Sequence record: PQ327946.1
DNA length: 64,000 nucleotides
Source: a phage
Strand: one strand, 5' to 3'
Below are positions 1 to 64,000 of the stretch, piece by piece. Numbering within the stretch: the stretch's first letter is position 1; each line of letters opens with the position of its first letter. A model generated the notes under the pieces. That model was given only the letters and a program-made list of their open reading frames with translations. It was not told the origin of the DNA and made no database searches. The position numbers and the translations under genes are program-made.

Positions 1-537
1 TCTCTTTTGAGTAAATCGACTAAGGATATTGTAGACCAATACAACCCATCACCAATTAAAATGATTTTTGAACTGAGCATCTTTACTCGTTATGAAGATG
101 ATATGTTCCAAATCGTTGAGCAAATTATTCCATATTTTCAGCCGCATTTTAATACGACTATGATTGAGCAATATGGGCAGGATATTCCATTTGAAAGGGA
201 TATTAAAGTCGTATGGATGTCAGCAGCAATGGATGAACAAATAGACGGTGATAATTTATCCCGTCGACGTTTAGAGTGGTCATTAACATTTGAAGTAAAT
301 GGATGGATGTATCCTCCGGTAGGCGCAGCAGAAGGCCTTATTAAAACGACTTATCTTGATTTTCATGCTAATGAACGAGACCTTCAATCAGCCGCCAGCG
401 TTTTTGAATCAGTTGATACAGAAATTAAACCGAGAGACGTTGAAGCACAAGATTGGAATGGCGAAGTTGAACAAACTTATACTCATGATATTCCAATCCC
501 GACTCCACCAACCCCTCCTGGTCCTAGAAAACAATAA
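1..537 (+). CDS. 15: gp15 tail sheath stabiliser / tail completion protein, 5'-truncated at window edge
   Basis: C-terminal 176 aa closely match T4 gp15 as recalled (QYNPSPIKMI..ELSIFTRYEDDMFQIVEQI..LSRRR.EWSLTFEVNGWMYPP); sits immediately upstream of terminase genes. Confidence 0.75.
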   Translation, partial: SLLSKSTKDIVDQYNPSPIKMIFELSIFTRYEDDMFQIVEQIIPYFQPHFNTTMIEQYGQDIPFERDIKVVWMSAAMDEQIDGDNLSRRRLEWSLTFEVNGWMYPPVGAAEGLIKTTYLDFHANERDLQSAASVFESVDTEIKPRDVEAQDWNGEVEQTYTHDIPIPTPPTPPGPRKQ

Positions 538-2863
<2,326 letters not shown>

Positions 2864-2890
2864 AAATAAAGCAAATTAAGAGGAATTAAA

Positions 2891-4873
2891 ATGGCACTTC
2901 TCTCTCCGGGCGTTGAGCTCAAAGAAACTACCGTACAGAGTACTGTAGTTAATAACTCCACTGGTACCGCTGCCCTGGCTGGAAAATTCCAATGGGGACC
3001 TGCATTCCAGATTAAACAAATCACTGATGAAGTTGCATTGGTTGATATGTTTGGTACTCCTAATACGGATACAGCAGATTATTTCATGTCTGCTATGAAC
3101 TTCCTTCAATATGGTAATGACCTTCGTGTTGTACGCGCAGTTGATCGTGATGCTGCTAAGAACTCATCTCCTGTAGCAGGCAATATTGAATTCACAATCT
3201 CTGCTGCTGGTAGTAACTATGCAGTTGGTGATAAAATTATCGTTAAGTATTTGACCGAAACTGTTGAAGCAGATGGTTATGTCACTTCAGTTGATGTCGA
3301 TGGTAAAATTCTTAACATTTATATCCCAACCGGTAAAATTATTGCTCGTGCAAAAGAAATTAATGAATATCCGGCATTGGGTTCTAATTGGACCGCCGAA
3401 GTTGCCAGTTCTTCTTCTGGACTTTCTGGCGTTATTACAATTGGTTCTATCGTAACCGATTCAGGTATTCTGTTAACTGAAGTTGAAACTTCTGAAGAAG
3501 CTATTACTTCTCTAACTTTCCAAGAATCTATTAAAAAATACGGTGTCCCAGGCGTAGTTGCTCTTTATCCTGGTGAACTTGGCGACCAGCTCGAAATTGA
3601 AATCGTATCTAAAGCAGACTATGACAAAGGTGCTTCAGCCCAGTTAAAAATTTATCCTGATGGTGGTACTCGTGCGTCTACTGCTAAAGCAATCTTTGGA
3701 TATGGCCCACAAACTGATGACCAATATGCAATTATCGTTCGTCGTAACGATGCTGTAGTTCAGAGCGTAATTCTTTCTACTAAGCGTGGTGAACGCGATA
3801 TTTATGGTAGTAATATCTTTATTGATGATTTCTTTGCTAAAGGCGCAAGCAATTATATTTTCGCTACTGCACAAGGTTGGCCAAAAGGTTTCTCTGGCGT
3901 AATCAAACTGAGTGGTGGCTTATCATCTAATGAAACGGTTGACGCTGGTGATTTAATGGAAGCTTGGGATTTGTTTGCTGACCGTGAATCTGTTAATGCG
4001 CAGTTGTTTATTGCCGGTTCTTGTGCAGGTGAATCTTTAGAAGTTGCTTCTACAGTTCAGAAACATGTTGTAGCAATTGGTGATTCTCGCCAAGATTGTT
4101 TGGTTCTTTGCTCACCGCCACGTGCAACTATAGTCGGTATTCCTGTTAATCGTGCAGTTGATAATCTGGTCGATTGGCGTACTGCGTCAGGAACTTACAC
4201 TGATAATAACTTTAATATAAGTTCTACTTATGCTGCTATTGACGGTAACTATAAATATCAATATGACAAATATAATGACGTGAATCGTTGGGTTCCATTA
4301 GCTGCTGATATTGCTGGTCTTTGTGCTCGCACAGACAATATTTCTCAGCCTTGGATGTCTCCTGCCGGTTATAACCGTGGACAAATTCTTAACGTTATTA
4401 AGCTTGCAATTGAAACTCGCCAACCACAGCGTGATCGTTTGTATCAGGAAGCTATTAACCCTGTTACTGGTACCGGTGGTGATGGGTATGTTCTGTATGG
4501 TGATAAAACTGCCACTTCTGTTCCTTCACCATTTGACCGTATTAACGTTCGTCGTTTGTTCAATATGGTTAAAACGAACATTGGTTCAGCATCTAAATAT
4601 CGCCTGTTTGAATTGAACAACGCATTTACCCGTTCTTCTTTCCGTACAGAGACTTCTCAATATCTACAGGGTATTAAAGCTCTTGGTGGTGTATATAACT
4701 TTAAAGTTGTTTGTGATACTACCAATAACACCCCAGCAGTTATCGACCGTAATGAATTTGTAGCTACTTTCTACTTACAACCTGCCCGCTCGATAAATTA
4801 TATTACGTTGAACTTTGTAGCAACAGCAACTGGTGCCGATTTCGACGAACTAATTGGTACTGTAAGTGGCTAA
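2891..4873 (+). CDS. 18: contractile tail sheath protein gp18
   Basis: 660 aa; T4 gp18-like; preceded by TATAAATA late promoter. Confidence 0.9.
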   Translation: MALLSPGVELKETTVQSTVVNNSTGTAALAGKFQWGPAFQIKQITDEVALVDMFGTPNTDTADYFMSAMNFLQYGNDLRVVRAVDRDAAKNSSPVAGNIEFTISAAGSNYAVGDKIIVKYLTETVEADGYVTSVDVDGKILNIYIPTGKIIARAKEINEYPALGSNWTAEVASSSSGLSGVITIGSIVTDSGILLTEVETSEEAITSLTFQESIKKYGVPGVVALYPGELGDQLEIEIVSKADYDKGASAQLKIYPDGGTRASTAKAIFGYGPQTDDQYAIIVRRNDAVVQSVILSTKRGERDIYGSNIFIDDFFAKGASNYIFATAQGWPKGFSGVIKLSGGLSSNETVDAGDLMEAWDLFADRESVNAQLFIAGSCAGESLEVASTVQKHVVAIGDSRQDCLVLCSPPRATIVGIPVNRAVDNLVDWRTASGTYTDNNFNISSTYAAIDGNYKYQYDKYNDVNRWVPLAADIAGLCARTDNISQPWMSPAGYNRGQILNVIKLAIETRQPQRDRLYQEAINPVTGTGGDGYVLYGDKTATSVPSPFDRINVRRLFNMVKTNIGSASKYRLFELNNAFTRSSFRTETSQYLQGIKALGGVYNFKVVCDTTNNTPAVIDRNEFVATFYLQPARSINYITLNFVATATGADFDELIGTVSG

Positions 4874-4905
4874 TAAGACGCCTGATGGGCTATTTCGGTA
4901 GCCCA

Positions 4906-4913
4906 TATAAATA
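4906..4913 (+). promoter_or_regulatory. late promoter TATAAATA for gene 19
   Basis: TATAAATA within a conserved module CCATATAAATATAACTATA. Confidence 0.6.
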
Positions 4914-4986
4914 TAACTATATCGTTTAAAAATTAATTCTATGGGCATCTGGTTAATCCTAAGCCCATATTACTACAGAGGCTAAT

Positions 4987-5478
4987 ATGTTTGTAGATGA
5001 CGTAACTCGTGCCTTCGAATCAGGTGATTTCGCTCGCCCTAACCTGTTTGAAGTAGAAATCTCTTATCTTGGGCAAAACTTTAGCTTCCAGTGTCGTGCT
5101 ACGGCTCTTCCTGCTGCGATCGTTGAAAAGGTTCCTGTTTCTTATATGAACCGTAAAATTAACGTGGCCGGTGATCGTACATTCGATGATTGGACTATTA
5201 CAGTAATGAACGATGATGCTCATAGCATTCGTCAGAAATTTGTTGATTGGCAAGGTATTGCAGCAGGACAAGGTAATGAAATTACCGGTGGTAAACCTGC
5301 TGAATATAAAAAGACTGCTATCGTTCGTCAATTTGCTCGTGATGCTAAAACCGTCACTAAAGAAGTTGAAATTGTCGGCTTGTGGCCTACTAACGTTGGT
5401 GAAGTATCTCTTGACTGGGACAGCAATAACGAGATTGAAACGTTCGAAGTAACTCTTGCTCTTGATTGGTGGGAATAA
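4987..5478 (+). CDS. 19: tail tube protein gp19
   Basis: 163 aa; follows sheath gene; late promoter upstream. Confidence 0.9.
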   Translation: MFVDDVTRAFESGDFARPNLFEVEISYLGQNFSFQCRATALPAAIVEKVPVSYMNRKINVAGDRTFDDWTITVMNDDAHSIRQKFVDWQGIAAGQGNEITGGKPAEYKKTAIVRQFARDAKTVTKEVEIVGLWPTNVGEVSLDWDSNNEIETFEVTLALDWWE

Positions 5479-5526
5479 TCTGGTTGGGGAGAAATCCCCA
5501 GCTTCCCGTGATGACGGAGAAGTCCA

Positions 5527-5534
5527 TATAAATA
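5527..5534 (+). promoter_or_regulatory. late promoter TATAAATA for gene 20
   Basis: Same module CCATATAAATATAACTATA as upstream of gene 19. Confidence 0.6.
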
Positions 5535-5562
5535 TAACTATAATTCCCATTCGGAGAATACA

Positions 5563-7134
5563 ATGAAATTTAATATCTTAAGTTTGTTTGCTCCATGGGC
5601 AAAAATGGACGAACGTGATTACAAAGACCAAGAAAAAGAAAATTTAGAATCTATCACCGCACCAAAATTGGACGACGGCGCTAAAGAATATGAAGTATCT
5701 GAAAATGAAGCACAGCAAACATATAATGCTATGTTTCAGAGAATGTTCGGTAGTCAAGAACCAGGGCTCAAATCAACCCGTGAATTAATCGATACGTATC
5801 GAAATTTGATGACGAACTATGAAGTGGATAACGCGGTCTCTGAAATAGTTTCTGATGCTATCGTGTATGAAGATGATACAGAAGTCGTTTCTATAAATTT
5901 AGACAACACAAAATTTAGTCCAAATATCAAATCAATGATGTTGGATGAATTTAACGAAGTGTTAAATCATTTATCTTTCCAACGTAAAGGTTCAGATCAT
6001 TTTAGACGTTGGTATGTGGATTCTCGAATTTTCTTCCATAAAATTATTGACCCTAAACGCCCTAAAGAAGGTATTAAAGAGCTTCGTCGTTTAGACCCAC
6101 GTCAAGTTCAATATGTCCGTGAAGTTATTACAACCACTGAAGCCGGTGTTAAAATAGTCAAGGGTTATAAAGAATATTTCATTTATGACACATCACAAGA
6201 ATCTTATGCTTGCGATGGTCGCATATATGAAGCTGGCACAAAAATAAAAATCCCTAAAGCCGCGATTGTTTATGCCCATTCTGGTTTAGTTGATTGTTGT
6301 GGTAAAAATATCATCGGTTATTTGCATCGGGCTATTAAGCCAGCGAACCAATTAAAACTTCTTGAAGATGCCGTAGTAATTTATCGTATTACTCGTGCTC
6401 CCGATCGTCGTGTATGGTACGTTGATACAGGTAATATGCCTTCAAGAAAAGCAGCAGAACATATGCAACATGTTATGAATACGATGAAAAACCGTATTGC
6501 ATATGACGCTACTACAGGCAAGATTAAAAACCAGCAGCATATTATGTCGATGACCGAAGATTATTGGTTACAACGACGTGATGGTAAAGCAGTAACAGAA
6601 GTTGACACATTACCAGGTGCAGATAATACCGGGAATATGGAAGATGTACGTTGGTTCCGTAATGCGCTTTATATGGCTTTACGTATTCCTATTACCCGTA
6701 TTCCAAGTGACCAAGGTGGTATACAGTTTGATGCTGGTACTTCTATTACACGAGATGAATTGACATTTGGTAAATTTATTCGTGAGCTGCAACATAAATT
6801 TGAAGAGATATTCCTAGACCCGCTTAAAACTAATTTAATTCTTAAAGGAATTATTACAGAAGATGAGTGGAATGATGAAATAAATAATATTAAGATAAAA
6901 TTTCATCGGGATAGTTATTTCTCGGAATTAAAGGATGCTGAGATTCTGGAGCGTCGCATTAATATGCTTCAGATGGCCGAACCATTTATTGGTAAATATA
7001 TTTCTCACAGAACAGCTATGAAAGATATTCTTCAGATGTCTGACGAGGAAATTGAACAAGAGGCTAAGCAAATTGAAGAAGAGTCGAAAGAGGCTCGTTT
7101 CCAAGACCCCGACCAAGAACAAGAGGATTTTTAA
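5563..7134 (+). CDS. 20: portal vertex protein gp20
   Basis: 523 aa; T4 gp20-like; order 19-20-67-68-21. Confidence 0.9.
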
Positions 7135-7370
7135 TGGACGATTTAATTCAAGCTATTAAATCAAACGACCTCGTTGCTACTCGAAAGTTTTTTGAAAGTG
7201 CAATGGCAGAAAAAACGGTTCGTTTGATTGAAGCACGCAAAGCAGAAATCGCTTCTCAATTTTTGATTGAAGGCGAAGAACCTGAAGAAGAAAAGAAAGC
7301 TAAAGCTTCGGAAGACGACGCTGATGAAGGCGATGACGACGAAGACGAAGATGATGAGGACGATGAATAA
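7134..7370 (+). CDS. 67: prohead core protein gp67 with acidic C-terminal tail
   Basis: 78 aa, poly-Asp/Glu C-terminus, ATGA-type overlap with gene 20 stop; T4 position. Confidence 0.7.
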
Positions 7371-7795
7371 TGTATCTTATCCCTGAATCTTATGAATTGG
7401 TACTCGAAAATGTCGAAGCACTTATTCCTGAAGCACAGGGCCGAATCGATGCATTGTCTTCTGCTCTCGATATTGACGATATAAATACTATTATCGAGAA
7501 CATGCTTGAAACTGAAACGGATTTAGCTGTTGCAATGGCTTCCATTATTAATGAAGAACAGTTAAATGAGTTTATCGTTAAACATGTTTCTTCTCGTGGT
7601 GAAGTCACTCGCACTAAAGACCGTAAAACTCGTGAACGTAACGCGTTCCAAACAACTGGTCTTTCTAAAGCAAAACGTAGACAAATCGCTCGTAAGGTCG
7701 TTAAAGCTAAAAAAGCTAACCCTTCAGGCCAAGTTAAAGGCTTGCGTAAGCGTAAAAAAGCTCTTAAACGTCGTAAAGCATTAGGATTAAGCTAA
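7370..7795 (+). CDS. 68: prohead core protein gp68
   Basis: 141 aa; basic C-terminus; between 67 and 21 as in T4. Confidence 0.7.
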
Positions 7796-8436
7796 TGAAT
7801 AAACCCGAGTTACTTATTGAAACTTGGGGTCAACCCGGTGAGATTATTGATGGCGTTCCAATGTTGGAATCTCATGATGGAAAAGATTCTGGCTTAAAAC
7901 CAGGGCTTTATATAGAAGGTATTTTTCTTCAGGCAGAGGTTGTTAACCGAAATAAACGTTTATATCCTAAACGTGTTTTGGAAAAAGCAGTAAGTGACTA
8001 TATTAAAGAACAAGTCGAAACCAAACAAGCCCTTGGAGAATTAAACCATCCACCTCGTGCAAATGTTGACCCTATGCAAGCCGCTATCATTATTGAAGAT
8101 ATGTGGTGGAAAGGAAACGATGTATATGGACGTGCTAGAATTATTGAAGGCGACCATGGTCCCGGCGATAAATTAGCTGCTAATATACGCGCTGGTTGGA
8201 TTCCAGGTGTTTCCTCTCGTGGTCTTGGTTCTTTAACCGACACCAATAAAGGGTACCGTATCGTGAACGAAGGATTTAAATTAACCGTCGGCGTAGATGC
8301 CGTATGGGGACCTTCTGCTCCAGATGCTTGGGTTACTCCTAAACAAATATCAGAATCAGAAAATTCGGTGGAAATCACCAAAAACAGTGCTGATGAAGCA
8401 TTTAAAGCTCTCACAGAGAGTTTAAAAGCATTATAA
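7795..8436 (+). CDS. 21: prohead core protease gp21
   Basis: 213 aa; T4 gp21-like; position. Confidence 0.85.
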   Translation: MNKPELLIETWGQPGEIIDGVPMLESHDGKDSGLKPGLYIEGIFLQAEVVNRNKRLYPKRVLEKAVSDYIKEQVETKQALGELNHPPRANVDPMQAAIIIEDMWWKGNDVYGRARIIEGDHGPGDKLAANIRAGWIPGVSSRGLGSLTDTNKGYRIVNEGFKLTVGVDAVWGPSAPDAWVTPKQISESENSVEITKNSADEAFKALTESLKAL

Positions 8437-8439
8437 ATA
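8432..8439 (+). promoter_or_regulatory. late promoter TATAAATA for gene 22
   Basis: TATAAATA about 30 nt upstream of the gene 22 ATG. Confidence 0.55.
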
Positions 8440-8469
8440 ATAATGTAATCTAAACCACAGGACACTAAA

Positions 8470-9282
8470 ATGATCAAAGAACAACTTTTGAAAGAAGCTC
8501 AAAACATCGAGACTTCAGTTGCTCTTAATAGTGTTTTCGAATCAGTAGAACTGTCTCCGGACGTTAAAGCTAATTTCAGCACTGTATTCGAAGCCACCGT
8601 TAAGCAGGAAGCAGTCAAACTGGCTGAATCTCATATCAAAGCCATCGCCGAAAAAGCCGAAGAAGAAGTTGAAAAGGCTAAAGAAGATGCTGAAGAGAAA
8701 GCTGATAAAAAATTGGCTGAACAAGCTTCTAAATTCCTAGACCATCTTGCAAAAGAATGGCTCGCAGAAAACCAAATCGCAGTTGATAAAGGCATTAAAG
8801 CTGATTTGTTCGAATCCATGCTTGGTGGTCTGAAAGAACTGTTTGTTGAACATAACGTTGTTGTTCCAGAAGAATCTGTAGATGTTGTAGCAGAAATGGA
8901 AGAAGAGCTGGCCGAACATAAAGAAGAAACCGCTCGTTTGTTCGAAGAAGTTACCAAACGTGATGCATATATCAATTACGTTCAGCGTGAAACCGCTATT
9001 AATGAAAGCGTAAAAGACCTGACTGAATCTCAGAAAGAAAAAGTTATTGGCCTGGTTGAAGGTATGGATTATTCTGACGCATTTGGTACTAAGTTAACTG
9101 CTATTGTAGAAATGGTTAAAGGTTCTACTAAAGAAGAAGCCGCTATCACCGAAAGTATAAATACAGTTGACAATGACGCTGCCGGTCTTAATTTTGTTGC
9201 CGAAGCAGTTGACACTACCACAACTCAGGTAGAACAGAATTCTAATGTAAGTTTATATGCGAAAGTCGCATCTCGTTTCTAA
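8470..9282 (+). CDS. 22: prohead scaffold core protein gp22
   Basis: 270 aa, highly acidic, coiled-coil-like; late promoter upstream. Confidence 0.85.
   Translation: MIKEQLLKEAQNIETSVALNSVFESVELSPDVKANFSTVFEATVKQEAVKLAESHIKAIAEKAEEEVEKAKEDAEEKADKKLAEQASKFLDHLAKEWLAENQIAVDKGIKADLFESMLGGLKELFVEHNVVVPEESVDVVAEMEEELAEHKEETARLFEEVTKRDAYINYVQRETAINESVKDLTESQKEKVIGLVEGMDYSDAFGTKLTAIVEMVKGSTKEEAAITESINTVDNDAAGLNFVAEAVDTTTTQVEQNSNVSLYAKVASRF
9156..9163 (+). promoter_or_regulatory. candidate late promoter for gene 23, inside gene 22
   Basis: TATAAATA about 140 nt upstream of the gene 23 ATG. Confidence 0.35.
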
Positions 9283-9299
9283 TTTAAAGGTTAACACAA

Positions 9300-10868
9300 A
9301 TGACTACTATCAAAACTAAAGCTCAGCTCGTAGACAAATGGAAAGAACTGCTGGAAGGTGAAGGCCTGCCGGAAATCGCTAATAGCAAGCAGGCTATTAT
9401 CGCTAAAATCTTCGAAAACCAGGAAAAAGATTTCGAAGTATCCCCTGAATATAAAGACGAGAAAATCGCTCAGGCATTTGGTTCTTTCTTGACCGAAGCT
9501 GAAATTGGTGGGGACCACGGTTATAATGCTCAGAACATCGCAGCAGGTCAAACCTCCGGTGCAGTAACCCAGATTGGGCCGGCAGTTATGGGTATGGTTC
9601 GTCGTGCTATTCCTAATCTGATCGCTTTTGATATTTGTGGTGTTCAGCCTATGAACAGCCCTACCGGTCAGGTATTTGCTCTCCGTGCAGTATATGGTAA
9701 AGACCCTATCGCTGCTGACGCTAAAGAAGCTTTCCATCCGATGTATGCTCCAGACGCGATGTTCTCTGGTCAGGGTGCTGCTAAGAAATTCCCAGCTCTG
9801 GCTGCTAGCACACAAACCGTTGTAGGTGATATCTATACTCACTTCTTCCAGGAAACTGGTACTGTGTATCTACAAGCTTCCGCTGTAGTAACAATCGATG
9901 CTGGCGCTACCGATGCAGCTAAATTAGATGCTGAAATTAAGAAACAAATGGAAGCTGGTGTACTGGTAGAAATCGCTGAAGGTATGGCTACTTCTATCGC
10001 TGAACTTCAGGAAGGTTTCAATGGTTCTACCGACAACCCGTGGAACGAAATGGGCTTCCGTATCGACAAACAAGTTATTGAAGCTAAATCTCGTCAGCTG
10101 AAAGCAGCTTACTCCATCGAATTGGCACAAGACCTCCGTGCAGTACACGGTATGGATGCTGATGCTGAACTGAGCGGTATTCTTGCTACTGAAATTATGC
10201 TGGAAATCAACCGTGAAGTTGTTGACTGGATTAACTACTCCGCTCAGGTTGGTAAATCTGGTATGACTAATATCGTTGGTTCTAAAGCTGGTGTATTTGA
10301 CTTCCAGGACCCGATTGATATCCGTGGTGCTCGTTGGGCCGGTGAAAGCTTTAAAGCTCTGTTGTTCCAGATTGATAAAGAAGCAGTTGAAATTGCTCGT
10401 CAAACCGGTCGTGGTGAAGGTAACTTCATTATCGCTTCCCGTAACGTAGTTAACGTACTGGCTTCAGTTGATACTGGTATTTCTTACGCTGCACAGGGTC
10501 TGGCTTCTGGTTTTAATACCGACACTACTAAGTCTGTATTTGCCGGTGTACTTGGTGGTAAATACCGCGTATACATCGACCAGTATGCTAAACAGGATTA
10601 CTTCACCGTTGGTTACAAAGGCGCTAACGAAATGGATGCAGGTATTTACTATGCTCCTTACGTTGCACTTACCCCACTGCGTGGTTCCGATCCTAAGAAC
10701 TTCCAGCCGGTAATGGGCTTTAAAACTCGTTACGGTATCGGTGTTAACCCGTTTGCTGAAAGTTCCCTGCAGGCTCCAGGTGCTCGCATCCAGTCCGGTA
10801 TGCCGTCTATCCTGAACAGCCTTGGTAAGAACGCTTACTTTAGACGCGTCTACGTTAAAGGAATTTAA
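9300..10868 (+). CDS. 23: major capsid protein gp23
   Basis: 522 aa; near-identical to T4 gp23 as recalled (MTTIKTK..GGDHGYNAQNIAAGQTSGAVTQIGPAVMGMVRRAIPNLIAFDICGVQPM..). Confidence 0.95.
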   Translation: MTTIKTKAQLVDKWKELLEGEGLPEIANSKQAIIAKIFENQEKDFEVSPEYKDEKIAQAFGSFLTEAEIGGDHGYNAQNIAAGQTSGAVTQIGPAVMGMVRRAIPNLIAFDICGVQPMNSPTGQVFALRAVYGKDPIAADAKEAFHPMYAPDAMFSGQGAAKKFPALAASTQTVVGDIYTHFFQETGTVYLQASAVVTIDAGATDAAKLDAEIKKQMEAGVLVEIAEGMATSIAELQEGFNGSTDNPWNEMGFRIDKQVIEAKSRQLKAAYSIELAQDLRAVHGMDADAELSGILATEIMLEINREVVDWINYSAQVGKSGMTNIVGSKAGVFDFQDPIDIRGARWAGESFKALLFQIDKEAVEIARQTGRGEGNFIIASRNVVNVLASVDTGISYAAQGLASGFNTDTTKSVFAGVLGGKYRVYIDQYAKQDYFTVGYKGANEMDAGIYYAPYVALTPLRGSDPKNFQPVMGFKTRYGIGVNPFAESSLQAPGARIQSGMPSILNSLGKNAYFRRVYVKGI

Positions 10869-10886
10869 TGCTTTAACGTTAAAATA

Positions 10887-10915
10887 CATAACCTTATGGG
10901 AGACTCCGGTCTCCC
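10887..10915 (+). terminator. intrinsic terminator after gene 23
   Basis: Hairpin TGGGAGAC-TCCG-GTCTCCCA followed by TTCTTGTTTC. Confidence 0.65.
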
Positions 10916-10925
10916 ATTCTTGTTT

Positions 10926-11585
10926 CTATAGCTTAAAACAATCATCGCGTTCATTAATCCAATTTCTTATAGTTTTTGCGGATACGTTAAAGAATTCGGC
11001 AGCGTAATCGTAGTGGTTAAATTCATGACCTTTAATAGAAATATCCACAAATACAAATTTCTTACCTTTATTAGAATTCTTTCTAATTTTTGCTTTATGC
11101 TCTTCTGATAGTTTTCTACCTTTAAGATGAGAATCTCTATTTTTATAAAACTTTTTATTTGATATAGATTTGTTTTCTCGATGTTCTTTAGATTCTTTAG
11201 AACCTAATTTCTTTTTAGATATTTTGGCCCGAACTTCTTCAGTCATACCAGCTTTTGTCTTTTCGGATAACATCTCACGATACCCAGGTTCCTGTAAAGC
11301 TACTATAACAGGATTACCCTTGCCGCCTAAGGCGGCATTATAAGTATCTGTTCTCATGACAAAAGCCTCGTCAACTAGTTCGGCTTCCTTAGCATACATC
11401 TCTTCAGATGTTTCGAAATTGAAAAGGATTTCCTTTTTAAAATTCTCTAAGCCGTATTTCTTTATGGATTTTACTATGTTAACCCCGGAACCCATATAAG
11501 AATCGTTAACATCTGTAGTGGCATGGGCTCCAATATAAATCTTGTTATTAATGAGATTGGTTATTTTGTAAATTAAATAATTCAT
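10926..11585 (-). CDS. segD: GIY-YIG homing endonuclease (SegD-like), free-standing between genes 23 and 24
   Basis: N-terminal GIY-YIG motif (YKITNLINNKIYIGAH..YMGSG); lysine-rich C-terminal region; same position as T4 segD. Confidence 0.75.
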   Translation of the reverse strand: MNYLIYKITNLINNKIYIGAHATTDVNDSYMGSGVNIVKSIKKYGLENFKKEILFNFETSEEMYAKEAELVDEAFVMRTDTYNAALGGKGNPVIVALQEPGYREMLSEKTKAGMTEEVRAKISKKKLGSKESKEHRENKSISNKKFYKNRDSHLKGRKLSEEHKAKIRKNSNKGKKFVFVDISIKGHEFNHYDYAAEFFNVSAKTIRNWINERDDCFKL

Positions 11586-11588
11586 AAT

Positions 11589-11870
11589 TTACGCTGCTTT
11601 GACACGACGGTTGATGATATCACGGAAGTCAATACGATTTTCTTGGATTTTCAGCCAGTTACCAGATTTGTCTTTGGTATGGGTAGAATATTCACCGTTC
11701 CACCAGAAGTCGGTTTCATAAGCCAAGGCTTCGTATTTCTTAACCAATGCATTAACTGCATTACCGTTAGGATTGGTACCAAATTTTTCTACCAGAGCTT
11801 TGATGTCTTTGTCAAGGTTAGAAAGTGTGGTACGGATAAAGTTTAATTTGTTCATTTTTAATCTCCTCAT
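11589..11870 (-). CDS. hypothetical protein (93 aa; start possibly at internal Met)
   Basis: ORF downstream of an early-promoter-like motif; no recognisable domain. Confidence 0.4.
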   Translation of the reverse strand: MRRLKMNKLNFIRTTLSNLDKDIKALVEKFGTNPNGNAVNALVKKYEALAYETDFWWNGEYSTHTKDKSGNWLKIQENRIDFRDIINRRVKAA

Positions 11871-11884
11871 GTTTTGATAGGTCT

Positions 11885-11914
11885 ATAGTAACACAACGCT
11901 TTTTGTGTGTAAAC
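11885..11914 (-). promoter_or_regulatory. early (sigma70-type) promoter
   Basis: Minus strand GTTTAC-N18-TACTAT upstream of ORF 11589..11870. Confidence 0.5.
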
Positions 11915-11920
11915 CACTTT

Positions 11921-11928
11921 TATAAATA
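11921..11928 (+). promoter_or_regulatory. late promoter TATAAATA for gene 24
   Basis: TATAAATA about 30 nt upstream of the gene 24 ATG. Confidence 0.6.
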
Positions 11929-11958
11929 AAATTATATTCTCAATAAGGAAAAAATGCA

Positions 11959-13242
11959 ATGAGTAAAATCCAAAAATTATTGCGTGAATCTACAACGTCT
12001 ATTAGCAACTCAATTGGTCGCCCAAATCTCGTTGCTTTGACTCGCGCTACGACTAAACTAATATATTCTGACATTGTAGCAACACAAAGAACTAATCAAC
12101 CTGTTGCTGCTTTTTATGGTATCAAATATCTTAACCCGGATAACGAATTCACATTTAAAACTGGTGCTACTTATGCTGGCGAAGTTGGATATGTAGACCG
12201 AGAAAAAATTACTGAGCTCACAGAAGAATCAAAAGTCACACTAAATAAAGGCGATTTTTTCAAATATAATAATATCGTCTATAAAGTGTTAGAAGATACA
12301 CCATTTGCAGATATTCAAGAAAGTGATCTAGAATTAGCTCTTCAGATTGCGGTCGTTCATTTAAAGGTACGGTTATTTTCAGATGCAGCGGTAACAAGCA
12401 AATTTGAAAGCTCTGATAGCGAAATTTCTGATGCAAGATTCCAGATTAATAAATGGCAAACTTCGGTCAAATCTCGTAAACTTAAAACTGGACTCACGGT
12501 TGAATTAGCGCAAGATTTGGAAGCGAATGGATTTGATGCCCCTAACTTCTTAGAAGATTTGCTTGCTACTGAAATGGCTGATGAAATTAATAAAGATATT
12601 CTTCAGTCTTTAATTACTGTATCGAAACGTTATAAAGTTACTGGAATTACTGACACCGGATTTATTGACTTGAGCTATGCATCCGCTCCAGAAGCAGGTC
12701 GTTCATTATATCGAATGGTGTGTGAAATGGTATCACACATTCAAAAAGAGACAACTTATACTGCAACGTTTTGTGTAGCCTCAGCTCGTGCAGCTGCTAT
12801 TCTTGCTGCTTCCGGTTGGTTGAAACATAAGCCAGAAGATGACAAGTATCTTTCACAAAATGCTTATGGATTCTTGGCAAATGGATTACCTCTTTACTGC
12901 GATACCAACAGCCCGTTAGATTATGTTATTGTGGGTGTTGTAGAAAATATCGGTGAAAAAGAAATTGTAGGGTCCGTCTTTTATGCTCCATACACTGAAG
13001 GAGTAGATTTAGATGACCCGGAACATGTTGGTGCATTTAAAGTTGTAGTTGATCCAGAAAGCTTGCAACCGTCTATCGGATTATTGGTTAGATATGCTTT
13101 ATCAGCAAATCCTTACACAGTAGCAAAAGATGAAAAAGAAGCGAGAATAATTGATGGCGGGGACATGGATAAAATGGCAGGACGTTCAGACTTGTCTGTT
13201 TTACTCGGTGTTAAATTGCCTAAAATTATCATTGATGAATAA
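11959..13242 (+). CDS. 24: capsid vertex protein gp24
   Basis: 427 aa; gp23-paralog-like; late promoter at 11921. Confidence 0.9.
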   Translation: MSKIQKLLRESTTSISNSIGRPNLVALTRATTKLIYSDIVATQRTNQPVAAFYGIKYLNPDNEFTFKTGATYAGEVGYVDREKITELTEESKVTLNKGDFFKYNNIVYKVLEDTPFADIQESDLELALQIAVVHLKVRLFSDAAVTSKFESSDSEISDARFQINKWQTSVKSRKLKTGLTVELAQDLEANGFDAPNFLEDLLATEMADEINKDILQSLITVSKRYKVTGITDTGFIDLSYASAPEAGRSLYRMVCEMVSHIQKETTYTATFCVASARAAAILAASGWLKHKPEDDKYLSQNAYGFLANGLPLYCDTNSPLDYVIVGVVENIGEKEIVGSVFYAPYTEGVDLDDPEHVGAFKVVVDPESLQPSIGLLVRYALSANPYTVAKDEKEARIIDGGDMDKMAGRSDLSVLLGVKLPKIIIDE

Positions 13243-13249
13243 AAAAAAA

Positions 13250-13271
13250 GGGACCTTACGGTCCCTTTTTT
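13250..13271. terminator. bidirectional intrinsic terminator between gene 24 and rnlB
   Basis: GGGACC-TTAC-GGTCCC flanked by A9 upstream and T6 downstream. Confidence 0.7.
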
Positions 13272-13272
13272 A

Positions 13273-14280
13273 TTATGATACTAATTCAATCCATGCAGGA
13301 CGCAGAACATCTTGCACCATTCGGACCAATTCTTTCTTAACAAGATTCGGATTATCAGATGATGTTAATACAATACCTTCACGAGAAGTTTCTTCCAGAA
13401 TATCTTGAACAGTCAATCCCATCACTTTGCCAAAATCTTTTGGCGTTACAGTCCCAATCTTAGAAATCACATTATTAACACGATTTAATGTAACATAACA
13501 AGCTAGAACATTAAGCAAGTTTTTGTCAATTTCGGTTAATGGAACCTGAGTTTTAATAGGCTTATCAGACTTTTTCTTTTCACTGAATTTAGAGTTCTTG
13601 CACTTAATAGCTACACGAGTACCGTTTGGCAGCCATTTAGGGAAACAAGGCTTCAGAACATAACCTTCTGCTGTATTATCGCCAATAACATTAGCATCAA
13701 ATACACAATTATTTGCTTCGACAAGGTCTTCTGACGCAGTAGCATTATAAGCGGCTAAGACTGAATCAAGGTCATTTGGAATCATGATAAGAGAATCAAA
13801 TGTTCCACGACCAAGCATTGGTGCCATTTTAAAACCAAACGTATTACAGAAATCTTGCATTTCGTAATCACTCATATAATAAGTATCATCACTTTCCGTG
13901 TTTATGATGATATCGAACACATAAAAATCTTTTTCACCGTAGTCAACACCTTTCTGGATTCCACCACCGGCGAATTCACCAAAGACTTGATATGACACCG
14001 GCACTGAAGTTGAAATACTTTCCATAACTTCTTGAACACCTTTAATAGCTTTATCATACTTCTTGAGTACGATTTCATAGCCGTAAAAATCTTCTGCTGG
14101 AAGAATAGGGCCTGTGCGCTTGGCGCATGTGACGTTGTCACGTTCAATTATTAACGAGAAGTTGGTCCCATGGATTTTCTCACGTGCTACCCAAACACCA
14201 GTAGTCAAACCATTAGTGTAGAGTTTTTCAATAAACTTGGAGTTGTAGTGGTTTTCAAGACTGCTGTATTTCTTAAACAT
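13273..14280 (-). CDS. rnlB: RNA ligase 2 (RnlB)
   Basis: 335 aa; nucleotidyltransferase lysine motif KIHGTNF; T4 position after gene 24. Confidence 0.8.
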
Positions 14281-14371
14281 AAATCACCATTATAAATAAT
14301 AATATCAAAATAATTAGCAGAGACTCTGTCTCCGACCCAATGTTTAATTTGAATGGATAGAACCTAGATTC

Positions 14372-14398
14372 ATTATACCATCAAAAAATGTAAAGCAT
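14372..14398 (-). promoter_or_regulatory. candidate MotA-dependent middle promoter for rnlB
   Basis: Minus strand ATGCTTTA, 13 nt, TATAAT; followed by a hairpin in the rnlB leader. Confidence 0.45.
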
Positions 14399-14399
14399 A

Positions 14400-14651
14400 C
14401 TAGAACTTGATTTCTATCCAGTGCCCATCACGCTGGTCGTGATTAATTTTGTACTGAAAGCCGTTATCACGGAACCACTGGCCGATTTGCTCGGTGATAG
14501 TTAAATCATTCTTTGACGGATAGTATGTAAATTGTGTCTGGCCTTTGTCAGCGGCTTTCTCTGCCATCACAGAGAAGTTAGCAATAAAATCTTTCAACAA
14601 ATTGGCTTTAGTGGCCAGGGCCCTTTCTCTTAATTCCTGTGCAAAACTCAT
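14400..14651 (-). CDS. hypothetical protein (83 aa)
   Basis: ORF overlapping its upstream neighbour by 4 nt (coupled pair). Confidence 0.4.
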   Translation of the reverse strand: MSFAQELRERALATKANLLKDFIANFSVMAEKAADKGQTQFTYYPSKNDLTITEQIGQWFRDNGFQYKINHDQRDGHWIEIKF

Positions 14652-14842
14652 TTCTTCACCTTTCTGTTAATCAAACGTTTACGGTATACAACTTTTTCTT
14701 TTGCTTTAAACTTTGACCGAGCTGTCTCGGCTTTAGTCCATAATAATCCAACTTCTTTAGGTTGTAAACCGATTTTTTGAGCAATTTCTACGAATGAAAA
14801 TCCCGCCTCATGTAATGTATAAACTTCAACTTCAGCTCTCAT
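14648..14842 (-). CDS. hypothetical small basic protein with HTH-like segment (64 aa)
   Basis: ORF; helix-turn-helix-like stretch GFSFVEIAQKIGLQPKEVG; basic C-terminus. Confidence 0.4.
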   Translation of the reverse strand: MRAEVEVYTLHEAGFSFVEIAQKIGLQPKEVGLLWTKAETARSKFKAKEKVVYRKRLINRKVKK

Positions 14843-14908
14843 AATAAATCCCGTATTATTTGGTTTGTGCCATTATACATCAATCTCAAGATGTGTTTTG
14901 TATGCTTT

Positions 14909-14936
14909 AAAAACGAAGAAAGGGGCCGAAGCCCCT
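14909..14936 (-). terminator. intrinsic terminator after hoc
   Basis: Minus-strand hairpin with UUCG tetraloop (plus AGGGGC-CGAA-GCCCCT) followed by U-run. Confidence 0.65.
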
Positions 14937-14941
14937 TACGA

Positions 14942-16072
14942 TTATGGATAGGTATAGATGATACCAGTTTCTAAAGCAGTTTTATGAATGATGTATCCAT
15001 TACGTGATTCTTGAACATCAACTTCTGGATAGTCTTTCATCATCTTCTGAAGGGTGTAACGATGCAAGTAGTACTTACTATCTGGGTCGTCAGTTTTCCA
15101 ATCTTTACCTTCTTCAGTCATTTTTTGGATTTCATCCATAACCCACCAACCGCACCAGATATAAGCTGAAGTACGATGTGGAAGAGGATGAACATAAGGT
15201 AATTCACCTTCTGGTTCCGGAGCAACTTTATCAGTTACCTGAACTTGACCTGTTGTTTTAACTGTTTTGCTATCATAGTCAGTTGCTGTAACGACAGCAG
15301 TAACTTCAATAGTTTGACTTCCAACAGATGAGGTATCAATAGTATATACGTTAGTTGACCCTTCTACAGGAGAAGAATCTTTCTTCCACGAGTAAGTAAT
15401 TTGTGCTGCGTCAGGTGCGCCAGTAACATTAGCAGTAAATGTAGCCGAAGCATCTTGCTGAACGTTAATAGAAGGAGGAGTCAATGCAATCTGTGGATTC
15501 ATTGTCTTCTTATTAACCGTCAATGATACTTCATTAGAAGTAACGCTCAGTGCATCATAATCTGTCGCTGTTACTTGAGCTACACACTTGATTTTTTTAA
15601 CTCCGCTTGTAGTAGGAGTGTAATTGAATGTAGCGCTAGTTGCTTCGCTCACAGGAGAACCATCTACATGCCACTGATACGTAGCAGATGCGCCTGGTGG
15701 TTGAGAAGCTAAGGCAGCAGTAAATTGAACTGGGGTTCCAATTACTCCAGCTGAAGGACTATCAGGAGTTACAGCTAAGGTAGTCGTCTGTGTCTTGTTT
15801 TGAACTGTGATAGTTGTAGTAGCTTCTGCTGTTTCAGCATCAGAATCAGGAATAGTATTTGTTGCAACTACCTTAATAGTCTTTTGACCGGCAGGTCCTT
15901 TTAATACATAATCAAAAGTTGCTTCAGCTCCATCTTGTGGAACATTATCTACAGTCCAAGCATATGTAATAGGTCCATCTCCAGTTTGACCACTGGGTGT
16001 AGCAGTAAACTGCTTGGTTTCATCAATAACTCCTGTTGGTGTTTTAGGAGTTATATCAACTGTAAAAGCCAT
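14942..16072 (-). CDS. hoc: head outer capsid protein Hoc (Ig-like repeats)
   Basis: 376 aa; repeated Ig-like segments (T..Y.W..D); T4 position. Confidence 0.8.
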   Translation of the reverse strand: MAFTVDITPKTPTGVIDETKQFTATPSGQTGDGPITYAWTVDNVPQDGAEATFDYVLKGPAGQKTIKVVATNTIPDSDAETAEATTTITVQNKTQTTTLAVTPDSPSAGVIGTPVQFTAALASQPPGASATYQWHVDGSPVSEATSATFNYTPTTSGVKKIKCVAQVTATDYDALSVTSNEVSLTVNKKTMNPQIALTPPSINVQQDASATFTANVTGAPDAAQITYSWKKDSSPVEGSTNVYTIDTSSVGSQTIEVTAVVTATDYDSKTVKTTGQVQVTDKVAPEPEGELPYVHPLPHRTSAYIWCGWWVMDEIQKMTEEGKDWKTDDPDSKYYLHRYTLQKMMKDYPEVDVQESRNGYIIHKTALETGIIYTYP

Positions 16073-16081
16073 AAGTTATCC

Positions 16082-16750
16082 TTATTTTAATGTTACGAAA
16101 GAAGAATTACGAGATTCACGAATTAGAACTGATCCATCGCGATTAATATAATAAATTAAGCTAAATAATGTTTGGTGAGCAGAAGCATGCACAAAACTAG
16201 TTGGGCGAGATTTCCAATCTGGGGTTTCGGCTATCCATTGATAAATCCACCAAGGAACAGTAACATATCCTGGGGCTTTGCCTAATTTAATGAGTGTAGG
16301 ACTAAAATTTTCAGGCAGAACAAAGTTTACTTCTTTATTTACCTCTGCCTCAGGCTCTTTTTCGGATTCAACAACCTGAGTAATTGCTTCTTCGAATTTA
16401 TCATGGTCGAATTCTTTTTCTTGTTCGACAACTTCTAATACTTCAACTTGTTCTGTTGGAGAATCAAACAACAGAATAGCTTCTTCTTTAACTTCTTCGT
16501 TGGTGAAATTAACACCGTCTACATCATCTGCGGCAGTAATTAAATCGGTGATAGATAATCCATCAGTTTCAGGTAATGGTTCATCAGCCAGTGCGTTAAG
16601 AGCTTCTTCGATATCAATAACAATATTGTCGAATGATTTTGTTTTCTTAACACTAATGCCAAATTGTTCCGCATATTCAAACAGTTTAGCTTTGGCTTCC
16701 TTTTTATCAGAAAGAGCACGTAACTCTTCAATATAGTCTTTATCGATCAT
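16082..16750 (-). CDS. inh: Inh, inhibitor of prohead protease
   Basis: 222 aa acidic protein adjacent to hoc as in T4. Confidence 0.65.
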   Translation of the reverse strand: MIDKDYIEELRALSDKKEAKAKLFEYAEQFGISVKKTKSFDNIVIDIEEALNALADEPLPETDGLSITDLITAADDVDGVNFTNEEVKEEAILLFDSPTEQVEVLEVVEQEKEFDHDKFEEAITQVVESEKEPEAEVNKEVNFVLPENFSPTLIKLGKAPGYVTVPWWIYQWIAETPDWKSRPTSFVHASAHQTLFSLIYYINRDGSVLIRESRNSSFVTLK

Positions 16751-16763
16751 GGTATTTCCTCAT

Positions 16764-16771
16764 TATAAATA
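16764..16771 (+). promoter_or_regulatory. late promoter TATAAATA for uvsW
   Basis: TATAAATATAACTATA module in the inh/uvsW divergent intergenic region. Confidence 0.55.
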
Positions 16772-16800
16772 TAACTATATTTATTACATGGTAATTTGAC

Positions 16801-18315
16801 ATGACTGACATTAAAGTACATTTTTATGATTTTAGTCACGTGCGCATTGAATGCGACGAAAGTACGTTTTACGAACTTCGTGACTTTTTTAGCTTTGAAG
16901 CTGACGGGTATAAATTTAACCCAAAATATCGCTATGGGCAATGGGATGGTAGAATTCGACTTTTAGATTACAATCGTTTGTTACCATATGGACTTGTAGG
17001 ACAAATAAAAAAGTTCTGTAACAATATGAGTTATTCTGTATGGATTGATCCTAAAATCTTTGAGACAGAAGACCTTACCAGGGAAGATTTTGACGCATGG
17101 CTTTCTAAACAAGAAATTTATTCTGGCAATTCCAAAATCGAACCACATTGGTATCAAAAAGATGCAGTATACGAAGGACTAGTTAATCGTCGTCGAATTT
17201 TAAACCTTCCGACATCAGCAGGTAAATCGCTAATCCAAGCACTTTTAGCTCGATATTATCTAGAGAACTATGAAGGTAAAATTCTCATTATCGTCCCTAC
17301 AACAGCATTGACAACCCAGATGGCTAATGATTTTGTTGATTATCGCTTGTTTAGTCATTCGATGATTAAGAAAATTGGCGGTGGTGCTGATAAAGCAGAC
17401 AGAGATAAAAACGACGCTCCAATTATTGTTGGCACATGGCAAACAGTAGTTAAGCAGCCTAAAGAATGGTTCTCTCAGTTCGGTATGATGATGAACGATG
17501 AATGCCACTTAGCAACAGGCAAAAGTATTTCTTCAATCATCTCAGGATTAAATAATTGCATGTTTAAATTCGGTTTATCTGGCTCATTAAGAGACGGAAA
17601 AGCCAATGTAATGCAGTACGTAGGTATGTTCGGCGAAATCTTCCGTCCTGTTAGCACGTCTAAATTAATGGAAGACGGACAGGTAACTGAGCTTAAGATT
17701 AATAGTATTTTCCTTCGTTATCCAGACGAATTCACTGTTAAATTAAAAGGTAAAACATACCAAGAAGAAGTTAAAATTATTACCGGACTAAAACGACGTA
17801 CAAAGTGGATTGCTCAACTTTCAGTCAAATTGGCTAAGAAAGACGAGAACGCCTTTGTAATGTTTAAACACGTTACACATGGTAAAGAAATATTTGAAGC
17901 TATTAAAGAGCTTGGATACGAAAAAGTTTATTACGTATCAGGTGAAGTTGATACTGAAACACGTAACGCGCTTAAAGTCATGGCAGAAAATGGTAAAGGC
18001 ATTATTATTGTCGCATCATATGGAGTATTCTCTACTGGTATTTCAGTCAAGAATCTTCATCATGTTATTTTCGCCCATGGTGTTAAATCAAAAATTATCG
18101 TACTTCAAACCGTAGGTCGTGTGCTTCGTAAGCATGGTTCTAAAGCTGTTGCTACAGTTTGGGATCTCATAGATGACGCAGGTGTAAAACCTAAATCATT
18201 AAATACTAAAAAGAAGTATACTCATCTTAATTACTTGTTAAAACACGGTATTGATCGTATCCAACGTTACGCTGATGAGAAATTTAACTATGTAATGAAA
18301 ACAATTAATTTATAA
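16801..18315 (+). CDS. uvsW: UvsW DNA/RNA helicase (SF2)
   Basis: 504 aa; helicase motifs (PTSAGKS Walker A, DECH box); T4 UvsW-like. Confidence 0.9.
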   Translation: MTDIKVHFYDFSHVRIECDESTFYELRDFFSFEADGYKFNPKYRYGQWDGRIRLLDYNRLLPYGLVGQIKKFCNNMSYSVWIDPKIFETEDLTREDFDAWLSKQEIYSGNSKIEPHWYQKDAVYEGLVNRRRILNLPTSAGKSLIQALLARYYLENYEGKILIIVPTTALTTQMANDFVDYRLFSHSMIKKIGGGADKADRDKNDAPIIVGTWQTVVKQPKEWFSQFGMMMNDECHLATGKSISSIISGLNNCMFKFGLSGSLRDGKANVMQYVGMFGEIFRPVSTSKLMEDGQVTELKINSIFLRYPDEFTVKLKGKTYQEEVKIITGLKRRTKWIAQLSVKLAKKDENAFVMFKHVTHGKEIFEAIKELGYEKVYYVSGEVDTETRNALKVMAENGKGIIIVASYGVFSTGISVKNLHHVIFAHGVKSKIIVLQTVGRVLRKHGSKAVATVWDLIDDAGVKPKSLNTKKKYTHLNYLLKHGIDRIQRYADEKFNYVMKTINL

Positions 18316-18329
18316 GGGCTTCGGCCCTT
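18314..18329 (+). other. intercistronic UUCG-tetraloop hairpin between uvsW and uvsW.1
   Basis: AAGGGC-TTCG-GCCCTT beginning in the uvsW stop codon and ending just before the uvsW.1 Shine-Dalgarno AGGAG; no U-tract. Confidence 0.5.
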
Positions 18330-18340
18330 AGGAGATAAAA

Positions 18341-18574
18341 ATGGTACTTGAATTTAAACAATTTTTATACGAAGCATCTATTGACGAATTCATGGGTAAA
18401 ATTGCTAGTTGTCATACCTTAGAAGGGCTTGAAGAATTGGAAGCTTATTATAAGAAACGTATAAAAGAAACGGAATTAAAAGATACAGATGATATTTCTG
18501 TCAGGGATGCCTTAGCAGGTAAGCGTGCCGAACTTGAAGGCGACGATGATGAGGATGAGGAAGAAGACTTCTAA
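18341..18574 (+). CDS. uvsW.1: UvsW.1 small acidic protein
   Basis: 77 aa ORF after uvsW with acidic C-terminus; T4 arrangement. Confidence 0.65.
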   Translation: MVLEFKQFLYEASIDEFMGKIASCHTLEGLEELEAYYKKRIKETELKDTDDISVRDALAGKRAELEGDDDEDEEEDF

Positions 18575-18583
18575 TTAAAAAAA

Positions 18584-18613
18584 GGCCCGACCTTTTTGGA
18601 AGGGCCAAAAACC
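18584..18613 (-). terminator. terminator after the uvsY operon (bidirectional candidate with uvsW.1)
   Basis: GGCCC..GGGCC stem flanked by A7 and A5 runs. Confidence 0.5.
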
Positions 18614-18641
18614 ATAGGCAAAAAGGTAACACTATAGTAAA

Positions 18642-18800
18642 AGTTGGGTTTCGTTCAATTGCTCTTCTGAACTTTCTGAAACCGGCATTTGTTGGACATA
18701 ATTATAACAAGGACCAGGATGTGCTGGACCTTTGTCTGTTTCAACAACCAATGCAGAATCGATTGGAGTTTTACAGACAACACAAATCTTATCTGACATG
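18642..18800 (-). CDS. small cysteine-containing protein (52 aa; uvsY.-2-like), not in ORF track
   Basis: ATG at about 18798-18800, stop about 18642-18644; translation MSDKICVVCKTPIDSALVVETDKGPAHPGPCYNYVQQMPVSESSEEQLNETQLLL; followed by terminator. Confidence 0.5.
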
Positions 18801-18831
18801 ATTGCCTCCTAAGTTGAAATTACATATCTAT

Positions 18832-19056
18832 TTATACCATTCGCATGCACATATCGATACCCATATCTTTTGTATAAAAATACTCGTCGATGTACCCAGC
18901 AAACTTCCCTTTAATATAAAGGACGTCTTCGCCACAAGGGTGGTCTGCCAGAATACGAATATCCTGACGACGTAGATGATACTTTTCCATTAAGAATTTA
19001 ATTTCAGTTTCAAATTCTTCATCATTATTAAAGGCATCTTCAATTGAATACCGCAT
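18832..19056 (-). CDS. hypothetical protein (uvsY.-1-like, 74 aa)
   Basis: ORF immediately downstream of uvsY with stop/start overlap. Confidence 0.55.
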   Translation of the reverse strand: MRYSIEDAFNNDEEFETEIKFLMEKYHLRRQDIRILADHPCGEDVLYIKGKFAGYIDEYFYTKDMGIDMCMRMV

Positions 19057-19469
19057 TATTGCCCCGCTTCAAATTCTCGCATATCCTGGATATGTTTAAG
19101 TGCAAAACTACGAGACTTAACTGCGTCAAGTGCACCACTACAGAACTCAAGTAAAATTCCCCAGTATTGTAAAGTAGTCTCTATTTTAAGCACATCTTTA
19201 TCTGCAGCCAGGACAGTTTTCATTTCAGATTTCTCGTATCGGTCCATACTGAATTCATCACCGTCACCTCGTCCCGAGTAGTAGTCTAATCTTGCTTTTA
19301 GAGCAGTTTTCTTCTGAGTCTCTATACGCAACATTTCTTTACGAATAAATGAGTGCTTACGTAGCCATTTGCTATATAACTTAACATTATTCGCCGTCTC
19401 ATATTGCAACTTTGTCATATCAATAGCTAAGTCTGCGTCTAACTCTTCCTGTAAATCTTCCAGCTTCAT
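19056..19469 (-). CDS. uvsY: UvsY recombination mediator
   Basis: Track ORF 19056..19550 trimmed to internal Met (MKLEDLQEEL..), giving 137 aa closely matching T4 UvsY; MotA-type middle promoter lies inside the discarded N-terminal extension. Confidence 0.9.
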   Translation of the reverse strand: MKLEDLQEELDADLAIDMTKLQYETANNVKLYSKWLRKHSFIRKEMLRIETQKKTALKARLDYYSGRGDGDEFSMDRYEKSEMKTVLAADKDVLKIETTLQYWGILLEFCSGALDAVKSRSFALKHIQDMREFEAGQ

Positions 19470-19524
19470 AATGTTCTCTCTTTTAACTAATAATCTCCCG
19501 GCTGTATCGGAAGGACCTAAAACC

Positions 19525-19550
19525 ATTATACATAGGTTGCCTTGAAGCAT
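19525..19550 (-). promoter_or_regulatory. MotA-dependent middle promoter for uvsY
   Basis: Minus strand AATGCTTCA (Mot box), 12 nt, TATAAT. Confidence 0.6.
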
Positions 19551-19948
19551 TACACTCTATTGCTTGACGCTAACTGAAGTTTAATTTGTTCAATATCGTC
19601 AGGGTTGTCTACGACCGAAAATCTAATCTCTACTATAACCGTATAGTCATCATATACTGGCGTTACACTTACAGAAAGTTTATCGATGCGTGGCTCATAG
19701 TTACGAACAGCTGCCTGTATATTACGCTCAATCGTATCGGCTGTAAGTGGTGTCATGTTCTCGAAAAGTTCGTCGACCAAATCGCATCCAAATTCAGGGT
19801 CGAAGGGGCGTGAGCCTTTTCTAGTTGTCACTATGCCAAGAAGACTATTTTTAATAGAACGAAGTCCTACAGAACGAGCAACGTCCTTGTTCCAATCCAT
19901 ACGCATTTCTGGGTCGATATCTGAATAAAGTTTATTGATATTAGACAT
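19550..19948 (-). CDS. 25: baseplate wedge protein gp25
   Basis: 132 aa; T4 order uvsY-25-26. Confidence 0.85.
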   Translation of the reverse strand: MSNINKLYSDIDPEMRMDWNKDVARSVGLRSIKNSLLGIVTTRKGSRPFDPEFGCDLVDELFENMTPLTADTIERNIQAAVRNYEPRIDKLSVSVTPVYDDYTVIVEIRFSVVDNPDDIEQIKLQLASSNRV

Positions 19949-20574
19949 TATAGTAACTCAAAGAATTCTTTGAGGCCTCGTATTGTGTGAACGTGTGACG
20001 CCCCACATTTGGGACATTTAATAGGGGTTGCCAGATAAATTGATGGCGATACTAAAAGATTTTTAATATTGATCATGTCATCTTCTGTTATAAGGCCGTA
20101 AAGGTCGTTTATTTCTGCTTCAGTTAAATCTTCAACAGGGATGGACTCTCCATTGACAAAAACGGCCTCAATACATGAAGCAATCATTAATGCGATATTT
20201 TTATCGTCAAATAATTTAGGTTGACGGAACTTAATTTTAATACCGCTGAACGAATACCAGGGATCGGCCTGTTCATCTAATTGAGTGTGCAATAAATTCA
20301 TATAGACTTGAAATGAATGCCCACAGGAACAATTCCAGGTGTGTTCTTGATTCACTTCACCTAATGAATGTGCCCACAGATTTACCAACAATAACTCGGC
20401 TTCTTGTTTAGTCAAGTTTTTAGCGTTAGAGCAATTAGTGATAATATTGTTCACTGCTGATTCAATAGTACCGGTAGCCCGCGCACCTATGAGTCCTAAA
20501 TATTCTTTTAAAGTAAAGGCTCTACAATTCACTTCTTTATCGCCTAAACGTACGGTAAATGTATATTTGTACAT
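19948..20574 (-). CDS. 26: baseplate hub protein gp26
   Basis: 208 aa; divergent from gene 51 across a shared late promoter. Confidence 0.8.
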   Translation of the reverse strand: MYKYTFTVRLGDKEVNCRAFTLKEYLGLIGARATGTIESAVNNIITNCSNAKNLTKQEAELLLVNLWAHSLGEVNQEHTWNCSCGHSFQVYMNLLHTQLDEQADPWYSFSGIKIKFRQPKLFDDKNIALMIASCIEAVFVNGESIPVEDLTEAEINDLYGLITEDDMINIKNLLVSPSIYLATPIKCPKCGASHVHTIRGLKEFFELL

Positions 20575-20592
20575 GTTAACTCCTTTATTGTG

Positions 20593-20604
20593 TATTTATA
20601 AATA
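20593..20604. promoter_or_regulatory. overlapping divergent late promoters for genes 26 (-) and 51 (+)
   Basis: Palindromic TATTTATAAATA contains TATAAATA on both strands. Confidence 0.5.
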
Positions 20605-20621
20605 ATAGAAAAGGAGTAATT

Positions 20622-21374
20622 ATGGCTAATATAATTCGTTGTAAATTACCGGATGGTGTTCATCGTTTTAAGCCGTTCACTGTGGCGGATTATAGAGACT
20701 TTTTACTAGTTAGAAATGATATCGAACATCGTTCGCCGCAAGAACAAAAAGAAATAATTGCCGATCTGATTGATGATTATTTTGGCGAGTACCCTAAAAC
20801 ATGGCAACCATTTATATTCCTGCAAGTTTTTGCAGGCTCTATAGGCAAAACAAAAGTTCCCGTTATTTTCACTTGCCCTAAATGCTCTAAAGAAAAAACT
20901 GCACCATTTGAGATATATCAAAAAGAACTAGTCGAACCTGAACTTGACGTTGCTGGTATAAAAATACGTTTTTCTTTCCCTGAAAAGTTTTATGACAATA
21001 AGGCATTAATGATAAGTGAAAACATAAAAGAAATATATTATAATGATGAATGGTACCCATGGAATGATTTGACTGAAGAGAACCAAATCCAAGTAATAGA
21101 AGCAATAGACATTGACTCACTCGAGAAGGTTATTGCTTCTATGAACCCTATTAATTTGACCCTTAGATTAGGTTGTTGCGAACGTCATGTTAAAACATAT
21201 ACTGATATCTTAGAGGTTTTTAAATTGTTAGTTAACCCTGATGAGATTTTTACATTCTATCAGATAAACCATTCACTAGTAAAGAGTCAATACACATTGG
21301 ATTCTATTATGCAAATGATTCCTGTTGAACGTGGTATTGCTTTAACATTAGTAGAAAAGGACCATAAAAAATGA
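20622..21374 (+). CDS. 51: baseplate hub assembly catalyst gp51
   Basis: 250 aa; T4 position. Confidence 0.8.
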
Positions 21375-22543
21375 CAGTATTCCAACGTCCAGGATATCCT
21401 AACTTAAGCGTTAAATTATATCAAGATTATTCGGCTTGGCAAGAAAATAGATACGTTGAACTCGCGGCAACAATAACAACTTTAACCATGCGAGATTCGC
21501 TATATGGAAGAAATGAAGGGATTCTTCAATTTTATGACACTAAAAACATCCACACTAAAATGGATGGTAGACAGATAGTCCAAATCTCTGTTTCAAATTC
21601 AAACACACCTCTCCAAGTTAGAACTCGAATTTACGGATGTAGACATTATTCTGTGTCTGTGGACTCAAAAGGTGACAATATTATTGCAATTGAGCTTGGA
21701 ACAATACATTCTATAGAGAACCTTAAATTTGGGCGACCATTCTTCTCAGACGCAGGAGAATCTATACGTGAAATGTTAGGTGTCATATATAAAGACCGTA
21801 CGTTAATTACTCCGCCAATAAACACTATTAATGCTTATGTTCCTGATATTCCTTGGACAAGCACATTTGATGATTATTTGGCATATGTCAGAGAATTAGG
21901 ACTTGCTACAGCGAGTGATAAGTTCGTATTCGTATGGCAAGATATTTTAGGCGTAAACATGATTGACTATGATACTCTTATTGGTCAGGAAGGCATTAAG
22001 ATGATTGTAGGCGAGCCAAATACTGTAGGTCAGTATATTCAAGAGCTTGAGTATCCATTAGTATGGGATTTCACCTGGATGACTAAAGCTAACCAATTTA
22101 CAAGAGACCCTATTAAAAACGCCACGGTATTCGCTCATTCATTTTTAGATACATCTATTCCGGTTATTGTTACAGGTGATGGTGATAATGCTATTCTTGT
22201 GTCAAGATCAGGTGGATATTCTGAAATGACCTATCGTAATGGATTTGAAGAAGCAAGTCGTCTTCAGACAATGGCTCAATATGACGGATATGCTAAATGC
22301 ACTACTACAGGTAATTTTAACATAACGCCTGCCACTAAAATTATATTTGTTGACCAAAAGAACCAATTCAAATCTGAATTTTACGTGGATGAAGTTATTC
22401 ATGAGTTATCAAATAACAACTCACAAACTCATCTGTACATGTTTACCAACTCAATGGTGTTAGAACCTGTTAACCCAGTTAAGGTTAAAAATGAACTTAA
22501 ATCTGATTCTACCTCTAAAGAAAATAATTCTACCACAGTCTAA
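21371..22543 (+). CDS. 27: baseplate hub protein gp27
   Basis: 390 aa; T4 gp27-like. Confidence 0.85.
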
Positions 22544-23024
22544 TAAAAAGGTAATGATTCCCAAATTAGGGCTCAAACATTATAATCTTTTAAAGGACGT
22601 TAAAGGTCCTGACGAAAACATGAAAATCTTAGCTGATTCTATTTGTAAAAATATGAGTCCCGCAGATTTTGATTTTGCATGTCTACACATATTGGAATTT
22701 AATAACAAACTTAAGTCTGAAGTTGAAAAAGATGGATTCACTTATAAACTAGATGACGTCTATGTATGCCAACGAACAGAATTCCAATTTCAAGGTAATA
22801 CTTTTTATTTTAGGCCCCCAGGCAAATTTGAACAATTCGCTACAATCAGTGAAATGCTATCAAATTGCTTAATAAAAGTTAATGACGAAGAGAAAGAAAT
22901 TTCTTTCCTTGAGATGCCTGCTTTTGTAATCAAATGGGCAGAAGACCTTTCGACAACTATTGCTATTCCAGGCCCTAATGGCCCTATTAAGGGTATAGCA
23001 GAAATTATTGGATTGCTTGAATGA
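22491..23024 (+). CDS. 28: baseplate hub distal protein gp28
   Basis: 177 aa; overlaps gene 27 end; T4 position. Confidence 0.75.
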
Positions 23025-24796
23025 AACCTGAAGAAATGAAATCCATGCGTAGAAATAAGGTCATTGCCGATAATAAACCACAAAAAGTAGCTGCAACAGC
23101 AGCTACTGATTCATTAGAAGCATTGAATGACATTTCATCAAAACTAGACGATGTCCAAGCCGCGTCTGAACTCACATCGCAAAGTGTAGAAGATAAAGGC
23201 AATGGAATTATTGAATCAATTGGAGACTTAAAGAATTCGACAGATAATACTGCTGAAGGCACAGAGCTTATCGCAGAAGTTATTGAAAAACAAACTGAAG
23301 TCACTAAAAGTATAAACGAAGTTTCTAGTGCAATAAGCTCCAAGTTAGACCGATTAGCTACATTATTAGAGCAAAAATTACAAACATCTACCGCTATTCA
23401 AAATACAGGAGGCACCTCTCTTGAAGTAATTGAGAACGCAATACCTGTTAAAGTGGTTGATAACGAAACTTATGATGAGTTGTTTAAAGCATTACCTACA
23501 CCTGAAAAGATTGATAATAAGCCAGACGAAGATTTCTTCCCAGCCCCGGTTCAAGAAAGTGCTAATTCTACTTCTTCTGATTCTAAAGGCGGAATTAGCT
23601 TTAAATTGAGCGATAAAATTGCAATGCTCACCAAAACAGTTCAAGCCGGGTTTAATAAATCAATATCAATTTCAGACAGAATTGCTGGAATGCTTTTCAA
23701 ATACACTATAACGGCTGCTATTGAAGCAGCAAAAATGGCCGCACTTATTCTTGGTATTGTTATCGGTATTGATTTATTGATAGTCCATTTCAAATATTGG
23801 ACAGACAAGTTCACTTCTGCCTGGGATTTATTTGATGAAAACTTTACTAAATTCTCCGATGAAGCTAAAGAGTGGGGTAAATTCTTAAGTGATATATTCA
23901 CTTCTATTGACTCTATAAAACAATTGTGGGAAGCTGGAGACTGGGGCGGTTTAACCGTTGCTATTGTCAAAGGTGTAGGAACAGCATTAATGAACTTAGG
24001 TGAACTAATTCAATTAGGAATGGCTAAACTCTCCGCGTCTATATTGCGTGCTATAGGTTTTGGTGATACCGCAGACGAAATAGAAGGACGTGCTTTGGAA
24101 GGATTCCAAGAAACTACTGGGAACAAATTAAAGAAAGAAGACCAAGAGAAAGTCGCTAAATATCAAATGAAGCGTGACGATGGAGAATTAGGAACCGTTT
24201 CTAAAGGTCTTGATATGTTACAACGCGGCAAAACATTCGTTACTAACTGGGTTCGTGGTAATGACAATAAAGAAGAGTTTAGTACAAGCGATGAGCGTGC
24301 TGCGGAATCAGCAAAATTAAAAGAGTTACCTGAAGAGGAGCGTAAAGAGGCGTATATAAAAGCTAATGAAACTCGTGCAGCACTGGTTAGATTTGAGGAT
24401 TATATCGATAAAATCGATATGACTAATCCAGAAAATGCTAAAAACGTCGAGAAGTCTTATGCTGATTTAAGTAAACTTATTAAAGACCCTGAACTTAATA
24501 AAACTCCTGTTGTTAAAAAGGAATTAGATGCTAGATTTGAAAAGCTAAATAATAAAATGGCTGAAGCCAAAAAGGCCCAGACAACAGTTAAGCCTGAATC
24601 TTCGACTAAATCTCCTGAAGCAAAACAAGTTCAGTCAATAGAGAAAGGACGTGCTTCTGAATCTAAACAACAGCAACCGGTAGCGGCGATTAGTAACACA
24701 AATAATGTCGTCAAAAAGAATACCGTAGTCCAGAATATGACCCCTGTAACAAGTACAACGGCTCCTGGAATTTTCCATGCCACCGGTGTTAATTAA
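23021..24796 (+). CDS. 29: tail tube tape-measure / baseplate hub protein gp29
   Basis: 591 aa; internal hydrophobic segment; T4 gp29-like. Confidence 0.85.
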   Translation: MKPEEMKSMRRNKVIADNKPQKVAATAATDSLEALNDISSKLDDVQAASELTSQSVEDKGNGIIESIGDLKNSTDNTAEGTELIAEVIEKQTEVTKSINEVSSAISSKLDRLATLLEQKLQTSTAIQNTGGTSLEVIENAIPVKVVDNETYDELFKALPTPEKIDNKPDEDFFPAPVQESANSTSSDSKGGISFKLSDKIAMLTKTVQAGFNKSISISDRIAGMLFKYTITAAIEAAKMAALILGIVIGIDLLIVHFKYWTDKFTSAWDLFDENFTKFSDEAKEWGKFLSDIFTSIDSIKQLWEAGDWGGLTVAIVKGVGTALMNLGELIQLGMAKLSASILRAIGFGDTADEIEGRALEGFQETTGNKLKKEDQEKVAKYQMKRDDGELGTVSKGLDMLQRGKTFVTNWVRGNDNKEEFSTSDERAAESAKLKELPEEERKEAYIKANETRAALVRFEDYIDKIDMTNPENAKNVEKSYADLSKLIKDPELNKTPVVKKELDARFEKLNNKMAEAKKAQTTVKPESSTKSPEAKQVQSIEKGRASESKQQQPVAAISNTNNVVKKNTVVQNMTPVTSTTAPGIFHATGVN

Positions 24797-24804
24797 GGAT
24801 TATT

Positions 24805-25914
24805 ATGATTAGTGTAAAAGAAATAGTAGTAGATGCAAAGGATTTAAATAAAGCAATCCCAGTCTCAGAAAGTGCTGGGCAAAGCACTAAAACCGAAACA
24901 ACTACTAAAACTTATGTTGCTCAATTTCCTACAGGAAGAGCAGCCGGAAATGACTCCACAGGAGACTTCCAGGTAACAGACCTTTATAAGAATGGATTAT
25001 TATTTACCGCGTACAATATGTCTGCACGCGATTCAGGATCCCTCAGGAATTTACGTCCGGCATACGCCGGCACTTCATCTAATGGTATCATATCAGATTT
25101 AACTGATAATGTGAAAGATGCAGTGACTAAATTCTCTAATGGGTTGCTTCCTGCCGGAGCTAATAAACCTACTATAAATAAAACTCCTGTTGCTAATATA
25201 CTTTTGCCACGTTCCAAATCTGACGTTGATACAACTTCACATCGTTTTAATGATGTTGGTGATAGCCTTATTACTAAAGGTGGAGGTACTGCTACGGGTG
25301 TTTTAAGTAACATTGCTTCTACTGCAGTTTTTGGTGCATTAGATTCTATTACTCAAGGGCTTATGGCTGATAATAACGAACAGATTTATACGACTTCTCG
25401 TAGTATGTATGGCGGTGCAGAGAACCGTACTAAAGTCTTTACATGGGATTTAACTCCACGTTCAACTGAAGACCTTATGGCTATTATAAACATTTACCAG
25501 TATTTTAACTATTTCTCATATGGTGAGACCGGTAAATCACAGTACGCCCAAGAGATTAAAAGTTATTTAGACGAATGGTACCGTTCAACGTTTATTGAGC
25601 CTATGACACCAGACGATGCAGTAAAAAATAAGACATTGTTTGAAAAGATTACTGCGTCATTAACAAACGTATTAGTTGTAAGCAACCCTACAATTTGGAT
25701 GGTTAAAAACTTTGGTTATACGTCTAAATTTGATGGATTAACTGACGTATTTGGCCCATGTCAAATTCAAAGCGTACGTTTTGATAAAACTCCAAATGGA
25801 CAATTTAATGGTCTTGCTGTTGCTCCTAACTTACCATCAACATTTACGTTAGAGATAACAATGCGAGAAATTATTACATTAAACCGTTCTTCACTTTATG
25901 CGGGGACTTTCTAA
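24805..25914 (+). CDS. 48: baseplate-tail tube junction protein gp48
   Basis: 369 aa; T4 order 29-48-54. Confidence 0.85.
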   Translation: MISVKEIVVDAKDLNKAIPVSESAGQSTKTETTTKTYVAQFPTGRAAGNDSTGDFQVTDLYKNGLLFTAYNMSARDSGSLRNLRPAYAGTSSNGIISDLTDNVKDAVTKFSNGLLPAGANKPTINKTPVANILLPRSKSDVDTTSHRFNDVGDSLITKGGGTATGVLSNIASTAVFGALDSITQGLMADNNEQIYTTSRSMYGGAENRTKVFTWDLTPRSTEDLMAIINIYQYFNYFSYGETGKSQYAQEIKSYLDEWYRSTFIEPMTPDDAVKNKTLFEKITASLTNVLVVSNPTIWMVKNFGYTSKFDGLTDVFGPCQIQSVRFDKTPNGQFNGLAVAPNLPSTFTLEITMREIITLNRSSLYAGTF

Positions 25915-26876
25915 TGTACTCTTTAGAAGAATTTAATAACCAAGCTATAAATGCAGATTTCCAACGAAACAATATGTTTAGTTGTGTATTTGCTACTACA
26001 CCATCGACTAAATCATCTTCACTAATTTCGTCAATTGGTAGTTTTGCTTATAATAACTTAGGGTTGGATTCAGATTGGCTAGGATTGTCTCAAGGTGATA
26101 TCAATCAGGGCGTAACAACCCTGATTACAGCAGGAACACAGAAATTAATTCGAAAATCAGGTATAAGTAAATATCTGATTGGAGCAATGAGTCAACGTAC
26201 GGTACAAAGCTTGTTAGGCGAGTTCACAGTAGGATCTTATCTGATAGACTTCTTCAATATGGCATATAATAATACAGGTTTAATGATTTATTCTGTAAAA
26301 ATGCCTGAGAACCGATTATCTTATGAAACGGATTTCAACTATAACTCCCCGAACATCCGAATTACCGGCCGTGAAATGGACCCGTTAGTAATAAGCTTTA
26401 GAATGGATTCCGAAGCATCTAACTTTAGAGCAATGCAAGACTGGGTAAACTCAGTCCAAGACCCTGTAACAGGTCTTCGTGCTTTACCACAAGACGTCGA
26501 AGCAGATATTCAGGTTAATTTACACGCACGAAATGGTTTACCACATACCGCTGTCATGTTCACAGGATGTATTCCTGTTAGTGTCTCTTCTCCTGAGTTA
26601 ACGTATGATGGTGATAATCAGATAACAGTTTTTGATGTAACATTTGCTTATCGCGTTATGCAATCAGGTGCTGTAAATAGACAGGCTGCTTTAGAATGGC
26701 TGGAATCAGGACTTATTAGTAGTGTTTCAGGAATGTTTGGAAATAATCAGAATGATTCTGGACTAGGAAGTGCAGTATCAAGACTTTCTAGATTAGGTGG
26801 GACTGCTGGTGGTGTGTCTAATATAAACACATTGACAGGTGTGGTGAATTCTGCGTCAAGAGTTTTAGGACTATAA
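25914..26876 (+). CDS. 54: baseplate-tail tube initiator gp54
   Basis: 320 aa; tail-tube-like; T4 position. Confidence 0.85.
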   Translation: MYSLEEFNNQAINADFQRNNMFSCVFATTPSTKSSSLISSIGSFAYNNLGLDSDWLGLSQGDINQGVTTLITAGTQKLIRKSGISKYLIGAMSQRTVQSLLGEFTVGSYLIDFFNMAYNNTGLMIYSVKMPENRLSYETDFNYNSPNIRITGREMDPLVISFRMDSEASNFRAMQDWVNSVQDPVTGLRALPQDVEADIQVNLHARNGLPHTAVMFTGCIPVSVSSPELTYDGDNQITVFDVTFAYRVMQSGAVNRQAALEWLESGLISSVSGMFGNNQNDSGLGSAVSRLSRLGGTAGGVSNINTLTGVVNSASRVLGL

Positions 26877-26896
26877 GAAAAAGGGAGACAACGTCT
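26871..26896. terminator. terminator between gene 54 and the alt region
   Basis: AAGGGAGAC-AAC-GTCTCCCTT hairpin with flanking A/T runs. Confidence 0.55.
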
Positions 26897-26908
26897 CCCT
26901 TTAGGGGT

Positions 26909-27202
26909 TTATTTACGGAATGAAAGGAATGCTGGTGCTCGGAATGGAGTATCATCTTTAGAGTATTTAACTAATACGACCATTGGCACCTCTGTTTCTA
27001 AATGACCTGTCACTACACCGATAAAAATTTGATCAGTGTGCTCAGGGTCACGAAAGTTTTTAAGAGGTTCCATAGCAATATGGAATGCACCTGGGAATAC
27101 TCGATTCAATTCGTCAATCACAGCTTCGTTAAAAACATCATCCGCCGGGATAACATCTTCAACTACTAGTTCTTGACCATTAAAGCGAAGCATAGATTTC
27201 AT
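26909..27202 (-). CDS. hypothetical protein (alt.-1-like), start trimmed to internal Met
   Basis: Track ORF 26909..27274 runs through an early promoter motif; Met at MKSMLRFNG.. is preceded by GAGGA. Confidence 0.4.
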   Translation of the reverse strand: MKSMLRFNGQELVVEDVIPADDVFNEAVIDELNRVFPGAFHIAMEPLKNFRDPEHTDQIFIGVVTGHLETEVPMVVLVKYSKDDTPFRAPAFLSFRK

Positions 27203-27232
27203 AACGTTTTCCTCATGTTGTTGATGGGATGA

Positions 27233-27261
27233 TAGTATCACACATTCATGTGTTTGTAAAC
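27233..27261 (-). promoter_or_regulatory. early promoter upstream of the alt.-1-like ORF
   Basis: GTTTAC-N18-TACTAT; palindrome ACACATGAATGTGT in spacer. Confidence 0.45.
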
Positions 27262-29348
27262 TATCCTTGGACAAATTTAAACGGAACTGATTCTAAATCC
27301 ATTAAAGATGCTAACAATTTCAATCCTTTAGGAGCACTAGTTTTTTCTACAAACGTGGAGAACGATACCAGCTCATCTGATTCGATTTCACCCGTCATAG
27401 CAACCACCTCGCCTGTTTCCATGAGAACATCACCGTCGTAAATGACAGCTTCGTCCAACTGGTCCGAGGACATGACTTCAGCTTGAATAAATTTAAGGTT
27501 GGATTCTAAACCTGCACCAGTGTCAGATGACGCATCTGTAATTTTATTTATCTGCAAGAGAATACCTCTAGGCAAAATAATTTCTTGCTCGTTAGGGTGA
27601 TTACTCAACTGTCCAGGATAAATCACGTTAACTTTATGGGCGCCATCAATAGCCCATCCAACGTTAACACGGATTTGGTCTGGTGCATGCATAGCTGTTC
27701 TTACTTGACTAGGAGAAATAGTAACACCTTCGTCATTATTATCAATGTTAAGCTCTTTGCGAACTTCTTCAGGAGCAAGTCCAAGGGCAACGTTCTCTTT
27801 AAACCCACCGAAAATAATAGGAGCTAGTGAAGTGGAAACATAGTTTCTGAAGTAGAATACCTTATTTTTAACCATTGCTTCGTAAATAGGCATTCTGATA
27901 GACTGGGCTCTATATAACGTTAGTCCTTCAGGTAAACGGTCTCCATTTAAAAACGCTGAATCAAGACCATCAATAGCGCGTTTAACTTCATCTTCATCTG
28001 CAACATCGTAAAAATCTGGTTTATAACGACCTAACAGCATATTATTGATATCGGTATACGCAGAAGAGGCATATTCACGAATAGCTCGTTTTTCAGCAAC
28101 AGAGTATTGATTAGGGACCCGATTCATTGTTATATTAAAGGTGCCTCTAGCCGATTCTCGTGCATAAGTATACATCACATTAGACAAGAACGCTGATTTA
28201 CGTTGTTTCCAAGTTCTTTCAGATACTTCAGCTAAAACGTCGTCGGGCAGTTGGAAATTATCACGTCTAAAATCTTCAAACCATTCGTCTTTAATAGAGT
28301 CTGCAATTTCATTTGCAGCTTCAACAAAAGCAGCTAATGCTTTAACAGATGTTGTTTTTTCAGTTTTAATTTTCTTAGCAAACTTTTCTAAAGTCGGCTT
28401 AATAACACTACCATAAGAAACTTCATCAGCAAATTTAAAGGATTCATCAATACGATTATAAATCTTATTTTCGATATCAGCAACTAAAGTGCCTTTTGCT
28501 GTGGACGATGCTTGGGCTAGTACGATTTCATATGCTTCAGGAAGTAATTCGGCTGTAGCTGGGCCACTAACTTCTTTAGCAGAATTTTCATATTTCTGGA
28601 ATAACTCACCTTCTTGGCGGTCAGCTTCTAAAGATTGACTTGCTGCAATAGCACGACGAGAAATTTTAGTACGAGCAATAACAGGCTTATCTTTACGTTT
28701 TTCTTCTACAGCAGCAATAGAACCAGCGATAGCCGTTTCTTTGGTGACCTTTTCACCAGTCTTTTTACTCACATAAACTTCGCCAACTTCAGAATCTACT
28801 TTCGTGTACAACTCTGTGTTAATGTTAGGGATGCCTTTAATATCTTCAATGTTGGCATTTTTACGAACCATCATCACATAGGTGTGTTTACCTGTGAATT
28901 GATACATTGCTGACAATACTTTAAAACGACCGCCAGTTTTAGTAGAAACTAAACGAGCAAGAAGAGTTTGAAGCTGTTGTCCACGTCCTTTCAATTTCTT
29001 GGTAGGGAATCGGAACAGAACTGCATCCATACGAAGAGCTTTAACCTGTTCATATACTGTATTGAAAATGGTGTTGATTGCATCAATAGGAGCAGGACCA
29101 AGGCCGTTTTTCAATTCAGCGAGATTACCCTTTTCAGACAGACTCATAATAACAACATGAGCGTATTTGTCGCCAAGTTTAACTTGTTTTACAGCATCGC
29201 CTTCAGAAAGGTAAGAGAATAAGCGAACTACGATGTTTGTATCAACATCACCAATTTTCCAGACTTGTGGAACTTTAGCTTTAGGGTTCAAATTGACGAC
29301 AGGAAGACTGCCTTCAGATTCAAACACTTCATTTAATTGTTCAGACAT
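27261..29348 (-). CDS. alt: Alt ADP-ribosyltransferase
   Basis: 695 aa; T4 Alt-like; position between 54 and 30. Confidence 0.85.
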   Translation of the reverse strand: MSEQLNEVFESEGSLPVVNLNPKAKVPQVWKIGDVDTNIVVRLFSYLSEGDAVKQVKLGDKYAHVVIMSLSEKGNLAELKNGLGPAPIDAINTIFNTVYEQVKALRMDAVLFRFPTKKLKGRGQQLQTLLARLVSTKTGGRFKVLSAMYQFTGKHTYVMMVRKNANIEDIKGIPNINTELYTKVDSEVGEVYVSKKTGEKVTKETAIAGSIAAVEEKRKDKPVIARTKISRRAIAASQSLEADRQEGELFQKYENSAKEVSGPATAELLPEAYEIVLAQASSTAKGTLVADIENKIYNRIDESFKFADEVSYGSVIKPTLEKFAKKIKTEKTTSVKALAAFVEAANEIADSIKDEWFEDFRRDNFQLPDDVLAEVSERTWKQRKSAFLSNVMYTYARESARGTFNITMNRVPNQYSVAEKRAIREYASSAYTDINNMLLGRYKPDFYDVADEDEVKRAIDGLDSAFLNGDRLPEGLTLYRAQSIRMPIYEAMVKNKVFYFRNYVSTSLAPIIFGGFKENVALGLAPEEVRKELNIDNNDEGVTISPSQVRTAMHAPDQIRVNVGWAIDGAHKVNVIYPGQLSNHPNEQEIILPRGILLQINKITDASSDTGAGLESNLKFIQAEVMSSDQLDEAVIYDGDVLMETGEVVAMTGEIESDELVSFSTFVEKTSAPKGLKLLASLMDLESVPFKFVQG

Positions 29349-29382
29349 AGTGTTTTCCTTTTAGTAATAATTTATATTTATG

Positions 29383-29406
29383 CCAAAAAAGAGCCCGAAG
29401 GCTCTT
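29383..29406 (-). terminator. terminator separating the gene 30 operon from alt
   Basis: Minus-strand hairpin AAGAGCC-UUCG-GGCUCUU followed by U6. Confidence 0.6.
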
Positions 29407-29593
29407 AATCCACAATCGGGAGCAAAGTACGATAAACTTCAAAATTAGGGCCTTTTTCGTACTTATCAAAATTGTCCATAAAAATACGATAGGAATCGTT
29501 ATTAGGAAAATCTAATACAATTTGGGAACAAGAGGTGGAAACATTGCGACCATCTTTATTAGCGACAACTACTGTTTCTAAATAAGCTTTCAT
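29405..29593 (-). CDS. hypothetical small protein (about 62 aa, start trimmed)
   Basis: ORF downstream of gene 30 with ATGA-type overlap; terminator hairpin at its 3' end. Confidence 0.35.
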   Translation of the reverse strand: MKAYLETVVVANKDGRNVSTSCSQIVLDFPNNDSYRIFMDNFDKYEKGPNFEVYRTLLPIVD

Positions 29594-31086
29594 TATAAAC
29601 CTGTCTGGGACCACGGTCCAAATACGTCTTCAAATGAATCCGCTTCTGTTTTATCAAAACGGAACCCTTTAATAATTGGAAGGAAAATACCTACAGTACC
29701 TTCACGGCCTTTAGAATGAACCCAACCATTACATTCACAATCAGCGATACGTCCAATTAATTTACCTTCACGGGCTTCTGTCATTAATCGTTCACGGTCT
29801 AAATCATGACGCTCGTCTAAAGGAATAAGAACCTTTACACCGTCAACTGTTTTATGAGTTGTATCTTTAAACCCTGAACCACAATCGGTTGTAATACGAC
29901 GACAACGTGATACGAGTTCGACACCACCTAATTTGTTAGGGTCTTTAGAGTGTTCATAGTATCCTACAACTTCTAAAGCGATATCAATAACTTCTTTAAA
30001 TTTAATTAGGTTCTTAGAGCGTTTGTTTTCCCAATATGAATCACGGTTTTTAAGGATAATACCTTCAAGGCCTTGGTCAACATATTTTTTATAAACCACT
30101 TTAGCTTCGTCAAGATTACGAACTAACTGGTTTTCGATAGGTTCAATTCGCTTAAAGCCTTCAGCCATATTTTCAAGAGCAGCAAAACGAACATCGTATT
30201 TCTGACCTTTAATTTTGCCATCAGAATAGACTTCATCTAAAGGAACATAGTCCCAGGCTTGAAGAACCATACCTTCCGCTTCTTTAGGAGAAATAGTCCC
30301 TTGAAGAGATTTATTTGCTAAACCATTTGAAGTGCTACGGTCTGCAACTTGTACTTCTTCGGATTCTTCATTATCACCAAATAAGAACGACAGATCATTT
30401 CCTGAGCTCACAGCCTTTTTAATATCGAATGAATGATAAACTAATTCACCGTCGATTAAAACCCCATTAGGGTGTCTTTCACGAGCTTCTTTAGTCATTT
30501 CCATTAGTTCATCCGCTAATAGAGTAAGACCATGGTATTCGTTACCGGCACGAGAAAAGAATTGAACACCACCATCGCGGACTTCAGCGAAACAACGAGC
30601 ACCATCTGCTTTTAATTGGGCAAATGCGGGCCATTTAATATTTTTAGTAATCAATTTCTCATCATATGCAGATGCTAACATCTGTGGTTGCAATTGAATA
30701 AGTCCAGGCCACACCTTATTCGCGATAGACACTGAAGCACCTACTTCAAGGTCTCGCATCATTACACGGCGTAGTACTTCAACATCATCAGGTTTACCGT
30801 CGGCGATATAACCCATGAGCTCTTTAATTGCTGCATTACCAGTGAGTTTACGAGTGGCCAATGTGAACTCAATAAAATCCAACATGTCATCTAATTCAAG
30901 AAGGCCATACGCTTGAGACCTTTCACCTGGCCCCGGCCATTTCTTAATATAATACTGAATGCCATGTGCATACGTTAAACGATATACACGTTCAAGTAAT
31001 TTGTTGTCCTTATTTTTCTTAAGGATTTCCTGTTTTGTTTTAGTAGAACCGATCGCAGCTATTTGGTTTAAAATATCTAAAATCAT
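29593..31086 (-). CDS. 30: ATP-dependent DNA ligase gp30
   Basis: 497 aa; ligase adenylation motif KADGAR; T4 gp30-like. Confidence 0.9.
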   Translation of the reverse strand: MILDILNQIAAIGSTKTKQEILKKNKDNKLLERVYRLTYAHGIQYYIKKWPGPGERSQAYGLLELDDMLDFIEFTLATRKLTGNAAIKELMGYIADGKPDDVEVLRRVMMRDLEVGASVSIANKVWPGLIQLQPQMLASAYDEKLITKNIKWPAFAQLKADGARCFAEVRDGGVQFFSRAGNEYHGLTLLADELMEMTKEARERHPNGVLIDGELVYHSFDIKKAVSSGNDLSFLFGDNEESEEVQVADRSTSNGLANKSLQGTISPKEAEGMVLQAWDYVPLDEVYSDGKIKGQKYDVRFAALENMAEGFKRIEPIENQLVRNLDEAKVVYKKYVDQGLEGIILKNRDSYWENKRSKNLIKFKEVIDIALEVVGYYEHSKDPNKLGGVELVSRCRRITTDCGSGFKDTTHKTVDGVKVLIPLDERHDLDRERLMTEAREGKLIGRIADCECNGWVHSKGREGTVGIFLPIIKGFRFDKTEADSFEDVFGPWSQTGL

Positions 31087-31352
31087 TTGATATCCTCGAT
31101 TTTGGTTACGGTTCTATTATAAGCCACTTCATCTAGAAGCGATTTCAGCGTTTTCTGATAAGTGGTAATCCATTTACCGAGTCCTTCAACATAATATTCT
31201 GAAATGTAGATGAACCCTTGTTCAACACACTCTTTAAATATTTCTGCGTCTTTTACTGAACGAAACATTGGCCAGTCTCTAAAGAACATGTTAACGTGAC
31301 CGTAGTCACGCGTTGTGTTTTTGCCATCTGTAATATCATGAACTACAAACAT
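31083..31352 (-). CDS. hypothetical protein (30.1-like, 89 aa)
   Basis: ORF, translationally coupled to gene 30. Confidence 0.4.
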   Translation of the reverse strand: MFVVHDITDGKNTTRDYGHVNMFFRDWPMFRSVKDAEIFKECVEQGFIYISEYYVEGLGKWITTYQKTLKSLLDEVAYNRTVTKIEDIK

Positions 31353-31361
31353 AATTAACCC

Positions 31362-32177
31362 TTAACAATTTATAGACCAAGTCCATTTGGACGAATCTAA
31401 AGGAAAGTTTTGAATCGTCCACCATGGCTGCATATCGGTTGGTCCTTGGTTTCGCCAGGTATACGGATTCGACGGAGTGCCAATTTGATTAGGCCATGCA
31501 CCTGGACTTGTTGCACCAGATTCTTTAAGCAAATCTGCCAATCGTTTTAAAAGGTCTTCACTATCTGAATCTGAATTATGCTCTGGCGGAACCAATCGAG
31601 ATTCAATATCATCCCACGTGTGTACACGTTGTGCAGTACGAGGAATGGCATCACGTTCACCACGAGCCAACCAATAAATCGGTACATTAAGAATTTCTGC
31701 TGCATGGTCACAGTGATGAGCTAAATCGTCAACGTAACAAATCACGTTATATTTTGTTTTAGCTAGTTCAAATAATTGTTCCTTTGAAGAATCATGACCA
31801 CACATCATTACTTCAGAGAAAGCGCCTGGGAACAAAGCATTCAAATTAAATTGTCTATTCAATCGAGCATCAATTGAATCACCTAGCGCCGTCACGGCTA
31901 CAAAATTATAGTCTTCTTTTAGTTTATTGATAACTCGAAGAGCATCAGAATAAGGCGCTAAGTAACGAATAAAATCAGAGCTATTATATTTTTCTATTAA
32001 TTGTTTACCAAGGTTATCGTCGGTATTGAACAGTTTACCAGGAGAAATAAATTTTTCGTCCTGAATCATTTTTAAAATATGTTCTAATGGAAGATTATAT
32101 TTTTGGGCAAAATAAGGAAGTCCAGATTGCCAGCTTAAACATACACCATCAATATCAGTCAAAATAGTAGGCTTCAT
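31362..32177 (-). CDS. HAD-superfamily hydrolase-like protein (30.2-like)
   Basis: 271 aa; N-terminal ILTDIDGV matches the HAD DxDG(T/V) motif. Confidence 0.5.
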   Translation of the reverse strand: MKPTILTDIDGVCLSWQSGLPYFAQKYNLPLEHILKMIQDEKFISPGKLFNTDDNLGKQLIEKYNSSDFIRYLAPYSDALRVINKLKEDYNFVAVTALGDSIDARLNRQFNLNALFPGAFSEVMMCGHDSSKEQLFELAKTKYNVICYVDDLAHHCDHAAEILNVPIYWLARGERDAIPRTAQRVHTWDDIESRLVPPEHNSDSDSEDLLKRLADLLKESGATSPGAWPNQIGTPSNPYTWRNQGPTDMQPWWTIQNFPLDSSKWTWSINC

Positions 32178-32641
32178 AAAGAGTCTCTTAATAGGTTTAA
32201 CACATCAATAAATTCGGCTTCGGTTAATATTGTATCATCTTTTGTTAGGTGGCTGGCCATGCTGTGCTTCAAAATTTTTCCTTTAGAGGCTTGTAAGGCA
32301 TCGCGAAACCCCTTGTTTTGGATCGCGGCTTCAAAATATGCATTTGTGTATAATTCTTTCCACGCTTCAGAGTATCTTGAAAATGGAACTCCTAACCAGA
32401 AGAGAGTCCCACGGTCCTGAGCTCTTGCATAAGACCTTCCAGCTTGCTGTGCGGCCAGACCTGACAGCCCAAATATACGTCTTTGTTGTTCAACATTTTT
32501 CACCTTACATCCTTGGAGAAATCCTTCAAGACCTCCGAATTGAATACCATCCATAACAAAAGGCCATTGAGCAAAGTTACTTAATGCACATGACGGCCAC
32601 TTGAAATTACTTCTTATTTCTAATTCAGACATCTTTAACAC
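32174..32641 (-). CDS. NADAR (YbiA/DUF1768)-like protein (30.3-like)
   Basis: 155 aa; N-terminal signature LSNFAQWPFVMDGIQF..LEGFLQGCK resembles the NADAR core FSNF..P...DG..F..E..FQ..K. Confidence 0.45.
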   Translation of the reverse strand: MLKMSELEIRSNFKWPSCALSNFAQWPFVMDGIQFGGLEGFLQGCKVKNVEQQRRIFGLSGLAAQQAGRSYARAQDRGTLFWLGVPFSRYSEAWKELYTNAYFEAAIQNKGFRDALQASKGKILKHSMASHLTKDDTILTEAEFIDVLNLLRDSL

Positions 32642-32837
32642 TTATAATTTCAACATCAGCCCAATGACCGTAACTAGGCAGACGGTCTTCAATGGATAAA
32701 CCACCGTCATTTTTAAGCATTTTAATTGTCTTGATATACGGTTCATCCTGTGGATGAATAGGCGAGCAGTCAGTCACACGATAAGTAACTTCGACCATTT
32801 CCGTGCCTAACAATTTCTGGATTAATTTATTCAACAT
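32625..32837 (-). CDS. hypothetical protein (70 aa)
   Basis: ORF in compact minus-strand operon. Confidence 0.3.
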   Translation of the reverse strand: MLNKLIQKLLGTEMVEVTYRVTDCSPIHPQDEPYIKTIKMLKNDGGLSIEDRLPSYGHWADVEIISVKDV

Positions 32838-33036
32838 GTTTCAACCCTTTAATAGGAGATAACTCTTTACCCATACGTATGTCAGAAGTCCAATCAACCC
32901 ATTGAACAGCATACGCTTCATTGATAATTCCAGCGGCGGTTTTAAATTCAGGGAGAACTTTAAAAATCACCCCAGGGATTCCAACACCTTTTAATTGGAC
33001 TGTTTGTGCTATTAAAAATTTCATATTTTTTTCCAC
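32827..33036 (-). CDS. hypothetical protein (69 aa)
   Basis: ORF in compact minus-strand operon. Confidence 0.3.
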   Translation of the reverse strand: MEKNMKFLIAQTVQLKGVGIPGVIFKVLPEFKTAAGIINEAYAVQWVDWTSDIRMGKELSPIKGLKHVE

Positions 33037-33080
33037 TTACTAAAGAAATCATTATACTCTAATCCGTCCTTGGATGTACA

Positions 33081-33695
33081 CTACTTAATGAAATTAATTT
33101 CTACCGGATGAACAACAGGTTGAGCAGTGATATATTGAGTAATTGCTTTCATGACTAGAGCTTCAGAACCAGGATTTTTCTCAACGAATTCACGTGCTCG
33201 GTTATGAGCTTCGAGTTCACTCAATAAACCGGAACGTTGGCATCCACGGTCTTGAGTACCCTGTTCAGATAAAAGGACTACTACATATTTTTCATCGTCG
33301 TAGGGCTTAGCCAGTTGAGCAAATGTTCCTTTACTTCCAAAAGGAGAGTTATGTCGCCACATCACGCCGTGAGGAGTTTCAACCTTCGTATATTCGTGCG
33401 GGCCATTTTTCTTAGTTTCTTGATGTGGAACTTCATAGACCTTAGGGTTAGGACATTCAATAAAATGCTCATCTAAATCGGTCGAGAATATTAAAGTAAA
33501 ACAATTACTGAATTTACCAACACCCGCCTGATAAATTTTACCTTCAGAAGTTCTAATTTCACAAACCGAGCCGGCATCAGTAACTTCTAAAACTTCAAAA
33601 GGCTCAATAAGGTCATATGAGAACATGTTTTTAAGGCGTGGAGTAATATCCCCATTTTTAAAATTCATTTTATAAAAAGTATTAACTTTAAACAT
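33081..33695 (-). CDS. hypothetical protein (about 204 aa, start trimmed to MFKVNTFYK)
   Basis: Track ORF 33081..33725 overlaps an upstream UUCG hairpin; the internal Met has a GAGGAAA Shine-Dalgarno. Confidence 0.4.
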   Translation of the reverse strand: MFKVNTFYKMNFKNGDITPRLKNMFSYDLIEPFEVLEVTDAGSVCEIRTSEGKIYQAGVGKFSNCFTLIFSTDLDEHFIECPNPKVYEVPHQETKKNGPHEYTKVETPHGVMWRHNSPFGSKGTFAQLAKPYDDEKYVVVLLSEQGTQDRGCQRSGLLSELEAHNRAREFVEKNPGSEALVMKAITQYITAQPVVHPVEINFIK

Positions 33696-33730
33696 AATTT
33701 CCTCAGTGGGAGCCGAAGCTCCCAATTAAT

Positions 33731-34096
33731 TTAGATATCAAATTCGTTAAGAACTACATCAAAGATTGCTTCGAGATGTTCAGGTTTAGCTCGGTTACTC
33801 AGGATATGACGAATCCAAGTTTTAACCAGAAGTTTACGATTAACACCATTCCAGCAAGGATGAGTACCTAAATCACGCTGACGGAAATCATCATCTAATG
33901 CAATTTTAAAATTTGAACCTTCCATCGTGATTGAAACCGTGATACCATTTTCAAATCGCATATAAACGTAATTAGGAGTCATGCACTGTTCGATTTCACA
34001 AACTGTACCATTTTCGTGTTTCCATAAGCAAATAACTTCAGAAGAACCAGCAATACCGTTAGAAACATATTTACGTTCGAAGTTGGTGTAGTTCAT
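33731..34096 (-). CDS. hypothetical protein (121 aa)
   Basis: ORF preceded by early-promoter-like motif. Confidence 0.4.
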   Translation of the reverse strand: MNYTNFERKYVSNGIAGSSEVICLWKHENGTVCEIEQCMTPNYVYMRFENGITVSITMEGSNFKIALDDDFRQRDLGTHPCWNGVNRKLLVKTWIRHILSNRAKPEHLEAIFDVVLNEFDI

Positions 34097-34137
34097 TTTA
34101 TTCTCCGGATGTTTAAGTTGTTTGTTGGTACAGGTCT

Positions 34138-34166
34138 ATAATAACATAACCTGTACCAAAGTAAAC
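34138..34166 (-). promoter_or_regulatory. early promoter
   Basis: GTTTAC-N17-TATTAT; flanked by inverted repeat GGTACAGGT/ACCTGTACC. Confidence 0.5.
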
Positions 34167-34170
34167 TGTT

Positions 34171-34539
34171 TTATGCAACTTTAATCCAATTGTCTAAATT
34201 TAAAACACCTTTGGCTTTCATTTTTTCGATCAGGTTATCTGCTGTAATGCGTCCATTTTGATACCATGTAACATCTTCAGAGTAACCAGTTTCTTCGTCA
34301 ACATATGTTTCTGAACGAATTTTACCGGTAATAATAGTTTTTAATTCGTATGTGTCACCTGTGAAAAAGTTTGCTAACACAATTTTCCAAGAGAAATCAT
34401 CTGAAGGACCTTCAGGGGTCATACAACCTACGAACTCAAATTGCTCTTTGTATAACATCCACTGGAATTCTTTAATTTCGATAGCTTTATAACCGTCTTG
34501 GTCTTTACATTTGATGTATGAGTTCAGATTGATTTTCAT
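34171..34539 (-). CDS. hypothetical protein (122 aa)
   Basis: ORF preceded by early-promoter-like motif. Confidence 0.4.
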   Translation of the reverse strand: MKINLNSYIKCKDQDGYKAIEIKEFQWMLYKEQFEFVGCMTPEGPSDDFSWKIVLANFFTGDTYELKTIITGKIRSETYVDEETGYSEDVTWYQNGRITADNLIEKMKAKGVLNLDNWIKVA

Positions 34540-34580
34540 TTTATTCTCCGATTGTTTTATTGATTAGGCGGTACAAGTCT

Positions 34581-34609
34581 ATAGTAACACATCCTACAGG
34601 AGAGTAAAC
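34581..34609 (-). promoter_or_regulatory. early promoter
   Basis: GTTTAC-N17/18-TACTAT upstream of ORF 34171..34539. Confidence 0.5.
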
Positions 34610-34639
34610 ATCTTTTTTAAACTTTTTCTGCCCTAAACG

Positions 34640-34664
34640 CACAAAAGGGAGACCGAAGTCTCCC
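34640..34664 (-). terminator. terminator after the 59-aa basic ORF
   Basis: GGGAGAC-UUCG-GUCUCCC followed by UUUUG on the minus strand. Confidence 0.65.
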
Positions 34665-34669
34665 TAAAA

Positions 34670-34849
34670 TTATGCAACAACCTTTCCAAAACGAGAAGCA
34701 TCATCTCGAAGAACTGCACGTGCTCTGCGCATGATCTTCTCAACTGTTTGATTAATACGAGAGTTCGACCCACGCTTGTATCCAGCGCGTTTAGAGGTAC
34801 CATCAACTTTCTTTTCAACTGCTTTCTTTGCTTTAGCTTGTTTTGCCAT
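34670..34849 (-). CDS. small lysine-rich basic protein (59 aa), not in ORF track
   Basis: Translation MAKQAKAKKAVEKKVDGTSKRAGYKRGSNSRINQTVEKIMRRARAVLRDDASRFGKVVA; AAAGAG upstream of ATG; stop followed at once by a GGGAGAC-UUCG-GUCUCCC terminator. Confidence 0.45.
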   Translation of the reverse strand: MAKQAKAKKAVEKKVDGTSKRAGYKRGSNSRINQTVEKIMRRARAVLRDDASRFGKVVA

Positions 34850-35111
34850 TATAAATTCTCTTTAAATGAAAATGCAGGACTTATTGACATTGCCTGCTCA
34901 AGCCCTCAAGGGGAACATAGGTTTTGGATATTTAACGACAGGATAACCATAAACCCGTCATCATACCTACCACGACTTACACAGATAACACTTTTCTGAC
35001 GCATGATAGTAACATTCAAGAGGTACACCGTAAAATTGTCGGGGCGGTACTTCTAAAACATACCGATTCGCAAATCGATAATCAGACAATTCGACGGCTC
35101 CTCGATTTAAC

Positions 35112-35360
35112 TTACTTCAGGGTAATAACAAAATGACGAACTGCTTTGCGTGCTGCAGAAGCCAGAGGCTTAGCATATTTCAATTCATCTTTAGCTTCCA
35201 GTTCAGAAGCCAGAGTAGCCTGAGCAGGATTCAGATGTTTGAAATATCGCAGGATTTCCAGTGCTTCGGCTTCAACATCAATTGACGCACCGTAGTTTTC
35301 GTGACCGTTATTCCATGCGTTTCGTTGCAGTTCAAGAGCGTGTTGTAATTGTTTAATCAT
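35112..35360 (-). CDS. rIII: rIII lysis inhibition accessory protein
   Basis: 82 aa; T4 rIII-like; late promoter upstream. Confidence 0.8.
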   Translation of the reverse strand: MIKQLQHALELQRNAWNNGHENYGASIDVEAEALEILRYFKHLNPAQATLASELEAKDELKYAKPLASAARKAVRHFVITLK

Positions 35361-35476
35361 TTTAAATTCTCAATTCGAGATAATATTTAGTAGCCACGTT
35401 CGTCTGAATTTCACCTTCTTTCGACAGGTCTCTCAGTTGTAGGCTACCGCTTAGAAGAGTGTTCTCTTCATATAGT

Positions 35477-35484
35477 TATTTATA
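35477..35484 (-). promoter_or_regulatory. late promoter TATAAATA for rIII
   Basis: TATAAATA on minus strand just downstream of gene 31 stop. Confidence 0.5.
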
Positions 35485-35817
35485 TCACTTATAAAGACAC
35501 GGAATAGCTTTATAGTGGCATGTTACGAATTTCTGTTTAATTTCTTTAGGTTGTTTAAGTCCCAAAGCCACAAATGGATGTGGAACATTTCGAATTTGTC
35601 CAACTGGTAGTGGAGTCAAATCACCGACTTCAACAAAACCTTCAGGAACATCAGGACCTACAGAATGAACTACACATAGTTCAGGAACTTCACCTTGAAC
35701 ACGTTTACCAATCACAAGTCCTGATTCTGTAACTTCTTCATCACCTGCTTGAGCGGGTTCAGAAACCAGAATGACATATTCACCAACAGCACGAATTGGG
35801 AGTTGTACTTCAGACAT
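35485..35817 (-). CDS. 31: gp31 co-chaperonin (GroES-like)
   Basis: 110 aa; T4 gp31-like; MotA-box middle promoter upstream. Confidence 0.85.
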
Positions 35818-35845
35818 CTTATTTCCTTGTTGTTTGACGATAGAT

Positions 35846-35874
35846 TAATAATACCATACTATTCGTAAAGCATA
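35846..35874 (-). promoter_or_regulatory. MotA-dependent middle promoter for gene 31
   Basis: Minus strand ATGCTTTA, 12 nt, TATTAT. Confidence 0.55.
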
Positions 35875-36183
35875 TTACATAAGAAGCAAACGCTCCGCCG
35901 GAGTACCATCAACCGAAATTACTTTATCAAGGCGGAAAGAACGCCACTGGCCTAACTTGGTATCGAATGCTCGAACTGATTCACGAGGTTCATAACGAAC
36001 TTCTGTTGCTGGATTGTTATTTTCATATTTGACTTCAAGTTCATCGCGCGAAGCAAACATAGTGCGTACCTCGCCGTTAGCCTTTTCAAATACAACACAA
36101 TGAACGCCTACAGACAGAATAGTTTTAATACGTTCACGAAGAACCATAGTTTCTTGTTCAGTTAAAATCATATTATTCACCAC
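35875..36183 (-). CDS. hypothetical protein (31.1-like, 102 aa)
   Basis: ORF between cd and 31. Confidence 0.4.
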   Translation of the reverse strand: MVNNMILTEQETMVLRERIKTILSVGVHCVVFEKANGEVRTMFASRDELEVKYENNNPATEVRYEPRESVRAFDTKLGQWRSFRLDKVISVDGTPAERLLLM

Positions 36184-36754
36184 AAAAGTTTCGGATTTGT
36201 TCCCAATTCAGAGAACGAAGATTATTACGAGAGTACTGAATTACTTCAATACCAGCTTGTTTAAGAATGTCTGCCCAATTTTCAGGAGATCGGTCATATA
36301 ATTCTGCATATACAACCTTTTTAATACCTGACTGTGTAATAGCTTTAGTGCAATCAGGACATGGAGAAAGTGTCGTATACAACGTAGCACCTTCAATAGA
36401 ATTACCTTTGCGAGCAGCAAACAAAATGGCATTCAATTCTGCATGGATTTCATTATTAGCAGACCATGCACTATGAGCGGCCCGATGTTCTTTAGCCAAA
36501 ACAAAATTATCTGCCCGTCCAAATGATGTAGTGCCTTCTTTATGCCCAGCAACGATGACCGGGCTTGGTTTATTCTTCAACCAACCGTTTTCGGATGCAT
36601 GTTCACAACAGTTAACACCACCTGCAGGTGAACCATTATATCCGGTAGAAATAATGCGTCCATCTTTTTCAATGACGGCACCAACTTTCCATGAACAACA
36701 TTTTGATTCTTGAGAAATCAGATATGCAATCTGAAGGTATGTGCTAGCTTTCAT
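36173..36754 (-). CDS. cd: dCMP deaminase
   Basis: 193 aa; zinc-binding deaminase motifs HAELNAI and SPCPDC. Confidence 0.9.
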   Translation of the reverse strand: MKASTYLQIAYLISQESKCCSWKVGAVIEKDGRIISTGYNGSPAGGVNCCEHASENGWLKNKPSPVIVAGHKEGTTSFGRADNFVLAKEHRAAHSAWSANNEIHAELNAILFAARKGNSIEGATLYTTLSPCPDCTKAITQSGIKKVVYAELYDRSPENWADILKQAGIEVIQYSRNNLRSLNWEQIRNFCGE

Positions 36755-37746
36755 TATTGAACCTTATTAATATAAGTTAACAGCTCTTTAGTTTGTTCCC
36801 AACTGATGCACGCATCGGTAATGGAAACGCCATAGGACATATTATCAGAAATTTTTTGATTTCCTTCATGTAGGAATGATTCTATCATAATTCCTTTGAC
36901 CAAATCATTAGCTGCTAAATTTTTACCAATACCAATTTGATTGCTATAATGTCCAGCAGCGTTTGCATGGCTACAGTCAACCATTACATAATGATTCAGA
37001 CCTACTGCACTTGCTTTGTTAGAAGCTTCTTGAATATCAGAAGAATGATAGTTCGGGCCGTTGGTCCCGCCACGCAATACGATATGCGTATTCTGATTAC
37101 CTTCAGCTTCAACAATGCCTACAGTACCATCGACGTCCATACCCATATACCGATGAGGCCAGGCGGCACTATACATCGCGTCTGTAGCTACTTTAATAGA
37201 ACCATTGGTTGCGTTCTTGAAGCCTACGCACATCGGTAGACCTGAAGCAATTTCACGATGTGTCTGACTTTCAGTCGTACGGGCGCCAATAGCAACCCAT
37301 GAGAAAATACCAGAAAGATACTTAATCGTGAATGGGTCTAATACTTCAGTTGCTAATGGAAGTCCCATACGTAGAAGTTTACGACACAATGTTCGTGCAA
37401 CTATAAGACCGTGGTTCATATCAAAACTTCCGTCAAGATATGGATCATTTACAAGACCTTTCCAACCTACGGTAGTTCGAGGCTTTTCAAAATAAACGCG
37501 CATCACTAACAGAACATTAGGAAGACGAGTTTGAAGTTCAGCCAGACGTTTGCCGTATTCAACAGCAGCAATAGGGTCATGAATTGAACAAGGACCTACA
37601 ACAATAAGTTTGCGTGGGTCTTCACCGTTCATAATCGAATTAACTTGTTCGCGATGAGAAGCCACTTGTGATGCGTAAGCTTCCGACAAAGGAATAATCT
37701 CAGCCAGTTCTTTTGGAGAAATAAGTTTTCTGATGACAGGTAACAT
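36754..37746 (-). CDS. 3-deoxy-D-arabino-heptulosonate-7-phosphate (DAHP) synthase, class I-alpha (AroG/AroF/AroH family)
   Basis: 330 aa with family motifs GPCSIHD, KPRTTVGWKGL, GARTTESQTHRE, DCSHAN, IESFLHEGNQ, SITDACI; stop/start fused to cd. Confidence 0.85.
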   Translation of the reverse strand: MLPVIRKLISPKELAEIIPLSEAYASQVASHREQVNSIMNGEDPRKLIVVGPCSIHDPIAAVEYGKRLAELQTRLPNVLLVMRVYFEKPRTTVGWKGLVNDPYLDGSFDMNHGLIVARTLCRKLLRMGLPLATEVLDPFTIKYLSGIFSWVAIGARTTESQTHREIASGLPMCVGFKNATNGSIKVATDAMYSAAWPHRYMGMDVDGTVGIVEAEGNQNTHIVLRGGTNGPNYHSSDIQEASNKASAVGLNHYVMVDCSHANAAGHYSNQIGIGKNLAANDLVKGIMIESFLHEGNQKISDNMSYGVSITDACISWEQTKELLTYINKVQ

Positions 37747-37866
37747 AACAATCCTTAGGAGATATAAACAGATTCTGATTCAACAATACCTTTAACCGGA
37801 TTAGACAGGCTAAGTTGGTAGTTCTCAGATTTATGACCATTCACGATAGTAATGAGATAGCTCTCA

Positions 37867-38103
37867 TTATAGTGTTCCATATACTCGAGTTGCTTCAACA
37901 AGACCATCACTGCCTAATTTAAGATTAGTAATTTGGTCACCATCTTTAGGATTAACGATTATGAGAAAAGAACGTGGAGATTCTTGAATAACTCGTAATG
38001 TTGCATCTTGGAAACGTTCAGACACTTTATTGATGAGTGCTTGAGCAAATTCTTTTACTTTAATCTGAAATTCGTGTACTGTAATTGGGTTTTCACTTAG
38101 CAT
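37867..38103 (-). CDS. hypothetical protein (78 aa)
   Basis: ORF downstream of early-promoter-like motif near 38133-38161. Confidence 0.35.
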   Translation of the reverse strand: MLSENPITVHEFQIKVKEFAQALINKVSERFQDATLRVIQESPRSFLIIVNPKDGDQITNLKLGSDGLVEATRVYGTL

Positions 38104-38132
38104 TTCTATTTCCTCATTTGTTGGTAGAGTTA

Positions 38133-38161
38133 TAGTATCACAACTCCACCATGTTGTAAAC
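38133..38161 (-). promoter_or_regulatory. early promoter for the accessory island / DAHP synthase operon
   Basis: GTTTAC-N18-TACTAT upstream of ORF 37867..38103. Confidence 0.5.
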
Positions 38162-38163
38162 CA

Positions 38164-38439
38164 TTAAATTGCTTTGCATTCAATTTTTTGTGTACCGAAA
38201 TTGATATCACATTGGATAACTAAATCGCCGTCAAGATCAAATACCACTATGACGTGTGCAGACCCAGGGAGAAGAGTAATAGCAATAGAATCTACTTGGT
38301 CTGGGAGCAAAGCATTGAGTACATGAGTTAGTTGAGCATGAACTCTGAGTTCGGCTGCATTATCAAGCACTTCAAACATATTATTAGCAATAATCTGACT
38401 GAAGACTACCTTTACAATTTCAGAATAAGTTGGGAACAT
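38164..38439 (-). CDS. hypothetical protein (91 aa)
   Basis: ORF in accessory island. Confidence 0.35.
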   Translation of the reverse strand: MFPTYSEIVKVVFSQIIANNMFEVLDNAAELRVHAQLTHVLNALLPDQVDSIAITLLPGSAHVIVVFDLDGDLVIQCDINFGTQKIECKAI

Positions 38440-38446
38440 AATTACC

Positions 38447-38671
38447 TCAGTGCACAGTATTTACTTTAACTCGAACAACAAATCGCTCGGTTGGTTCACC
38501 TACAGGAACAAACTCTACATGATATTCACCTTTGTAACGAGTATTCAGATCGTTACGAATTCCTGCGAGTTTGTTGATTAATGTAGGACTCATATTAAGT
38601 CCCACTAGTTTACGAAGCATTTTGTATGCTTCATCTTCGATTTCATGATGTTTATCGTACATAGTTTTCAT
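38447..38671 (-). CDS. hypothetical protein (74 aa)
   Basis: ORF in accessory island. Confidence 0.35.
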   Translation of the reverse strand: MKTMYDKHHEIEDEAYKMLRKLVGLNMSPTLINKLAGIRNDLNTRYKGEYHVEFVPVGEPTERFVVRVKVNTVH

Positions 38672-38852
38672 TTAACCATTCAATTGCCTGGTCGACGTTA
38701 TCAAATATACTGCCGTCCAACCATTCTTCATGTTCATAGTCCAGCACATCAATACCGAACCGTCCATTTACTAAAGGCCATACGCAGAAGAAAAAGCATT
38801 TACGTTTTTCAATTTCTTCGATTGTACGAAAAATCTTTTCGATATTATTCAT
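38652..38852 (-). CDS. hypothetical protein (66 aa)
   Basis: ORF in accessory island; overlaps neighbours. Confidence 0.3.
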   Translation of the reverse strand: MNNIEKIFRTIEEIEKRKCFFFCVWPLVNGRFGIDVLDYEHEEWLDGSIFDNVDQAIEWLNENYVR

Positions 38853-39567
38853 AGGTTTTCCATTTGCGGCCTAATTGCCAATCAGGATGGCTCAATCTAG
38901 GGTCGTTTTCATCTGTTGTAGAAGATTTCTTACCTGAAATATGGATAAGCCATTTTCTGGATTTAGCTGCTTTAGAATAGTTTTCTTTTGCCTTATCTGA
39001 ACGAATCTTACCTTTATTCGCTTCGGATATTTTATTACCCCATTCTATAATAGCTTCTTCGCTCATAAAATCTTTTACATTTTTACCGTACATAGGATTA
39101 TTTTCGCCTTCAAATGAATTACCATTTTTAAGACGACTTTCTTTAGATTTAATCCCATGCCCTGGTAATTTCTTGCCTTTAATCCATGGCACGGCACCGT
39201 TTTTATATCTCTGTTTTTGTGTTTCTGAAATTTTTAATGAAGTTTCAGGGCTGGAATTAACATTAATACGGTTTTCATTGATATAATCCCAGCCTCCTTC
39301 TCCACCAGGTTTCAAATTATAATTAGTATCCAATTTTATAAATTCTTTAGTTACTAATTCGGCTTCTAAATCATATGCTTCTTGTTTAGTTTCAAATATT
39401 TTTATGATTTCTTTATTAAAAGAATCTTTACCATATTTTGATTCGGCATTTTTAAAAGCTGTACCAGAACCTAAATAAGAATCATTTTCTTTTAAGGTCT
39501 TATGAACCCCTATATAAATTTTGTTGTTAACCAAACATGTGGTTTTATACACAGTGTACTTTTCCAT
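38845..39567 (-). CDS. GIY-YIG homing endonuclease (Seg-like), start trimmed to MEKYTVYK
   Basis: GIY-YIG motif VYKTTCLVNNKIYIGVH..YLGSG; paralogous to the SegD-like ORF at 10926..11585; GAGGTGA Shine-Dalgarno before the trimmed start. Confidence 0.7.
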   Translation of the reverse strand: MEKYTVYKTTCLVNNKIYIGVHKTLKENDSYLGSGTAFKNAESKYGKDSFNKEIIKIFETKQEAYDLEAELVTKEFIKLDTNYNLKPGGEGGWDYINENRINVNSSPETSLKISETQKQRYKNGAVPWIKGKKLPGHGIKSKESRLKNGNSFEGENNPMYGKNVKDFMSEEAIIEWGNKISEANKGKIRSDKAKENYSKAAKSRKWLIHISGKKSSTTDENDPRLSHPDWQLGRKWKTYE

Positions 39568-39614
39568 TAGAATCACCTCTATAGATATTTATACTTAACT
39601 ATGGAGATTTCTAA

Positions 39615-40701
<1,087 letters not shown>

Positions 40702-40702
<1 letters not shown>

Positions 40703-41001
40703 TATTTTATTCCTAAGAAAATTTCAAGAATACGAATGTTATGCTCGCGCCGGTCTTTATTAATTTCAGCAACGTTTTTATTAATTGACGTACTTCTAAC
40801 GTTTGAAGAAATAAATTTAATCATATGACTTTTGAGTTGTTGCAAATCCAACCCTTTTTCTTTAGCAGCTTTACGAAGAGCTTTACCTGCTTCATCTAGT
40901 GCCTTTGCTGCATCTTTGTCATAATTGCCGAGTGACATTCCACGACAGATATCAATATACTCATCAGACCGTTTGATGTAATTCTCTAGTAATGTTTTCA
41001 T
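40702..41001 (-). CDS. hypothetical protein (99 aa)
   Basis: ORF; early promoter motif upstream near 41030-41059. Confidence 0.35.
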
Positions 41002-41029
41002 TTAGATTTCCTCAATTATCCATAGGAGC

Positions 41030-41059
41030 ATTATACTCTGCTCCTGAGAGTTTGTAAAC
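41030..41059 (-). promoter_or_regulatory. early promoter
   Basis: TTTACA-N17-TATAAT; -10 hexamer lies inside inverted repeat GGAGCA/TGCTCC. Confidence 0.5.
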
Positions 41060-41283
41060 TATTTTACTAAAGATTCAATATACTCGTGAAGAGCTTTAGT
41101 CGCTACTGCCCACTTATTCTGATATTCATTTTTCAGATTAGCACGAGACTGAACTAACAATCGGTCATTAGTCGGAGGCAAAGATTCTAATCGTTGAATC
41201 TGGCGCCCATAAATCATAGCCGCCATTTCAGATTCATAGATAAGCCCTTTAATGTATTCATGTTGTTCTTTAGTCATTGGCAT
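41059..41283 (-). CDS. hypothetical protein (74 aa)
   Basis: ORF immediately downstream of spanin pair. Confidence 0.35.
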   Translation of the reverse strand: MPMTKEQHEYIKGLIYESEMAAMIYGRQIQRLESLPPTNDRLLVQSRANLKNEYQNKWAVATKALHEYIESLVK

Positions 41284-41564
41284 TTTTCCTCTTTTAAACC
41301 ACTACGATAATAACATATCATAGTCTTCTGGTCATGTACATATCTTTTTACATCGTTTAACCAGATACGAAATTCTTGAGAGTCTTCAAACGGCATTCCA
41401 ACCCACGGATTACCATCAATAACCTTTACTTGCCATTTCTGGTTATATTCAACAATAGATTCAGGCCATGGCGGATGTAAAGTTTCTTTAGGGCTTAAGG
41501 GCACATCCTGGGCACATCCAGCCAAAATACTAATAGATAATACAACTGCGGTTAATTTAATCAT
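41274..41564 (-). CDS. outer-membrane spanin (o-spanin) lipoprotein candidate
   Basis: 96 aa; signal peptide with lipobox LAGC; gene overlaps the upstream i-spanin-like gene by 4 nt. Confidence 0.6.
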   Translation of the reverse strand: MIKLTAVVLSISILAGCAQDVPLSPKETLHPPWPESIVEYNQKWQVKVIDGNPWVGMPFEDSQEFRIWLNDVKRYVHDQKTMICYYRSGLKEEKCQ

Positions 41565-41917
41565 TCTGAGAGCTTCCTGAGGTCTTCTGCAAAGGAATCG
41601 AAGGACCTGTTGATTTGTTTTTCGACCAATCCTGGTTTACTTGCCACCACGTTCTTCTTCTTCGAATCCTTACGGAGCTTTTCATTTTCGGCCTTAAGTT
41701 GGTCAACTAAAACACGGTTCTTATAAGTCATTTCTTCGATTGACTGATATTGAACCTTGAAGTCGTCTAATACTTTAGCATTGTTTTTAGCGGTCTCTTT
41801 GACAGAAGCTAATTCAGTATTCAACGAATCAACTTTGTTGTTTAAGACAACTATTGTTACCGTAGAAACTAGAGCAAAAGCTGCTACTATAGCATAAATC
41901 GGATTTACTTTAAGCAT
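41561..41917 (-). CDS. inner-membrane spanin (i-spanin) candidate
   Basis: 118 aa; N-terminal transmembrane helix followed by coiled-coil-like region; paired with downstream lipoprotein. Confidence 0.6.
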   Translation of the reverse strand: MLKVNPIYAIVAAFALVSTVTIVVLNNKVDSLNTELASVKETAKNNAKVLDDFKVQYQSIEEMTYKNRVLVDQLKAENEKLRKDSKKKNVVASKPGLVEKQINRSFDSFAEDLRKLSE

Positions 41918-42405
41918 GTTTTAATAATCTCAATGATTTCATCTCGGGATAATCCATTGATAAGAACGGTTTTCGGACCATCGCACTGGATTTTGTACGA
42001 TTCAAACAATACACACAACTCTTCTGCTGTATGATACGGACTTGAGATTCCGAGACGGTTGAATTTGTCGGTAAGAGGGTCGCAAATAATGTAGAATTTT
42101 ATACCTGCAATATGTACGTTTGGTTGACTAATATTAATGAATACATTAGCGTCATATTTAGTCAAATTGTTTTGAAGAAATTCTATCATGGCATTAACTG
42201 CTTCCGGCATCGCTTCACGTTTCTCTTCGGTGTAACGTGTTGAATATTCCTTTTGCTTTAACTTCTTTTTAGCATTTTTCGCTAGAGTAACACGTAGGTC
42301 AGTAAGATAACCAACTGGACGTCCTTTCTTAAAGACTCGGATTCCATCTGTAGAATCACCAAATGCTGCCACAACCATATCATTAGTAATCAATTGCATA
42401 TTCAT
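41905..42405 (-). CDS. alc: Alc-like protein (inhibitor of host transcription), start trimmed to MNMQLITND
   Basis: Position between spanins and rnlA as in T4; GAGGAG Shine-Dalgarno before the trimmed start; track ORF N-terminus overlaps an early promoter motif. Confidence 0.5.
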   Translation of the reverse strand: MNMQLITNDMVVAAFGDSTDGIRVFKKGRPVGYLTDLRVTLAKNAKKKLKQKEYSTRYTEEKREAMPEAVNAMIEFLQNNLTKYDANVFINISQPNVHIAGIKFYIICDPLTDKFNRLGISSPYHTAEELCVLFESYKIQCDGPKTVLINGLSRDEIIEIIKTCLK

Positions 42406-42435
42406 AATTTTCTCCTCGTGTTGTTGATAAAAACC

Positions 42436-42465
42436 ATAGTAACACCTTCCTTGGTGTTTGTAAAC
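42436..42465 (-). promoter_or_regulatory. early promoter for alc
   Basis: GTTTAC-N18-TACTAT between rnlA stop and the trimmed alc start. Confidence 0.5.
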
Positions 42466-42467
42466 CA

Positions 42468-43601
<1,134 letters not shown>

Positions 43602-43618
43602 TCAGTTAGTTTTTTTAA

Positions 43619-43648
43619 ATTGTACCACAATCCTTGTGGCATGTAAAC
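43619..43648 (-). promoter_or_regulatory. early promoter for rnlA
   Basis: GTTTAC-N18-TACAAT; palindrome CCACAAGGATTGTGG in spacer. Confidence 0.45.
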
Positions 43649-44058
43649 TACTTTTTCTTATGTTGGATATTCCAAGGCGGGTTGAACTTTTTGATAAAAA
43701 GCGGTTCTTCAAGGTCCATTGTTGCGATGGTCATTGAACCAAGTTCGTTGGTGACTGAAAGGTCAAAACATTGGCGGGCCCAGAATTCAACCTTTTTGCC
43801 TTGCATTAAGGCATCCAAAATCATAAGTGATTTTCTTGAATCTGAAGTCTGGTCTTTTCGATTTATGGCTGTTCGATAATAGTTAATGCGTTTCTTTAAA
43901 TTCTTGGTTTTACCAATATACACAAGTTCGTCATCTATAGCAATAGCGTATATGACATTTTTCTTATTAGGGACATCAACTGTTTTAATTGTTGCATCTT
44001 CTAATAGCTCCAATTCTGTATATTTAATAAAGGAATATTCGGCGGCAATATCTTTCAT
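43648..44058 (-). CDS. denA: endonuclease II (DenA)
   Basis: 136 aa; closely matches T4 DenA as recalled (EYSFIKYTELEL..VIYAIAI.DELVYIGKTKNL.KRINYYRTAINRKD). Confidence 0.85.
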   Translation of the reverse strand: MKDIAAEYSFIKYTELELLEDATIKTVDVPNKKNVIYAIAIDDELVYIGKTKNLKKRINYYRTAINRKDQTSDSRKSLMILDALMQGKKVEFWARQCFDLSVTNELGSMTIATMDLEEPLFIKKFNPPWNIQHKKK

Positions 44059-44084
44059 AATAAAGTGGGACCGAAGTCCCGTCC

Positions 44085-45275
44085 TTAGAAATATTTTTTG
44101 TATGAATTGATTACATTTTGGTCTACATCATTATCAATTTGTGCGACAAGATAAGAACTGATTTCAACTTCTTGAGGAGCTGCTTGAACTAAATCAGAGT
44201 TCAGATATTCACGAATCCAAGGATACGGATGCTTGGTCGGAGCATCAGTGATTGGGCATGGCAAACCGCACTGTTTCATACGAGACACAGTCAAGTAATC
44301 AACAAAAGCACACATACTCTGCGTATTGATACCTGGACATGTACCATCTTTAAAGAGGTGTGCAGCCCATTCCTTCTCTTGACTATTTACTTCCATAAAG
44401 ATATCTACTGCTTCTTGCTCACACTCTTTAGCAATTTGAACCCATTCATCCCCATCAACGCCAAGTTGGAGCTGTCGAATAATGTACTGAGTGCCTTTAA
44501 GGTGGAGTTGTTCGTCACGAGCGATGAACTTCATAATCTTTGCATTACCTTCCATGATTTCCATGTTCTTATGGAAGTTGAAAGTACATGCAAAAGATAC
44601 ATAAAAACGAATAGCTTCTAAGGCGTTAATAACGTGTAAGCAGAGATAAAGAGACTTCATTAATGCACGTTTACATTCTTCCACATGCATAAGACTATTT
44701 GAATATGCATCCAAATCATATTCATTTTCGGAAAAACATTTAAAAATTTCTTTAGCATTTTCCCATTCACGTGTTTTAACTAGAATATCATCATAATATT
44801 TGCCGATTGATTCCGCACGTTTCATGATTGCTTCGTCTAATACAATTTCATCAAATACCTTAGATGGATCCGTATAAAGATTTCGCATAATATGAGTATA
44901 CGAACGAGAGTGAATAGTTTCACTGAATGTCCATGTTGCAACCCACGTATCTAATGAAGGGTCGGAAATCAGTGCCATAAGTACCGCAGATGGGGCCCTG
45001 CCTTGGATAGAATCTAATAATGATTGATACTTAAGATTGTTTGTAAAGATGTCCTGTTGGAACTGAGGAAGCTTATTGAACTGCGCAGAGTCCAACATCA
45101 AGTTTACCTCTTCTGGGCGCCAAAAAAACGAGAGCTGACGTTCAATAAGTTCTTCAAAAACTTTATGACGCTGAATATCATAACGTGCGAGACCAAGACC
45201 AGAACCAAAGAACATCGGCTCATTCAAAACATCGACTTGTTGTGTGTTAAAAACTGTACTCATTATATTTCTCAC
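44085..45275 (-). CDS. nrdB: ribonucleotide reductase small subunit NrdB, uninterrupted
   Basis: 396 aa continuous ORF; no intron-sized interruption. Confidence 0.9.
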   Translation of the reverse strand: MRNIMSTVFNTQQVDVLNEPMFFGSGLGLARYDIQRHKVFEELIERQLSFFWRPEEVNLMLDSAQFNKLPQFQQDIFTNNLKYQSLLDSIQGRAPSAVLMALISDPSLDTWVATWTFSETIHSRSYTHIMRNLYTDPSKVFDEIVLDEAIMKRAESIGKYYDDILVKTREWENAKEIFKCFSENEYDLDAYSNSLMHVEECKRALMKSLYLCLHVINALEAIRFYVSFACTFNFHKNMEIMEGNAKIMKFIARDEQLHLKGTQYIIRQLQLGVDGDEWVQIAKECEQEAVDIFMEVNSQEKEWAAHLFKDGTCPGINTQSMCAFVDYLTVSRMKQCGLPCPITDAPTKHPYPWIREYLNSDLVQAAPQEVEISSYLVAQIDNDVDQNVINSYKKYF

Positions 45276-45315
45276 TTAGTTTAACTCATCCATGAGTAAA
45301 TTATAATCAAAAGTC

Positions 45316-46305
45316 TTAAAGCTTACAAGCAGAACAATCTTCAGCTTTAGGTGTTTCTAATTCATAGTCATCTGTACCTGACCCATCACGAGTGTTATGA
45401 TAGTAGAGGTTTTTTCCGCCAAAGTACCAGAAGTAAAGCAGATCGTCAAGCATTACCGACATTGGCACTTTACCTTTCTCAAATACTGCAGGGTCATAGT
45501 AAGTATTAGCAGAAGCAGATTGGCATACCCATTTCAACATGATAGCAACTTGGGTCAAATAAGGTTTATTACCTTTCTTAGCAAGTTTCCACGCATAGTC
45601 GTAAAGACTCATGTTATGTTCGATATTAGGAACAACCTGTCGGAAGTTGCCTTCTTTAGATTCTTTAATACTTACTGGACCACGTGGGGGCTCAATCCCG
45701 TTTGTAGAGTTCGATACTTGACTGCTTGACTCACAAGGCATGAGTGCAGACAACGTTGAGTTACGAATTCCGTGTTCTTTGAGTTCAGCTCGAAGTTCTT
45801 CCCAGTCACAGACGTAGTTCGGGGCTGCGATTTGGTCAATTTTTTTATTGTACCAGTCGATAGGTAATTCGCCTCTAGACCATTTAGTGTCTGAATAATA
45901 CTCACAAGGTCCTTTTTCTTTGGCGAGTTTGATTGAAGCTCGGATAAGCCCATATTGTAATCTCTCAAACAGTTCATGAGTTAAATCGTTTGCGTCTTCA
46001 TAAGAAGCAAAGTTGCTTGCTAACCATGCAGCATAGTTCGTAACACCAACACCGAGGTTTCGACGCTTTTTAGCTTTTAAAGCTTCTGGAACCGGATAAT
46101 CTTGATAGTCTAACAGGTTATCAAGTGCACGTACTTGTACTTCAGCAAGTTCATTAATTTTATCTTGGTCTTGCCAATCAAATTTATCAAGAACAAAGGC
46201 AGAAAGAGTGCAGAGGCCCACTTCACCTTTGTTTTCAATAACTTGTATTGTTGTATACTCATCATCTTCGTAAAATTCATCTACAAATTCATAATCAATA
46301 TTCAT
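45316..46305 (-). CDS. nrdA: ribonucleotide reductase large subunit, C-terminal fragment (nrdA-b)
   Basis: 329 aa; covers the NrdA region from GLCTLSAF to the C-terminal CxxC tail (NSTLSALMPCESSSQ, CSACKL). Confidence 0.85.
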   Translation of the reverse strand: MNIDYEFVDEFYEDDEYTTIQVIENKGEVGLCTLSAFVLDKFDWQDQDKINELAEVQVRALDNLLDYQDYPVPEALKAKKRRNLGVGVTNYAAWLASNFASYEDANDLTHELFERLQYGLIRASIKLAKEKGPCEYYSDTKWSRGELPIDWYNKKIDQIAAPNYVCDWEELRAELKEHGIRNSTLSALMPCESSSQVSNSTNGIEPPRGPVSIKESKEGNFRQVVPNIEHNMSLYDYAWKLAKKGNKPYLTQVAIMLKWVCQSASANTYYDPAVFEKGKVPMSVMLDDLLYFWYFGGKNLYYHNTRDGSGTDDYELETPKAEDCSACKL

Positions 46306-47005
46306 TTAATTCTTCTACCTTTTTTCGAGATATTCCTAGAGCTTTAGATGCTCGATGTATTGATTGATATTCTATACCGTTTATTTTTACAGCAATTAAG
46401 TTATGGGGTTTTAATCCCTTTGGATGAGGTTTACTGACGTATTCTTGATTATCGTTTTCAGAGATATTATCAAGCTTTCGACACTTAAAGCCTTTATGTT
46501 GAGACCTTTTGCCTTTGCATACGGCCGACATTGCCGAAGCATTGAGTGAATGTAGTTCGCAAAATTCTCTTAGGCCTTTATGGATTTCTTCATGACCGTC
46601 TGGGAAAGTAAATACCCAAGTTGTTTGAAGTTTTTCTCTATGCTCGTCAGTTACCGGAATACCTTTGTTCCAAGCTGGTTTGCCTTTATTATTTTCAGAT
46701 ACAGAAATAGCCAATTTTCTTCTAAGCCACCCATGGCGTTTATTGGTGTTCTTTCGTTCAATATTATCTTCAGAATAAACACACATCATATTAGCGGCAA
46801 ATACCAATTTATAATTATCTGGATATATCTTTACTAATAATTGATGAGCTATGTAATGCTCTTCGGGTGTCAAATCTACCAGGTTTTCCTTTGTATCAGA
46901 ACCACCAATACACAGAGGTATAATATGGTGTGATTCGGTATAGCAATCTAATTTTCTGTTCTTAGCTTTAGAAATAAGGTTATTGTAAATTTTAGAATAA
47001 TCCAT
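46295..47005 (-). CDS. HNH homing endonuclease (MobE-like) inserted within nrdA
   Basis: 236 aa; HNH motif ESHHIIPLCIGGSDTKENLVDLTPEEHYIAHQLL; lies between the two nrdA fragments. Confidence 0.8.
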   Translation of the reverse strand: MDYSKIYNNLISKAKNRKLDCYTESHHIIPLCIGGSDTKENLVDLTPEEHYIAHQLLVKIYPDNYKLVFAANMMCVYSEDNIERKNTNKRHGWLRRKLAISVSENNKGKPAWNKGIPVTDEHREKLQTTWVFTFPDGHEEIHKGLREFCELHSLNASAMSAVCKGKRSQHKGFKCRKLDNISENDNQEYVSKPHPKGLKPHNLIAVKINGIEYQSIHRASKALGISRKKVEELNEY

Positions 47006-47050
47006 AACTTTTCCTCTTGTTATGGATTATTTATTAACGGTCTGTGTACT

Positions 47051-48475
47051 TTATTTGCTTTGAATTATACCGCCAGGATTAGCTTCATAAAACTTAGCTA
47101 CATCCGACTTCTTAATTTTGATTAAACGGGTTTGTTGGCTATTCACATCATTAGTTGGAATAGCGATTTCACAACATAAGTTACTCTGACGAATTGGAGC
47201 TTTTTCACGAATAAATGGAGTGTAGTTATTCGTGTTATCAACAAACTGTGGATAAATTCGAGCAGTACCAGAACGTTCAGTCATGAACAATTCAAAGAGT
47301 TCTAGTGCTTTGATTCTTTTCTTTCTGATTGTTGGGTCTTTTTCAGCTTTCTCATAAAGCTCACGGAATTTATCTTGGTCTTCAAAGAACGAGTAGTATA
47401 GTTCGCCTGACATTTCGTGAGGGCTAAATAAAGTAATATAATCATTTTTACCAAGGCGTTCCATCATAAGGTCATTAATCTGAATTCCGTAGTCCATATG
47501 ACGAATACGGTTTTCATCCACACCTTTGTTATTTTTCAGAACTAATAGGTTCTCTACTTCTAAGTGCCACATCGGATAATACGCTGTAGCAGCACCACCA
47601 CGAATACCACCTTGAGAACAAGATTTTACTGCAGTTTGGAAATGTTTCCAGAATGGAATAACACCTGTATGTCGAACTTCACCCATACCGATCTTAGAAC
47701 CTTCTGCACGAAGCATACCAACGTTGATACCGATACCAGCTCGTTTAGAAATATATTCAATAATTGATGCTGAAGTTTTGTTAATAGATTTTAACGAATC
47801 ACCTGCTTCAATAACTACACAACTAGAGAACTGGCGAGTCGGAGTACGAGCACCTGCCATAATTGGGGTAGGCAATGAAACTTGATGAGTAGAAACGGCA
47901 TCATAAAAACGAATAATATGTTTCAAACGGTCATGAGTTTCGTCTTGGTGTAAGGCCATACCAATAGCCATGATAGCAAACTGTGGAGTTTCATAAATCT
48001 TCCCAGTTGTTTTATCTTTAACTAGATATTTTTCTTTAAGCTGCATAGCACCAGCATAAGTCAGGTCAAAATCTCGTTCATGTTTAATCTGTGAATCGAG
48101 ATAAATGATTTCTTCTGCTGAATATTGAGACAACAGCTCAGGGTCGTATTTGCCTTCATTAACACAGTAAGAAATATGGTCGATAAAAGCAGGCGGTTCA
48201 AACTGTCCGTATACATCTTTACGAAGTGCAAACATTAGCCCTTTGGCTGCGACATACTGATAATCAGGTTCTTCGACAGAAATCGAGTTAGCTGCAACTT
48301 TAATACAAATCTTCTGAATATCTTTGGTGCTCATCCCGTCGACAAGATGGGTCTTAATTTCTTCGTACAATTCATATGGGTCAATTTGTGTTCCTTCACA
48401 TTGCCAAGTTAAGACTTGAATAATTTTCTGTGCATCAAAATTTTGGGATACCCCACTGCTCTTAGTTACTTGCAT
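47051..48475 (-). CDS. nrdA: ribonucleotide reductase large subunit, N-terminal fragment (nrdA-a)
   Basis: 474 aa; ATP-cone and catalytic region through active-site motif SNLCCEI, then a 29-aa non-homologous tail and stop. Confidence 0.85.
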   Translation of the reverse strand: MQVTKSSGVSQNFDAQKIIQVLTWQCEGTQIDPYELYEEIKTHLVDGMSTKDIQKICIKVAANSISVEEPDYQYVAAKGLMFALRKDVYGQFEPPAFIDHISYCVNEGKYDPELLSQYSAEEIIYLDSQIKHERDFDLTYAGAMQLKEKYLVKDKTTGKIYETPQFAIMAIGMALHQDETHDRLKHIIRFYDAVSTHQVSLPTPIMAGARTPTRQFSSCVVIEAGDSLKSINKTSASIIEYISKRAGIGINVGMLRAEGSKIGMGEVRHTGVIPFWKHFQTAVKSCSQGGIRGGAATAYYPMWHLEVENLLVLKNNKGVDENRIRHMDYGIQINDLMMERLGKNDYITLFSPHEMSGELYYSFFEDQDKFRELYEKAEKDPTIRKKRIKALELFELFMTERSGTARIYPQFVDNTNNYTPFIREKAPIRQSNLCCEIAIPTNDVNSQQTRLIKIKKSDVAKFYEANPGGIIQSK

Positions 48476-48771
48476 ATGTCCTCTATATTAAATTCATCTT
48501 TAAAAAGTTTATTAACCACTAGAGCTATTATATCACCATGACAGGCTTTTGGTTTACATGTGCATCCTAATCGCATCCCACGTAAAGGTTCAAGATGAGC
48601 TTTTGTGATTTCTCCACTTCTAATTCTTTTAATAAAATCCTTTTTGAAAAGCTCAATAGCTTCTTCTCGAGAAGAGGCATCCTTGCCTACATAATTTCCC
48701 CAGAATGTGCCACGATGAATATTAACATCAAAATCTGATTTGTATTTATTCACTACGCGGCATATTTTCAT
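48466..48771 (-). CDS. hypothetical cysteine-motif protein (101 aa)
   Basis: ORF with GCTCKPKACHGD motif (possible metal site). Confidence 0.4.
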   Translation of the reverse strand: MKICRVVNKYKSDFDVNIHRGTFWGNYVGKDASSREEAIELFKKDFIKRIRSGEITKAHLEPLRGMRLGCTCKPKACHGDIIALVVNKLFKDEFNIEDICK

Positions 48772-48989
48772 GTTACGTCAACCTCAAACCAACAGTCATA
48801 AACATTATCCAAAAGATTATGCTTATTATATTCATACACCTTTGTAACAGAGAGAACTCTCTCTTCAAAGCCGTCAACATTAATTGTCTCAGTTTTAATA
48901 GGGAGCTCAAGAGGATTAGCATTATAAAGTTCAGCTAACACCTTTTTACTACCATGTCCTTTACGAACAATACGAATATTGATACCCAT
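48768..48989 (-). CDS. hypothetical protein (73 aa)
   Basis: ORF coupled in nrdA-td interval. Confidence 0.3.
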   Translation of the reverse strand: MGINIRIVRKGHGSKKVLAELYNANPLELPIKTETINVDGFEERVLSVTKVYEYNKHNLLDNVYDCWFEVDVT

Positions 48990-49237
48990 TAGTTACGTTC
49001 CAATTCTTCGTATTCTTTAGGTGTCAAGACTGTGATATCGAAATAAACCAACGGTTCTTTTTCTATACCGTAACCACCACAAAATTCACGATATTCATAA
49101 ATTCGTTCGTGTGAATAGCAAATGAATCGTTCACCTTTAACTGTGATTTCACTATTCGGTGAAGGGATATCCAGTTCGGTAGGATTTTTCATTTCAAAAA
49201 TTGTGGTGCCGTATGAATTAATAAAACGTAAAATCAT
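48989..49237 (-). CDS. hypothetical protein (82 aa)
   Basis: ORF coupled in nrdA-td interval. Confidence 0.3.
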   Translation of the reverse strand: MILRFINSYGTTIFEMKNPTELDIPSPNSEITVKGERFICYSHERIYEYREFCGGYGIEKEPLVYFDITVLTPKEYEELERN

Positions 49238-49238
49238 T

Positions 49239-50099
49239 TTATACCGCCATTTTAGCTTTGATAGCTGGATGTGATTCGTAATTTTTAAGAATAAAGTCTT
49301 TAGGACGAAGTTTTAATACATATTCAATTTGTTCTTCGGTTGATAGATGTCTAAATTTGTATGGTAATCCGTTAATAACTAATTCACACAGTTCTTTAGG
49401 CTCACGACGTAAAACTTCTTTGCATTGCTCTACGTGGTTGCTGTAGATATGCGTATTGCCGCCTGAGAACACTAAATCACCTGGGATAAGGTTACACATC
49501 TTCGCTACAATATGTGTCAAGGCAGCGTACGAGGCAATGTTGAACGGCAAACCCAAGAAAACATCGACACTGCGTTGATACCATTGTAAATCAAGATGAC
49601 CATTACGCACATTGAACTGATAGAACATATGGCAAGGAGGAAGTGCCATTTGATTTATTTCAGCTGGATTCCAGGCAGAAACAATTTGACGACGATCAGT
49701 TGGTAATTTTTTAATACGGTCGATTGTTTCAACTAATTGGTCTACACCGCCGAAATCACGCCATTGTTTACCATATATAGGACCAAGTTCACCGCTATGG
49801 TACCCAAGGTCTTTTGCCTGATTTTCGTAATTATCGTCCCAAATAGTTTTACCTTCAATTAGACTACCATGGGTACGAAGACGTAATTCGTTAACATTAG
49901 TAGAACCGGACATGAACCACAGTAGTTCGGCAATACAAGCTTTCCATGCTAATTTCTTAGTTGTTACTGCAGGGAATCCTTTAGTCAGGTCCCAACGTAA
50001 TTTAGTTCCGAACAGGGCAATTGTTCCTGTGCCTGTACGGTCGTCTGTTTCATAGCCGTTTTCAAGGATATTTTTAATTAAATCTTGATATTGTTTCAT
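49239..50099 (-). CDS. td: thymidylate synthase, uninterrupted
   Basis: 286 aa continuous ORF with active-site region ALPPCHMFYQF. Confidence 0.9.
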   Translation of the reverse strand: MKQYQDLIKNILENGYETDDRTGTGTIALFGTKLRWDLTKGFPAVTTKKLAWKACIAELLWFMSGSTNVNELRLRTHGSLIEGKTIWDDNYENQAKDLGYHSGELGPIYGKQWRDFGGVDQLVETIDRIKKLPTDRRQIVSAWNPAEINQMALPPCHMFYQFNVRNGHLDLQWYQRSVDVFLGLPFNIASYAALTHIVAKMCNLIPGDLVFSGGNTHIYSNHVEQCKEVLRREPKELCELVINGLPYKFRHLSTEEQIEYVLKLRPKDFILKNYESHPAIKAKMAV

Positions 50100-50112
50100 T
50101 TAGCACCTATAA

Positions 50113-51070
<958 letters not shown>

Positions 51071-51352
51071 TCAAAACCCCTTTTCAATAAACCATTCAGT
51101 GGCTTTATTAGCGTCAAAGAATAACTCTTCATATGTCTTTTCTTTGTTTTCAAAAACTGTCACACAAACACGTTGACATTCTCCGCAGTATTCTTCTGAC
51201 ATACTCAAAGCGTCAGAAAACATTTCATTAAATTCACTTAAATCGGGATTATGCAATGCGTTAAAAATTGCATAATCGAATTCGTCATTCATAAATTCAA
51301 ATACAAAAATCATATTATTTTTCCTCAAACAGACTTTTTCACAATTTTCCAA
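51071..51352 (-). CDS. hypothetical protein (frd.1-like, 93 aa)
   Basis: ORF. Confidence 0.35.
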   Translation of the reverse strand: MENCEKVCLRKNNMIFVFEFMNDEFDYAIFNALHNPDLSEFNEMFSDALSMSEEYCGECQRVCVTVFENKEKTYEELFFDANKATEWFIEKGF

Positions 51353-51582
51353 TCAGCTTTAAACGATTCAATGTCAGAGTGGTAAATCCAGAATCCTGCA
51401 CTTTCACCATCTTCATAGAGTGGACATCCATCGCATTCATCTTCCCAACCCATATCGCGTAAAAGATGTTCAGCTTTTTCAACAAGTTCAGCGTCTTTAC
51501 CGACGATGTTGAAGTACCATTTACCTCTAACTTCAGAATCTTTGATGCTCTGGCGTTGCAATCTCATTTTATTCTCCTTCAC
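51325..51582 (-). CDS. hypothetical protein (frd.2-like, 85 aa)
   Basis: ORF. Confidence 0.35.
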   Translation of the reverse strand: MKENKMRLQRQSIKDSEVRGKWYFNIVGKDAELVEKAEHLLRDMGWEDECDGCPLYEDGESAGFWIYHSDIESFKADWKIVKKSV

Positions 51583-51628
51583 TTTTATTTGATAGGGCTA
51601 CTATAACATAGCCCTATCTTGTTATAAA

Positions 51629-52021
51629 CTACTTTTTAAAAGTTTTTTGCAAAAGTTTGATGATTTCGTCGACGTTGGTTTCGTCTACGATACAATGGAT
51701 TTTTGTTACACCTAAAGTTATACCTTCGTTAGTAGGTTGAGGCTTTACTAAATCTACCTCAATAAAGTATTTGAACTCGTCAGGATAAATCTCAAAATAA
51801 GTTTCAATTCCACCACCGGCAGAACATACAGTACCATCTTCCATAGTTACACTTACTACGTTTGACGTATCGCTATCATAATCAGGTTCCATTCCGTTTA
51901 CAACAAAACTAGGCCCGTGGAGTTCAATTAATTTTAACATCTTAGCGTTATTGTGTGGTGCTTCTTGAACAAAGTCGTCTTTAAATAAAGGGTTAATGAT
52001 ATAAGATTTTCCGATTTCCAT
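51629..52021 (-). CDS. hypothetical protein (frd.3-like, 130 aa)
   Basis: ORF with early promoter motif upstream. Confidence 0.4.
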   Translation of the reverse strand: MEIGKSYIINPLFKDDFVQEAPHNNAKMLKLIELHGPSFVVNGMEPDYDSDTSNVVSVTMEDGTVCSAGGGIETYFEIYPDEFKYFIEVDLVKPQPTNEGITLGVTKIHCIVDETNVDEIIKLLQKTFKK

Positions 52022-52049
52022 TTTGATTTCCTCATGTTGTTGATAAGTC

Positions 52050-52078
52050 TATAGTATCATGTTTAAAGGAAAAGTAAA
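52050..52078 (-). promoter_or_regulatory. early promoter for the frd.3-like operon
   Basis: GTTTAC-N17-TACTAT just downstream of the gene 32 terminator. Confidence 0.5.
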
Positions 52079-52103
52079 CAACTTTTTCGGTAATTTACAG
52101 ATA

Positions 52104-52128
52104 CTCAAAAGGGAGACCGAAGTCTCCC
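52104..52128 (-). terminator. terminator after gene 32
   Basis: Identical hairpin GGGAGAC-UUCG-GUCUCCC followed by UUUUG. Confidence 0.65.
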
Positions 52129-52134
52129 AATTTA

Positions 52135-53037
52135 TTATAGACCAGCTAACAGGTCGTCGAGGTCGCCATCATCAGAGGATGAGGTAGAGCTCATGAAGTC
52201 ATCTTCAGTTTTTGCAGAACTAAAGGCTTCCATATCTTTATCAAAATCGTCAAGGTCAGAAGCAACTTTATCTGCAACAGAAGCTGCTGCGGCTGCTGCA
52301 CCACCAAGAGCGGCAGTACCAAGAACCTTAGCGAAAGATTCATTTAATTTTTCAAAGGATTTGAACTGGTCTTTAGCCGTCAAAGTAGTAAGGTCTACCA
52401 TCTGGTCATACAGTTCTTTCTGGAATGCTTCGTCATTAATACGAGGAATTTCAGATTGACCCAAGAATTTAGATTCGTCATAGTTGCTAAAACCTGAAAC
52501 CTGCTTAGCTTTCAGAACAAAGTTAGCACCTTCAAACGGACAAGTAACATCAACTGGAGTTTCACCCATTTCGGTATCAACTGCAATCATTGCATTGATT
52601 TTGTCCCAAATCTTTTTACCGAAACGATATTTAAATACTTTACCTTCGTTATCTGGAGCTTGAGGGTCTTTAACAACCAGAATATTAGCCCAATAAGAAG
52701 TTTTACGTTTCAGTTGAGAATATTCAGTTTTGTTGGTATTGTACAGGTCATTTTTACTAATGTACTGACATACAGGACAAGAGTCGTAATCACCATGTGT
52801 AGAAGAGCAATTTTCAATATACCATTTACCATTTTTCTTGAAACCGTGGTTAACGAGAATTGCAAATGGTAGTGCATCATCAGTTTTTGCTGGCAAGAAA
52901 CGAATTACCGCTTGACCATTACCGGATGCATCTAGCTTCAGCTTCCATTCGCCTTTATCTTCTGAAGAGAAACCTTTGTTACCATTCAGTTTAGCCATTT
53001 GAGCAGCGAGGTCAGCAGTAGATTTACGTTTAAACAT
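52135..53037 (-). CDS. 32: single-stranded DNA-binding protein gp32
   Basis: 300 aa; near-identical to T4 gp32 as recalled; acidic C-terminus. Confidence 0.95.
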
Positions 53038-53155
53038 GGATTATTACCTTTTATTTAGATTATTTAATTTATTTACAGTTGGTTGCTACGACACTTATAC
53101 CTCGTAGCTGGTATGATTTATTTATAAAGTAATTTTAACACACAAGAAATAAAGC
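53038..53155 (-). promoter_or_regulatory. gene 32 leader / candidate translational operator
   Basis: 118-nt leader with stem GCTACGA..TCGTAGC followed by an A/U-rich unstructured tract before the ATG; minus-strand TATAAATA also present. Confidence 0.4.
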
Positions 53156-53809
53156 TTAATACTTACATGATTTGATTGTTTCTATGAACAATTTCTTAGC
53201 AGCATTTCCATCGATTTGAAGTATTTTTCGATATGCCTTTAATTTGGTAGAATAATTTTGCCAGACTAAGTTATCGGTGAGTTCGTCGTGCTTATCTATA
53301 ATATTCAAAAATGAGTCCAACAATAAGAAAGTCTCAAATGAAATTATATTGCTTTGTAGCAATTTGAATATGTAGCTCGACTGAACGTTGTTATTATAAT
53401 CAAATATCTCTTGAAGCGCACTAACTTCAACTTTCTTACTGAAATAGTAGATGTTACGTACATCTTCAGCAAACGTCTCCTTGGCTTGTTTGAGACGTCC
53501 AATATATTCCCTATAGAAAACTAATGCATCAGCGTCTGATATCTCACCAATCCATGCGTCTTGGTTAGCAACTAAGTTGCTTATGAATATCAAGGTGAGT
53601 TCCTTCAATTTATATTTCTCTGATAGTTTTTCAAAGAAATATTTATCTCGGCGTTTTTGATACGCATTATCAGAAACACGCATGCACCAGTTATATTTGA
53701 TTACGTCATACCGACCACCAAAATGGTTTTTGCACATCAAGTATAGTTTATATACCGATTTTCCATTAATATAACGTTCTCCATCAGGAGGCATGCGTAT
53801 TTTAATCAT
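53156..53809 (-). CDS. 59: helicase loader gp59
   Basis: 217 aa; T4 order 32-59-33. Confidence 0.85.
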   Translation of the reverse strand: MIKIRMPPDGERYINGKSVYKLYLMCKNHFGGRYDVIKYNWCMRVSDNAYQKRRDKYFFEKLSEKYKLKELTLIFISNLVANQDAWIGEISDADALVFYREYIGRLKQAKETFAEDVRNIYYFSKKVEVSALQEIFDYNNNVQSSYIFKLLQSNIISFETFLLLDSFLNIIDKHDELTDNLVWQNYSTKLKAYRKILQIDGNAAKKLFIETIKSCKY

Positions 53810-54144
53810 AATAAGAAATCTAACGTATTAGTTTTTTCGCCACGAGCAACTGATGGGCGAAGCATGTTTTCGTCAATTGCTTCGCTTGTAATTTTTTCAA
53901 CAATTCCTGTAGGAATAAATTTAGCAAATTGTGTTTCTGGAATAGAATTTTCTTCCAAGAAAGCAGTTGTTGCTTCTAAATAAGACATACCAAATTGTTC
54001 AACCATGGATTCGATAATGAATCCGTTTTCTTGTCGGTCAAGCAATTTAGCGATATCATCTTTATCGTGTTTTACTGCTAATTCTTGTTCAGATAAACCG
54101 GCCTCATCAACCGGTTTAATATCACTTAGTGAAAACTGTGTCAT
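53806..54144 (-). CDS. 33: late transcription co-activator gp33
   Basis: 112 aa; T4 position. Confidence 0.8.
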   Translation of the reverse strand: MTQFSLSDIKPVDEAGLSEQELAVKHDKDDIAKLLDRQENGFIIESMVEQFGMSYLEATTAFLEENSIPETQFAKFIPTGIVEKITSEAIDENMLRPSVARGEKTNTLDFLL

Positions 54145-54409
54145 AAAGCTCGACTACCTCTTCGTTTTCAGCTTCAAATTGGTCACGTGCGTCTTTATGA
54201 TAAAGAGCTAACAAACGATTAAACATTTTTCCATCGACGCCAAGCTCTTCTTTAGCACGAGTACGAATGTCTTTAATCAGTTCATTATAACCAGAAATTT
54301 TAAGTTTGTTATCGGAAGCTTCCTTGACTAGTTTAGCCAGTTCTTCACCATGCACATCTTGATTAAATTCAACTGCTTCTTTCTTAGCCATGTTTACCTC
54401 AGAATTCAT
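54122..54409 (-). CDS. dsbA: dsDNA-binding protein DsbA (start probably at internal Met MAKKEAVEF)
   Basis: Small ORF between rnh and 33 as in T4. Confidence 0.65.
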   Translation of the reverse strand: MNSEVNMAKKEAVEFNQDVHGEELAKLVKEASDNKLKISGYNELIKDIRTRAKEELGVDGKMFNRLLALYHKDARDQFEAENEEVVELYDTVFTK

Positions 54410-55316
54410 TAATTACACTTGTTAATTTAGAAAGACCAGATTTTACAAAGTATGAATAAATCTTGCCTTTAGGTTGTGGTTTATATGAGTTATAATACTC
54501 TATAATGGTTGAAGCAATATTATCAGGGATATAATCAAAATCAATGAGAACCAAATTTTCTTGGTACCGTTTATATTCTTCTGCACTTAATAATACTTCA
54601 GCTTGAGAACGGTCATTGGCAATTGCTTCAATAATCGTTGTTTTCATGCTCGGAGTTCGTTCACCATCAACTCTGGTAAACCAGAAGTCGCCACGAACTC
54701 GAACAGATGCAACCCCGTCTTTACGGTCACCTTTAAGAATTTTAGTCATGCAATCAATTTCAGCAGAACCGTTCTTAATTTTAACCCATTTTTTCTGTGG
54801 TGGTGACCACTGTTTAACGTTAGGATATTTGTGTAATTGTGTAAAGTCACCGTCTGATGCAACAATACATACCTTATGTCCAGCTAATGACAAATATTTA
54901 GTTAATACACCGATATGGTCATCCGCTTCATATTTGTCAATATCCATTACAACGTATGGCATGTATTTCTTAATCTCATCAACAACTTGACGGAGCGCAG
55001 TAAAATATCCTTCCCAATCCCACTTTGAAGCTTCACGATCGGTTTTACGATTTTTCTTGTAGTAGTAAGCAAAGTCACGACGCCAATAACCTGAAGTAGC
55101 ATTATCCATACACAATACAAATTTTGTATAGCCTTGCTTACGGAACATCACCACGTTTTTACGAATTGAATTCAAGATTACATGGCGAACCATCGGAACA
55201 GTAATTTTATCACCGTCTTCAAAGTTGTTTAATGCAGCTGCCAATGCAATGTTACTAAAGTCGGCAAGTGCAATACCTTCTTTGTAATCTTCATCCAACA
55301 TCATTTCTAAATCCAT
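54399..55316 (-). CDS. rnh: RNase H / 5'-3' flap exonuclease
   Basis: 305 aa; T4 Rnh-like; position before gene 34. Confidence 0.85.
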   Translation of the reverse strand: MDLEMMLDEDYKEGIALADFSNIALAAALNNFEDGDKITVPMVRHVILNSIRKNVVMFRKQGYTKFVLCMDNATSGYWRRDFAYYYKKNRKTDREASKWDWEGYFTALRQVVDEIKKYMPYVVMDIDKYEADDHIGVLTKYLSLAGHKVCIVASDGDFTQLHKYPNVKQWSPPQKKWVKIKNGSAEIDCMTKILKGDRKDGVASVRVRGDFWFTRVDGERTPSMKTTIIEAIANDRSQAEVLLSAEEYKRYQENLVLIDFDYIPDNIASTIIEYYNSYKPQPKGKIYSYFVKSGLSKLTSVINEF

Positions 55317-55348
55317 ATGAACCTCTTGTTCAGTTAGTCAACTTGACT

Positions 55349-55378
55349 ATAGTAACATACTCATTTGAAAGCGTAAAC
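55349..55378 (-). promoter_or_regulatory. early promoter for rnh
   Basis: GTTTAC-N18-TACTAT in the rnh/gene 34 divergent region. Confidence 0.5.
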
Positions 55379-55381
55379 TGG

Positions 55382-55389
55382 TATAAATA
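55382..55389 (+). promoter_or_regulatory. late promoter TATAAATA for gene 34
   Basis: TATAAATA about 30 nt upstream of the gene 34 ATG. Confidence 0.6.
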
Positions 55390-55419
55390 AGTATTATTGA
55401 AACAATAAAGGAAAAACGA

Positions 55420-58400
55420 ATGGCCGACATCAAACGTAAGTTCAGAGCCGAAGACGGTCTGGACGCCGGTGGCGACAAGATTGTTAACGTAGCATTAGCC
55501 GACCGTACAGTAGGTACTGATGGCGTAAACGTTGACTTCCTGGTACAAGAAAACACCGTTCAAGTATATGATTCTACGCGTGGATATAACAAAGGATTTG
55601 TTGTTCTTTATGACAACCGTTTATATCAAGCAATAAATGATATCGTGTCTCCTTCCGGGGCATTTAACCTTTTACAATGGCGTGCAGTTCGTACCGATGC
55701 ACAATGGATAACTGTCGCTTCTGGGGCTTATCAACTTTCTTCAGGCGAATCGATTTCGGTTAACACTGGCGCCGGCAATGATATGGTTTTCACGTTGCCA
55801 AATGCGCCGGTTGATGGTGATACTGTTGTTTTGGCTGATATTGGTGGAAGAACCGGGACAGTTAAAGTACAGATTAACGCGTCTGTGCAGAGTATTTTAA
55901 ACTTTAGAGGTGAACAAGTTCGTTCAGTTTTAATGACGCGACCACGTTCACAACTAGTGTTTGTGTTTAGTAATCGTTTGTGGCAGATGTATATCATTGA
56001 TTACGGTAAAGAATCAATCACTGTTACACCTGCGGCACCATATCAAGCACAAGCAAATGATTTTATCGTTCGTCGTTTTACTAGTGCAGCACCAATCAAC
56101 ATTACACTTCCACGTAATGCTAACAATGGTGATATAATCAGCCTAGTTGATTTAGATAAATTAAACCCACTGTATCATACAATTGTTAAAACATTTGATG
56201 ATACAACGTCTATCGGTGAAGTCGGGACTCATATTGCCGAAGGCAGAAATGACTCTGACGCGTTTTTTGTTTTTGATGCTGCAAATAGTTTATGGCGTAT
56301 ATGGGAAGGCGACCAGAAATCGCGTCTTCGTATTATCCGCGCGGATTCAAATATTCGTCCAAATGAAGAAGTTCTTATTTTTGGCACAAATAACGCTACA
56401 ACCGGAACTATTAATCTTACGCTGCCTACCGGAATTTTGAGTGGTGACACTGTTAAAATTTCAATGAACTACATGCGTAAAGGCCAAACAGTAAAAATTA
56501 AAGCTGCCGAAGGTGATACAATTGCTTCTTCTGTTGCGTTGCTTCAGTTCCCTAAACGTTCTGAATATCCACCTGATGCTCAATGGGTCTCTGTTACTGA
56601 ACTAGAATTCAATGGCACTACTTCATATGTTCCTGTATTAGAATTATCGTATATCGAAGACACCGTTGCTGGTACACGTTATTGGGTTGTGCAACAGAGT
56701 GTCCCAACTGTAGAACGTGTTGATGCTGGAACTGATGCTACACGAGCTCGTTTAGGTGTTATTGCTCTTGCTACTCAAGCGCAAGCAAATGTTGATTTAG
56801 AGAATACTCCAGCTAAAGAAGTTGCTATTACTCCTGAAACGTTGGCAAATCGTACAGCAACTGAAGCTCGACGTGGTATCGCTAAAATTGCTACAACAGC
56901 ACAAGTTAACCAGAATTCCACAGCATCATTTGTGGACGATACTATTGTTACGCCTAAAAAACTAAATGAGCGTACAGCAACTGAAACTCGTCGAGGTCTT
57001 GCTGAAATTGCTACTCAGGCTGAAACCGATGCTGGTCTTGATGACACAACGATTATTACGCCTAAGAAATTACAGGCACGTCAGGGTTCCGAAACACTAT
57101 CGGGTATAGTTAAATATGTATCGACTACTTCTGCTACTCCTGCTGAAACTCGTGGGGCCGCAGGCACTAACGTTTATAATAAAACCGTAAATAATTTAAC
57201 TATTTCTCCTAAAGCCCTTGACCAATATAAAGCAACTTATGCTCAACAAGGCGCAGTAATTTTAGCTATTGATAGTGAAGTAATTGCTGGTCAATCTCAG
57301 TCTGGATACTCTCACGCTGTAGTAACTCCTGAAACACTACATAAGAAAACTTCTACTGATGGACGTATTGGTTTAATTGAAATTGCTACGCAAGCAGAAA
57401 CTAATGCTGGGACTGATTATACACGTGCAGTAACGCCTAAGACGTTAAATGATAGGAGAGCGACGGAAGGATTATCCGGCATAGCCGAAATTGCTACGCA
57501 AGTTGAATTTGATACTGGAACTGATGATACTCGTATCTCGACTCCACTGAAAATTAAAACTCATTTTGATTCTTCTGGCCGTACCAGTGTTAATTCTGAT
57601 TCCGGACTTATTGAAGAAGGAACCTTGTGGAACCATTATACTCTTGATATTTCTAAAGCAAATGAAACACAACGTGGTACACTTCGCGTAGCGACCCAGG
57701 CAGAATCTAAAGCAGGAACTTTAGATGATGTTCTTATTACTCCTAAAAAGCTTTTAGGGACTAAGTCCACTGAAACGTCTGAAGGCGTAATTAAGGTTGC
57801 TACTCAAGCTGAAACTGTAACAGGAACTTCTGCTAATACTGCTGTATCTCCTAAGAATTTAAAATGGATTGTCCAGAGTGAACCAACATGGGCTGCTACT
57901 ACAGCAATTCGTGGATTCGTTAAAACTTCATCTGGTTCAATTACATTCGTTGGTAATGATACAGTCGGTTCTACACAGAACTTAGAGCTATACGAGAAAA
58001 ATAGCTATGCAGTATCACCGTATGAATTAAACCGTGTATTAGCAAATTACTTGCCATTAAAAGCAAAAGCTGCTGACACGAATTTATTGGATGGCCTAGA
58101 TTCATCTCAGTTCATTCGTAGGGACATTGCACAGACGGTTAATGGTTCACTAACCTTAACCCAACAAACGAATCTGAGTGCCCCTCTTGTATCATCTAGT
58201 ACTGCTACGTTTGGTGGTTCAGTTTCGGCAAATAGTACATTAACTATTTCTAACTCTGGAACAGCAACTCGTCTGATTTTTGAGAAAGGACCTCAAACTG
58301 GAACTAACCCAGCACAGACGATGACTATTAGAGTTTGGGGAAATCAGTTTGGTGGCGGTTCAGATACAAGTCGTTCTACGATATTTGAAGTTGGTGATGA

Positions 58401-59295
58401 AACGTCTAATCACTTTTATTCTCAACGTAATAAAGCTGGGAATATAACATTTAGTATCAATGGTACTGTAATGCCAATAAATGTTAATGCTTCGGGTTCT
58501 TTGAATGCGAACGGCGTTGCAACATTTGGTAGCTCAGTTACTGCTAATGGTGAATTCATCAGCAAGTCTGCAAACGCATTTAGAGCTATTAGTGGTAATT
58601 ACGGATTCTTAATTCGTAATGATGGTTCTAATACCTATTTTCTGCTAACTAATTCAGGTGAACAGACAGGTGGTTTTAATGGATTACGTCCTATCGCGAT
58701 AAATAATGCCTCCGGTTTAGTATCTATTGCCGAAGGATTAATTATTGCTAAAGGTGCTACTATAAATTCAGGTGGTTTAACTGTTAACTCTAGAATTCGT
58801 TCTCAGGGCACTAAAACATCTGACTTATATACCAGTGCTCCTACTGCTGATACAGTCGGATTCTGGTCAATCGATATTAACGATTCAGCCACTTATAACC
58901 AGTTCCCGGGTTATTTTAAAATGGTTGAAAAAACTAATGAAGTGACTGGACTTCCATACTTAGAACGTGGCGAAGAAGTTAAATCTCCTGGTACACTGAC
59001 TCAGTTTGGTAACACACTTGATTCGCTTTACCAAGATTGGATTACTTATCCAACAACTCCAGAAGCACGTACAACCCGTTGGACACGTACATGGCAGAAA
59101 ACTAAAAATTCTTGGTCGAGTTTTGTTCAGGTATTTGATGGTGGAAACCCTCCTCAACCTTCTGATATTGGCGCTTTACCTTCTGATAATGCAACAATCG
59201 GAAACTTGACAATAAGGGATTTCTTAAGGATTGGTAATGTTCGCATTATTCCAGACCCTGTGAATAAATCTGTTAAATTCGAGTGGATTGAATAA
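55420..59295 (+). CDS. 34: long tail fibre proximal subunit gp34
   Basis: 1291 aa; internal repeated motif (R.G.AEIATQAE..G); late promoter upstream. Confidence 0.9.
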   Translation: MADIKRKFRAEDGLDAGGDKIVNVALADRTVGTDGVNVDFLVQENTVQVYDSTRGYNKGFVVLYDNRLYQAINDIVSPSGAFNLLQWRAVRTDAQWITVASGAYQLSSGESISVNTGAGNDMVFTLPNAPVDGDTVVLADIGGRTGTVKVQINASVQSILNFRGEQVRSVLMTRPRSQLVFVFSNRLWQMYIIDYGKESITVTPAAPYQAQANDFIVRRFTSAAPINITLPRNANNGDIISLVDLDKLNPLYHTIVKTFDDTTSIGEVGTHIAEGRNDSDAFFVFDAANSLWRIWEGDQKSRLRIIRADSNIRPNEEVLIFGTNNATTGTINLTLPTGILSGDTVKISMNYMRKGQTVKIKAAEGDTIASSVALLQFPKRSEYPPDAQWVSVTELEFNGTTSYVPVLELSYIEDTVAGTRYWVVQQSVPTVERVDAGTDATRARLGVIALATQAQANVDLENTPAKEVAITPETLANRTATEARRGIAKIATTAQVNQNSTASFVDDTIVTPKKLNERTATETRRGLAEIATQAETDAGLDDTTIITPKKLQARQGSETLSGIVKYVSTTSATPAETRGAAGTNVYNKTVNNLTISPKALDQYKATYAQQGAVILAIDSEVIAGQSQSGYSHAVVTPETLHKKTSTDGRIGLIEIATQAETNAGTDYTRAVTPKTLNDRRATEGLSGIAEIATQVEFDTGTDDTRISTPLKIKTHFDSSGRTSVNSDSGLIEEGTLWNHYTLDISKANETQRGTLRVATQAESKAGTLDDVLITPKKLLGTKSTETSEGVIKVATQAETVTGTSANTAVSPKNLKWIVQSEPTWAATTAIRGFVKTSSGSITFVGNDTVGSTQNLELYEKNSYAVSPYELNRVLANYLPLKAKAADTNLLDGLDSSQFIRRDIAQTVNGSLTLTQQTNLSAPLVSSSTATFGGSVSANSTLTISNSGTATRLIFEKGPQTGTNPAQTMTIRVWGNQFGGGSDTSRSTIFEVGDETSNHFYSQRNKAGNITFSINGTVMPINVNASGSLNANGVATFGSSVTANGEFISKSANAFRAISGNYGFLIRNDGSNTYFLLTNSGEQTGGFNGLRPIAINNASGLVSIAEGLIIAKGATINSGGLTVNSRIRSQGTKTSDLYTSAPTADTVGFWSIDINDSATYNQFPGYFKMVEKTNEVTGLPYLERGEEVKSPGTLTQFGNTLDSLYQDWITYPTTPEARTTRWTRTWQKTKNSWSSFVQVFDGGNPPQPSDIGALPSDNATIGNLTIRDFLRIGNVRIIPDPVNKSVKFEWIE

Positions 59296-59303
59296 GAGGT
59301 ATT

Positions 59304-60431
59304 ATGGAAAAATTTATGGCTAAGTTTGGACAAGGATACGTCCAAACGCCATTTTTATCGGAAAGCAATTCAGTACGATTTAAATTAAGCATAGCGGGCT
59401 CTTGCCCGCTATCAACATCTCCTGCTTATATTAAGTTCCAAGATAATCCACTTGGGTCCCAGGTTTTTTCCGTTGGATTAAACGTTCGTGTAATAAATCC
59501 TACAACAGGTGCAGTAGTTGAATCTAAGTCATATAATTTCTCTACTGAAAACGACGCCACGTCAAGTGCATTTGTTACTTTCATGGACACATACGCTTCT
59601 AATTTTATATTTGCTCTTGTTACTAACGCTAAAACAAACTTTCCGCCAGAAGTTCTTGCCTGGTTTACTAAAGTTGGGAGTTCTGCTATTCCATTAGCTC
59701 AACAAGTTTTAAATATAGTGGACATTTCTTATTCGGCATTTTATATTTCTGGTAAGAATGCTATAGCACTAGAGCATATTAAGTATAGTAATAAGAAAAC
59801 TTCAACCGACTATAGTACACCACTTGATGTTGTGTACGACACGATTAATGATATTGGTGCTACCGGCTTCCCTAGTCGTACGTACGAATCGACAGACACA
59901 TTTTTATCCGCTGTTGGAGGTACTAATAATGAAATTAAAAGGATGCCTACAACGTCCCTTATTACACCTCTCGCTGGGTATAAATTGAAGGCTGGAGATT
60001 TCCTTTATATGAAATTCCAACTAATGGCCGATGCTGATTTGTTAGCACAAGGGACGACACGACTTTCTATTCGGTTCTTTAAATCTCCTTCTACTTCACC
60101 TATTTCATTTAAGGATATAAACTTTGATGGGGGTGCAGGTGAATGGAAGATATATGAAGACTACATAGAAATTCCTGCCGGTGCTGACGGGTTCACGATT
60201 TATTGTTATCGTACAGCTCCAGTCGGGCAAGGTGGATTAAGAAACGTTATATTCACTGAAGTATCATGTAATGGAAGCGTTTCAAAACCTGCCGAGTTTG
60301 GTATAAACGGTATTCGTGTAAATTATGTTTCAGAATCTTTAAGTGCCCCAGACATAATGACATTACCTACTCAATCTTCAACTGATACTGGTAAGGTATT
60401 TGGACAAGAATTTAAAGAAGCGTCAGAATAA
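59304..60431 (+). CDS. 35: long tail fibre hinge protein gp35
   Basis: 375 aa; T4 order 34-35-36-37. Confidence 0.85.
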   Translation: MEKFMAKFGQGYVQTPFLSESNSVRFKLSIAGSCPLSTSPAYIKFQDNPLGSQVFSVGLNVRVINPTTGAVVESKSYNFSTENDATSSAFVTFMDTYASNFIFALVTNAKTNFPPEVLAWFTKVGSSAIPLAQQVLNIVDISYSAFYISGKNAIALEHIKYSNKKTSTDYSTPLDVVYDTINDIGATGFPSRTYESTDTFLSAVGGTNNEIKRMPTTSLITPLAGYKLKAGDFLYMKFQLMADADLLAQGTTRLSIRFFKSPSTSPISFKDINFDGGAGEWKIYEDYIEIPAGADGFTIYCYRTAPVGQGGLRNVIFTEVSCNGSVSKPAEFGINGIRVNYVSESLSAPDIMTLPTQSSTDTGKVFGQEFKEASE

Positions 60432-60436
60432 ATTTA

Positions 60437-60460
60437 GGGAGCCTTCGGGCTCCCATTTTT
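60437..60460 (+). terminator. terminator after gene 35
   Basis: GGGAGCC-TTCG-GGCTCCC followed by ATTTTTG. Confidence 0.65.
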
Positions 60461-60461
60461 G

Positions 60462-60469
60462 TATAAATA
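60462..60469 (+). promoter_or_regulatory. late promoter TATAAATA for gene 36
   Basis: TATAAATA immediately after the gene 35 terminator hairpin. Confidence 0.6.
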
Positions 60470-60493
60470 TGGTATACATATAAGGAGACAACT

Positions 60494-61159
60494 ATGGCCG
60501 ATTTAAAAGCTGGTAGTACAACTGGCGGTGCCGTTATATGGCATCAAGGTAATTTCCCTTTAATGCCAGCAGGTGATGACGTCCTGTATAAAACGTTTAA
60601 ACTCTATTCAGAATATAATAAACCACAGGCAGCTGATAACGATTTTGTTTCTAAAGCTAATGGTGGTACGTATGCCGCTCGAGTAACATTTAATAATGGT
60701 GTGCAAGTACCTTATGCCGTAAATAACACAAATCAAAGTGGTATTTATCCTGGCAATGGCGATGCTGCTACTTTTGATACAGCAAATATTGATATTGTTT
60801 CATGGTATGGCATTGGTTTTAAATCATCACAAGGATCTGCAGGTAGAACTGTTGTTGTTAACACTCGTACTGGTGATATCAGCACTAAAGGTGGTATTTA
60901 TGCAACTGGTCCTGTCCGTTCTAACGCTACTGCTCCGGTTGCAGCAAATGATCTCACAAGAAAAGATTATGTTGATGGACGAATAAATATTGTTACGGAT
61001 AACGCAAATTCCCGTGTATTGCGTAAAGGCGATACCATGACTGGTACTTTAACAGCACCAAACTTTTTCTCACAGAATCCGGCGTCTGAGGCTAATCATG
61101 TTCCTCGTTTCGACCAGATTGTAATTAAAGATTCTGTTCAAGATTTCGGCTATTATTAA
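60494..61159 (+). CDS. 36: long tail fibre distal connector gp36
   Basis: 221 aa; late promoter upstream. Confidence 0.85.
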
Positions 61160-61167
61160 GAGGACTT

Positions 61168-64000
61168 ATGGCTACATTAAAACAGATACAATTTAAAAGA
61201 AGCAAAGTAGCAGGAGTTAATCCTACTGCAGCACAATTAGCCGAAGGCGAATTAGCGATAAACTTAAAAGATCGAACTCTTTTTACTAAAGATGACCTCG
61301 GTAATATTATTAGCCTAGGCTTTGCTAAGGGTGGGGATATTAACGGTAATGTAACTCAAACTGGCGATTATTTACAAAACGGCACGTATAATCTCAATGG
61401 AAATCAGTTTGTTTATGCAGGAAAATACATTGAATTTTTACCTAAAACCACTGGAAATGGCGCTTGGGCTAACCAACATTCGAATAAAGCCCCTATCTTT
61501 ACAGATTTAAGTTCAACTACTTCTGTTTCAGAATACCATCCACTGATTAAACAACGCTATAAAGATGGAACTTTTTCTGCTGGTACATTAGTAAACGAAG
61601 GTAGTTTTAAATTCCATTATATTGATGAAACCGGGACTTCAAAATACTGGACTTTTAATCGAAACGGTAATTTTCAAGTTGATTCCGGAAGTTTATTAGT
61701 ATCTAATGGATATTTAGTTACTCAAAGTAATATTGAAACTAAAGCTGGTTCTTTAATTGGTCCTAAAGTTATTACCAAAAATATCAATGTGAGCACTAAA
61801 TCTTGGGACACTAATATTGATACTGCATATGATTTAGTTTCATTACCGACTTGGCAGTATACTCCAACCGAAACGGATTTAGATACTAATGGTATAAACT
61901 ACCTTCGTAAATTCCGCGGACATGTTTCTTCTGCTATTTTCCATGAAGTTGCTGATGCTCGTTCAGGTAAACCACAGAATATTTCGTATTGGACGGGACG
62001 TAATGCTGAAGTTTATCAATGGTCTTATACCACAGATGGGCGTATGTCTGTTGCTAATTCGATAGGTATAGGTCTTGCTGATGTTGGTGACCAAGGACGT
62101 TATCCATTGGTTTCGTTTGGTAAAGGTATTGCAATTGGTGACAATGATACTGGTATTAAATGGGTTCGTGACGGGGTTATCGATTTAGTTGCGAATGGTA
62201 TTTCTGCCGGCACTATTCTTAATAACGGTATTAACAGTACTAAAAAATTGATGGTTGGTTATAGTCGAGATTCTGGTTCTACTTGGGATTACCCAAATAA
62301 CAACCAAGCAATGTTTACTGCGCGTACCGATGTTGATGGTAATAATAACGGTGACGGTCAGACTCATATCGGTTATAGCAGCAATTCTAAAATGTATCAC
62401 TATTTCCGTGGTACAGGTCGTATGTCCGTTAATATGGTCGGTGGGCTTATTGTTGAGCCGGGTATTTTAGATATTAAAACAGGTTCAAATACATTAAGTT
62501 TGCGTGCTGATGGTACCGTCGCTTCTGTTCAAACATTAAAGCTTAATAATGGATTATATTTTAATAGTGATGGAACTAACGCTTCTCTAATTTTTAAAGC
62601 AGCTTCAGGTATTGATGGTACTAAGCAAATTTTGTGGGAAGGCGGTACCCGAGCGGGCCAGAATAAGAGTTATGTAACTGTTAAAGCATGGGGTAATTCA
62701 TTTAACGCCACCGGCGATAAAGCTCGCGAAACGGTTTTTGAAGTAGCTGATGGTCAAGGTTATTATTTTTATTCTCAACGCGTAGCTCCGAGCGGTTCCG
62801 AAACTACTGGTCCTGTTGTAACCCAGTTTGCGGGAGCTGTTAACGCTAGAGGAAGTATTATTACTGACGGAAGTTTTAAAGTTAATGGATTAAGCACTTT
62901 AGTCGGCAATGTTACCATGTCTAATGGTTTGTTTGTCCAAGGTGGTTCTTCTATTACAGGCCAAGTAAAAATTGGTGGAACAGCAGATGCATTGAGAATT
63001 TGGAACGCCGAATATGGCGCTATTTTCCGCCGTTCTGAAGATAAGCTTTATATTATTCCAACCCCGCAGAATGCTGGTGAATCAGGTGGTATTTCTAATT
63101 TACGTCCGTTCTATATTGCATTAAGTAATGGTAAAGTTTCCATGGATCATGATGTAGATATCGGTGGCGGTAGATTTAAAGTAGAAGTGGCTGGAACAAC
63201 ATCAGGGCAACGTATTACAGTTAATATGGCATCAGATGCTATTAGAATAAATGCTCCAACGCAAGAGTCTTCTAACTTCATCCAAGGACGTAAAGCAGAT
63301 GTTCCGAAATGGTATTTAGGTATTGGCGATGGCAGCAACGTCGTTCGTATGCACAGTTACACCTACTCCCACGGTATTGCATTAAACTCTGATACTGTCA
63401 ATATTACTAAACCTCTTAGAATAGGTTCAGCTCAATTAGGTACTGATGGTAATATTACTGGTGGTTCTGGTAATTTTGATAACTTGAATACCACAATAAA
63501 TAACCTTAAGACAGATATTGTCTCAAGTTATCCAATTGGTGCTCCGATTCCTTGGCCTACTGATACACCTCCTGAAGGTTATGCCATAATGGAAGGTCAA
63601 ACATTTGATGCTGACTTGTATCCTAAGTTAGCTGCGGTGTATCCTTCCGGCGCTCTGCCTGATATGCGTGGTCAAACTATCAAGGGTAAACCATCTGGGC
63701 GTGCTGTATTAAGTACAGAAGAAGACGGTGTTAAGTCACATAGCCATAGTGCAAGTGCATCAAGCACGGATTTAGGTACTAAGACCACTTCTAGTTTTGA
63801 TTACGGTAGCAAAACGACTTCAAGCTTTGATTATGGTACTAAGACCAGTAATACCACTGGCAACCATAACCATACAGTGAGTGGTAATACTAGTTCCGCT
63901 GGTGCGCACCAACACGCGCGTTCAGGCCCTCAGATGCAAGGCGGCGTACCCACTAGCATATTCCGTGATGGATACAATAGTGCGGGTCCAAACGGCAACG
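61168..64000 (+). CDS. 37: long tail fibre distal subunit gp37, 3'-truncated at window edge
   Basis: ATG at 61168 ([21 protein letters not shown]..); open to end of window; His-containing tip motifs ([19 protein letters not shown]) near the end. Confidence 0.85.

Follow-up and report, generated by a model that had tools for sequence, protein, structure and literature searches.

How one large ribonucleotide reductase (RNR) subunit comes to be encoded by two separate open reading frames (ORFs) with an endonuclease gene between them is the question raised by the nrdA locus of sequence record PQ327946.1, of which a stretch of 64,000 nucleotides (referred to below as the window) was analysed. The window consists of Mosigvirus-like DNA of a T4-type coliphage, and nrdA is present there as two ORFs around an HNH ORF. 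We consider it highly probable that a mobE-type HNH cassette, lodged in the active-site loop of nrdA, has turned the gene into two, the products of which reassemble without RNA or protein splicing. The split nrdA of coliphages is real but of a kind already known from phage Aeh1, for which a mobE insertion in nrdA has been described (Friedrich et al. 2007 PNAS; Crona et al. 2010 NAR, PMC3045599; Gibb & Edgell 2007, 2009).

Layout of the Locus

The coordinates of all features are collected in Table 1; the ORF boundaries, spacer length and overlap given by the initial annotation agree throughout with the ORF list. Against the close relative PHB12, whose nrdA is uninterrupted, the window shows a net insertion of 904 nt, with ~916 nt standing in place of 12 nt encoding GPDA. 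The spacer is 100% identical in 8/8 coliphage relatives examined; in addition to a GTACAC motif (47042-47047), it contains the late-promoter-like motif and the hairpin's 5' arm. Downstream, nrdB begins 40 nt after nrdA-b; the ORF list contains no T4-type mobE in the gap between nrdA-b and nrdB of the window, and the window nrdB is free of an intron.

Table 1. Features of the interrupted nrdA locus (positions in the window).
Feature	Position	Strand	Size and description	Basis or remark
nrdA-a	47051..48475	(-)	474 aa, class Ia RNR large-subunit N-terminal fragment	ORF, Pfam, NCBIfam
nrdA-a C-terminal tail	47054..47140	(-)	29 aa, codons 446-474, SQQTRLIKIKKSDVAKFYEANPGGIIQSK	cassette, not nrdA
Spacer, nrdA-a stop to HNH ATG	47006..47050	(-)	45 nt	
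Late-promoter-like box	47028..47035	(-)	AATAAATA	7/8 match to T4 late-promoter box TATAAATA
RNA hairpin	46996..47031	(-)	13-bp stem, 10-nt loop	folding and covariation
mobE-type HNH homing endonuclease gene	46295..47005	(-)	236 aa	ORF, Pfam
HNH gene variable segment	46425..46664	(-)	residues ~114-193, DNA-binding part	
HNH/nrdA-b overlap	46295..46305		11 nt	
nrdA-b N-terminal tail	46228..46305	(-)	26 aa, MNIDYEFVDEFYEDDEYTTIQVIENK	cassette part
nrdA-b	45316..46305	(-)	329 aa, RNR large-subunit C-terminal fragment	ORF, Pfam
Mobile unit	46204..47153	(-)	950-nt block, 2 mismatches vs HY01	by comparison
nrdB, small-subunit partner	44085..45275	(-)	396 aa	ORF, annotation of relatives

The Two Halves of NrdA and the Breakpoint

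Pfam assigns the ATP-cone, the RNR all-alpha domain and barrel positions 1-221/523 to nrdA-a and barrel positions 219-523/523 to nrdA-b; along the 761 positions of the NCBIfam class Ia alpha model NF006578, nrdA-a covers 5-452 and nrdA-b 451-760. In alignments to E. coli NrdA structures, residues 3-447 of NrdA-a pair with residues 7-455 and residues 23-323 of NrdA-b with residues 453-751. By both yardsticks (E. coli NrdA and NF006578) the two halves are complementary to within 1-3 residues, with none lost and none duplicated, and the split falls at E. coli NrdA residues ~455-457. The motif SNLCCEI corresponds to E. coli residues 436-442, C434 and E436 of the window being equivalent to C439 and E441; NrdA-a additionally contains C219 (= E. 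coli C225) and N432, and NrdA-b contributes C32 (= E. coli C462), the C-terminal C324/C327 pair and the second half of the barrel. In E. coli numbering, nrdA is interrupted by the HNH gene after the strand with C439/E441 and before that with C462; the break proposed earlier, which follows the Cys/Glu active-site motif and precedes the next conserved Cys, is confirmed by the alignment to E. coli NrdA. The suggestion that Aeh1 is split at the same point also holds, the same loop being interrupted in both phages (Cys431/Glu433 and Cys31 in Aeh1, Cys434/Glu436 and Cys32 here; PMC3045599). An SD-like motif is found upstream of the nrdA-b ATG in all family members.

The Endonuclease and Its Homologues

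The HNH protein is composed of an N-terminal HNH nuclease domain and a C-terminal NUMOD-like/I-TevI-like DNA-binding region; in Pfam the I-HmuI NUMOD-like domain was matched and HNH was matched weakly, and in PHROGs the protein matches the homing endonuclease family phrog_655 (4e-60). It corresponds to Aeh1 MobE over its full length (48% identity over 229 aa, E 3e-61), and in a set of 50,697 phage records each of the two is the best hit of the other, the next best lying near 31%. Judging from these comparisons, the Aeh1 mobE insertion and the present element are orthologues and not mere analogues. Gene order and sizes also agree closely (473 aa, 46 nt, 237 aa, 14-nt overlap and 323 aa in Aeh1 beside 474 aa, 45 nt, 236 aa, 11-nt overlap and 329 aa in the window), and with both tails homologous as well (see the next section) the likeness goes beyond the "comparable arrangement" that had been noted at the outset. 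HNH homologues of 51-67% identity from metagenomes occupy the same nrdA site with the same layout in 9/9 cases. Within the endonuclease gene, the segment 46425..46664 differs from Eco15 and Eco05 at ~70 of 240 nt, whereas the remaining cassette is nearly identical, and this variable segment sets apart two allelic forms of the coliphage cassette.

The relationship to T4 MobE is more restricted (46% identity, E 4e-32, confined to the N-terminal 127 aa). The T4 protein shares the N-terminal HNH nuclease domain and the association with the nrd operon, but at 141 aa it is devoid of the ~110-aa C-terminal DNA-binding region present in the window HNH protein; its gene is intergenic, has no tails and targets nrdB instead of nrdA (PMC2988022, Table 1). 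The T4 coordinates confirm the statement in the initial annotation that mobE is free-standing there between nrdA and nrdB.

The Tails

As claimed earlier for the 29-aa C-tail and the ~26-aa N-tail, neither peptide has a counterpart in the intact NrdA of T4 or PHB12 when aligned. The C-tail of NrdA-a is basic (pI 10.0, net charge +3.5) and the N-tail of NrdA-b acidic (pI 4.1, net charge about -8.5), a polarity that is shared by Aeh1 (pI 9.9 and 4.1) and extends across 12 family members (C-tail pI 9.8-10.5, N-tail pI 4.1). Both tails are homologous to those of Aeh1 (4/20000 shuffles for the C-tail, 0/20000 for the N-tail), although their distal halves are not alignable. The C-tail motif TLIK(I/V)(K/R)KSDVxKF is kept in 12 family members and the N-tail motif EYE(F/I)VxEFYED(D/E)EYTT in the family, with pN/pS values of 0.40 and 0.41, respectively, which were computed on a small sample of 17-20 codons; across the tail regions pS amounts to 0.66-0.77 and pN to 0.27-0.31. 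The stop codon, the SD with its ATG and the opposite charges are retained in 12/12 members. The tails are under purifying selection as peptides.

A Hairpin over the Endonuclease Start

The start of mobE is enclosed in a hairpin (dG -13.8 kcal/mol, z -4.2, 0/200 shuffles), the 3' arm of which holds the AUG and codons 2-4, while the Shine-Dalgarno sequence AAGAGG lies inside the 10-nt loop (47009-47018). In seven family members 94.7% of the cells are paired, as compared to 28-40% in slid controls, and three pairs have changed on both sides. The hairpin is predicted to block translation of mobE on read-through transcripts. Its 5' arm is overlapped by the box AATAAATA, a 7/8 and hence not perfect match, and a perfect TATAAATA stands at the same position in three metagenomic relatives. 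A late-promoter role of the 7/8 box may be presumed, since the same design, a hairpin over the start combined with a late promoter, is documented for Aeh1 mobE and I-TevI (PMC2988022). Aeh1 likewise has its hairpin over the translation start of mobE, with an identical z of -4.2 and a late-promoter-like box in or next to the 5' arm; sequence and register differ, however, the SD being placed in the loop in the window but in the stem in Aeh1, and the stem of the window containing the AUG.

Intron, Intein or Decaying Gene?

The ~913-nt insert could be a self-splicing intron, of group I or another type, that carries the HNH ORF in a loop; its excision would leave an mRNA for one contiguous NrdA, and the tails would be intron read-through without a role as protein. 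This possibility is suggested by the classic status of phage RNR genes as intron targets and by the ORF-containing group I introns of T4 td and nrdB. Removal of 913 nt (47140..46228) indeed restores the frame (...DVN-GEVGLC), and the ~215 nt outside the HNH ORF are close to the ~280 nt outside I-TevI in the T4 td intron (calculated from coordinates), so that length alone cannot exclude an intron. The initial annotation had argued precisely from length, namely that too little noncoding sequence is left for a group I core; this argument is weak, but the absence of an intron is supported by Rfam. A search over 45000-48600 with permissive filters returned no intron at E<=10, whereas the same settings, used as a positive control, recovered the ORF-bearing T4 td and nrdB introns (E 9e-8 and 2e-6). 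The only in-frame junction with a 5'-exon U would moreover end in A and not in the terminal G of group I introns, the flanks of the HNH ORF evolve as codons (see the pS and pN values above), the conserved peptide motif, charges and translation signals of the 12 members are not expected of intron read-through, and splicing does not occur in the orthologous element of Aeh1 (PMC3045599; PMC3653736). With no core by covariance model and no terminal G, a group I intron identity was rejected in silico, and we regard an intron as highly improbable. Alternatively, a split intein around a homing endonuclease (a "fractured gene") might have left the tails as its remnants. In metagenomes, nrdA is interrupted by split inteins that have an endonuclease gene between their halves (PMC2677866), Crona et al. 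noted the electrostatic complementarity of the tails and a degenerate intein as their possible origin, and the family member L018 has a true intein ~15 codons upstream. While the L018 intein was readily detected, neither fragment gave a Hint/intein Pfam match, all their Pfam domains being those of RNR; with 55 aa in total the tails are far smaller than a functional intein, the first C-tail residue varies among S/D/K/T/R/Q in the family, and the N-tail is without terminal His-Asn and followed by E/D/Q at +1 instead of C/S/T. In Aeh1, NrdA-a and NrdA-b furthermore stay separate polypeptides in the active enzyme (PMC3045599). A split intein was accordingly rejected in silico for want of a Hint domain and splice-junction residues, and its probability appears close to negligible. 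The genes-in-pieces reading put forward in the initial annotation is thus supported by the lack of an Rfam intron and of an intein domain or splice residues.

It is also conceivable, though improbable, that the insertion merely inactivated nrdA, the ORFs being decaying fragments, with dNTPs supplied by the host RNR and the cassette maintained by homing drive. The T4 nrd genes are dispensable in the laboratory, where the host RNR can substitute, and the viability of carrier phages is for this reason no proof of a working split enzyme. In addition, the 99.7-100% identity across genera would allow each coliphage lineage to have gained the cassette recently, with no time to decay, and the strong purifying selection on the nrdA cores between carriers largely predates the split. 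On the other hand, every carrier examined (the window, Aeh1, 8 cultured phages and 9 metagenomic loci, of which some are incomplete at contig ends) has two full-length fragments that retain all catalytic residues, even where HNH identity is as low as 48%. The tails play no part in homing and yet are conserved at the peptide level (pN/pS ~0.4), with invariant charge polarity; nrdA-b retains its own SD and ATG, and the Aeh1 orthologue is fully active and dependent on its tails (PMC3045599).

Proposed Mechanism

In the favoured reading of a split gene with reassembling products, a cassette of ~916 nt would enter the gene for the class Ia RNR large subunit at the loop that joins two beta-strands of the active site. 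It would bring, in this order, 29 codons for a basic peptide with a stop, the 45-nt spacer, the 236-codon endonuclease gene and, overlapping the end of the latter, a start with 26 codons for an acidic peptide. NrdA-a (C219, C434, E436) would thereby gain the basic C-tail and NrdA-b (C32, C-terminal Cys pair) the acidic N-tail. Both fragments would be translated separately from a polycistronic nrd mRNA and reassemble non-covalently, the oppositely charged tails probably being needed for an active (NrdA-a/NrdA-b)2-NrdB2 complex, as in the orthologous Aeh1 cassette. We infer separate translation and an active, tail-dependent RNR because of the SD and ATG of nrdA-b, the purifying selection on the tails and the biochemistry of Aeh1, the split RNR of which is a fully active enzyme with essential tails (PMC3045599); the biochemistry thus stems from the Aeh1 form, whereas the coliphage form is known here from sequence. 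On read-through transcripts the mobE start codon would be occluded by the hairpin, and a late transcript starting within the 5' arm would free it and so confine the endonuclease to late infection. Presumably, MobE then attacks the intact nrdA of co-infecting phages by nicking or cutting it, and repair would copy the whole cassette, tails included, into the cut allele, which would render invasion phenotypically near-neutral.

Other invaders of T4-like genomes offer instructive parallels. In T4 gene 60-39, a cassette with the Mob-family HNH gene mobA likewise divides an essential topoisomerase gene into two ORFs, whose C- and N-terminal extensions have been proposed to restore assembly (PMC3045599 discussion; bioRxiv 10.1101/2022.08.31.505936); the target gene is a different one, however, and the mobA element has a 50-nt translational bypass cassette that the window lacks. 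Like the homing endonuclease genes of group I introns (T4 td/I-TevI, nrdB/I-TevIII) and of inteins or split inteins in RNR genes, that of the window has settled in a conserved active-site region, its target being a gene of nucleotide metabolism, and brings its own means of neutralising the damage; the presumed control by hairpin and late promoter is the same as in group I introns. In contrast to both, neutralisation is proposed to proceed via non-covalent assembly by cassette-encoded tails, with neither ribozyme core nor Hint domain.

Mobility among Coliphages and Wider Significance

The cassette including its tails is 99.7-100% identical to that of Tequatrovirus HY01, whereas the flanking nrdA is only 77-80% identical (pS ~0.7). 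The 950-nt block of near-identity comprises the cassette (C-tail, spacer, mobE and N-tail) plus ~12 nt and 22 nt of co-converted flank. Near-identity inside diverged flanks indicates that the cassette spread horizontally and recently as one unit, tails included. It is found in about 35/816 matching phage records and is missing from PHB12, AV117 and mar005P1, the flanks of which are 97% identical to the window, so that its presence or absence is polymorphic at one site among 97%-identical Mosigviruses. Host and phage genus differ from those of Aeh1 (Escherichia Mosigvirus/Tequatrovirus as against Aeromonas Cinqassovirus). Variable presence in near-identical genomes and near-identity of the cassette between coliphage genera point to ongoing mobility, which the single Aeh1 genome could not reveal. 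Directly on the 3' side of the insertion, the codons of carriers have been recoded as compared to PHB12, an observation that fits co-conversion or immunity but proves neither.

Taken more broadly, the tail-mobE-tail cassette likely constitutes a discrete class of self-neutralising gene invader, parallel to endonuclease-bearing introns and inteins, with tails that arose once, spread with the endonuclease and are still homing with it between coliphage genera. Its range probably includes T4-like phages of Aeromonas, Escherichia, Yersinia, Shigella and Salmonella as well as many uncultured relatives. To our knowledge, Aeh1 alone has provided experimental evidence of an active site that is broken by a homing endonuclease and mended, without splicing, by flanking peptides of the element, and its split RNR has so far been treated as an isolated curiosity. 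The presence of the same, apparently currently mobile cassette in ordinary T4-like coliphages, together with graded metagenomic relatives, turns a single case into a family with divergence enough to define the tail residues that matter, and shows that the tails belong to the mobile unit and are not an accident of one insertion. A mobile-element origin of the tails was put forward as a hypothesis by Crona et al. (2010), and a 2022 preprint alludes to conserved extensions as unpublished. If our reading is true, the comparative evidence would be the first explicit demonstration of element-encoded tails travelling with their endonuclease, since the boundaries of the unit coincide with the tails, the identity of its interior contrasts with that of its flanks, and tail homology reaches down to 48% HNH identity. 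The natural pairs of carrier and non-carrier Mosigviruses furthermore provide a system tractable in E. coli for the study of tail assembly, MobE target specificity and homing. As regards annotation, GenBank already carries MobE and two NrdA halves in phage e11/2, a 2022 preprint speaks of "several others", and paired "NrdA" CDSs in such phages should not be called pseudogenes.

Organization and Insertion Boundaries of the Split nrdA

The three ORFs, the 45-nt spacer and the 11-nt overlap lie exactly where the initial annotation had placed them (see Table). Pfam assigns the ATP-cone, the RNR all-alpha domain and barrel positions 1-221 of 523 to nrdA-a and barrel positions 219-523 of 523 to nrdA-b, and finds an I-HmuI NUMOD-like domain together with a weak HNH match in the ORF between them. 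Likewise, the NCBIfam model NF006578 (class Ia alpha, 761 positions) is covered from 5 to 452 by nrdA-a (614 bits) and from 451 to 760 by nrdA-b (375 bits), either alone scoring below the 813-bit cut-off. Alignment to E. coli NrdA structures, which had been proposed as a means of defining the breakpoint, equates NrdA-a 3-447 with residues 7-455 and NrdA-b 23-323 with residues 453-751, and the active-site residues are therefore divided between two polypeptides: NrdA-a holds C219, C434 and E436 (E. coli C225, C439 and E441), and NrdA-b holds C32 (E. coli C462) as well as the C-terminal cysteine pair.

Features of the split nrdA locus and its surroundings
Feature	Position	Strand	Length	Remark
nrdA-a	47051..48475	minus	474 aa	
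HNH ORF (mobE-type)	46295..47005	minus	236 aa	
nrdA-b	45316..46305	minus	329 aa	
GT(A/G)CA(C/T) motif	47042-47047			in the spacer; equivalent spacers in the metagenomic loci L012-L019
Hairpin before mobE	47031-46996		13 bp	
Gap between nrdA-b and nrdB	45276-45315		40 nt	
nrdB	44085-45275			intron-less
td	49239-50099			intron-less
GIY-YIG ORF	43648-44058	minus	136 aa	

The region is matched by 816 T4-like phage records, 33 of which (those with at least 80% query coverage) have the same split arrangement, led by ZQ3 (98.6%) and followed by AV111, F2, HY01, e11/2, fPS-2, fPS-90 and others. In the Mosigvirus relatives PHB12, AV117 and mar005P1, the flanks are 97% identical to the window and nrdA is uninterrupted. 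Aligned to PHB12 nrdA, the window has a net insert of 904 nt, that is, about 916 nt in place of 12 nt encoding G-P-D-A, with the upstream junction at GATGTGAAT/AGCC (about 47141/47140) and the other at AACAAAGG/TGAAGTG (about 46228/46226). The 40 nt downstream of the insertion show a dense run of synonymous differences to PHB12. Heavy synonymous recoding affects the codons for G-L-C-T-L-S-A-F-V-L-D 3' of the insertion (46150-46226), both between carriers and PHB12 and from carrier to carrier; this pattern would fit co-conversion tracts and/or selected immunity to MobE.

Intron, Intein or Genes in Pieces

The initial annotation had argued that too little noncoding sequence remains for a group I intron core. 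Indeed no intron was found, but the length argument by itself carries little weight: the insert has about 215 nt beyond the HNH ORF, compared by coordinates with about 280 nt outside I-TevI in the T4 td intron, and since this is not far below the td value, the intron was tested directly. An Rfam scan with permissive filters returned no intron at E≤10 over 45000-48600, the matches in this interval being chance ones only (a snoRNA at E 1.1 and an lncRNA at E 3.9), and the same scan on T4 recovered the ORF-bearing td and nrdB introns as a positive control (E 9e-8 and 2e-6). Moreover, the two nrdA frames are offset by +1, and only one junction with a 5'-exon U would restore the frame; the intron it defines would end in A, as opposed to the terminal G of group I introns. 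A group I or II intron was thus rejected on the Rfam negative and the T4 positive control. An intein or split intein was rejected as well, for want of both domain matches and junction residues: Pfam detects no Hint domain in the NrdA halves, and the tails together comprise 55 aa. In the 12 family members compared, the tail sequence begins with S, D, K, T, R or Q, does not finish in His-Asn, and is followed at its end (position +1) by E, D or Q.

These negatives, together with the homology to Aeh1 and the conservation of the tails (see the following sections), support the genes-in-pieces reading of the initial annotation, in which the fragments are separately translated. The principal alternative left is a split nrdA that is inactive but tolerated; against it speak the conserved tails and the findings on Aeh1, whose RNR activity requires its tails (PMC3045599). 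By analogy, we infer that the split enzyme is functional in the window phage. Purifying selection on the nrdA cores was set aside as a sign of post-split function because every coliphage lineage seems to have gained the cassette recently, and the case was instead built on the tails and on the diverged family members from metagenomes.

Relationship to the Aeh1 Cassette

The split nrdA of Aeromonas phage Aeh1 is well characterised (Friedrich 2007; Crona 2010, PMC3045599; Gibb & Edgell 2007, 2009). Its layout of 473 aa, 46-nt spacer, 237-aa mobE, 14-nt overlap and 323 aa closely resembles that of the window (474/45/236/11/329). The window HNH protein and Aeh1 MobE share 48% identity over 229 aa (E 3e-61) and are mutual best full-length matches in a set of 50,697 phage records; the hits ranking next, located near uvsW, are about 31% identical. 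The likeness to T4 MobE (46% over 127 aa) is confined to the N-terminal nuclease domain, as the T4 protein lacks the C-terminal ~110 aa; T4 coordinates also bear out the initial annotation in that its mobE is intergenic. Alignment of the C-tails QQTRLIKIKKSDVAKF (window) and KEKMLFKVKKSEVDKF (Aeh1) is equalled by 4 of 20,000 shuffles, and that of the N-tails IDYEFVDEFYEDDEYTTIQV (window) and IEHERIYEVYEDEEYTTVEI (Aeh1) by none of 20,000. The window and Aeh1 tails are homologous. Their computed C/N pI values are 10.0/4.1 in the window and 9.9/4.1 in Aeh1, for which Crona et al. give 10.4/3.8 (PMC3045599). As judged from sequence, the genes-in-pieces cassette of the window is orthologous to the mobE cassette of Aeh1.

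Searching 5.8 billion proteins with the HNH query yielded full-length homologues at 67, 66, 64, 61, 57, 54, 54, 53 and 51% identity. At all nine homologue loci examined, the HNH gene lies between nrdA-a-type and nrdA-b-type ORFs, with nrdB downstream wherever the contig reaches. Throughout 12 members, the C-tail retains TLIK(I/V)(K/R)KSDVxKF (pI 9.8-10.5) and the N-tail EYE(F/I)VxEFYED(D/E)EYTT (pI 4.1). With 55 pairs summed, the C-tail has a pS of 0.77 and a pN of 0.31 and the N-tail a pS of 0.66 and a pN of 0.27, giving a pN/pS of about 0.40, which is uncorrected and has pS close to saturation. Because motifs and pI are constant and pN/pS is about 0.40, the tails are maintained as peptides. 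Such upkeep would not be demanded by homing alone and is what the Aeh1 biochemistry predicts (PMC3045599). The alternating hydrophobic/charged pattern of LIKIKK and EFYEDDEYTTIQV suggests an intermolecular beta-zipper near the dimer interface. A GAGG, AAGG or GGAG motif precedes every family nrdA-b ATG within the end of mobE.

Some metagenomic loci carry further elements. In L018 (607-2451; ENA ERZ14207129 NODE_16), the 614-aa nrdA-a contains an intein (PT-HINT / Intein_splicing) whose end, VHN followed by CLEIAIPT, directly precedes the catalytic Cys, with only some 15 codons between it and the mobE split downstream, so that two different mobile elements occupy one active-site loop region. 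In L012 (4169-4810; 213 aa, faint NUMOD3 match) and L017 (2219-2995), a second HEG-like ORF follows nrdA-b and precedes nrdB, where T4 has its mobE; one nrd operon can therefore carry both insertion kinds.

Mobility of the Unit

The nrdA cores of the window and the Tequatrovirus HY01 are only 77-80% identical (pS ~0.7), whereas C-tail, spacer and N-tail are 100% and the HNH gene 99.7% identical. Near-identity extends from 47153 to 46204 and takes in the cassette together with about 12 and 22 nt of its flanks. This contrast, together with the presence/absence among 97%-identical Mosigviruses, is the signature of the entire tail-mobE-tail unit having recently spread by horizontal transfer. The cassette occurs as two alleles, with about 70 mismatches concentrated in 240 nt (46425-46664; HNH residues ~114-193, the DNA-binding part) and the remainder nearly identical, a mosaic that may reflect a change in target specificity or an exchange by recombination with a different mob gene.

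The GenBank annotation of e11/2 already names the three genes NrdA, MobE and NrdA, and PHROGs holds separate families for the two NrdA halves. A literature search found no paper describing the split nrdA of coliphages, the homology of the tails or the signature of transfer. What the comparison adds is that the tails are part of the mobile unit, that the family is widespread and that it appears currently mobile in coliphages.

Regulation of mobE

The hairpin before mobE (dG -13.8 kcal/mol, z -4.2) holds the SD in its loop and the mobE AUG in its 3' arm; a hairpin occupies this site in Aeh1 as well (z -4.2), and one covers the initiation region in 11 of 11 distinct family sequences folded. Among seven sequences of the window's design, pairing is kept in 94.7% of cells versus 28-40% in slid controls, and three pairs are altered on both sides (6 cells; reached by 0 of 500 shuffles). 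The 5' arm overlaps the late-promoter-like AATAAATA at 47035-47028, a position at which three relatives have a perfect TATAAATA. The same design has been described for I-TevI/II/III, segB and Aeh1 mobE, where read-through transcripts form an inhibitory hairpin and a late promoter lying within it provides the bypass (PMC2988022); by analogy, a late promoter is presumably in use at mobE of the window phage. A regex search gave no full MotA-box match. Sigma-70 promoter-like sites number 9 versus 12.9 expected in a scan that excludes T4 middle/late promoters, and terminator-like sites 1 versus 2.1, neither count being informative.

Just past the nrdA-a stop, GT(A/G)CA(C/T), often GTGTACAT, recurs in 9 of 11 members (shuffle expectation 0.4 members), and it has a TGTAC core in common with the Cys-Thr codons that follow the insertion site on its 3' side. 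The idea of the spacer as an operator resembling the uninterrupted nrdA target, modelled on I-TevI, whose operator resembles its homing site, was unsupported, as the best 15-mer matched at 11/15 and was equalled by 692 of 3000 shuffles.

Genomic Neighbourhood

A T4-type nrd/td region surrounds the split nrdA, with rnlA, a denA-like GIY-YIG gene, nrdB, nrdA.1 (DUF4326), td and frd. The gap between nrdA-b and nrdB contains neither a T4-type mobE nor nrdB.1, and whereas nrdB and td of T4 each contain a group I intron, those of the window have none. The GIY-YIG ORF, flanked by nrdB and the RNA ligase gene, occupies the place that denA (endonuclease II) has in T4 and probably corresponds to denA, not to a homing endonuclease of the seg type. 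Finally, in the closest Mosigvirus relatives ZQ3, AV111 and F2, the alignment breaks off some 10 nt ahead of the nrdA-a start, and the nrdA.1 region therefore represents a separate mosaic boundary (48484-48600).
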